Assembly: GCA_012295275.1 (NCBI GenBank)
Contig: CM022673.1
Location: forward strand, 4,278,001-4,342,000
Reading direction: 5' to 3'
Source: Chrysomallon squamiferum
Lineage: Eukaryota; Animalia; Mollusca
DNA length: 64,000 bases
A model generated the notes under the pieces. It was not told the origin of the DNA and made no database searches. It saw nothing but the letters and a program-made list of their open reading frames with translations. Of the stretch, positions 1 to 64,000 are shown piece after piece. The position numbers and the translations under genes are program-made. Each line of letters opens with the position of its first letter. Within the stretch, counting starts at the first letter, position 1.

Positions 1-398
1 AAACTTGAAAGCCAAAATTTTTAACTTATATAATTTCATGTGTTACATGGATTTAAATATAAATAAATATGGATGAATTAAATAATGAACAGTAACCTGT
101 GTAATATTAATGATTTTTGAAACTTTACACTATATTTTTAAACATTTTATATAGTTCAGTTTTAAAATTTTATACTGTATTTTTATGCATTTCTAGTAAC
201 TGTTATAATATCAAATATTCATTAAAATTCTAACCAAATGAGTTATTTTAAATGTTATATACAAAACATTTTGAGTTTTATATTATATTTAGTTTTTGAA
301 TTCACATACTGTTAGAATATTTATAAATAAATGTTTTGAGATGTTTCAGTCTAGTAATAATAATAATTTTTTATTATTATTATTATTTTACAGGATGA

Positions 399-838
399 AC
401 TGAACAAAAAAAATTACATGATGTGAAAAACACTTTAATCTTGATTATTTCTATTACAATGTACAGATATTCAGTTGATTTTTATTTTTTAATAATAATA
501 ATAAATAGCTTTATAATTCTAAATTTGTTAGCAACTAATATTATCTATCTACAATGTACTTTTTCTATATCTTCATACATATATATATTTTAAATTTATT
601 ATTATTATTCATTTACAGCATGTACTGAACAAGACAAATAAAAATAAAAAATCACATGATGTGAAAAACAGTTTAATCTTGATTATTTCTATTACAATGT
701 GCAGATATTCAGTTGATTTTTATTATTTAATAATAATAGCTTTATAATTCTAAATTTGTTAGCAACTAATATCATCTATCTACAATGTACTTTTTCTATA
801 TCTTCATACATATATATATTTTAAATTTATTATTATTA
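399..838. repeat. Tandem direct duplication, two ~210-bp AT-rich units
   Basis: ~399-607 and ~625-838 share near-identical text (catgatgtgaaaaaca.tttaatcttgattatttctattacaatgt.cagatattcagttg...ctacaatgtactttttctatatcttcatacatatatatatttt). Confidence 0.9.
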
Positions 839-1499
839 ATACTTTTTTGTTTTTTTTATTTTTTTATTTTATATATATATATATAATTTCAATAAATATA
901 AGAAAATGAATAAAAACAAAACTAATAATACTATAATAAATATTATTAATCAAGCCATATAGTCTTTCATCTGTTGAATCTATTAAACTTGGTCGAATAA
1001 TAGTAGTTTTACTGGAACCAAACAAATAATTAAAATTCATCAAAATAAATGTTCTCTTTTAGCTAAAACACTAAGGAATGATCAACAGATACTCTGAATC
1101 CATGAAATGTATCAACAACTTTAAAAAAAATAAACAACCAAAAACAATTTCATCTCATCTTTTACAAACTGTCATTAAAGCCCTTAAGTAAAAAAAATAA
1201 TCTCCAGAAGAAACAAATATTTCTTCCTTGACTACAACATTAAGAATAATAAAAAGAATCTAAAATATTTTATTAAAAATAATAATAAAAAACAACACAT
1301 TTAAAAAAAAAAAAAAAAAAAAGACCAAAAAAAAAAATGTACCTATATTTAAATATCACCAACATAATCAATGGAATGCCATTAGCAAATGTAAACTAAA
1401 GAAACATATAAACAAATAAACAAAAACAAAATGACAAGATGAAAAATCTAATTTAATAATATACACACAAGAACAAAATAATAATGTATGAACTGTCTT

Positions 1500-2250
1500 C
1501 AAGTTTCCTTAGTGAAAAAATAGTAAAATAAATTGTTTCTTTCAAACCAATGTTTATACTAGAAAAGAACAGACCTGGGCCACGACAAACTGATAAAACT
1601 GCTAGAAAAGCCTGGAAGAGATGCAAGATCAAGATCAAAGAATGAATATGGGATTTCTATTCATTTCTTGTAAGAAAGCAAAGATGGCAATAATGATGCA
1701 AAATAAGAAATAATAATTAGAAACCTGTACACTTACTATAAAATGTCCAGACTAGGGAAGACACTCAGTGAAATCCAACTTAAGAGAGCAAGCCTGTTTC
1801 AGGAGTAGATAGGTACTCACTGACATTCCATATCCATGTTGCAAACCAGACTAAAACAGAACAGCCAAGAATACAGTATCCCTCTCTGCATGGCTCTTGT
1901 CTAGTAGAAGAAGGTTTTTGAACAGTATAATCTCAAGCAATACTGACAAAACTCCATGTACAGGGGAGAAAAGAAAGATGCTTACACCACACCTATCACA
2001 CTGCACAAATTACAAGAAATGTGGTGAATGGGTTAGAATAGAAAACAAGATTACTGAAGGACATCAGACGATTATCACTTGGAAATTTCAAGGAAGGAAA
2101 ATAATCAAGAGATGGACGAGTGGGACAATGGAGGATATAACTGAATGAATTGTGGGAAAAAAAGTCCATTTGACAGAGGATATCATCAGGGAGGAAGATG
2201 GAAATACGCTGAGGTTAATCCTAAAAACAGGACACTACAGCTATACAGTG
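1500..2250 (+). mobile_element. Possible highly decayed non-LTR (RTE/L2-like) retrotransposon 3' fragment
   Basis: Purine-rich, higher-GC island. The broken ORF 1897-2148 (RRRFLNSII...ITWKFQGRKIIKRW...EDITE) loosely recalls the region C-terminal to the RT domain in such LINEs. No intact RT motif seen. Confidence 0.35.
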
Positions 2251-2452
2251 ACAATAACAAATATTTATAATTTTATTAATTTTGATTCTCAATCTTAACT
2301 CAAGAATGAAATGCATGAAACTTGTGTAACTGATATTTATCAGGATATATAAGTATTTGGATGAAAATAATGATTTTTTCAATCATTATTTTGTGTAAAA
2401 TATAAACTTTCACTGTAATGAAAAAAATAAATAAAAAATAGGTAACACAAAA

Positions 2453-2483
<31 letters not shown>

Positions 2484-3932
2484 AAATGATACAAGGTAAA
2501 AATAATTTAAAAAAGCAATAAATCTACATAAGATGAATACCCCTGTCTTATTCTGTTCTAAAAATAAAACAAGTAAAACCAAAAGACAAACTTTTAATTT
2601 CTTATTTATACTTTTATTTACAAAGGTCTTCCATGACTATAAATTTCATAATAAACTAAAATTCATGTCAACAAAGCAAACCCCCAAAAATTAAAAGTTT
2701 AAAAAATTTAAATGGTAATGTACAATAATGTACAAAAATAAGAAGTAGGAAAATAAAAAAAACCCTGAAAAATACAAAATTACATAAATGTCATAAGGAA
2801 AAAGATAATACTTAACATTTTTGTACAAGATTTTTTTACTTTTTTTTTTTTTCTTTTTTTACAAAAATAATGAGGAATAATGATTTTAAAGATCTACTTT
2901 ATTTAAAGTTTTATAAATGATGTCATTTTAATAATAATAACAACAATAAAAAAAAACTAACTTCCAATTTTTTTCAAATATCCATATTATAATAACAATA
3001 ACAACAAATAAATAATAATAATAATAACAAAATAATAAAAATGAATAATAGCAACAATCATGATAATGAAACTTAAATTCATTATTTTATTAATACATTT
3101 ATTTTTATAAGTATGTGAGATTTTTATATCTTAAGTATTACCCTGTCTTGTATTTAATAAAAAAAATTTGTGATTACCATTTGAAATAGTATAATATATA
3201 TTTATATCTCTGTGACCACTGTTGATATCATTTTTCATAACTAACTTCCAAATTTACACCATAAAGATGAATCATCAGTAATAGCTTATATCAATTGTTG
3301 ATCTTAATTACTGTAATTCATTTACATAAATTACATATATCATATTTCTTGGAGGCACGGGTAATAACTAATTTTCAAAATTTCTTTCTGTTGTCAACTA
3401 AATTATTTATAATTCAGAAATATCTTTTTCTAATGATTTTAATCTTTTCCACTGGTGACAGTTAAAAATTTTAATAATTTATTTTTAATGTTGATCTAAA
3501 ATATTTTTTCAAAAACAGATGAAAAATTAATTTCTATTATCATCGTATTATTTTTCATAATTAATTTTCACTTACCCTGTTTCATAAATAACTTAGAAAT
3601 AAAAAAACAACAACAGAAATTCATGGACTCCAATCACAATTTAATTTGGTCTTTTTTAACTTCATTTTATCCTTTTTATCAAAACAATCTCATTAATTTT
3701 TCTTAAACATTTTCAAAGATAATTTCAATAATTCTCCTGATGATTTCCCCAAAAATTATTTTCAGTTATTATTGTTTTATATAATTTCTTTTTCATAATT
3801 CCTTTGCAATGATTAATTATGTTATAATTATACATAGCTATAAAAGGTGTGTACATTTACACACATGTAGAATTTGTTTTCCGTATTGTTTTTTTTTTTT
3901 GATTTCTTCTGTTTTTCATCTTTGATTTTTGT

Positions 3933-6900
3933 TCATTCCAGAATGATTGTTTCATCTGAATTACTAAGGACCTGCATTTCTGTAAGAGCCAAATCACAAC
4001 TTTTCAACTTTTCTTTCAACTTGGCAATCTTTCTGGGCCCACTTCTGGTTATTTGCTCCAGAAGACCAAGCTTACTTTCCACATCACTTATGTCTTGCTG
4101 CAGTTCCATTAGCTCTTCCAATTTAGAGTTGGCTTCTTCTTTTTTCAGATCTCTTAGCTGCTCCAGTTGTGTGTATTTCTCTGCTTGTTCTGCATAAAAA
4201 TAAAACACAGCGTGACTAACGTTTAGTAAAAATCATAAAAGAAGACAGTCAGAATGCCTAGTTGTCTACACTTGTAAAATATTCACCATATTTCTCTGCA
4301 TATTCTGCATAAAAATAAAACACAATGTCACTGATATTTAGTAAAAGCCATAAGAGGATATAATAAGTTAAAATGCTTAAAATATTTTACTTAATGATGC
4401 ATAAAGTCTTTTCACCTTATCTGCAGGTATATGGTTCCAAGAACCCCAGCAGATGTTGAATAGTAATTATAAAATTTAAATGAGTAATTTTACCCTACTC
4501 GTGTTTATTATTTTAAACTCTGTGGTTACTTCTCAGAATTGCTAAAAGTAAATATCCATGTTAATTGTTCTGACTACAGCATCCTGGAATATTTTTTACT
4601 GTAAATTTTTAAAAAAGATTTCTAAGCCACAGTTGGTCAAAACTGTAGATGCCAAACATGCAAATAAGGCAGCACTGTATTTGTAATCAACAGTCACATT
4701 AACATCAAACACAAAGTACGAAACCAACAGCTTATAATTTTTTAGTTAGCTGCAAGAGATCTTTTAGATGCTCCTTCTAATGGGCAGAAAATGTACACAT
4801 TTGATAAACTGATTGCTGCAACAGAAAAAATAAACAAATTTGGGCATTGATCCTATAACCCATCATGCCTCATACTATAATTATGGAGATACAGCTGACT
4901 AATCTAGAATTACTTACCCTTTAGTCGTTCAGTAAAGTCTGTCATTTCCTGTAAGATTCTGTTACGGTCTCTGTTGATTGTGCTGATAATGGTTGTTCTT
5001 GTATCATAGCCAGTGTTCTGAAGGTATGCCAGGAAACCCTTACCAACATCTGGAGGTAAAGAAATACAAAAATTAAACAAACTTGCATCATCCATAATAC
5101 AGATATTCTAACTAATTATTTCAATATTATAACCCAAGTCTTTTATAGTAATAATAATAATAATGAATTGGCATCAATAGTTCATTATCCAAACATATTG
5201 AAAAGCAACTTTAATATATATATGTATGTGTATAAGAAAAGGTTCCAGCTGTATGTTTATGTACCTGGTACTCTTGAATCTGGACATATCAAAGTAGTAT
5301 CATCACTAGAGACTGAACTGAAAGTGAAAACAGATATGAAGCTATATTAATAAATCTTAATTTATCACTAGTTAATACCACACAAAAACCTGGACATTAA
5401 ATGGTGTAGATCATTAACCAAACATTCAAATAATTTTAAATCTTAAAAATATTCATACTTTTAGTAGATATATATTTATTCTTCATCATGCTTATAATCT
5501 ATCTGATAACTTTATAAATTATTTTATTTTATTTATTTATTTTATTATGCAATACTTTTACATTATATTATAGGCAAATCTAATACAGTCTGCAAAATAA
5601 TATTTGGTTTATTAATTTGTTTTGAGAAAGAAAAAAATTAAAATAGAAGAAAAATGCAATTGCATTTTTCAGAGCACACACTTCAATTAAATATATATCT
5701 ATATCTATATCATAAGTGTGTATGTCTATGCATATGTATGTATGTATGTATGTTAAGTTTCCTACAATGAAGAATCAAAACTGAATAAGATATTATTGAT
5801 AAACAAAATTAAAATCTGTTAACTATATCAGCAATTGTTGTTACAGAAATGTTTATTTATTTTTTTGAAATATTTTTTTATTATTATTTAAATCTATTTA
5901 TTTCTGATATTATTTAAAATATTCTGTGAGTGAAATTATTTTTAATAATAGTACTTACCTGTCCATCTCTTCAAATTTGCTTGCTGGGGTAGTTTCTTGA
6001 CCACTGGTTGTGACTAAATTTAAACTCTGCACTGACTCCTCACTGGAGTCTGTTGATAAGCTGTATAAAAATTTCAAAAATATATAAATGAAATGAGATG
6101 CATAAAAGTGAAATGAAAGAAAACATCACTCCCAGAATTTAAATTTGCATTAACCTAAAAATAAAATCAAAACATATTGTAAAAAAGGTAATAAAAATGT
6201 TGTTATTTAAATTGTTTTAGTCCATTTTTATTCTCAACTATACAGGAATGTCTTTGCATTCTGCTAAATTAAATACTAACTTAAAGAATACTGAAGTACA
6301 TTTCTCCCTTAAAATGTTTTATAATTCAGTTATGCAAAAAGCACGGTCATAAAGTTTTTTTAAAAAGAAAGACTCAACCGTATAATGATGATGATTAATA
6401 TTATCAAAGAAACTGTTAAATCCTGTAATGGAAATTCCCTAAAAGTATTCATGACACACCAGGGCTCTGACAAATGTTAAAAAGTTGTTAGCCCAGGTGC
6501 CAAATGAGAATAGTGGCCTACAATTGCAACGAAAGCTGGATGTGTGAGAAAACAACTGGGGCACTGCACAGACTAAAACTACTAGTAGTCAGAGAAAACA
6601 GCTGGGGCACTGCACAGACTAAAACTACTAGTAGACAGAGAAAACAGGGACACAAACTGTTGATCATTTATGCATGAAGGGGCTAATAAATTATCAATGA
6701 AAATTTAATAAATATAAACATAGTTGTTTTGAGGAAGGATAAAGTGAAATAGCCATGATTTTATTTTCACCTCTGAAATACAAAGCAACTAATCATTTAG
6801 CTATTGACCATCATACTCTGTGTTTATCCTGAAATAAAATAAATGATGTCATTTTCACTAGGAATCACCAGTTGGTTAAAAATGGAGATTCCGTTAGTGG

Positions 6901-8071
6901 CCAGCTCTAGTTTACAACTGTGTTAAATCACTTACCGTTTCCTCTTTCTCCTTAATCTTGGCAAGATTTTTATTTCATCTCCATTACTAAAAAAAAAAAA
7001 TTTTAAAATAATTTTAAATTAAAAAACTAAAAAAAAAGCTTTTCAATACAGAGGCAAAGTATACAATTAAATATTAAATTATTTTTTGGAGGTTTATTTT
7101 TTCAATAATCTGAGAATAATTTCAAAATTTCATTATAAATTCTATGATAAACCCTGCAAATGCCATCACCAATTGTTAGTGCCAAATTTACAATTTTCTA
7201 TGATGATAATTTTGCATTGTACCACCCAGTATATATTTTTTTAAATTTCCTTTCAGTATTTTTATAATCCAACAGTGGAAATATATTAATGGCAAAATGA
7301 AAAGAATAGATAGTTAAATTATGTTTTATTATTACAGATTCAAATCCTGCAGTGTCTGTATCATAGGGACTTTTAAATATACTACAACTTTAACTGAATA
7401 TCAACTCAAACAAGCTTGACTCATTAGGGTTTGACTGCATTTAAATTCTGTTATTGATGATTTTAAATCAAAGCTTACTTTGTTGATGTTGATGGTCTTT
7501 CAGTTCCTGCCTTAGAAACAGATGGGGATGCTGCCTAGAAGACAATTTTTAAAAGTATTTATTGTGGAAATATTAACATGCAAATTTCATTTTTAACAAA
7601 AGCTGTATAATTAATATGGATAATGTTTCTAAATTAAAAACTAAGCACGATGAGAAAAAAATGTCCTAATATGTTTTAACTAAATTGCTCCTAGGATCAA
7701 AACATTTTCATTTTTAAAAACAACACGTTCCTTTCTTTTAATACTGAGTAGCTTTAAGAAATTTCATCATTACATAAATATAATGTTCGTAATACATATA
7801 TGTACAATGATGAAATTAAAACATCTTTTTTTTATATATATATATATAAAAGTGAAAAATAAAATATCTAACCATCGTGCAGTCTTTAGGTTTTGACAAA
7901 CATTTTGTATCCAGCTTTGATTTTTGTTTCTTGAGTTGTGCATCAAGGAATTTTGAGTTTCTTGACTGTCCACAGTTAATTGCCACTTCAAAAGCATTTA
8001 TTCCCTAAAATTATATTTAATATATATTTCACATTTATTTCAGATACATGGAATTGTTTTCTTATATTCTA

Positions 8072-8131
<60 letters not shown>

Positions 8132-9237
8132 ATATACAGAGAGAAAGAGAGTGAGTTATAGATCTATAATATATATAAATTATATACAGAACAGAATGTA
8201 ACACTCAGCATTAAATAAAAGATAATTTCTAAATCTAACCAGGTTATTTCTCAGAAGCAGGTTGGCACCTCCACTGACACACATTTTTAGAGTGTTAAAA
8301 TTTCTGTCATGCTGAGCTAAAATATGAACTCCCGTGTTGCCATCATTATTCTGTGAATCTAACATTTCTAGCAAGAGACCTGTGAATTATGCATACACAA
8401 ATATAATACATAATTAGAAATAATGATAGTTATAATAAAAAAAAGCACATGTAATAAAAAATAAGATTTAAATGAAGGGTTGAGACATCTGACTGAAAAC
8501 TGTTTTAAAATTGAACTATCAAGAAATAAAATAACATCAACAGTCAAAAAGATATAAATAGATAAAGTAATTTTTTTTTTTTAATTTTCATTCATTAAAT
8601 ATTATATTTTTCCATCAAAAAAAGATGCAGAAAAAAAAAAGAAATGATAAATGTTATATTTTTCCAATATACATGTTGAAAAAAAAAAAAGAGAAAGCAT
8701 AATTTGTTTTTAAAACACATGCAGAAAATAAAAAGAAATGTAGAAATTTACGACATTTTTCAACAATGTCTATTTTTTAAATCAACAATTTTTTTTTTTT
8801 TTTTTTTTTAAAAAGATCACAACAAATGGAAGATTAACAAACAAATCTTTTCTTCGGAATTGTGTGAAATACTCTATCGGTTAAACAAAACGTTAAATAT
8901 TTACCACCCGAAGTGTCCACTACTTTTGCAGTCTCTATGAGTGACGTGATGCAGCTTGCAAAGAACTTGTTAGTTTTCAGAGTGGTGTCTGCGTCCAGCA
9001 GTCTGCAGGCCAGCTGGAACGGGTTGTTTCCGTCGTTGTTTTTCACCGTGAAGCAGTCCGACAAGTAAGGCAGCATTTTGTTTATTGCAATTTCTGGATC
9101 TTTACAGTTTGATTTCTGCAAGCAGACCAACACTCTGTGCAGTCCAGTGTCACCTGACTCTCCGTGCTGAACAGCACTAGAGAACCCTTCTTTAACAAGC
9201 CATTCGACCAGGTATGGTTTGCCTGAAAATTAATAAA

Positions 9238-9273
<36 letters not shown>

Positions 9274-9511
9274 TTTGTCATCATTTCTGTATATTATCAG
9301 TAAAGAAATCTTTTTTATATTAATATAATAAAAATTATTATATATATTTTTTAAAATGTCTTAGTAACAAAAAGATAAATAAATAAAAGAAAAGTAGTAT
9401 CAATAATAGTAGTTCATGACCTGTCATTTAATTATAGTTCAGTAACAGAAAAACCACAAATAGAACACATTTCAAATTCTTTCTAGAAAAATATTTCTTC
9501 AAATGAACAAC

Positions 9512-9549
<38 letters not shown>

Positions 9550-10447
9550 TTTAAGACTTTCTTGTCTCTGGAAAATAAACAAGAATGTTTTGTACTTATA
9601 ACAAAATGACTTACCAAGAGCACATGCCCAATGCATCATGGAAAATCTGTAGGACACATTGTCATCAGGTATCACAGATTCCTTAGTCCACACACCAGTC
9701 TGAAAAACAATGACAATTAAAACCAGTTAACTAAGAAAATTCCATGACAAATGATATCATCATTTGAATCCAAATATATCGATATTTATAGAAAAAACCT
9801 TTTCAATCAATTCAATTTGAATTCATTATGTAACAATTACAGATAATGAATAATAATAATAATAGTAATTTTTGCACTCAATTTTCAGTAAATGCAATTA
9901 AGTGCAAGGAATGAAAATGCTTTTATGATTCATTGAATGATTTAATTTTTCAACAGATCTACATATTTGACTATTTTCAGAGTCAAAGAAAGATCACCAA
10001 ATAAAAGTTTAGGCATGTATTAATCTAAATGATATTCATTCTATTTTATTTATTTATTTATTTATTTTTAATTTATTTTTATTTGTTTTTATTTTTCACT
10101 TTAGATTTGCTGAGGCTTTTCTTATACCAGCTAGGCCAAGGCTTAACTCAAACAATTAAAGTACATTTAACATAAACAGAATACTCTTTGATTTGAAAAA
10201 TAAACTGTTGTAACAGATATTAGCTTTCAGAATCTTTATACAAATATATATAAGTATTAAAATATATATAGCTGAATACATTTTCCCACTTGGTAATCAC
10301 TGACTTCAGACATTTAAATGATTCCTCTCTTTCTTTGTCACCTTCCAGGTTTGAACAGTCAAGTAATGTCATTAATAGCTCATGATGCATGTATGTACAA
10401 TCAGAAGGACAGAAAGATGGACACACTAATGGTGTTTGGGAAGCCAT
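3933..10447 (-). CDS. Uncharacterised ankyrin-repeat protein with basic NLS-like motif and C-terminal coiled coil (multi-exon)
   Basis: GT-AG exons: 10280-10447, 9615-9699, 8905-9222, 8240-8379, ~7873-8004, ~7479-7534, ~6936-6986, 5959-6060, ~5265-5317, 4918-5107, 3933-4189. Ankyrin-like motifs MMHWACALGKPYLVEWLV, SGDTGLHRVL, NNDGNNPFQLA, QNNDGNTGVHILA...GANLLLRNNLGINAFEVA; RRKRKR; heptad-rich last exon. One junction (5265/5107) has a phase conflict. Likely 5' non-coding exon with donor at 11522. Confidence 0.75.
4400..4680. mobile_element. Decayed Tigger/pogo-like MITE remnant in intron
   Basis: Ends resemble CpG-decayed Tigger-type termini (ccttatctgcaggtatatggttccaagaacccc ... tgcaaataaggcagcactgTA). 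Confidence 0.35.
6546..6646. repeat. ~46-bp tandem repeat, 2 copies plus partial
   Basis: gagaaaaca(a/g)ctggggcactgcacagactaaaactactagtag repeated directly. Confidence 0.9.
8075..8128. repeat. (TG)n microsatellite
   Basis: Perfect dinucleotide run. Similar runs near 28813-28864, 42396-42430 and 54402-54482. Confidence 0.95.
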
Positions 10448-11519
10448 CTGAAAAGAAAAAAGGAGAACAAAAAAATTAAAATTAATAAATGTATTTAGTC
10501 TTTAAAAGTTTTTTGTAATCCTGACCATATTTTGGGTTGTTCACATTCATAAATTAAATCATAAATATCCCTTATGCAATATTTCTTTCAGCAGCCAAGA
10601 TAGTAATATATATGTTTTGACAGTTAAGCGTATAAAAACTTTATTTAATGTACAAAAGTATTCAAAGTATTTTGGATAAGAGATTCACAACTTTTTTATG
10701 TATTATTATTTTATTTTATTTTTAGTTTTTATCATTTTTGATATTAATCAGTGTTTGTGATTTTATTTATTTGGTGAAGGAAGCTGAATTGATTTTGTTT
10801 TAAATAACCAGTTGGCAATCATAATGCTGGTGGTAATTATTTTACATGCAGTTACAGTTACTGTTGGATATACTCATACTGATCTACTTGTTTGTGTAAT
10901 TTTCGCATTTTTGTTGCTTATGATCTTGACTTTGAAATGTTTATTGGTTATTAATGAAAATACCTGTCTTATTTCATTCAACAGTGTGTGTATCAGTTAC
11001 TTTTAAATGAATATGTGTTTCAAGTGACCTCGAAACTGATTAGTCACTTTAGAAGTTTAGCGTAAATGAATATTATATCAAATATATTAAATTATGCTTT
11101 TAATGTCTCAGAAATCTCTGACAAGTGCATAGATACTAGTAGTACTAAGTACTAGAATTAACTCAACTGTGTCAACTGTCATAATCGTGACAATGTTATG
11201 TGAATGTGTTGTCTGACTTAATTATTCTGAATCCATAAATTATATGCCAAGTCTGAAGTTTATACATTATTTAAAAACAAAGATAAATCGGGTAATTTGA
11301 TTTGTATGAAATAAACACGATAATGAAATGTGAAATCCCCATTAGGCATTGCACTTACAGTAATGGGGATTTCACATTTCATTATCGTATTTATTTCATA
11401 ATTATTACTGCATCACGATCGATTAAAATTAAATTATCAATAATTATTAATACTAATCTGAAATATCAGATAATTGCTGAAAAGGATAATGTAACATCCT
11501 CTTCAAGAAAAATGTTATG

Positions 11520-13380
11520 TACCTGCTTTTTTGTTTAGTTTGTTTTTACTTCGATTTAAATTAAAGTTTTTTTGCGGAGTTTCGAGAGTCACCGAAATAA
11601 ATGCAGCGAACAATTCCAGCCGCTGTGAAACCAGCGAACGATAACTCCAGTGAATAATTTATCTCACGTCAGTTCTTTCAAACAAATAGTTCGCAGTTTC
11701 AATAAAAGTTTAAATTTCTAAGGTATGAAACATGCTCACTTTTATTATAAAAAAGCATACGTTTTTGAAAACTTTAGCAAAATTAAAATTTCAAATATAT
11801 AATCCAATTTATTTTCGAAATATGGTGTTTGTTATGTATCATTCCGCATCGGACATATTGTTCGCTAGCTCAGTAGCTGCGTTTGAGGAAAATCAAATTT
11901 ATACTATCTGTTTACTATATTCTCAATCACCATTTCTAATCTTTTTATATCCCGATATATCAGATATATTTACTTCATTTTTGATAATGAGTAAATATGC
12001 CGACAGATTAACCAAAAGTTTAGAGGAAACTTTCTTAAGAATAATAATAATAATAATAATATTGAAAATTATTTCATACCCTATTACATACAATAAAAGA
12101 AAGAAAAAAACCCCAAGCCAACCGTTTGTCATGACAGACATTGTTTTACTCATATATTTATGATGCAATATTTTCAATGTAAATATAAAGTTATAACTTC
12201 ACTGATAACTTTACAGAAATAAGTTTATATTCCATTTGTTAAATATAAATTCTGTATTTCAACTATTTAAACTATATATTCATGTGAAATCATGTCAAAA
12301 TAAATGGTTTTAAACACATTTCTATGTTATTTTCTTATCATTTTATAATCAAAGTAGACCATTCTGAATTAATATATTTAGATGTGCATTATGCATGTGC
12401 AAATAGAGAAATTCTGATATACTGGGGTAGGAGTTACCTCACTTGTTCTGTTTGGTTCACAGAATGAAACTTCATTGATGGACCTGATTACAGTTTGGTG
12501 ACATGACATAAATTCTAAATTATTGGGTGCACAATTTTGAGGGGTTTGTATATGAGAGACCTTTACTTTGTTGTGTTACATCAGTAATCAGATCCACTGA
12601 GGAGGTTTGATCATGGAAACCAAGTTCATCAGATGATCTAAACTCCACTCCAGGATATCAAATACCATGTCTGTTGCATACCTTAATACATTACTACATA
12701 TCACTAAATGGAAATCAAATTTTATTACAGAATGGCTCCTTTTTCTCCTATTTATTTATTTATTTATTATTATTATTATTTATTTTTTTGAACTTGTTTT
12801 TATTACAGAACTGGTATTTATTTACTTTTATTACAAATTGTTAATATTATTTAAGAACACAACTGGAGGCCAGACATTAATTGTTGGTATTAATTATCAC
12901 ATTGATATTTGTAATTTAGACAAAATCTTAAGAAGGATGTTGCTTAAATCTGATAGATTGTGTATTTAAATAAATTATTGAATACACTGAATAAGATATT
13001 TTATTATTATTAATATGCTCATTTTTTTCTCTTTTTAAAAAAAAATAATAAACGTGAATAAAAAAAAGTGAGAGTTGATTCGTTAAATAGTATTTGAACT
13101 CGTATACCATATTTAGATACTTCTAGTACTAGAATTAAACTAAAGCAAAGTGAAATGATGACCGTAAATAAAGTTTAGCTAAAAAAACAACCTTAGTTTT
13201 ACAATTTTTTCATTTCTTATTTATTTATTTTCTTATTTTTCTTTTTTTTTTTACTTCTTCTTCTTATTATTATTACTCTTCTTTTCTTTTTTTTGCATTA
13301 CAATGCATGTGACAATAAATAAATATATAAATAAATAAATATATATATATATATATAAATAAATAAATAAATAAAGAGTA

Positions 13381-13429
<49 letters not shown>

Positions 13430-13912
13430 TATTTATTTATTTTTTTATTATTATTATTATTATTTTTTTTTTTTTCGGAGTCGATATGTCTTCTGGTTAT
13501 TACACATTTATGTTGGAATTGAAAAGGAAAAACAATAGCAAATACTTGATCATACAGTTATTGCTAACGACAACGTGTTCCATAAACCAATCGATAACTC
13601 TTTGACGTAACGGTTCTAAAAGTTCGCTGGAAATGTTCGCTAGCTTCACTTTAGCTCGCCTTTCAAAGACTCTAGAATCAGTTTCTTTAATTACAAAATT
13701 ATGTCTCAGTTTATTTCGAAACGCAAATAAAAAATTATTTTGGAGCGTTGTTAAACTTTTAATATAAGTTAATTACATTTTCAATAAAGTCACGAGAATT
13801 TAATGTAATACATATATATATAAAACCAAATATGAAACTGAAAAGTTATTTAAATGTGTTTCGTAATAAATGTTACTCCTGATTTTGTAAACTTTATTCA
13901 CCGGTTGGCAAT
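11520..13912. promoter_or_regulatory. Divergent promoter region between the ankyrin gene and DNAJC25
   Basis: Head-to-head 5' ends; CpG retained near 11.3-12.1 kb and 13.5-14.5 kb versus depleted gene bodies; repeated GTTCGCT(A/G) motif. Confidence 0.6.
12416..12659. mobile_element. Decayed palindromic (foldback/MITE-like) element, ~245 bp
   Basis: Imperfect terminal inverted repeats gatatactggggtaggagtt / aactccactccaggatatc and nested internal arms tggacctgattac / gtaatcagatcca. Confidence 0.5.
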
Positions 13913-16900
13913 ATGGCGGATTATTGGGGATTTGTGCTTTTAACTGTATTAATTTTACGGCCTGTATGTGTTGATAGCTTTATTGCAGGACTGTATTGTG
14001 GTGTTGAAAACTGTTATGAAAGTAAGTTCTTTGTTTCTGAAATGTGTCAATGTTTATTTGGAATATTGTTTTAATCAGGTTTGTCGCACCTGCTGTCATC
14101 ATCATTTAGTAAATGATTTACTGACTTCACTCTTCAGCTTCAGAAAGTTGAACTGAGTTAGACTAATTGAATAATTAACTAAATTACTAATTAGAAGGTA
14201 ATGACTAGAAACTAGGTCTAAGATTTATGTTGTTAATTTATAATACGTTAAACGTTACTGTGCTTAATATAATATTAATTGTTCTGGTATTTGGTTACGT
14301 GTCGTTGTCAATAGTGAATATATAAATTTATACGTCGTGAAATTAAATACTGTACTAGTGTACAGTGTTGTCAGTACTGTTTGGAAAGAACAGTGTGTTA
14401 TGTGTAAAATATACTGCCTTGTGACATTATGTGTAAATCTGATTACTGAAGCATACTTACTCCTTAGGCTTACCGTCAACAATATGGTCCTTAAAATAAA
14501 ACGTTTTTAAGCCAAGTTGAAGTTGAAGTTCATGAAAAATAAATGGTATTACTAATTCATCAAAAACTCTGATCAAGTTCGCATGCATGACTGATCAGAG
14601 GTCAGTGTGTATGTCACTTTGTATTATAAACACAAAGTGTTGCTTATTCATTAATGATATTTAATAATACGTCTGGCTAAATATTTTGTATAATTAAACC
14701 TTTAAAATTATTTTAGTTTTAGTTTTCTAATTATGAAACGTTCATAAAAAATATGAAAATAATAATTATGTTCACACTATAGAATTATTAATGTTTATTT
14801 CAATCAATTATTACATATTTCTATTATCTTGTCTTTTTTTCTTTTTTTTTTTCTTCTTTTAACTTTCCAGTACTTGGTGTAACAAGAGATTCTTCAAGGG
14901 TAAGATATTTTTGATATTTGAGTTCCACTAAACTAAAGATTAAATAGTTATTTTTTCAAATAATAATATTTTTTTGTTGTTCAAGAAGTAATCAAGTTTT
15001 ATTACCTTATCATTTAGAATTTGAGAATAATTTGATAGACAAGGAATATTAGAGACTTTATTTCTCTGTTAATTACTGTATTATGTGTTTATTATTTTGA
15101 TCTACTTTCTGACTAAACTGTTTATGTTCATAGCAGTAAATTAATTTTCATTATTCAACCTGGAGAAAACTAATAACAAACAAATAATATATATGTATAT
15201 TTACCTATAGGCTATAGCATTATAGAATTTGCATTTAATGTTTACAGAGTGAGATTGTTAAGGCATATCGGAAACTAGCAAGAAAATGGCATCCAGATAT
15301 GCACAAAACCGAAGTAGGTGACTTACATAAAAAATACTTTTATTTTAAGTAATTATTAATGTTTGTATAAATCTTCAGACATTTTTTCTTATTTTAGATA
15401 TCATTGTTTTAAATGTATTTTCATAAATATTATTATTATTACATGGATATTTCATATATGGGGGAAAAAAAGTTTGTAATTTCTTGTGTTTATGTTTTAT
15501 ATCATATTATGTTTATTAAGGATCTAGTGTTAAATTTATAAATACATATTAGTAGAAATTATGTTAGCTTGTAGCTATATGCGTAAAAATAGCTCCAATA
15601 ACAGAAATAAATTGTACATTTTTTTTTTTTTTTTTTATAGGAAACAAAAGAGGCAGCCAATACTATGTTTCAGAAGATAGCAAATGCTTATGAGGTAATA
15701 AAAATTAGCATATTTTTATAGCTTTTATTACAGAATAATGTTTTTCATTTTTGAGGATCAGAACTATGTTTTTAATAAATTTTAATTGGAAATGTTAATG
15801 TTATATCAATGGTCCTTCTGTAATGAATGTATAATCATACTGCACAATTTGAAAATAATTTGTTTTCCATGTTTTAAATATTGTTTTAATTATTTATTTA
15901 TGTATAAATATTTTTTAAGTTAATGTATGTTTCATTATTATTATTTAAGTATTTTTAAATTTTATTGTATTTATTTATTTACTTTTTTTTTCAGATCTTA
16001 CGTGATGAAGAACAGAGAGAAGATTATAATTACATGTTAGACAATCCAGGTAAAATATAACAATTTTTTTTGTATTTATTTACACATAAAAATCAGATAT
16101 AAATCCAGATAATAGAATATTTTATATATCTTTTCAAAATAGAATTGTTTGAAAATGATTTAGAATCAGTAAAAAAATATTAAAAAACATTTAAACCTCT
16201 GTATTAATTAATTACATTTTTTCCAATGGAATATTTCTGTTTCCATAATAGAAATCAGTTGAATTTTCTTTCTAACTGTAATTTTTAATTTCATTTACTT
16301 CTTAACTTTTTTTCTTTATTTTTTTTAGATGAATATTATTCTATTTACTTCCATTACTATCGAAGGAGAGTGGCTCCAAAGGTGGACATAAGAATTGTTG
16401 TAGCAGTAACTATAACAGTCATTTCCATTATTCAGGTACTTATATAAATAACAATACAATGATCATTTCACAAGTTTTATATCAGTTAATAAAAAACATT
16501 TTAATTGTCTCCCCAACTTTAATCTTTTGAAATATATCAGTATAATTTATGATTTTTATTTCATTCTGATTTAGAGCAACTGCAATGAAGCTTTACTGTT
16601 ATGGTTGTGCTTGGACAGTTGTATAAAAAGACATATTACATTAGAATACATTATGCTAATTAGCTTACTATATTACTATTGCACCATTGAGGAGCATCGA
16701 ACTGTTACAGTGCCATTAATTATATCTATAAACAGATGAAATACTGCACACTGTTATTTTCAAATTCATTCTGTTCATTCTTTGATATTTACATCTTCAT
16801 TGGTTCTGAAAACACAAGAAATTATTTACACTAAATAGAAAACCTGGACATCTTTATTTTTCACATCACTGTGAGATAAATCCAGGATGTGTGTGACTAG

Positions 16901-19574
16901 TGACACTGAATCAGGTCTCAAGTTGCATGGCTAAGTACTGAGCTTCAGCCAACACATTTTTTGTTAAATTTTCTTAAGATATACCTTATCTCTTTGGTCC
17001 TGTGACAAAATGAACTGATATTGATCTTTGGTTTTTGAGCACTTTTATTTATTTTTTTAATGGCATTGTTTAGAAGTTTGAATTGATTACAATACAGTTA
17101 GATATTAATTACCATCTGTGTTGTTTACGTTTATGTTAGTTACAGTTGTATAAAGAAGCTGTGCAGTTACTAATGTTATCCTCTCATTTGATACCCATGC
17201 CATCTGTCACACAACAACACTGGGAGTGAGCTGCTAATCTAGTCTACCTAGTGAGTGTACAATAATGTGTGTGTAATAAATGGGAGATAAAATACTGTTA
17301 TAGCCCCTTTGCACTGAATTGTTTTAATCGCAGTATTTTATTATTATTATTATTATTATTATTGCAGTATTTAGGAGCTTGGAACAATTACAATACAGCT
17401 ATTAATTACTTATGTAAAGAGACGAAATACAGGACAAAAGCTGTGGACATTGCCAAAAGTGAAGGAATATGGAATGTCAAGAAGAAAGAGAAGAGAAGTA
17501 AGGTTGTACTCTTTACATTGCTTATATATTTAATTTTTTTTTTATTATTACTATTGTTTTGCTTTAATTTTAAGGGGATTAAAAAAAAAAAAAAATTAAA
17601 AAAAGATTTTTGAGGCAAATAGTAAAGCCAAAAAGTTTCTGATTACCTTCACTAATAAATGCTTTATATTGCAAAATATTGACTAGATCATTAGATGTAT
17701 AATCATTTTTTAAATTACTCAAATAAAAAGAATTGGGACTTGTATACTAACTGTTACTTATAAATATTTCACTTATTTCATGTGATAAATCTATAAAGTG
17801 TAAAAAAAATGAAATAAAAGTTTTGAGTTTCTGTTTATTAAAAACTAATGAAAGAAAAATGTTATATTTTGTTATTTTTTATTTATTTTTATTTTTTTTC
17901 CCCTTATATATAAAAATTTTGGAATGTTTTAAATTCACTTTGACATAACTTCTTCTTGTTCACATATTCATACAGGCAGAAATACGCGAAGAGGAAGAAG
18001 CAATTATTCGTAAAATAATTGAAGAAAACTTGGATATACGGTAAAAAAAGATTTCATTTAATTTTATTCTTAGTAATATTCCTGGTTTTTTAAAATTTAC
18101 AATCAAATAATGCCTTAATATTTAAAAACAGTAACTGTCTTTCGGTGTTACTTTGATATGTTAACAAAAGATATAAAATTAATAGATTTGTTTTCTAATA
18201 TAGTTATTTTTATTATTATTTTATTTTTAAATTTTATTGTAATTCCGTATATCTTTTTTTATATTTTGTTGCTAAACTTTGCTAATAATAAAGTATGATG
18301 GTGAAGTAGTACTTCTAAGATAACTCATGACTTCTGCTATATTTTTTTAATAGACAGAAGACAATTAGTGTGACAGAAACTTATTTAGCTATATGTATGT
18401 TAAAATGTTCAAAATTTTGGCATTATTTCCCAATATTTTGTCAAAAAATAAATAAATAAATAAGAGTGATTTGTTGAAGAGGAAATACTAACTCGCGTTT
18501 AGAACAGCATTTAAAAAAAAAACTGAATAGTTGGAGTTTCATTGTTAAAAACACTCCTGAAATATCTAAAGAATATTGATAAACATTACATAATTAACTA
18601 TTTAAAATATAATATTGACATTTCTGGGGGGTTTTTCAGAGGAGGTTACAGCAAACCATCTTACACAGATGTGCTGTGGATACAGCTGGTGCTGCTGCCT
18701 TACTACATAGTGATGTATATATACTGGTGGTTAAGATGGATATGGAAGTTTTACATACTTAGAAATGAGTACGGAGATGAAGAAAAATTATATCTTATTA
18801 AGAAATATATGAAACTTAACAAGTCTCAGTGGGATGTGAGTATATGTAGACATATTATACAGACATAAAATAAAAAATAATTTCTCAATGTTCGTGATGA
18901 TATGTGTTTTATATGTAATAATAGATAAACAGTTGAAAAAATATTGGTGATATGTTGAAGAGTATATTTGTATAGGTGTTAATATTGTTACTAAAATAAA
19001 ATGTTTTCATTAAAAAACGATCAAGCCTATTTGTAGGTGACTAGTTATATAGATGTTGTTTATGTTTTTATTTTTATTTTATTTATAATTTTTTATTTTT
19101 ACATATTTTATTTTTTTTATCCTTACAGGCAATAGAAGAATACGAAAAGAAAAATTTTTTAACTCAAGAGTTATGGAAAAAAGAAAAGTTTAAGGTATAC
19201 ATTTACAATCTATCTTACAAAGATGTTTTATGCTGCAAAAATGTTTTTATATGCATGCACATAAGCATAAATATATACCTGCAGTCCTATCAGAAAAACA
19301 TTTTATTCTTAAATGTCTTCAAATATATATTTCAAACTTGAAAACCCTAATCCTAAAAGATTTCTGCTTTTCTCAGGTTTTAAATATTTGGGATTTTATT
19401 ACTACTATTATTATTATTATTGTTATTGTTATTGTTATTATCATCATCTAGGTCTGGTTCCAAAAACAAGAAGAAGAAAGAAAGATCAAACTGGCTGAGA
19501 GTGCTAGATACAAGAGTTACCGAAGATACATGAAGAAAGGTGGAGCTGGGCAGTTGACATTTGGTCCTGAATGA
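13913..19574 (+). CDS. DNAJC25: DnaJ homolog subfamily C member 25 (11 exons)
   Basis: Exons 13913-14021, 14871-14899, 15248-15313, 15641-15694, ~15994-16049, 16329-16435, ~17368-17502, 17976-18040, 18640-18835, 19129-19193, 19452-19574. Signal peptide, GLYCGVENCYEILGV, J-domain AYRKLARKWHPD, ANAYEILRDEEQREDYNYMLDNP, YYRRRVAPKVD, Trp-rich membrane segment, C-terminal RYKSYRRYMKKGGAGQLTF. Confidence 0.95.
16764..17046. repeat. Dispersed repeat copy A (DNAJC25 intron 6), inverted relative to 20337-20592
   Basis: Reverse complement matches 20337-20592 over long exact stretches, e.g. gaatcaggtctcaagttgcatggctaagtactgagcttcagcc. Confidence 0.9.
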
Positions 19575-20336
19575 ATGAACAAATTACAAAAAGAACAAAT
19601 ATTTTATTCACAAAGGTGCTGGGAGTTTTTTAAATGTTGTACACTTTTTGTTGTTTTGACTGGTGCTGGCGTGTATATCAAGTTTTATTATTTATATTTA
19701 TTTTCAGTATATTGTCTCAATATTTTATAGCCTGCCTTCACAAAATATTCATAATTTTTTCATTTGTTTTTTTTTTTCATTCTTTTTTATCAGTCTTGTT
19801 AGCACTCATTAATTATACACCTCAGATTGTTACAATAAAGAGAATTCCAGATAATGCAGAAGATCTGATTTTTAGGGCACTATGGCAGTGAATGCGTATC
19901 ACAAAAGAAACCACTTACATTCACTTTTTCTTTTCAAAACTTAACACGTTTAGCATTTGTTTTTTCTAATTTCAGTAATGTTTGTTTCCCTATAACAGTG
20001 CAATACAGTCTTTATCCAAAAAGAATTTTTCATTATTAAAAAAATAATAATAATAAGATAATGTTATTTTCAAAGTGCTAGACCATTTTTACTCGAAAGG
20101 ATGTTAGTCAGGCAATCAAATGATTGATTTTGAAAAATAAATACTGGTATGTTAAAATACAGGAACCTGGCTTAAGTATGTGACCAGTCAATCCAGGTTT
20201 TAAACTGCATTTTGGCTGATTGGAGTTGTGGACATTTACAGATTTCAGACTCCATACGCTTCCCTTTGATTTCTCATTTGTTAAAGTTGGCAAAAAATTC
20301 TCAGAAAATGAGTCATCCAGCAGATAACCAATCATA

Positions 20337-20592
20337 AAAGTGCTCAAAAACCAAAGATCAGTATCAGTTAATTTTGTCACAGGACCAAAGAGATAAGGTA
20401 TATCTTAAGAAAATTTTTAAAAAATGTTTTGGCTGAAGCTCAGTACTTAGCCATGCAACTTGAGACCTGATTCAGTGTGACTAGTCACAGTGATGTGAAA
20501 AATAAAGATGTCCAAGTTTTTTATTTAGTGTAAATAATTCCGTGTGTTTTCAGAACCAATGATGTAAATATAAAAGAATGAACAGAATGAAT
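20337..20592. repeat. Dispersed repeat copy B (downstream of DNAJC25 stop), inverted relative to 16764-17046
   Basis: ggctgaagctcagtacttagccatgcaacttgagacctgattc and aaaagtgctcaaaaaccaaagatca match copy A in reverse; it lacks a ~20-bp internal segment present in A. Confidence 0.9.
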
Positions 20593-23159
20593 CTGTAACT
20601 GACAGAATATTTAATGTTATGTAACTTAACAAAAGTAACTTTGTCTCATAAATATTTAAAATTCATTTCAGAACAAGGCAACTTGATAGTAAAGCATTGT
20701 GATAATTGTGCCCTCCACTTACACTTTAAATGTGTTTAAAATAAACCAAATTATGATTAGTTCACTGAATTAATCATGAAAATGCTCATCATACTTATTT
20801 CTTCATGATACAAGAATACGATTGTATGTAAATAATATCTAGGCCAAGTTTTATGTTACTTTAAAAGTTTTTATAACATCATGTTTATGATTCGCTGGAA
20901 TTATGTTGTAAAATTTGCTTTTATATCAATAATCAAGTAATTAAGTATATATTAAGTTTTGTTGAAACTGCATTTTTCATCATACAAATAATCTTACTTT
21001 TCAGATTAAATTGCTCAATATGTTATTACAAAAGCTTTGTTTATAGCTTTTAGAGTAAGAAAACATTTTAGATTCATTTGTAAATGTGTTTTTAACTTCA
21101 TTCTGAAATGTTAGTTTTCATTTTAATCAGTTTTAATTATAATGATGCTTTAAATTAAAAACTTGATTATTTGAACAAACAAGCAGGTATTTCAAGATGC
21201 AAAGTTAGGCTAATTTCTTATTTAAATAATAGTGGTGTGAACAAACATACATTTTTTTTTTAATTCTTCAAAGTGATTGGTTTAGTATATCTCCACACCA
21301 ATCTTTGCCAATAATAAAGTATGAAAATAACATAACTAGTCTTAGTTTATTGCATTGATACATATTTATTGATATTTTTCTTCCTTTATTATTAGTAAAG
21401 GTAATGTTTTGTAACTCATAACACAACAGATATGTCTGCTGTTTGTTCCTATCTCGATAAGTACTTTTCATTATAGTGTTGTTTATGAAAACAGAACATG
21501 AATCTCCCATCTTTATTTATTTATTTTTTTGTATGTTTTATTTGAAGACCAAATTTGTTCATCAGTTCTTTTACCATCACTGTTCAAGAAAAATATTATG
21601 TCTGTTTATCCTTACAGCAAAAGACAACGAAATTAGGAATCATAATTTGTTTGCTTTGTTGATTCCTGATCATAATTTTAAACTGTTATTGTTAGAATTT
21701 ATAATTTCTTAATAGATTTGATATCTTGATGAGCAGTAAATAATGTAAAAAAATAACAACTGGTAAATTATATTAACAATACATAATGTCTGTGTATATA
21801 TGCATACAATGCAGAATATATAGCTATTTCACCTTCCAAACTAGAGGAATCAGGCACTGTTCTTAATAGTTAATAGATAGCTGTATACATCGATGTAAAA
21901 ATGTAAATTTATATCCTGTTTCATTTATTCATTATCATGTGTGTTTAATTCTAATCATTGGTTGAATGGGTCCAGAGAAAATTGTAAGACTGGTACAAGA
22001 AATTTATCAGTATGAAAAACGTAACGGGTCACACTATACTTAAATATTGTATCGGGGCCATCCCAATTTAAACTGTTTTGTTAAACAGAACTTTAGTCAT
22101 GTTTGTCCAATTTTAATGGCACAGGTAGCTGCAACTTAATTGTCACTATTGTCATGTAGTAGAAAAACTGAAAAATTATCTAGATTTGAATTTGGGATTT
22201 TTATATATATATAAAATAATAATAATACAGTTAATACAATTATTAATTTGAATCATTTGAGAAATTATTGCTTTTTTAAATTTATTTCTTAATTACAAAT
22301 TTTGAAATATGGAATATGGATAATAGAAATTTTTTCTTTATTTTCTATTAAACATTTTAAAAATCTACACTTATTATCTGGCCACTTTAGCACAATATTT
22401 TTTTTATTTTTTTATTATTTGTGATTGATTGTCAGGGTAATGCTTTAAGTGTTCCATTTTCTTTAGTTCTCATTCTCAGTTTTGGATTTGTACTTAAATT
22501 TTAATATTTTTTTAATTTTAGCATCATTAGCATTTCACTTTAAAAAAATTCTAAAGCACAAAATGTAAACTTACAAACAACAGTTCTTTATGCACATATA
22601 AGGAATTTTATTTGGTTCTTGGTAACAGCAAACCATTTATTTATTTATTGAAATGTAGATACTTACATTGTAGTAAAATGTTGAGCTTTTTTAGGTCACT
22701 TTTATTCCTATTTAGAGAATTTTCTTTATGGTTTCATTTCATCTGTTGTGTTCATTATTACCTATTAACAAATGTCCATATTTTTAATTGTTATGTTTGG
22801 GGAAAGAATGTTTTATTACAAAATTCAGCTTATATGAACTGTGATAAATGCATATTTGGTTTTGTTTCAGACAAACTTGTGTTTAATAAATACTGTATCA
22901 AGCAGGTGTCTTTTGCCATAATGTCAGTGATCAGATCTTGTGAACAATAAAGTAAAAAGTACCAGTTAGCAATAACATAAAACAAATTTCATATAATTAC
23001 ATGAGATACAAAACCCACTTCTACCACACTGTATCCATTAGTAACCAGGTATTTTATAAATATATATATATAAATAACCATCCAAGCAACTGTGGGCATA
23101 AGTGGCTACAGATTAGTCCAAAGTGTTAAGTTTTAAAATAAAATGCTATTCAAGAGAGT

Positions 23160-23460
23160 GGAAGGAGGTAAATATTTTATTTAACAACATGCCCATCATG
23201 TTTTTTTGTTTTTTTACAATTTTATGCTGTTAGATACAAGGTTAAGGACACTCAGATATCAAAGGAAGCTTACTGCTTCCAACTCGAGGGTTACTCTTTC
23301 CAGCTAGCAGCAATGGATCTTGTATGCCATCCCATAAACTGTATAGATAAAACAACAATCTTTGTTATACTAGTTGACAAACATTAGCTACAGTGAGAAA
23401 TAACTCAGTGGGTCCACCCCTCAACTTACTGCACACTGGGTGGATGTTCTACTGACTTGT
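23160..23460. mobile_element. Decayed SINE-like interspersed repeat
   Basis: gaaggaggtaaatattttatttaacaac...ggttaaggacactcagatat...tagcagcaatggatct...catccca...tgggtccacc resembles an abundant gastropod repeat (recalled, not searched); CpGs decayed. Confidence 0.5.
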
Positions 23461-24599
23461 CTCTCCTCTCCTGCTTAAGAAAAATAAAAAAAAACTTTGC
23501 TAGTTCTTTCTTTTTCTCTTTTTAAAAGTAATATATATTGATTACAAGATACCAAGACTGGTCTATAGTTTAACATTTTTTTTTTTTTTTTTTTAAAGTA
23601 TACTTATAAACTTAATAGGTTTAACTAGTGCTTCTTCATAATTTTAAATGTCAAACGGTATCCTTTGATAATATTTCATTCAAAAGGCTTAGGCACACCT
23701 ATTTTTGTAGGATACACAGTAACAATAAAAAATAAAAAATTTGTTTAACTCATTTTAATGTACATACATTACATTCAAGATGTGCAATTCAACCAGAACA
23801 TAAGAAATAAAAATATCTTTTATTCTTTCCTTTTTGAAGCCTACATCTGTTTTTGTGTATAATTATGACAGTGTTTGCTGAAAGTAATGACATCAGGACC
23901 TAAAAATTTTCACCAACTTAGACTCTAAGCTTCTGATATGAAAAAATCTATTTATAGATTGGTTTGTATTTCCTAAGACTGTCAAAAGCAATTATCAATA
24001 AATAATTATAATCTGCTATAAACAAAATTAATGAAGCAGATTTTTTCACTCGTAAACAAAATCAGGTTACTGTTTTGTATTTACAAAGCAAAACTGAAAG
24101 AAAAAAATTCAAAATGAAATTAAATATAACTTGGTAGTAATATTTAGATTTTGTGGTAAGTTCCTGTGGTTCACAAGATGCAAACTTGATACCAAAACAA
24201 GTGACATGGTTAATGATATCACAAAAATGAATGATCACATTGTTTTTAATAATATAAATACGTAAAATTACATCAACATCCCCCGCTAATGCTGTGATTA
24301 GGTTCCTGAAAACCATATGATAGGTGAAACTGATTTTACACAATTACGTAAATAATGTTTCTTTAGTATATTTCTGGCCAAATAATTATATTCTTACAGT
24401 TACCGAATAACCCCCCGCCAAAAAAAATACAACCAAAAAACAATCCTCTGCTAAAAAATTCTGAAATAAATGTATACTTCATTAAGACAAATAAATAAAA
24501 ATAAAACAATTTTTTTATTTTTGTTTTTCTGCTGATGTAGTAGTGGATGTAGTGGTGGTGGTTGGCAGGTAGGGAGACTAGTGAGTCCCCAGTTCCCCT

Positions 24600-24797
24600 T
24601 CATAATCAGTTAAGGGAAATGAAGAAATTATGTCTCTCATAATCAGTTACAGGTGAAGAAGAAACTAGGTCCTTCCCATCAGCAGTTACAGGCAGAGAAG
24701 AAATCGGGTTCATCTATCTCATCATCAGTTGCAGGAAGAAGAAATTATGTCTCTCATAATAAGTTACAGGTAAAGAAGAAACTAGGTCCATCTCATA
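24600..24797. repeat. Imperfect minisatellite, ~36-42-bp unit, ~5 copies
   Basis: Recurring gaagaaa...tctcat..cagttacagg unit. Confidence 0.8.
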
Positions 24798-25565
24798 GTA
24801 GTGAAAGGTATAGAAGCTTGGTGCTTAAAGGATCTTTGTTAAAGGAGAATCGGTGTCCATTTTAAATTTTGTAACAGAAATGCCTGATGGGTTGTTAAAC
24901 AGATGTTTGAAGAGAGCAAAAAAACCACTGAACAGTAATTAACATGGTGCCTCAAGAGTTTATAGTATCAAGTTAAAGTGCACTTGCTAATTACAGTAAA
25001 TCCAGTCAGAACCACATTTTTCTCTAAGAAATACATCTAAAAATAAAAATAAATAATAGTTAAATATGGATAGAAAATTTCATTACCATAAAACTTTTTT
25101 TTTTTTACCTTATATTCCAATCACTTTTCTGATATATTTATTTTGCACTCCTCAAATAAATTCACAAGTACTACAAGAAGTATACACCTTACAACAGTGG
25201 TTGAAAGTTCCCTCATCCATAAAACAAAACAAGGTTCATCATACACATGTAAGCTGTCTTTTCTTGGAGCAGTTTTGTCCGAAACACCACACCATTTATA
25301 ATGACCTCTTTAACTGTTCACATCTCTCAAAATTAAAATTAAATTAACGTCTTCACTTCATTGTATGAGAGACATCATGTGTAGAATTTGGAATTTTAAA
25401 CAATAGTTTTTCTTCTAAAACAGTAGTAAACAATAATAACAAAAGAAAAACAGAAAACCTCTTAGCATGGATATGTAATTCACAAGACAATGTCAGATAA
25501 GCTGGGTTAACATTACATGTCCCAATCATACATTAAATACGGTTCACTCCAGTCTTGCTGTGGCT

Positions 25566-26453
25566 TTATTTCAATCTCTGTACAATAACAGCGTTTAACA
25601 GTTTAGCTTCTTCTAGTGTCTGTGTGTTGTCTGTGAGTTCCTTGTTCGGAAATGTTGTCTGCAGAATGAACTCTGAACTTGCGTATTGTGGACGGGAACT
25701 AACAGTTGTCAAGGAAATAAGCTTTAAGAAAACAAACAATGCAGTTTAATATAATTTAATCAATATCAAAAAAATAAAAACTGTTATTTAGACATTATGT
25801 AAAAAATCAAGAATATAATTAAGTCTATGTAAAAAAAAAAAAATTTGAAATATAATTAATTTAGTATTCAATAAAAAAAAAAATAATAATAATAATAATA
25901 AATAGATAGATATTAATTTAGACTATTTAATAAATAAAAAATATAAATAAATTAATATCTGAAACATAACTATAATTTAGCTAGTATAAATAAAAAATAA
26001 ATAAAATAAGAAATTTTCTTCAATAAAGGAAATTCAAATAAGAAAATCTATTAAAATTTTAGACCTGTAAATATATTTTTTTTAAATTTATCTAGAAATT
26101 TCAAATTTGAGTAGGGAAAGAATTATATATAATAACAGTCATCATGATAATCATGTCATAAAAAAATATAAATAACTGAAATTTTTGTTAATGCTCATAT
26201 AAAGTTATTTTGGTATTTTTACTGATACTGAAACTCCAATTTTATTAAACTCTTTTGAAAGTATCATTCAAACACTGGTTCTTTCCACTTTAAATAGTTA
26301 TTTAAACTTACTGAAATTTAAATAAAATAACAAAAAAGGTAGTTTAAACTAATCCATATAAATTTATGTAAAGGATACGATGTGATGAAATTTCTAATGT
26401 CACTAACTCTGTGTGAATGATTAAATTTGGCAACCAATCTGAAAAAGACAACA

Positions 26454-26534
<81 letters not shown>

Positions 26535-28809
26535 AATAAATAAATAAATAATAATAATAATTTCTTACATCAGGCAAGGTATTTTACAAATAGTTAATAA
26601 GGACTGATGGTATGTACTTGTTTAGAATGTGTACAAAAAATAAATAAATAAAAGTAATATACAGAAATTTGACAAAACAGAGCCTAATATAATGGTGGAG
26701 TTACTTACTGCACTATGGAAACTTTTTAGTAATATGATAATATATCTTATATAGCAAAATAATATATAGCAAATTAAGGATAATTTATTGATCATCAAAT
26801 TTCTGTATGTTATTTTAAAGCAATACATTATCTTAGATTTTTAAGCTCTGACTTGGAATTAATACAATTAAAAAACTTAATTTGTTTAGGATATTTACAT
26901 AAAGGATGAAGTATATGAACAGCAATGCTCCTATTTCAGTAACTAGACACTTATCAAATGCACTTTTATCTTACTGCCAGTGATCTTGTTCAGCATGCGA
27001 TAGATGAATAACAGGTGTATATATCAAATGAATTAAGAAAAATGATACTAATTATTCATTCAACATTCAACAGATACTATAATGATCTAGTAAGGAACAT
27101 GCTTGTTTACCTTGTGCCATCTGCAAGTCTTATTTGAATACTGGTCACTGGTTTGGAATTGTCTACATCTGGACTGACCTCTTTGGTGGTCGATGTAGTA
27201 GTTGCTGTCACAACATGTGGAGCAGGACTATATAAAAGAAAAAATTACAATTTACACATTAAACATAAAATTTGTGTACAGCACTTTTGCGTAAATAATT
27301 CAAGTTTCACAAGAACCATATTAAAATATTTATTAATATTTATTTTTAAAATATCAACATTGAATATACAACACCTGTTGGAATACAATTTTAATTGTTT
27401 TTTTTCTAATATCATTTAGGAACTAGACACTGAAACTACAATCAGTTCATTTTAACTTGGATATCTTCAGGAAATCATTTTTATTGCAGATTTGAATGAT
27501 AATAATAAGCATGATTTATTAATTTTATTAGCATAAATAAACAAAATTTTAAAAAACATGCAAACGTTATAAATATTGTAACACTTCGCTATTGCAGTTA
27601 TAGAACACCAGTATTATTCTGGAAACTGTACAATATGTGAAATACCAACCTGCCCAACAAATGCCCTTCTCCTGTGAAAGCTTTCGTTGAAGTTTTTGGT
27701 TTGACATATTGTTCATTCCTGTGATCTTCCATATTCAGGTTCACCTCTCCACCCCGAGCTTGTCGCACCAATTCCTTTGGCACTTCACTGTAAAATTAAT
27801 ACAAGAAAACAAAAAACATGTCATATTTATTTTCTGAGACATTTTGATTGGCATACATCCATTCATTTACGTTTGTGCACATACACTTGTGCTACACATA
27901 TACACAGGTTTATTCATACCTGTTCATATGTGTGTGTATATATGTATGTATATGTGTGTGTATATATATACAAATACGCACTAATAAATACAAACATACC
28001 AACCCATAAACATATGTATATAAACAAGTGCCTATACAACAGACAGACAAAAAGATAAAAATAATGTGTCAATACAAAATTTATCATCTCTTTCAGGTAA
28101 TTATTATTATAATTATTATTATTATTTTGGTTTTGTTAAACCAAAGGGATTTTAATTTTATCTATTCTCAAAGCAACATGAACAGATATCATTGCAAATT
28201 AATACAAACCCTTTCTTAATGGATTCAAGAAATTCCTGGTTGGTAGCATCATTAAAGTCACGTATAGGCCCATCATCAATACTGAACCCATCTTTCCACA
28301 GTTTTAGCACCATATCAACCTGAAACACCAATCAAAAATAAATTATTTATCCAAATGACTTTTTTTTTTAATAGTCCAAAATACTAAATGCAAATTGCTG
28401 ATGAATTTGAAAAGTATATTTTACAGTACAATTTATATATAATCTGTATTTATTTTACATTTAGTATAATTAATTTTTTTTTCATTTTAGATAAGTGAAA
28501 TGTTATCATAATGCACATTTTGTTATCTAGAACCAAAAATATTTTTATCTTTAATGTTTCAGATAAATGCTGTCCTTAATTTAACACTTCTGTCCTAACT
28601 GTGTGCAAAATAAGCAATCACAAAGTAAATCCAACAGATAATAACTATTTCATGAAACTATCCCAACTCCAAAAGCCTGTTTATAAATATAAATGTACAG
28701 TGTGCCATAAATAATGTTTTTTTTAATTCAAAACACATCAGCTATGCCAGCTGGTATAGATTCAGAACTTTAATTTGTGACTGCTTCATTGAGTCAATTT
28801 GTATGTGAA

Positions 28810-28869
<60 letters not shown>

Positions 28870-30755
28870 CAGACAGACTTTGGTGAAGCAGTCACAAATG
28901 AAAGTTACACACACACTCAAACACAAATGCACAGATACACACACACAAACACAAACCTGTCTGGGTTGAGAAGGACCTGATCGCCCAGGAATAACCACAG
29001 AATCAGCTTCTGTCTCTCCCAACCGATAACCTGTACCAACAAAAGTTGATGTTGACCGTCTCTTCGCACCTGTGTCGTCCAACACTTCAGCACCATGCCT
29101 AGCATACAGATATTCAACTGTTAATTTTGATTCAATTCAAAAAGTCTGTTAACAATCAATTTAATCCACAATTTGATTTGTATTCCATTTCTTAAAAAAC
29201 AAATGCCACTAATCAAAATTAAATTTTTCAAAATTAAAACTGTGTTATTAGAATTTTAGACAAAGTTACATAAATAACTTACTCCTTTGCTGACTGAAAC
29301 AAACTATCCACAACCTTGCTACCTTTTTTCTTTGATGGACCCAAAATCTGCTGTCCACTGCAAAATAAAAAAAAATTAAATTAAAATTTTAAATAAATAT
29401 GTCTTTTTTTAAAGAAATATCCTTTTTTTTTTTTAAACAACATTACTTTAAATAAGCTGTATGTTGTTTTTTTATGAATGTATTAATTGAAAATATTTCA
29501 AATACAAAATCATAACATATAAGAAATGACAAATATTAAAATGTTAATTTTCAGTAGCTCTTGAATTCAGTAATATAAATCCCATAATGAAAGCTCCAAC
29601 AAGTTGAATTTGTTAACAAATCATATAACCTTCTTTCTGATCCGCCAGCATAAAATGCTTGAGTTTCATTATCTGAATCACTGTCATCAGATTCATGTTT
29701 CAAACTCCCAATAGTAGCAAACCTGAAATAAAAACAATTTTTTTTTAAATTAAAACAAATAAATAAAGATAGTTTCATGAACATATACCACAAAGTCAAT
29801 CTTAATGTAACTAAATTATGATGTAAAAACAGACCAATGATACTATGGTGTCATTTCTAAATGTATAAACTATACATCATAAGATTTCTTATCAGTATAC
29901 AAATAATTATTTTATATAACTGAACCTTGAAGTAGCTGTCTGATGCTGCCTTGCAGCACTTTCAGGTGGAGGTATATCATCATCAAGAATATCACCTGAT
30001 CGAGCAGCACCTTCACCATCATCATCATAAAAACTGGCCATAGCAAGCTTGAAAATAAAATAAATTGTTAATAGATATTTAGCTTAAATTGATGAATAAT
30101 ATATTTATTTTATTATTTTTTAAAGTATGAATTTAATTACTGAGTAGGGAAAGAAAAGGCAACATTATTTAATAATATGATTTTGCTAGTAAATTAAACG
30201 TTTTATTCAGTTTACCAAAAACGTCTTTAAGATTACTGATATTTTAACTTGTTTATGTAATAGTTTTTAATTACTGTTCATCTTTCATCTACTATAAAAA
30301 TGTAATGCTAATTAGTTAATTATAAAATAACAGTTTCTATTCTTAACTTCCCTAAATTCAATTTAACAATTTATTTCCAGCTAAATTAATCACTGCCATA
30401 AATGCAAACAGATGACAGTGTCTTAGTATATAACACTAAGTTGCACTGCTTCTGTTGTTATTATGTCGCATAATTATAAAAATTGATTTCTTTCTTAGTT
30501 TGCTTAGACGAACGTCAAGTAGAAGAGCACTGCATTATGTATACACTACAGCATTGGCGTAACGTTATTCAACACACTTCTGTGAAGTAAATGATAAATT
30601 TATATCACTAATCTTTTAGGAAGTTTATCACATAAAGAAAAGTAATTTACCTCTAAATTCCATGAAGCAGATTCAAGATAAAATCTTGCTCTGTCGTGGT
30701 CGATGCCGGTGACATTAACAAATTGTTGAATAATATTTTCGTTTTGGTCTGCCAT
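25566..30755 (-). CDS. NSFL1C: NSFL1 cofactor p47 (UBA-SEP-UBX p97 adaptor), 10 exons
   Basis: Exons 30651-30755 ([17 protein letters not shown]...[13 protein letters not shown]), ~29926-30047, ~29630-29722 (QAFYAGGSE), ~29283-29358 (SGQQILGP), ~28957-29098 (FVGTGYRLG), ~28209-28319 ([16 protein letters not shown]), ~27650-27788 ([10 protein letters not shown]), ~27110-27227 (IQIRLADGT), 26379-26438 ([11 protein letters not shown]), 25566-25698 ([10 protein letters not shown]...[11 protein letters not shown]). Confidence 0.96.
25699..26378 (-). other. U12-type (minor spliceosome) GT-AG intron, last intron of NSFL1C
   Basis: Donor GTATCCTTT at 26378; branch site TTCCTTGAC at 25708-25716 about 10 nt before the AG; no polypyrimidine tract; splicing keeps frame (NFITS|SRPQY). 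Confidence 0.9.
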
Positions 30756-30896
30756 TTTTATACAATGAGAAAGCAATTTTCATTTTCAAAGATTTCTTTT
30801 CATACGTCTAAAAATAGAGTAATTTCCCTTCTGCTTGGCAGTTTATTAGGTGTACCAACAAACGAAATATTCCTCAATTATTAGAATTGTTATTAC

Positions 30897-30942
<46 letters not shown>

Positions 30943-31074
30943 TTAATAGTCGGTTATGATTATGTCCTCGTTCTTCCTGCTTAATCGAATGACAATCACA
31001 ATGCATCGGCATTTGTGTTTTGTTTTAATGCGTATAATATATAAAACGGAAAAATAAATGTATTAATTTACACA

Positions 31075-31200
31075 AATACGTTAATTAATACATTAATAAA
31101 TAATCTAATTAATTAATTAATACATTAATAAATAATCTAATTTATACATTAATACATTAATAAATAATCTAATTTATACATTAATACATTAATAAATAAA
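31075..31200. repeat. AT-rich tandem repeat, ~33-38-bp unit, ~4 copies
   Basis: atacattaataaataatctaattt... repeated. Confidence 0.85.
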
Positions 31201-31472
31201 TAAACAAATATTCTTTCTCATAGATTTCAAATCACAACTATTTAATATGAACGAAATACCATTTGCAGTCAACCAAACTTAACCTATGCGGTACACTTAA
31301 ACAAAATCTAATTAGTAATAATCTAATTTTGTTTATTTTATTTTCAGAAAGAAATATAGTCAATAATAATAATAATAATAATGAGAGTTTGGGGACAATG
31401 AGAGAAAGAAAATGTTGCAGTATACTATTTTCTCAGTGTTATATTAATTACTAGGATTTACATATTTACAAT

Positions 31473-32310
31473 ACAGTATTCCTTCGCTATTCGCGGGGAT
31501 TACGTTCTTTACCCCCGCGAATAGCGAAAAACCGCGAATATTGGATGCAGTTTTAAAACGTCTATTATGAGATTATATACGGTACTAAATGCTTCCCAAA
31601 CACTTTCTAAAGACTCTCTTACTCATTAATACAGTAATAATGTAGTAATATTGCATGCAGTTATGTATTTCACTAATGTAGTAATGATAATGTAAACACA
31701 TTTTAATTTTGTACTGAAACAATATTTTAATCAGAAAGAAACGTAAGTGCAGGAGGACAGTAACACCGCATAGCATAGTTACCCATACAGTATTACTATG
31801 CGTACAACATATGTATTAGAACTGACAGAAAGTGGAACAAATTTAAAGGCAAACAGACAGATAAATACAGTACGCACAGTTCACGTAATAATAATACAAT
31901 TCAGTAATAATATGCAATTAAAAACATTATTAATACACGGTCACAAAAAGTATGCACTGTACATACATTTATAAAAAAATACGTACTGTATTGCAATAAT
32001 AATTGAAAAAATTTGATATTGTTTGTGCTGTCACCAATAATGAATGATAATAAAATGATGATGAAATTTGCAGTGCCATACGATGATGATGATAACACTA
32101 ATGTACAGTATGGCACAGCTTAGCTGCTGCTTTACAGCACTTTAGGTAATTATTCCTACTCTTCAGGCACTTAAGTCTCTATGACCTACAAAAACCCGGT
32201 TTACCGAGCATTTGTTTTTATGACGTTATGACGCTAGCCTGGTATACCAGCATACGATGCGATAGGGTTAAGAGCCTAACCCGCGAATGGGGAACCGCGA
32301 ATAGGTGAGA
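31473..32310. mobile_element. Non-autonomous Tigger/pogo-like DNA element, right end degenerate
   Basis: Left end TA|CAGTATTCCTTCGCTATTCGCGG with repeated CCGCGAATA subterminal motifs; matching CCGCGAAT motifs at ~32281-32303; no transposase ORF. Confidence 0.6.
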
Positions 32311-32632
32311 AAATATCAACGCACGCGCGCGCACACGCATCCACACATACACAGAACAAATACAAACATGTGGAACAGTGAATAAAATATGTTTAATACA
32401 ATAAATGCTATTTGTAAATATTTTCGAATTAGATAATTTCATCTGGATTACTTATTAAAACAAAAGGTCTTCTCCCGATACCAAACGCAATGAGTTACTT
32501 AGAAAATATAATATTACACTCGCATTTAGCGTAAACTAACGATGCTAGCCGAACTTGGTGAGAACCCTTCGTCGAAACATTTTGCCGAAAAGAGACGAGT
32601 ATTTCCGATTGGGAAAACCCAAGCAAAGCAAC

Positions 32633-35600
32633 ATGGCTGACACTTTAAAAAATGTATATGAAAAATATAAACAGTCAGTCAGAGATCATCCTGAAAAAAT
32701 AGGACAAGTGGAAACCAGTGTTCGTTTATTATCATATCTTGTTGCAGGTACTTTTGAATTTTGTTATTTTGTTATTTTTTTATTTCTTTTTGCACATTTT
32801 TTTAAATAACTTAATAAGAATTCGTAATTTTTTGTTGTTTCTTATGAAACGATTATTTAGTCTTTGCAATGTAGTATAATTTTGTCGGTGCAACAACGTC
32901 AAGCTTGGGAATGCATCGAACCTTTGGATCAGCAAGGTTAGAGAGGGCATAAGCTTGATAAAGAAACATTTGCCAATAGATAACTTTTTCATTCTTTGCT
33001 GAACCGGTGTGAGGTAATTCTGTAATTATAATTTTAAATTTATAGTAATATCTGGAATTGATAGACATTTTACTTTGAACATATTTTAAAATTTAAACTT
33101 AAACATTGTCAAATTTTATTGTTATACATTTAATGATATAAATAGTAAAGCTCATAAGGCAAAGTAAGTAAATGGGATTAATAATGAAAATGCCATAGGT
33201 GTAACAATTTACTGTAATTTTCAAGTACAATTTCGAATTTCTCTAAATATTATTATTACAGCTTGAGTTAGTGATATAAACACGTATTATTTTACTCTTT
33301 TTAGGAAGATTTGGAAGTTCACAGGTGCTGTCAGAGTTGATGTTTACAACATCAAATCTTCTTGTTCTTCTTAATGATGCCATATTGAAGCAGAAATCCA
33401 AAATTGTTCCAAAAATTGTAAGTGTTGTTTTTTCTTTATGATTCTTATAAACACAGACTTACTGTTTGAATGCAATTTTTTTGTATTAGTTATATTTTTG
33501 ACACAAGTTTATGTAAATGATATTTTATTAACATATATCATAAAGTAATTACAAGTCAATGACAAATATTTATTTAAACTTTAATTTACATTCATTTTTG
33601 TGTAGCAGTCTGATTATAAAATTAAATGTTTTATTACTTAACCCACATCAGAAAGAACAGCTTGTATCATTATCATCAACATCATTATCAGTTAAAATTT
33701 TATCACTTATATTTTAATTTTTACATTATCATTATAATTATAATTATTATTTCCAGCCTGTATCCCAGGAACGATTGTGCCAGCTTCTCACTGTTTTGGA
33801 GTATGTCGAAGTGTTTGTTGAAATTACTGCAATGAGGCTCTGGACTCCCACTGGTCGATGGCTGGTCATCGCAGCAATCCAGATAGCAAAGTATGACCAC
33901 TGGTCAAAATTACTTCAAAAATAATTTAAAAAACATTTAACAGTTATTTTAAATATTTGAATACTACAATAAATCATTGTCAGAATTACCCAAATATATT
34001 TATTAAGCATTGTGAAACTCCCAGCCTATGTATTTTCTTAGCATGGTCAAGAGTATATGCATATATCTGTGTTGTTCAACCTGTTGTGGAATTATGTGTA
34101 TCTAATTAAATTTTGTAAACATTATTAAATAATTATAGAAAATGCAATATAAGAAAAGTGAATGAAGAAAAAATTTAATTAAACAAACATTCCCAAAAAT
34201 AATATTTTAATTTTAATTTTTTTATTTTTTAATTTTTAATTTTTAATTTTTAATTTTTTAAAGCTGTTTTCAGATGTAGGTAAATATTTAAATCTGTCTT
34301 CGAAGAAGTCAAATATTCACCAAACATAATATTTCCAATGTTTTCAATGAAAACCTTTTTCCTTACTGGATTTTTCTATTTCAAAATCAATTTTTAGCTA
34401 TGACAAGATTCAGTTTCATTTATTTAAAAAAAAAGAAAAAAAGAATATCAATTTTAATCATGATTTCTGCTTCTTTCACCAGGGCTGCACTTCGCTTCTT
34501 CTTGTTGGTGAAACACAAAGCCGGCATCCAGCCTACCCCACCTATAGTTCCCATTGACAGAGAAACCCTTGTCAAAACTCCAGAAGATAGTGAAAGTGAA
34601 TTAGCACAGGTAGGATTAAATTAAAACAAATGAAACTTCTATGTAAACAAAAGAAATTTTAAAAACTTGGGTATAAGTAGTTGAAATACAAAATAATTTA
34701 ACTTGAATAAAAATAAAGTAAACAAGTAAATTAAATTTAAATATTAATGATAGGAAAATAAGTAGGAGGTTTTATTTCATGGTTATGTGCTTTGCAATAG
34801 GAACTGGCGGTGTTGTGTGTATGGATATACATTTTTGCATCACTGTTTATGACTGTGTGCATATGTGTGTGTGTGTGTGTGTGACTTTGTGTGTTTAAAA
34901 CAGTCTGCATATTTACATAACATAATTGTAATTTTACTGATAATTTTCTTTAATATGTGAATGTAATTGCTGTTAACAGCAAGCTGATAAAATTATTGAT
35001 GGAATTGATCAGCACACTGAATTAAAGAGTCCTGTGACCTTCACTTTGAAAAGATCAGGCAAAACTGTGAGGACAATATCTGCAGGTAAACATAGCAATG
35101 CTGTTTTTATTCAATGCATAATATATTTTCTTAACATGAGTGCCAGCATATCTGTTTTATTTGTTACCATTTTAGTTTTGCTAATATAATTTGTGTTACA
35201 TGTGGATTTAACAAAACTACAATTCAATAAAAATATAGAGATTTTTATTTTTTAATTTGTTTTTGAAGTATAAAGCTCTATATTAATACTTTTATTTTTT
35301 TTTTCTTGCTATTATAAGAGAATATTTTATATATATATATATATATATATTATATGTGTGTGTGTGTAAAAATACGGAGGATTGCAGCTGTTTTTGGTCT
35401 TTGTGTTGATAATCTTTATCATAGTTTACGGAAGGAGCAGTAATACTTTTTTTAACTTTGTTTCTTTTACTAAAAGGGTTTCTACATTTTTTTCAACAGC
35501 TCCTCCACTCAACTTGAGAACTTGGTCATTGCCAAACCTGCAGAAGTCACCCAAGGACAAAAGAAAACAGCTCACTCCAACAGTTCTGAACAGACAGCAA

Positions 35601-37841
35601 GTTTGGGCAGAAAGCATCCACATTGCTAAACCACTCATCCACTGTATCCTTGATTCTTTGAATGTTAATCTCATAGTATAAGTTTTGTTGACTATTAGAA
35701 GATACATTATTTTCTGTTGTTTACATACTTTTAGCAGTTCAGGAGGCCTGTTAAGTTCCTGTCTGTTCATAAAGGAACTCAGAATGCTGTAATGAGCACT
35801 TACTTTTTTTAAGGACTGAAGCACACTAATTTTGAGTATTTGGTCTTCTGCTTATTCATCTTGCTAGGATAAGAAATGGTGAAAAGTTATTTCATTATAT
35901 TTATCATTTTTATAACTATAATATTTATTTTGAATAATAAAAAAATGTTTACGAAAATATAGAATTACTGTTTACAGATGTTTTATGCACAGAAAGTTAA
36001 CATGATACTTTTGAATATTTTTCTAAATTAACCACAACTTTTTTATAAAAGTTAAATTCTGTTAATAATTCTTAATTCTACCATAGTGGCTAGCTTGTAT
36101 GCCTGTGGTTTCTCATCATGGAAACCTTGGCTTCTGTCTTGTGGATTGGATGTGACAAGGTAGAACAGGATTCATTCGTTTCATCTCTTTTTATTTTTAT
36201 ATTCTTAAATAAAATACTGATCAGACCATTAGTTCAACAGTTTGAATTTCACACGATCTTGTAATTTTTGTCCTTTTTATCATTATTTTAAATTGAGTTT
36301 TCTTCAAAAAACAACAAAAATGCACCCGTAAACAAACATGAATTACAATGTATATGTGAAATAAAGCAGCCAAACTACTGAGGAATATTTCTCTTGATTT
36401 TACAGTTATGTTTCATGTTCCTTTTTTAAAAATAATATGTTACTCTAGAATAGTGCATCATATATAAAACCACTTTAATTTGTGTTTCTAACTATCATGT
36501 GTTTTCCACTGCTACAGCCTTTGTATGATGGGTGATCCTGATGAACTAAACACCAATGAAAAAGCAGAGCTGAGACGCAGAACTTTCATGCTTCTTTTTT
36601 ACCTGCTGCGTTCTCCATTCTATGACAGATACTCACAGTAAGATCAGATCAAAACATTAATGTCATTCTTAAAATTAATTAATATAGTTGTCTTTTTATT
36701 TAATGTAGAATTAAGTAATTTAGAGATTAAAGAACTGCTTTGAAATGTAACAGATAAAAAGTTCATTATTCCCTTCACAGTTTAGATTACTACATATTTC
36801 AAGCAATGTCGTATATTTGTTTTAAATGGCTATAGTATAAATTAGTTACGTCTTTTATCCTTATTGTTTTGGGGTTGTTGTTGTTTTTTTTCAGTATATA
36901 AATATTGCTTTTTACTAATAGAAAACAAAATGGTGGGTTTCCACTAAACACTAGATGTCAAAAATATAATGCAATTATCATAGATACACCAATAAAGTTG
37001 AATTGTAGGAAAATTAATGAAGATAAAAAAAATTCAGAATTGGCATATATAAACAAACTTAACTTTTACATTTACCAAAATTAATCTGTTGTTATAAAAA
37101 TTATTTTACAAGATGAAATAAGACATTTTTACTTCAGCTACCTTCAGGTGTAATTTTGTTTAAGGGGTTTTAGGAATGTTAGTGTATATTTATTCACAAG
37201 TAGAGATATTTTGCATGTTCATCAGTTTATTTTATTTTTCTTTATTATTATTTAATATTTTGTTTTTTTGTGGTATAATATTAAATATTTTATTTTTCAG
37301 AGCCAAAATTATTTTCCTTTTAAAAATATTTGCTGACAACATACCTGGCATGTCCCTTCTTATCAGTAAGCTATTAGAAAGATTTGATTGTTTTACTTAT
37401 TTTTTATGAGAGCAACTGCTGCTGCACAATTTTCCAGTTGTTGCTTGTTCTGTATGGTTAGTTACATAAATAAAAATTTACAGTAAACCTACACAAAAAA
37501 ATAAGTTGGATACGATAAGAAATTTCTGTTCTCACCATTAAGAGATGCACGGTGTTATTCTTTTTTATTTATTTATTTTTTATCCAAATTCATTCTCAAT
37601 CAGATTTCATTATATAAATAAATAACTAAGCCTCATTGATTAATAATTTAGCTAAGCAGTACATTCATAAAGAAGTTTAAATGGTAGAGTCAACAAAGCA
37701 GTATAGTTACACTTCACTTACATGGTTATTTTACTGGTACATTTTGCTCAGCTGTTTACATTTGTAATTTCTATTGCAGAGCCTTTGATGGAGTACCTTC
37801 CAGCTTGGCAGAAAGTATACTTCTACATTTGGTCAACGTAA
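32633..37841 (+). CDS. PEX16: Peroxisomal biogenesis factor 16 (10 exons)
   Basis: Exons 32633-32747, 33305-33417, ~33757-33890, ~34483-34609, 34980-35085, 35500-35643, 36087-36159, 36518-36637, 37301-37365, 37780-37841. Motifs [71 protein letters not shown]...[30 protein letters not shown]. Confidence 0.96.
35644..36086 (+). other. U12-type GT-AG intron in PEX16
   Basis: Donor GTATCCTT at 35644; branch-like TTCTTAAT at 36069-36076 shortly before AG 36085-36086; frame kept (KPLIH|LASLY). Confidence 0.85.
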
Positions 37842-38682
37842 AGTGTTTCAAAAATCAGATGGTTTTTTTTTCATTTATAAGACACTTTTCGTTACTTTTG
37901 TTAATCATTGGTTGTGGACAACCAAAGTAATTATTAGATACAATTATTCATTTTGGAAAGATTTTGTGTGGAAATCACATTCTGTAGATAAAAATTTGTA
38001 TTTACCATTACAATTAATCGATCCAGCTGTGTGCTAATTTTTTTTTAATCCATATTGATTCATTATGTTCATTTGTAAATAAATAGTCTAAAATCACATA
38101 TTACATTTTTTTCTCATCTTTAATTAGCTTTACATTCTTAGATAATCTTATTATAATCCTGTCACAAGTTGTTATTCAAAAAATTCACATCGCAGATAAA
38201 TGATTTATCATTTAAAATTAAACAATCAAGATGTGAATTTATTTACACCGATTTTATTAGCCATCATGTATCATTTTTCAGTTTTATTTTGTTATTTGTT
38301 TATTTTAGGGTACCTGAATTTAAACTTTATAGTAAAACTGTAAAGGCAAAATTTTGGGTAACCAACACATATACTTTCTATCTAGTTTTAATGATATTAT
38401 TATATGTTTAACAAATCATGAAGATAATTATTTTATAATATGTAATTATAACAAGAAACATATTTGTGATTATATTACTATAAAAATAATTTTGGATGTT
38501 ATGATTTTATTTTTTTTTGTTAAAAAATAATTCATATGAAAATATATATTTACATTGTTTGTCTTTGAGTTTGTTATTTTTTTCTTCACAAGAATTTAAT
38601 AAGGAATATACTGTGTATTTAAAGAAAATTTTAATGTCGTTATTACATTTTATATTAATTCCAAGATTTAAAAATATATATA

Positions 38683-39483
38683 TTATAAATTAAGTTCTGG
38701 CAAGGCAATATAATCCTTCAATGATTTTGGTAGAGGAAGCATTTTTAACTTCTCGATAAAATGTGGTTTTAGAATATGCCTGAGGCAAACACGGCACTGT
38801 TGAAGTAGATGTACAGGTCTCACATCAATATTTAGATTTGCTTCAACAATTTGATAATACTGTGAAATACTGTACATCTGGTATGCTGAGGGTTTTTCAA
38901 ATTTGGCCCCAGCAAAAATTAGCATCTTGGTCAATTCTAATTCATTCTGGACAAGAGCAGATATCAGAGGAGTCATTAGCTGTCCATCCACCAACCCACT
39001 GATCTGAACATCAGCATTATGCTGAAGAAGATGCTTGATAGAATCCACCTGTCTTTTCTGGACAGCATAGAGAAGTGGTGTCTTGTGCAAATGGTCAACT
39101 GCATCAGGATCAGCCCCAGCATCCAACAACAGGGACACTATGTCAGATCTGCCTCGGATAACTGCTGCATGTAATGGTGTTTGGCGATGTTTAAACGATT
39201 TGTGGTTTAAGTCACTCCCATAATGAATGAGAATTTCAACAGCAGTTATGTCAGGTGAGAACATGACTGACCACGAAAGTGGACTAATTCCAGCCCATGA
39301 ATCGCAATGGACGTCTGCTTCATTCTCTAGAAGAAGAGACAAGACTTGAACGTGTCCTAATCGTGCTGCCCAGCACAGTGCAGTGTTGAGCTCAGTCTGC
39401 TGATGTTGATGTGTAAGAAGCTGAAGAACGTCTTGCACACTGCCAGATTTCACAGCATCCAACAAAGAAATTAATTCCTGCAT
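38683..39483 (-). CDS. Ankyrin repeat and SOCS box (ASB-family) protein, intronless, 266 aa
   Basis: About five ankyrin repeats (NTALCWAARLGH, GISPLSWSV, QTPLHAAVIRGR, KTPLLYAVQ, MTPLISAL) and a SOCS box PVHLLQQCRVCLRHIL...LPLPKSLKDYI. Confidence 0.92.
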   Translation of the reverse strand: MQELISLLDAVKSGSVQDVLQLLTHQHQQTELNTALCWAARLGHVQVLSLLLENEADVHCDSWAGISPLSWSVMFSPDITAVEILIHYGSDLNHKSFKHRQTPLHAAVIRGRSDIVSLLLDAGADPDAVDHLHKTPLLYAVQKRQVDSIKHLLQHNADVQISGLVDGQLMTPLISALVQNELELTKMLIFAGAKFEKPSAYQMYSISQYYQIVEANLNIDVRPVHLLQQCRVCLRHILKPHFIEKLKMLPLPKSLKDYIALPELNL

Positions 39484-39712
39484 TTATAATTTATTATAAA
39501 AACCAGTAACAAAGTCATTAAAAGTCTAAAACCAAACTGTCTTAGAACAGTCTTTTTTTTATATATAAAAGAAATTCAGGTATATCAAAACTACGTGACA
39601 AAGTTATCTGGGTTAAATACCAACAGCACAACACAATATTCTGCCTAATATTTGTTTTCCACTTGCAGGCCAACGTTTATAGTATATTTATGAAACTTCT
39701 GTAATAATTCTA

Positions 39713-40300
39713 TTATTTCAGTGCCTTTCTTTCCAAGAAAACTTGACCTTTCTGGAAAACAAAATGAAAATTTCTATACTAAACAATTAAAACTCGAGGA
39801 AGAATTAACCAATATTCACAGAAAGAATAATAATACAATATTCAGAGAGAAAAAATAAACTATTACTATATTAACAAACTACTGTTTGATTTCACCTTAG
39901 AATAAAATTACTCTTGTCAAAATCAGGTGAAGGACTAGAGAATGAAATCTGATTAATATTTACAGATCAGCTGGTTTCATCAGCTCCAAAACAGGAATAA
40001 CCTAAACAATTTTTTTTTTTTTATTAGTTTCCTGCCATATTTGTTTTATTTAATTTAATTTTTTAATAAATAATTAGTCATGTTCAGTGACACATTTTGA
40101 AATAAATTATTTTAAAATTGTTTTTAAATATTTACCTCAATACATCTTTCAATTTCTGCTTGTTTTGTTAAGTTCTTGTTTTTTTTAAATTCTGCACGAA
40201 TTCTCTGGAAATAGTAGTTTTTGTCTGTGTACTTCAAATTTTGTCCATATTTGAAGAGAGCACGATAGAGTGCTGTAGCTGACATCTTTGCTGTACTCAT
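39713..40300 (-). CDS. MIURF: LYR-motif mitochondrial microprotein, AltMIEF1/L0R8F8 (MIEF1 uORF product) homologue, 62-67 aa, 2 coding exons
   Basis: Exons 40136-40300 and 39713-39751 give MSTAKMSATALYRALFKYGQNLKYTDKNYYFQRIRAEFKKNKNLTKQAEIERCIE|KGQVFLERKALK*. This aligns by eye with human [34 protein letters not shown]...QLEKGLVFL (recalled). Good splice sites; acceptor at 40320-40321 implies an upstream non-coding exon. Confidence 0.88.
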
Positions 40301-40899
40301 TGTCAGCTGCTGCAAAAAGCTGAAAGAAAATCTGAACTTTTATGTATCACCTATAATTTGGGTTAAACTTTTCTTTTCATTTTAATATACTGTTATACTT
40401 CCATTTTGCTATTTCTTAAAAAAATATATATTGTTAAGACTGTTATTTTGTTTAGAATTTTTTACAGTTTATATATATATATATATATATGTATCAACAG
40501 ATAGATAGATAAAGTGAATAAATATTTATATTTTATAGAAATCCAAAAGTATTCTTTTCACTAAAACTATTATTTTAATTTAAGAGAAGTACATTTTCCA
40601 TAACCAAACAAATATGTTAATATGTATCTTGTAATAATTAATACTAAAATGTATATGTTGTCTTATATTGCTTAGAGGAATAATAATAATATAAAAAAAT
40701 AATAACAATAAATTAATGTTAAATAACATAGAGTTGGTAAAAACATTTGAAAAAAAAAAGCCATTATTTTACAAGTAAAAAAAATAAATGTAATGAATCT
40801 TAGAAAGAAGGAAGAAATATTTCTCTAGTTGTATGTACATATTTAACAATCAGTGATCGTGGTGATGTATTGTATATGTTGCATTAACAAACATGAATG

Positions 40900-41546
40900 T
40901 ATAATTACCTTCAAATTTATTATATACATAAATTTAAAATTTATGTGAGTATACAACTATACAGTTTATACGATGTTGTCCAAATCCAGCAACTGTCTCA
41001 GTTTATGGTTATGTCTTATGTAACAATTCTTATCTTGCGGTAATAAAAAAAGGCCTAGTCAATACGGACTATTATGTCACATTCATTTTCGTCGCGTGAC
41101 ACAAACAAAAATATTTCCATGTGCTGATAAACTTTCAGTTTTACTCTGTAGTTGAGTCTGTAGTGTATTAAACTACCATAAGCCTAATTTTAGCTGGGTT
41201 ATACTTTCTGGAAAACAATATTTAATCTATGTATTATTTTCTGAGGTAAATATATCAGAATATTTTTTAAATGGTTTGTTGATTGTTTACATTACAAATA
41301 AATACAGTATTTATAAATAACCTCGATAGAAAAGACCTTGCTTCCGGAATTCTTGAATAGACTGGTGTTCATCATTTATATATTATTACGAATATAATGG
41401 TTCAGCGTAGAAATTACTGAATATTTGTTTCGGTTGTTAGGGCTGCTGGAGGGAAGCTTTGAACGATTTTTCTCAAAATATTTTACACATTTCTATTGTT
41501 ATGTGTTTTTCCGACTTATGGTACTGATATCAACATAAGCATCAAA
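40900..41546. promoter_or_regulatory. Probable bidirectional promoter for the LYR/ASB unit and the CCDC177-like gene
   Basis: Local CpG retention, ETS-like CTTCCGG at 41341-41347, candidate minus-strand donors near 40908 and 41336. Confidence 0.5.
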
Positions 41547-49905
<8,359 letters not shown>

Positions 49906-52575
49906 AATAATAAAAAAAAATACCATCTCATCATCGAGTTATCTGTCCATAAAGAGGGCACAAACAGACATTTATATTTATTATCTGAGCAGCTTTTAAA
50001 CAGATACTTTTACCAGTGAAGAACATTTCATTACAAAATGTTTTCTTCATCTAAAGATGTAGCTTTTCCTATTTTTTTACATAGTACATGTGTATAGTAA
50101 TTTATTGTTTGACATACTTTTTATATATTCTCAGCTTATTATGGGTTTATCACCTATTTTAGAAGTTTTAGTCTGCAGCATCTGCTAGAAATAAATGTTA
50201 TTTTAATAATTAACTGGCTACTCTCATAAAAGTTATGTTTTTCATATGGAAAATATTGTCTATGGGCATTGTCACTTTTAATAGGGCATGTATCCTTTGG
50301 AAAATGGACATTTTTATTTCTTTTTTCAGCCAGTATATTTTTAAATTCTTCACAGCAGAAACATTAAAATATTACTAGTTGTTGAAAATTTGAAAAACAG
50401 TTTTCCATATGTTATCTAAATGTACCAGTTGCTGACTTTTAGAACAGCCAGGAGAGGGGGAAAATGCCCTTAGTAAAAAAGACAAGTACGGTGCACTGTT
50501 CTGTCTTAAAATTCATTGGTAAATATGCATTGTACTGTACAAGAAGTCACTGGTACAATTATGCACTTTAAAAGATGATTAACTTGTACACTGTAACATA
50601 ATTAATCTCATTTAATTTAGTTCTTATGTAAATTCACAATCTGCATTATTATTATTATTCATTTATTTATTTTTATATTTGTCCTTTTTTAAAATAAACG
50701 TATATTTTAATATCGATCAAGTCCTTGCATATTGTTTTTCTTAACAAGCAGATTATAAAAAAATACTTTAAGGCAGAAAAGATATTTTTAAAAAATACAT
50801 GTTATTTTGTACTAATAAATCCAATTTTAAATGTTAATGTTAAAAAAAAAAGAAGAAATTTTAAGTTTTAAAAATGGAAACAAAGAAGTTATATTTTTTT
50901 GTTGAAAATTAATATCCATCCACTGTTTAACAAACATTTAATTATCATTAAAGATAATATACTACTATTAAATTGGAATTTTTGTTTTATACAATTTAAT
51001 ATTTGAATTTCCATCCATGAAATCACGATATTTTTACAGAAATTAATTCTTAATGTTTTTTGTTTTTTTTAATGTAGATGTATTAATCTAGTTTTATTAA
51101 ACAGAAGCCATTATCTTCAGTCAACTTGAAATAATTGTCACAAATATCAAAATATTAAATACTGATCCTCACTTTTGTAGTCCTCATTATTTTAAGCTGT
51201 GAACTGTGATACACAAACTTTAATTTTATTTATTGTTTATTGTTTATTTTGTGATATATTGTAAATAAATGCATTACAAATATGAAATTTGAAGTTCATT
51301 CTCATACAATCTGTTTTTGATAAAAAAAAACCTAAAAGGTGATGTGTTCATTCTCCTAGTTGGAACGTTAAGTGTGTTTAACATCACCAAATGTCATGTA
51401 AAACCGAACACCTTAACTCAGTACTGAACTTTAATATTTAAACACAATGCATTACGTGGAATCACAACATTAATGAAAACGTCAAACACAAGCTAAGTTC
51501 ACAGACGTCTATTGTCGTCTCCCATCATTTTACAACGAATGAATGAATTGGTATTCCTACACAGATTCACCTTGCTTGTGAAATCACATATAGTAAATAT
51601 AAAGTGCACCTACCTGTGAGTGGGAATTTTTTTTAAAAAGTGGCCTAAATATAGTGTCCATACTTCCATTTTATAACTATTCTTATCTGTCGGCCAATCT
51701 TTGATGTAAAAAAAACAAAAAACACAATAAAATATTTTTATTAAAGACCACTTTTCCCTTATGTAAAATGATGTCAGAACGTCGACTGCAGGTCGTTCTC
51801 TAGTATATATGTTTCTTCTCAGAAATAATTTTTGAATATTTCTGCATTTTTATTAATTCATTAATTTATTAATTAATTTAATTCAGGATCTTTTAAACAG
51901 AAACTACTAAAAATGGACACTTATTTATGCAAACTTCATGGTATATGAAAGGTTTCATAAATAAAGACCGGAACACTAGCTTTTAAAATGTGTACGTTCG
52001 TTCGTTTATAATTACAAAATCATTAATAGAATATTTCAAACTAAGAAGTAACTGAAGTTATTATCAATGGTATCGCTAACAGGTACAGTCTGTGAGCCAG
52101 TAATTTCAAAGTATTGGCAAGAAAATAATAATTCGAAAACCATTTCTCTGTAAAAATAATTAAATAAAATAAACCATTTGATTTCAAGAAATAACTTAAT
52201 TTGTTTTCAAAAAAAACAAAAAGTCTTCAATAAAATAAAACAACCTGTACCAGTATATTTTCTTATAATTATTGCTGCTGTTACTATTACTACTACTATA
52301 CTACTATACTACTGCCACTACTACTACTATTATTAACAATAATGATAATTAATTAATAAAAAAAAAATACGAGTTTAAACTCACCTTTATATTTATTGCC
52401 TGTAAATAGAAACGTATATTACGTGATTAAAGTAACGAAGTTAAAGACTGTTATCTGGCATTATTAACCTACATTTATAAACAGTGACGGAAGATATATC
52501 TATTTATACAAAGGGAACAATACACAGGGTATTCCCTATACCCGAGATAAATTTAGTGCTTATGTTATGTCAAAA

Positions 52576-52776
52576 ATGGCGGCTTCCAAAGGTACGTTTT
52601 TTTTCTTTCAACAGTTTTTAACTTTTATTTCTGTTAAATAATTTTCAGACACTAAAGAAGTTAAGAATTCATTTTTCTTTTAACCCGCTCTTACGTGCTA
52701 TGGTATAATGGAATTGAAGTGAGATTCATGATATGGTATTGTTACATTTACAAATCATTATCATCATCATCATCAG

Positions 52777-52808
<32 letters not shown>

Positions 52809-53854
52809 TGAATTCATCTAAAGAAACATTCTGAAAAGATTGTTTCAGTATTACATCCTTTTTATTTTAAAGAAAAGATTTTTTAAAAATAGAAAAATAA
52901 TTCAGTAGCATATCGTGTTTGTTTTTGTTTGGTTTATTTATTTATTTATTTATTTATTTATTATTTTCTTTTGAGGTTGGGGTGGGTTTTATTTGTTCGT
53001 TTTTTCACATTTTATCGAACGCATACAATGATTTAGTGAAGAATATATATTAAGACAACTAATAATTATTGTTCTTCTTTTCCTTCTCTTCCTTCGACCT
53101 TCTTCCTCCTCCTCCTCCTCCTCTTCTTCTTCTTCTTCTTCTTCTTCTTATTATTATTATTATTATTTGTAATTGCAGGAGGAAAGCCTATTGGCGCCAC
53201 TGGTATTATTTTTTACAGCGTCGTTTGTTTCGCAGCAGCTTCTGTCATGACTAACGTAAATGATTTTTGTTTGTTTTTATCGAACAGTAAACCCTCGATT
53301 TAATGGACTTACGATTTACTTGGACAGAAATATGTCCGTCTAATTCGCCAGCGTCATATTTACATACACACACATTTTATAAAAAATAAAGATTATATGA
53401 TTCTAGCTACATATGGTCAAGAATTATAGACATTTTACCTAAATCTACTATTTTGGAGTGAAAATATAATGTACAGCAGCACAAAGGCTGACAGTCTGAA
53501 ATGTCCTTCAAACACTTCAAATATCATATGAACTGACAACTCTGAATGTATTTGTTAACAAATCTGGTACCCAAAATAGGCCTATCTTATAACCGCATGT
53601 GTTCATACTTATCAACAGTAGTTAGAACATGTTTATGCCTGTCTAGATGTTTGTAATTGTTAATTTTTAAAATTAATTATTATATATATATTAAGTATTG
53701 CTTGAATATTGATTCCTTGACTGAGTGCTCGTTTCGACTGATTAAAAATGGTTCGTTGTTGATCGACGATTGGTCGGTTGATTCATTGAATGATTATAGT
53801 TCTTCAGTTGTATCCACTGAGACTTTGAGGATAATGATTTATTTTTTTTTTTTT

Positions 53855-53887
<33 letters not shown>

Positions 53888-54398
53888 TTTTTTTTTTTTT
53901 TTAGAATGTTGATAATATAAGAACTTTACCGGTTAAACGAATGTGTTCCAAAAAAAATATTCACAGTCTTGACAGAGACATTAGACTATTACTTTGTGGA
54001 GTTTGTCCAAAAGGCAAATATTCTTATGTAGCCTCAGCATCTAACAAATTCCACTGCAAAGCTTGTCCTGATGGCCACTACAACGACGGGACGATGGTAA
54101 AGTGCAAAAGATGTCGAAATTGTACGAACGTCGTAGCAAATTGCACTGCAGTTCAAGACACAGTGTGCCAACGTCACTACAAAAGACTTAAAAAAATGAT
54201 AGGTAAAGGATATTACAGTATTTCAGAAAATGAATGACATCAACTGAATTAACCTGAATTTCCCTCATATAATAATATACTACAACATTTTCCAAATATA
54301 ACCAACAACCCTTATCTACTGTTGGCATTTAATGTATCTTTATTCTGATTTCAGAAGACCCGTTTTTACAGGTTAATTTGTTCGGAATAGAAACTATT

Positions 54399-54484
<86 letters not shown>

Positions 54485-57400
54485 AAACAATATTTCACTA
54501 ATCAGTCCAAAATATAGTTCTTTACATGTATATTTCAGAAAAAAATATCTCCTATTTTCGAATTCGACACGAAAAGACCAAGAGTCGGAGATTACTCAGA
54601 GAATTTCATAGCAAAGCATGTAAGCCAGACGTAAATCATAAGGTATGTTGACAATTTCAACATGCTATATGCACAGTTATCATTATTTATAATATAAAGT
54701 TATCCGAGAACGCTATTTTCAGTAAATAACAGAAACATTTTAATATATTTCTTATAGAATTGCTTTGATCATACAACATCAGCTCCAGAGGATCCTGGAA
54801 GAAAACAACCCATTAATCAGACAACAGAATATAATGAAACAGAATCAAAGAAAACCACGGAACTGGAAGAAGAAGAACCACAATCTTTTTACAATGATAA
54901 AGGAAACGTTGTACTAATTATAGCAATAGCTACTGGTAAGTATGGAGTCAAAGATTAGCAAACGAGAACAATAGATTTACATCTCATCGCAATTGTTAAT
55001 AAAACTTAGCTGGTCCGATATAACCAACTGAAGATTTACAGCACGATATTTGCAGTTAACTGTCTTAGTACTCTGATACAAGTTAAAAAAAATAACAGTT
55101 GCAAAAGAATCAGATAATTAATAATAACAACAATAACATTATCTACAACAACAATGAAAATATCATCAATAACTACAATAATAACAATAATAATATAGTA
55201 AACAGTCAGAGGTAATGGGCAAAATGTAGGTTGATTAATTACTTTATGAAGCAGTGTATTACCCCAAGAACAGTATATGCCATCAATAACTGACGCTACG
55301 AACGATACATCACATTAACTGTGGGTTGATTGGTCACCATTAGCACACATAATCTGATGCATATTTTAGTCATAACATTTATTTACCTTCGCTGGTCGAG
55401 GTTGTCGAGAATAAATCGGTATCTCTCAAGTTGAGTTTTTTATAATGTATGTACGTATGTGTGTGTTTAAATATATATAAAACTTTTGATCTTGAGAGGT
55501 ACCGATTTATTCTCGACAACCACGCTCACGCCAAAACATGAACTGAAACTGTTTCTTTCTTTTCTTTAATATTTAATATTATAAACTGTGAGTACATTAG
55601 GTACTTCATACTACAGTATTAAAATTACACAATTATAATATTACAATACTGTCTTTTATAATATGGAGCATATATTCTAATTCACTAATTAAAAAAAGAA
55701 CTTGTAAAGACTGGATTTGATTTATTTGTCATTATTATAATGAAGTGTTTATTTCATTTCAGGTGTGTTTTTTGTTGTTTCTATGGTATCAACATTCACT
55801 ATAATACTGGCACGGAAAAGGATAAATAGAAAATTGCATGGTCGTGAAACTCAAATAGAAAGTGTCGAATATGGTGAAGCGTGTAATCTGTCAAAATTAA
55901 ATTTGAAGAGAGCTGATTTAGAAGAAATGATGTACAAGTCTAAATCTGAATCAGAAATATTATCTGTTTATCACTCTGAACGAAATTCAAAGTCATCGTT
56001 TCAAAGTTACAGAAGTATCATTTCGATTCCTGTAACTTTTCCAACTTCATCAAATGAAGAATCTATGAATACAGTGTTAAAAAAAGTTGAGAATGGTGAA
56101 AGATTTCATGAACTGATTGGAAAAAATGTACATTACGAAAATAAAAATGTACTTACTACGTACCAACAGGTAAGTTCTACTCAGACACCAGAACGCGATC
56201 TTCCCAGAAACATATTTAATGGTCTTTGGGATGCATTCGAAACATTCAATCAGGACGGGGGCCGCTTGTTTAAAGGAAAATCAAGTGCGGAGTTACTGAT
56301 TCCTGAAGGTGCTGTTGCGAAGGGAGACAACTTAGAGATACATGGAGCAGTATTCACTGATCTAACACAGATGAGAGAGGTATTTCGGCTCGATCCAGAT
56401 GAATGGATTACTTCGGTTGCTGTAGAGTTCTACAAACCAGATAAAAATCCATTTTTGACGGATGTTATCGTACGCCTTCAACATTGTCTATCACATGGTT
56501 ACAATCGGGCTATGTTCAAGGTATTCTGGTTTAGACAGGACGAGAAAGGTGATATCGTTAAAGAATTAGTCCTTGCAGAAAAATCCTCATTGCAGGATGA
56601 CTTGCCATGGTTTGAATTTGGATCTGAAAACACAATATTGATACATACACGCCATTTCAGTGGCTTTGTCTGCATCTACTGTGGGCATCAAGATATACCA
56701 ATATCATTAACAGCAATGGTTTTTGGAAAGCACCTTTTCAAAGACTCGGTTCACCACGAAGTCTGTGTGTCACTGTTCTTGTGGGATACTAAGTGCTTCA
56801 TAAAGGATTTTCATGTAAGAGTGTATGATTTTTGTTTATTATTTTTCTTTCTTTTTCATATTACAGGTACCGGACCAATTATCCGGAATCCTTGGGGTTC
56901 CCGTTTTCTGGTACAAAGGCATCTAAATACGTAACTAATTAGGCATAAACATTTTAAAATTAAAAACATAAAGAAAATTATCGATAGACAACTGTGACGA
57001 CTCGACACGTAAACAATGCGGCGAGTGAATGAACGCCACGCGACTTGAAAGAGTAGTTCCGGTCTGATGAGGACAACACCCGCGCGCGCGAACAATGAAA
57101 ATAGCGTCGGGAAAAAACTTCCGGTTTTCTGGTCTTTCCGGATTTCAAGGCGCCGAATAATTGGTCCGGTACCTGTATTATTATTATTATTATTATATTC
57201 ATGCATTCATTCATTCATATTAAAACTATTTTACTTAAAGAAATATTTCCACTTTTCAATACTATAATAGCGAAAAAGATTTGTAACTGTATTGTCAGTG
57301 TGTTTATATGTGGTGTAAACTGCAGGAGTATTATACACGCATGATGAGCAAAGGAATGGAAATGTTTTCGGAAAAAGAAATTGAACTGATGGATCAAACG

Positions 57401-58597
57401 CCCAGAGACAGTCTGCTGATCTGTACACTGCAACCATGTGGAGATGATGCCGACAAATGGCAACACACTCTAAGACCAGACAACCAAAACCCCATTTTTG
57501 AACAGAAACAGGTAAAACATTTAAGACTGGTGTCAGTATGATATAATAATAATAATAATAATAACTAATTTTGTTCATAATTTTTGTTACAGTTTTGTCG
57601 TTGTTATAATTGGTAATATTTCTTCAGTGTTTTACGTGGGTTTTTAAAGAAATAAAAAACAAAACAAAACAAACAACAGCAACAAAAACAATCAAGGAAT
57701 GTTTTTTGATTAAAACCGCAGAATGGTAACATTACCACGAGAAGTAAAAATTGGTTGATTTTGTAAATTGTAAACTTTTATATGACCAGTTTTATACCTG
57801 CACTAGAAAAACAAATTACAGCGAAATATTGAGTAAAATATATATTAACAAGCAGTAGATTTAAACTGTAATATTACTGAATATATTACTACACCTCTGT
57901 CAGATAATGATAATCGTTACCCAAGATAAATACCACTTCCTCTAGTCCAAAAATAGATGTAAAAAGAAGGGAGGTAACTCGAGATTATGTCAATAAATTA
58001 AACTTAATAATTACATCACTGAAATCTTGAAAAGTATAAAATTATTAGATGTTTCTTCTTCATTTTTTTTTTTAATGAAATTCATTCAACTTTCAATTTA
58101 AAAAATTTTCAAATATAAATAGATAATTTTAAATATTAAATAATATATATATATATAAATAATATTTATTATTATTTTAGAAAATTAAACTTCACAAAGT
58201 AGTGAAGTGCTGCCGAGAATCAGGTCCTTTTCTGGCTGAATGGGCTATGACTGGGAAGCAGACGAGGCACACCGAGTTTCAGTGCATTGTCGATATTGAG
58301 CACGTGCTCTGCGAAACAGAAGACGACGCTGACACTCGAACAACAATTTATATCTCCGATTTTCCCCCCAGTGTTGGAAATCAGTACGCTTCTGGCAGGA
58401 ATGACGAGCTTAAGCGTTTAGACGGCAGATACGAGGTACGATCAGTGCTGGACTGTAACTACGTAAATACGTGCTTAGGTCGTTTAGAAATAGGGACCCA
58501 CTGTGTACCGGTACTGACCGTTTTAGCGATCAAATTTAAAATAAATTGCAAATTCTCAAGTAAAGGTCTGGTGTGAAATAATTGCTATTAAGCGTTA

Positions 58598-58649
<52 letters not shown>

Positions 58650-58701
58650 TTTATATTTAATGTAGTTGCGTTTTCCGGTTAGTGAACAATTTGTTTTCTT
58701 A

Positions 58702-58737
<36 letters not shown>

Positions 58738-58975
58738 TAAACCAGAAACATTTCTTGTCCACTATTTTAAATATATATATATATTGATAGTCATTTACGA
58801 TTACGTTGAACATTAACATGATCTAGGTGCTCAGTAAATTAATCAAATGTAATTTTAAAAGTATATTTTTTATCTCTCCACTGATAAGATGCATCGAAAT
58901 TGATTTTATTTTTCATCAAATATGTATACAAAGTATGTAATAACGTCGCAACTACAAAGTTGATGCTAATTTTGA

Positions 58976-59020
<45 letters not shown>

Positions 59021-59838
59021 AATTATTTATTTACTTATTTATTTATGTATGTGTTGTTGTTTTTTTCTTGTACAATACCTTATTAGCAGCAAAGATTGTT
59101 AGCTTATAACAAATAATACAATACCTTTTGTCTTGATTTTATTAGAACTTTGAACACTTCGACCGAACCAGAAATATGCAAGAGAAAATAAAAGCTGTCG
59201 CCAAACAAATGACTGTTCAGCAAGCAGAAGATTTTGCAAACAAATATTTTGGAATCCAGCAGCTGTCATCCTGTCGCCCCGACCGGTGTGTTATGAAACT
59301 GAGTTTTAATAAAATAATAAAAGTAATATTAATAATAAATAATAATAAAAACGTTAAAAAAAAAAGTATGTGTTGTTTAAAATAAGAAATGCATAATGAT
59401 TGCGTAGCAGTTAACAATTTTATCGTACAACTCAGTTATTATCTAAATACTTTTTCTTAATTTCTTTTATTGGTGGTGATGGTACATAAAGAAAAAGAAG
59501 GGAAGAAGAACTAGAAAATGCAATAAACCAAAAGTAGCTTTGAAAATAATTGTGACTGCTGTTGTTGTTTCAGACATCTTCCTGATATTCTTTTAACGAA
59601 AATGAATGTTTTGAACGAATGCTTTCGTCGAAATCCTGAAGATTTTGAAAAGCTCCTGGCTGATCATTCTCCTGAACTACCTTGGAAGAAAATGGAATCA
59701 AACTCGTTCACAAAACCGATACAGGAAGTCGGTGAAGTGGACGAGACAAACCCGAAAGTTGTTAACAGCGACGACGAAATCAGTAGCCGGAAAGTGGCGG
59801 AAGATGACGAAGTACGTTTTTTAGAAAGCAAAGTGTAG
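52576..59838 (+). CDS. Type I membrane receptor: TNFR cysteine-rich ectodomain, stalk, TM, ZU5-UPA module, short helical C-terminal domain (10 exons)
   Basis: Phase-compatible exons 52576-52591, 53179-53255 (hydrophobic signal-like), 53905-54202 (CGVCPKGKY...CKACPDGHYND...CKRCRNC...NCTAVQDTVC), 54539-54642, 54758-54935, 55763-56814 (TM VVLIIAIAT|GVFFVVSMVSTFTIILARKR; ZU5 FNQDGGRL...LLIPEGAV...VIVRLQHC...HTRHFSGF), 57326-57511, 58181-58435, 59146-59285, 59574-59838. Confidence 0.82.
55400..55521. repeat. 31-bp near-perfect inverted repeat with 60-nt spacer (intronic hairpin)
   Basis: GGTTGTCGAGAATAAATCGGTATCTCTCAAG / CTTGAGAGGTACCGATTTATTCTCGACAACC, one mismatch. Confidence 0.9.
56864..57175. 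mobile_element. Intact MITE (Tc1/mariner-pogo type), 312 bp, TA target duplication
   Basis: TA|CAGGTACCGGACCAATTATCCGG ... CCGAATAATTGGTCCGGTACCTG|TA. Confidence 0.9.
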
Positions 59839-62086
59839 ACTGAATCATCATTCTTTCATGTATGGAATTATATTTATTCATTCACTGCGTGTTTCCTTCG
59901 TAATACGCCGACATCAAACCCAAGAAGCTTAAATGGGTGTAAGCACGTCTGACATGGCAAACTGGATTATAAATGATTAAACATGTTTGATCCTGTAACA
60001 ATAACGACGACGATGCCGACGGCGATGTTGATGATGATGATGATGATAAAACCAAACAAAACAAGAAATATTTGAATTAAATTACATAAATGATATTTAA
60101 ACTCAATTTTAATGTTAACGGTTATTCAGTCGTCTGTTAGTTCAGTGTTTGTTGAACATATTACAATAAGTTAATAAAACTGGACAATAAAAAGATGAAA
60201 TGTTAAAAAAGAAAGCAAAGCAAACTAACGACGCACCATGTTAAAATCATCTGTAGGTTAAAGACAAAAATCTGAATGGAAAGATTTTAAAATTTTGTTT
60301 AATCCATTTATTTATTTTATTTTAATTTATTTTTTTATTTATTTACCTTTTTTTTTTCTTTCTTTCTTTTTTCTTTCTTTTTCTTCTTCTTCTTATTATT
60401 TATTTATTTATTTATTTTATCTTATTTTTAAAATCATAATTTACACGTAAATACAGAGTAACGTTTGTTCTCAGGTAATTAATTAAATAAATAGACTAGT
60501 AAATGGTAACACGTAATGAAATTAATTAATTAATCCTAACTCAAAAAAACTTAATTTGATACACATTTGCAGCAGTAGTAGTAGTAGTAGAAGTACTAAA
60601 AGTCACAGTAAATAATTAGTATGATAGATATATTTTTTTATATTATTATTTTTGTACTTTTATATATTCTTAATTCTATTTTATATTAAAAATAAAATAA
60701 TAATAATAATAACAAACAATACAGTAATTCAAAAATAGCATCATTTGATATCTGTATTTTATTATTGTTATTAGTCGTAGTGGTTGTGATAGTAACAGCA
60801 GTAGTAGTAGTACATTAATACGACAAATAGTTTTAAAATTATTTATCTTTTTGTACTTTTATATATTTTTAAATCTTTTTCATTAAAAAAACAACAACAA
60901 AAGTATTGAAATTCAGAAGTATTGTAATTTGATTTTTGTGTGTTATTATTAATTGTACTAACAGTATTAGCACATTAATGTGAGTAATATATTTTTTATT
61001 ATTTTTCTCTCACTAATGTTTGTGTACTGTTCCTTAATTATTATTTTTAAAAATAATAAATAAATAAACTCATAAAACAAATAATAACTGTTGTTTTGCG
61101 TCTGTGCATGTCGGTATGTACGTTTGGGTGTATTGAGGTTGTGAAAATGTGTGTTTCATGAGGGTATAGTGTATATATATGCGCGGATGTATGTGTGTTT
61201 ATGTGGAGTTTTTAAGGGAGACTGAGATGGATAAGTGTGTGTCTGAATGTTTGTGTATTTGAATGTCCGTGTGTTTTTATGTTATCTATGTTTATGCTTG
61301 GTAAAATATGTGCACGTTTTCTCCGAGTGTGCCTGTGTCTATTTGTCTGTGTGTACGTTTGTGAACGCGTGTTTATGTTTCGGAAATGGTACACATATGT
61401 CCGTGTGAATAAAAACTTACATCTCGTACATTTGCATATGCGGTAAGATTCATGTGTTTCCGTACAATGACCGGACGTTTTATTCACGGGTTCTTTATAT
61501 TCAGAAACACCGTCGTAGAATGTCGAAATGCTGACAGCTGTTACAATGATATTCAAAGTTCATGATCCAGAATCGTTAATTCACGATAAAATTCACGAGT
61601 CATTTCTTATTTACAGAAAAGAGTTAACTACAGTTTTCTAATTAAAAATACACCTAAGTTTTACATATTCAATTACAGTTACAGAAGAAATTATGTTGTT
61701 GTTTTTGAGGTGTTTTTTTTTTGCCAATGTTGTTGGTTTTGTTTGTTGTCGTCTATTTTTGAACTGTTATTATTGTGTTGTTGTTGTTTTGTTGTTGGGT
61801 TTTTTGTACTCTTTTTGTTGTTGTTTTATTCTTACAAGTTAACTATAATTTGTTGTGAATGATAATAAAACATGCCGTCAGGTAATGTAGTCGTAAAATA
61901 ATAATTTGCATTATACTGTACAAAATAATCGTTACTTTATTGATCTTGGTGACAAATGTGCAGGACGAATTTGTTTAAGATATTTTCAGAACCATTTAGA
62001 ATACTATAGCTGGCTTTATTTTTGTCCTATTTAATTCTTTGTCATAAAATTTCGTATGTGATTCTTCTGTCTCCCGATATACTGCG

Positions 62087-62421
62087 ATGAAAAAGAAATC
62101 GAATGGTCTCTGTGCCATAGTTTTAAATTTCCTCGGTGGCATAGTGTTTGGAATTAGCATCGGTTTAGTGTATGTAGCTAACGAACCTCAAAGTATAAAT
62201 TCATTTCATGCTGTTGGATCTCCAAATTTTCTCAGAGACATCTTCCAGTTTTCGAAACCCAAACCTCGAACCTTTGAAACACACAAAGGTAATTACTAAT
62301 TCGTTAAGTTTTGTTTTTGTTATTTATTATATCGGTAGTCTTTTGCAATCATTTTGAACATTAATAATCTCACTGCTCGGTAAATCAATTAAATGTGTTT
62401 GTTTTTTTAATTTGTTTTAAC

Positions 62422-62459
<38 letters not shown>

Positions 62460-63483
62460 TTTTTTTTTTTTTTTTTTTTTTTTAATGTATTAATTCAGTT
62501 TGTATTGTATTATTTTATTTTATTCTATTTTCTTTTATTAATAGTACTATTATTAATGTTTATTTTTTATTAGTATTTTTTTTTTCTGTTATATGTACGT
62601 ATGTATGTGGGATTTAGATATGTGCGTAAGTGGGTGTGTTTGTATGCGGGCTTGCGCGTTTGTGTGTATAGGTAAGAAAGATAAAAATATTTCTCAGTTT
62701 TTACTGGAAGCAGGATAAATGGTTTGGCACCTGCACATTCAAAGCAAAAGGTAAAATGTTGATTTTGATAATACTGCTTTGTTCGTCACAGATGAAATGA
62801 AAAATCACCAAGCAGAGCATAAAAATGTCAGAATTGTGTGTTGGATTCTGATAAAAGACGCCAAAGTCTTCGCCATCAACTCTAAGTTCGTCAACAGTAC
62901 CTGGGGACGTAAGTGCAACAGAATGGTCTTCTTCGTTTCCGAATACAACTCCAGCCTTCCAGCAGTCGGTTTCGATAAAGAAATAAACGAAGGCCTCAAC
63001 AAGAGTTTTTCTATGACTGTTCTTGGGTTCCGATACGTTTTTAACAAGTATCTCAACGAAGCTGATTGGTTCCTTGGTGTGATTGGCAGCCAGTATTTCA
63101 TTATGGAAAATTTGCGTCATTTCCTTTCTCAGCTAGACTCCGCCCATCCGGGTTACTATGGGCATAAGCTGTGGTCATCGGCGAACGGCGGGATGGTCAT
63201 TGCTAGTCCGTATTCGGGAATAGTTTTGTCCAAAGCAGCTTTAAAAAGACTAGGCAATGAAGGATACAAAATAGAGGACTGCAATTACTACCCGTATGTC
63301 ACGGGTGAACTGTTTTCTAGATGTATGGAGCAGATCGGGGTGACTCTTATGGACACCGTCGACAACAAAGGAAAAAGTCGATTTCTAACGTCTTCATTGT
63401 CAAAACAGTTTGAACCTGATTATAAAATATATCTTTGCAACCATTCCTTTTGGAAAGATTTAGAGCCACTGAATTGCAAACAG
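62087..63483 (+). CDS. GT31 C1GALT1 (T-synthase)-like type II membrane protein lacking catalytic acidic motifs; 3' end unresolved
   Basis: Exons 62087-62288 (N-terminal TM) and 62792-63483 (VRIVCWIL, STWGRKCN, EADWF..., MENLRHFL, GIVLSKAALKRL, CMEQIGV...D..GKSRF); donor at 63484. Confidence 0.85.
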
Positions 63484-64000
63484 GTTATTAACTGGGTTTT
63501 TATTTGTTTGTATGTTTGTTTAACAACTATTATTATTATTATTATTATTATTTTAATTAATGTATTAATTTATTTTTCATGATTAAAATTTACTATAATA
63601 TTAACACCGTGTGTTAGGTAGAAAAAAGAAAGGAATGAAAGAGGATTAATAATTGAAGCATTAGTTTTCTATAATTATGTCACCTCGTGCGATTATTGTT
63701 GTCATAGAAACAATAATAGTGACAGCCGCAGCAATAGTAGTAGTAGTTTAAATTAGAAAAAGAAGAAAAAAGAAATAATGAATCTTCTTTATCTGCCATC
63801 ATGTAGACACGAAAGCTAGCATTTTGAAACTCCTTTAGATGCAGCGTAAAGATGCAGCGGCCGGGAAGGGAAATAACTCTATGGACGCATCAAACAAAAT
63901 TAATTGGGCAAGTATATAACTAACAGCTGAACGATAGCGAGTTTCAAAATAATAATTATGATTATGACAATGACAAAAGTAACCGGATCTAGAATAATTT

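Follow-up and report, generated by a model that had tools for sequence, protein, structure and literature searches.

The nearest known protein to the receptor described here is vertebrate UNC5CL (ZUD), in which, according to PMC10084454, a TM helix without an ectodomain precedes a self-cleaving ZU5-UPA-DD tail. Self-cleavage is also known from PIDD1, NLRP1 and CARD8, where it is constitutive and the resulting halves remain associated (NLRP1 and PIDD1, PMC9162469; CARD8, PMC3210808), and Ser, Thr and Cys are the three residues which serve in this chemistry (PMC9162469). In NLRP1 and CARD8 the UPA, as stated in PMC11874512, helps the assembly of death-fold domains. TNFRs are described as non-enzymatic and as signalling through adaptor recruitment (PITA preprint), and those parts of the TNFR literature that were examined make no mention of a ZU5-UPA insert.

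The locus analysed here lies on the forward strand of the window, by which we mean the whole 64,000-nucleotide stretch of Chrysomallon squamiferum DNA. It encodes a protein with a type I membrane layout comprising a signal peptide, TNFR cysteine-rich domains (CRDs), a TM helix, ZU5, UPA and a death-domain-like tail. In the literature searched, coverage of which was partial, no description of a receptor combining TNFR and self-cleaving ZU5-UPA modules was found.

Gene model and exon connectivity

Ten exons, separated by introns of which all nine are of the GT-AG type, join in frame to give 2571 nt encoding 856 aa without an internal stop. Exon 1 (52576..52591) is predicted and supplies the start codon and aa 1-6; its ATG precedes a GT donor, and the frame carries on into exon 2. 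The latter (53179..53255; aa 6-31) carries the signal-peptide-like hydrophobic part as judged by hydropathy, while exon 3 (53905..54202) encodes the TNFR cysteine-rich region recognised by PF00020, with 10 Cys (C45-C119; nt 53944-54168). Exon 4 (54539..54642) contributes the basic part of the stalk and exon 5 (54758..54935) its acidic/Thr-rich part together with the first half of the TM helix. The remainder of the helix, a cytoplasmic linker of approximately 130 aa, the ZU5 (nt 56206-56682; PF00791) and the start of the UPA are all encoded by exon 6 (55763..56814), which is uninterrupted from the end of the TM helix through the ZU5 to the HF/S motif. Exon 7 (57326..57511) continues the UPA, which ends in exon 8 (58181..58435) with the conserved C647/C648. 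Exon 9 (59146..59285) is predicted to form helices 1 and 2 of a death-domain-like bundle, lies in frame and aligns with the tail of the Gigantopelta orthologue (P0001), whereas exon 10 (59574..59838) encodes the rest of this bundle, an acidic tail and the stop.

RNA contigs, examined over positions 52000-57600, connect exons 2 and 3 (X2 record 8), exons 3 and 4 (X3 record 13) and exons 4, 5 and 6 (X2 record 9), the exon 5-6 joint being additionally represented in X1 record 4 and X3 record 14 and thus present in three of three RNA runs, all from one study. X1 record 7 contains exon 7 followed by a further 398 letters, which, though unaligned, is consistent by length with exons 8 and 9 (395 combined). 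In run X5 the sequence continues from those exons into introns. A tblastn search with the Gigantopelta orthologue supported exons 3, 6, 7, 8 and 10 in the expected order, with E values of 5e-19, 1e-15 and 1e-8 for exons 7, 8 and 10, respectively. The RNA contigs cover every joint between exon 2 and exon 6, so that TNFR and ZU5 are parts of a single spliced gene, a conclusion which we hold with near certainty. A first-pass annotation of this DNA had proposed exactly such a gene joining TNFR, TM and ZU5, and the RNA contigs speak against the separate transcripts that it had named as a possible refutation.

The ZU5-UPA module and a predicted pre-cut receptor

At 33.8 bits, against a cut-off of 21, the exon 6 frame matches the PF00791 ZU5 profile. 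The protein layout recurs in the Gigantopelta orthologue, with an identity of 64% across the ZU5 and 59% across the UPA as against 27% in the linker, and the sequence of this orthologue, standing in for the window's own tail, was used to build a structural model (pLDDT 87.4). Across the ZU5-UPA this model resembles UNC5B most closely (Foldseek E 4.6e-18; Z 20.0, rmsd 3.4, 283 residues aligned) and the CARD8 FIIND to a lesser degree (Z 12.9). Modelling of the orthologue therefore supports the ZU5-UPA fold which the first-pass annotation had anticipated; its placing of the UPA behind the ZU5 stands likewise, although it had missed the death-domain-like region that follows the UPA.

The His-Phe-Ser codons are located at 56653..56661, precisely where the earlier annotation had put them, and correspond to His522-Phe523-Ser524. 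In the orthologue model this motif lies just before the last ZU5 strand, as does the cleavage site of CARD8 (PMC3210808). Among the 147 aligned rows that have a residue there, related to each other and gathered with one seed so that the counts are not independent, the nucleophile column holds S in 92, T in 29, C in 24 and another residue in two (145 of 147 S/T/C, compared to a background of 17%). Five columns are at least 90% S/T/C, yet the nucleophile column alone swaps among all three residues. The Phe is found in 141 of 146 rows, the His in 115 of 147, the latter being absent from two of the nine TNFR-bearing rows (QFC and RFS). Owing to this conservation, which points to selection for a nucleophile at the PIDD-type HF/S site across the family, self-cleavage between Phe523 and Ser524 is predicted with good confidence.

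Employing these data, we tentatively propose, while giving the proposal slightly less than even weight, a single-pass receptor that cuts itself on folding and signals once the severed half has been set free or uncovered by an extracellular ligand. Cleavage during folding would proceed, like that of PIDD1, via an N-to-O acyl shift and would yield a membrane-bound product of 523 aa (59.8 kDa with the signal peptide) and a 333-aa half of 38.8 kDa. The small half would begin with the last ZU5 strand, and for that reason may stay clipped to the membrane half and be kept silent. If a ligand clusters the membrane half or drives its turnover, the UPA and the death-like bundle might then be freed and could bring in adaptors that lead to NF-kB or caspase signalling. 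Consequently, this would be a receptor that is pre-cut and loaded rather than cut on demand. The notion of ligand-gated cleavage, as put forward in the first-pass annotation, is not borne out by the known ZU5/FIIND proteins, which cut constitutively and whose halves stay associated; by analogy, cleavage is probably constitutive here also, with the halves staying together, and what the ligand governs is more likely release or opening than the cut itself. Given cleavage, we somewhat favour the view that signalling depends on release or opening.

The resemblance to UNC5B admits another reading, which we judge unlikely while ranking it first among the alternatives, namely that the tail, whether cut as a form of maturation or left uncut, never leaves, and that an intact ZU5-UPA-DD opens on ligand binding. 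UNC5B provides the best structural match to the orthologue tail and its UPA and DD fold back on the ZU5, thereby silencing the DD (PMC9162469), while the C-terminal half has four conserved cysteines (C528, C531, C647 and C648) that could stabilise such a module. A dimer prediction for this half, for which the alignment was not used, scored 0.00 and is evidence neither way. However, UNC5B carries a Leu where the essential Phe stands (PMC3210808), canonical UNC5 proteins lack self-cleavage (PMC10084454), and the almost invariable retention of F-[S/T/C] is hard to explain for a useless cut.

Tail, ectodomain and distribution of the family

Following the UPA, at aa ~731-801, the window protein contains the death-domain-like region. 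The last 85 residues of the orthologue match the death domains of ankyrin G, RAIDD, FADD and TNFR1 at Z 9-10 (rmsd 2.2-2.6), values that are within reach of helical bundles through common arrangement alone; death domains reach Z 10.0 as against 6.8 for CARD-containing entries, and the helix-3 region is of low confidence even in this model. Atlas features of the orthologue tail point to Death clusters (0.90), whereas an Atlas structure search with its low-confidence model returned no death domain. In the window protein, the exons of which were scanned separately, the bundle has no Pfam match, and it is 14 aa shorter than that of the orthologue, the gap falling after aa 795 within exon 10, in the helix 5-6 region.

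This loss, together with a tail identity to the orthologue of 38% compared to 59-64% across the ZU5-UPA, and the several relatives which end without a detectable bundle, would suit a decoy or modulator in the window's lineage, with a decayed bundle and output through the UPA or a short adaptor motif, or with no role beyond soaking up ligand. A P-x-Q-type motif near the C-terminus of the window protein (PIQE, aa 817) and of its Gigantopelta and Potamilus relatives could be such an adaptor motif, but shuffling the window's tail 10000 times produces a TRAF2-type motif in 3205 cases, so that the motif is weak evidence. The Lingula death domain is picked up at E 1.4e-5 in a set of 169 sequences by a profile built from seven mollusc tails, profile-to-profile alignment gives E 8.8e-5, and the ZU5-UPA and HF/S are strongly conserved, all of which leaves the decoy reading improbable.

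Exon 3 matches PF00020 TNFR_c6 at 31.5 bits (cut-off 29.4). Its cysteine-rich part amounts to one full CRD (C85-C119) and one partial, so that the TNFR assignment of the first-pass annotation is upheld although its plural 'repeats' overstated the case. The best PDB sequence match of the CRD is osteoprotegerin (E 4.7e-5), this protein and OX40 being closest among solved structures. A fold search with the CRD gave no match at E <= 0.001, the best being at E 0.054 with TNFRs leading, tied with the cysteine-rich domain of the calcium-sensing receptor. A Kyte-Doolittle scan revealed two hydrophobic peaks only, one signal-like (aa 9-33) and one at aa 212-242 that corresponds to a TM helix at about aa 215-241. 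The ectodomain is about 185 aa long and includes a stalk of ~95 aa that is basic at its start (15 K/R among the first 45 residues) and in which a furin consensus was not found.

Proteins combining TNFR and ZU5-UPA occur in the gene models of nine other named invertebrate species from three phyla, namely gastropods, bivalves, a brachiopod and a brittle star. In the Lingula relative TNFR_c6, ZU5 and Death all exceed their Pfam cut-offs in one chain, while the PF00020 cut-off is passed by only two of the seven representatives having a PF00020 match. The UniRef name of the Lymnaea relative is 'Netrin receptor UNC5', yet its ectodomain match is TNFR_c6. Relatives on the same branch include one from Potamilus with galaxin-like repeats and others from Biomphalaria, Elysia, Lottia and Haliotis with no recognised ectodomain; as the close Biomphalaria and Elysia relatives lack a CRD match, the ectodomain is dispensable or these gene models are short. 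The TNFR-bearing rows do not form one clade: a quick tree of 89 rows requires eight changes (133 of 500 shuffles were as low) and a careful tree of 40 rows seven changes in TNFR presence, of which at least four are forced, both trees being without a named UNC5CL sequence as outgroup. A word-index protein search found only P0001, whether queried with exon 6 (one of 1814 candidates) or with the P0001 tail, which recovered itself (one of 5761), and a profile search confined to proteins of 2198-5000 aa, which returned none of 2134 candidates, is uninformative on distribution.

The scatter of TNFR-bearing rows, the varied or missing ectodomains on the same branch and the presence of only about 1.5 CRDs would fit an UNC5CL-like or dependence-type signaller with a freely swapped ectodomain and no TNF-family ligand, with a role outside immunity, in development or stress. 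We regard this as more doubtful still, since a TNFR-type CRD recurs across the nine species, the window CRD is nearest to osteoprotegerin and OX40, and molluscs possess TNF ligands (PMC8995041). Finally, that a short TNFR gene and an adjacent ZU5-UPA gene have been wrongly joined is highly improbable: no single RNA contig covers both the CRD and the ZU5 and the three RNA runs share one study, but contigs bridge every joint from exon 2 to exon 6, exon 6 is unbroken from TM to HF/S and the fusion recurs in nine other species.

On a more far-reaching reading, the protein could represent an old bilaterian TNFR class, predating the protostome-deuterostome split, in which a TNF-type ligand is coupled to an NLRP1/PIDD-style pre-cut release switch. 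Such a receptor might supply the activator that molluscs lack upstream of CRADD/caspase-2, PIDD being reported absent from them (PMC11463336), and its tail may have been the source from which cytosolic self-cleaving proteins expanded in gastropods, with caspases, ankyrins and NTPases as fusion partners; as a whole we offer this as a speculation that we judge unlikely.

Comparison with described receptors and sensors

The first-pass annotation chose its comparators among PIDD1, NLRP1/CARD8, UNC5 and vertebrate TNFRs and overlooked UNC5CL, the nearest known design (PMC10084454). Both proteins place a TM helix before a ZU5-UPA tail, which ends in a DD in UNC5CL and in a DD-like bundle in the window protein, with cleavage predicted in the latter. 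UNC5CL is devoid of an ectodomain, whereas here splicing links the exons for the CRD and the stalk with those for the TM helix, the window protein having in addition a signal peptide, a TNFR CRD, the ~95-aa stalk and the ~130-aa cytoplasmic linker. The top Atlas match is a 493-aa chordate ZU5+UPA+Death cluster (score 0.95), the layout of which fits UNC5CL, a name that we infer from its domains.

PIDD1 shares with the window protein a His-Phe-Ser ending a ZU5, followed by UPA and, in PIDD1, a death domain (PMC9162469), but has LRRs, two ZU5 domains, two cuts and no TM helix, while the window protein has a TM helix and one ZU5, and neither its exons nor the whole orthologue gave an LRR match in Pfam. 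The ZU5-UPA fold is common to the FIIND of NLRP1/CARD8 and the window's family, as the orthologue model indicates, and self-cleavage with retained halves is a further predicted likeness; in contrast, NLRP1 and CARD8 are cytosolic proteins with SF/S and a CARD, where the window protein has HF/S, a DD-like bundle and a TM helix. UNC5A-D are likewise type I receptors with a ZU5-UPA-DD tail, as modelled for the orthologue, but bear two Ig and two TSP1 domains outside and are without self-cleavage (PMC10084454), and neither Ig nor TSP1 was matched in Pfam by the exon 3 and 5 frames or by the whole orthologue. With the TNFR death receptors (TNFR1, Fas, p75NTR and molluscan TNFRs) the protein shares a CRD ectodomain, a single TM helix and, by prediction, a death-fold tail.

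The design, called unusual in the first-pass annotation, appears new in that no earlier description was found in the literature searched, but it is no isolated oddity as the family spans molluscs, a brachiopod and an echinoderm. The layout is likely to be an undescribed means by which extracellular signals reach immune or death pathways, and offers a candidate route from surface signals to caspases or NF-kB in molluscs, where CRADD and caspase-2 are reported while PIDD and TRADD are reported missing. UNC5CL-type tails would gain a putative ligand-binding counterpart, several database records that now carry the names UNC5 or TNFRSF11B or the label uncharacterized would have to be renamed, and the existence of scallop and pond-snail copies makes tests practical. 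A TNFR with its own self-cleaving module would unite two designs that have so far been known separately, the death receptor at the cell surface and the sensor controlled by release, as in PIDD1, NLRP1 and CARD8.

Gene layout and predicted fold

The gene comprises ten exons on the + strand (window 52576-59838); its introns are GT-AG in 9/9 cases, and the joined exons give 856 codons with no internal stops. The predicted protein opens with a signal-like stretch (aa 9-33), followed by ten exon 3 cysteines (C45-C119), a stalk, a TM helix (about aa 215-241), a linker of ~130 aa and a ZU5 domain ending near the HFS motif (aa 522-524), whose codons were located in the spliced protein at 56653-56661, exactly where the first-pass annotation had put them. 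A Pfam scan of eight frames, seven belonging to the gene, assigned exon 3 to TNFR_c6 (31.5 bits against a cut-off of 29.4) and exon 6 to ZU5 (33.8 bits against 21), while the exon 5 and exon 7-10 frames, scanned singly, gave no Pfam matches. The annotation of TNFR-type cysteine-rich repeats holds as to type; as to number, the cysteine pattern gives one full cysteine-rich domain (CRD; C85-C119) preceded by a partial one. The stalk behind the CRD is strongly basic, with 15 K/R in 45 residues (aa 120-164; window 54169-54303 and 54539-54642), as it is in Gigantopelta, Solemya and Lymnaea, and is non-basic in four other relatives; it may bind glycans or form a shedding site.

The orthologue of Gigantopelta aegis (P0001) aligns end to end with the window protein (identity: CRD 40%, linker 27%, ZU5 64%, UPA 59%, tail 38%) and pairs with it in the tree at 100/99 support. 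Its residues 432-870, modelled from an alignment with 66 relatives as a stand-in for the window tail, gave a fold of pLDDT 87.4 and pTM 0.79, for which Foldseek returned the UNC5B cytoplasmic domain first (E 4.6e-18) and ankyrin ZU5-UPA next. Among 48,161 chains compared, UNC5B scored Z 20.0 (rmsd 3.4, 283 aligned) and the CARD8 FIIND Z 12.9. A ZU5 fold with a UPA-like region after HFS is thus predicted by the model, as had been proposed.

Predicted cleavage site, tail and ectodomain

PIDD1 is cut at His-Phe-Ser through an N-to-O acyl shift, and the nucleophile of such self-cleaving proteins is Ser, Cys or Thr (PMC9162469). Across 151 rows, of which 150 are relatives and one is the window's model, the column of Ser524, which follows the predicted cut, held S 92, T 29, C 24, G 1 and D 1 with 4 gaps, against an S/T/C background of 17%; five columns were at least 90% S/T/C and this one alone swaps among all three residues. 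His was conserved in 115 of 147 rows, and the nine TNFR-bearing rows read HFS (5), HFT (2), QFC (1) and RFS (1). This conservation is the pattern expected of selection for the chemistry, although the aligned rows are kin. Four cysteines within the predicted C-terminal half are also conserved (C528 in 139/147 and C531 in 134/145 rows, window 56671-56682; C647 in 84/89 and C648 in 56/61, window 58208-58213) and could form a zinc site.

By analogy and from the model, we consider the receptor most likely to be already cut, and we infer its ligand, release and output. This reading draws on the constitutive cut of NLRP1 and PIDD1, whose halves are described as remaining joined until a trigger breaks the complex (PMC9162469), on the co-purification of the CARD8 halves (PMC3210808) and on the strand that comes directly after the site in the orthologue model. 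Because of that strand the predicted C-terminal half (333 aa, 38.8 kDa) would remain fastened to the membrane-bound half, and ligand would govern release or opening of the UPA and death-like bundle; UPA favours filament formation in NLRP1 and CARD8 (PMC11874512). An UNC5-like switch that works intact is unlikely, though to be taken seriously: UNC5B is the top structural match, and it is reported (PMC3210808) as non-cleaving with Leu where Phe stands, a Phe conserved here in 141 of 146 rows. A lophotrochozoan survey records CRADD as present and PIDD, PYCARD and TRADD as not found (PMC11463336), which makes the TNFR-ZU5-UPA family a candidate upstream partner of CRADD.

The first-pass annotation, right about ZU5-UPA, had overlooked a tail after the UPA that appears to be derived from a death domain. 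In the structural comparison, residues 355-439 of the orthologue model resemble several death domains: that of ankyrin G (Z 10.0, rmsd 2.2, 83 aligned) and those of FADD, TNFR1 and RAIDD, the last of which we take chain 2of5_A to be. Atlas features point to a ZU5+UPA+Death cluster (score 0.95) and, for the tail alone, to Death clusters (0.90), the Atlas structure search with the tail not finding a death domain; and a profile of seven mollusc tails, the window's among them, finds the Lingula death domain among 169 sequences (E 1.4e-5). Inside exon 10 the window tail is 14 residues shorter than the orthologue's, shortening the helix 5-6 region, so that its bundle may be a remnant; that the receptor is a decoy whose death domain has decayed is distinctly unlikely.

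The CRD model was moderate (pLDDT 74.8), and in its fold search no match reached E 0.001, with osteoprotegerin, DcR3 and OX40 standing level with the calcium-sensing receptor below that threshold. By sequence, 6/6 PDB matches were TNFR-family ectodomains (best osteoprotegerin, E 4.7e-5), including UL144, presumably a viral TNFR; a ligand other than TNF appears quite improbable.

Transcript evidence and neighbouring elements

The gene is real and expressed. Exon 6 is present in five sequencing runs, four of them recorded as RNA from a single study, and four of the five were aligned against window 52000-57600. Contigs bridge exons 2-3 (run X2 record 8), 3-4 (X3 record 13), 4-5-6 (X2 record 9) and 5-6 (X1 record 4, X3 record 14); exon 6 is uninterrupted from the TM past HFS, and bin 54244-54430, inside intron 3, has zero depth in the three RNA runs aligned. 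Among the contigs aligned on 52000-57600 none spans CRD to ZU5 singly, the RNA-bridged joints running from exon 2 to 6, and with these joints the objection that the two parts lie in separate transcripts fails; the chance that they are two genes is negligible. X1 record 7 carries exon 7 and 398 letters behind it, exons 8+9 amounting to 395 in an unaligned length comparison.

Run X5 continues from exons into introns. Its record 22 holds 87 extra letters, a multiple of three, at window ~55865 (exon 6, cytoplasmic linker), which read as an in-frame linker length variant of another individual or close strain. In intron 6, a small element (56858-57181) with 29-nt terminal inverted repeats (93% complementary), adjoined by TA at both ends, reaches an X5 depth of 64,096 against about 52 in exon 6 and has the features of a high-copy MITE, which we take to be Tc1/mariner-like. 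Elsewhere in the window, a C1GALT1 (T-synthase)-like frame (62755-63582 +, E 9.6e-24), which has other residues in place of the solved enzyme's Asp-rich motif, is possibly inactive or chaperone-like; an ordinary single-exon ankyrin-repeat and SOCS-box gene lies at 38683-39483 on the - strand; frame 44826-45368 +, with several imperfect ~21-aa repeats and no convincing Pfam match, belongs to the upstream gene; and exons at 28786-29850 (-) resemble p47/NSFL1C in their motifs, the one exon scanned having no Pfam match.

Family distribution and known designs

The P0001 query against 1.84 billion representatives returned 154 matches, and among the best 150 at least seven carry PF00020 at E 0.01 or better, two of them above cut-off, as judged for nine proteins from the best five families of each: Gigantopelta, Lymnaea, Babylonia, Solemya, Mizuhopecten, Lingula and Amphiura. 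Cluster mates add TNFR domains in Pecten (27.6 bits) and Batillaria (55.4 bits), so that the predicted TNFR plus ZU5-UPA layout recurs in at least nine named species of three phyla; of the other 149 representatives, species names were taken for 30. In Solemya and Pecten, alignment to the query identifies the ZU5-UPA, without a Pfam match. The Lingula protein has TNFR_c6, ZU5 and Death above Pfam cut-offs in a single chain. Many other matches place the same module after ankyrins, NTPase domains, Rel homology, SH2/PH, kinase or galaxin-like repeats, or before caspases.

In a quick tree (89 of 151 rows, each with at least 250 core residues), 8/9 TNFR-bearing rows fell on a 19-row side (SH-aLRT 98; hypergeometric p 8e-6, kinship of rows ignored). 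A second, more careful tree, built from 40 rows picked by hand, with no outgroup and its deep forks unstarred, roughly tracks species order: deuterostomes with Lingula, bivalves, Lottia with the window pair, heterobranchs, then caenogastropod TNFRs, which group with 21 mostly cytosolic rows (98/92). This would fit a layout that arose once, long ago, and was later lost or swapped in places; TNFR rows alone form no clade there (seven changes, at least four forced), and repeated shuffling is a possible source of the layout. Ten ZU5(HF[S/T/C])-UPA fusions (P0009, P0018, P0026, P0029, P0038, P0044, P0046, P0104, P0129, P0136), with caspase, ankyrin, NTPase, Rel homology, SH2/PH, kinase or KY-like partners, look like an expansion of signalling proteins with predicted self-cleavage; the few named members in that part of the tree come from caenogastropods.

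Database entries of relatives carry automatic names (UNC5, TNFRSF11B, TNFR-Cys domain-containing, uncharacterized). A TNFR-ZU5 receptor was undescribed in the literature searched, which consisted mostly of titles and abstract openings and lay largely outside subscription journals, figures and supplements, and a term search of the PITA preprint gave 0 occurrences of ZU5; within that scope the layout is not already well described, each part being known and their union in one receptor not found in print. The nearest design found is UNC5CL (PMC10084454), which resembles the window protein in joining a TM to a self-cleaving ZU5-UPA-DD and differs from it in having no ectodomain.
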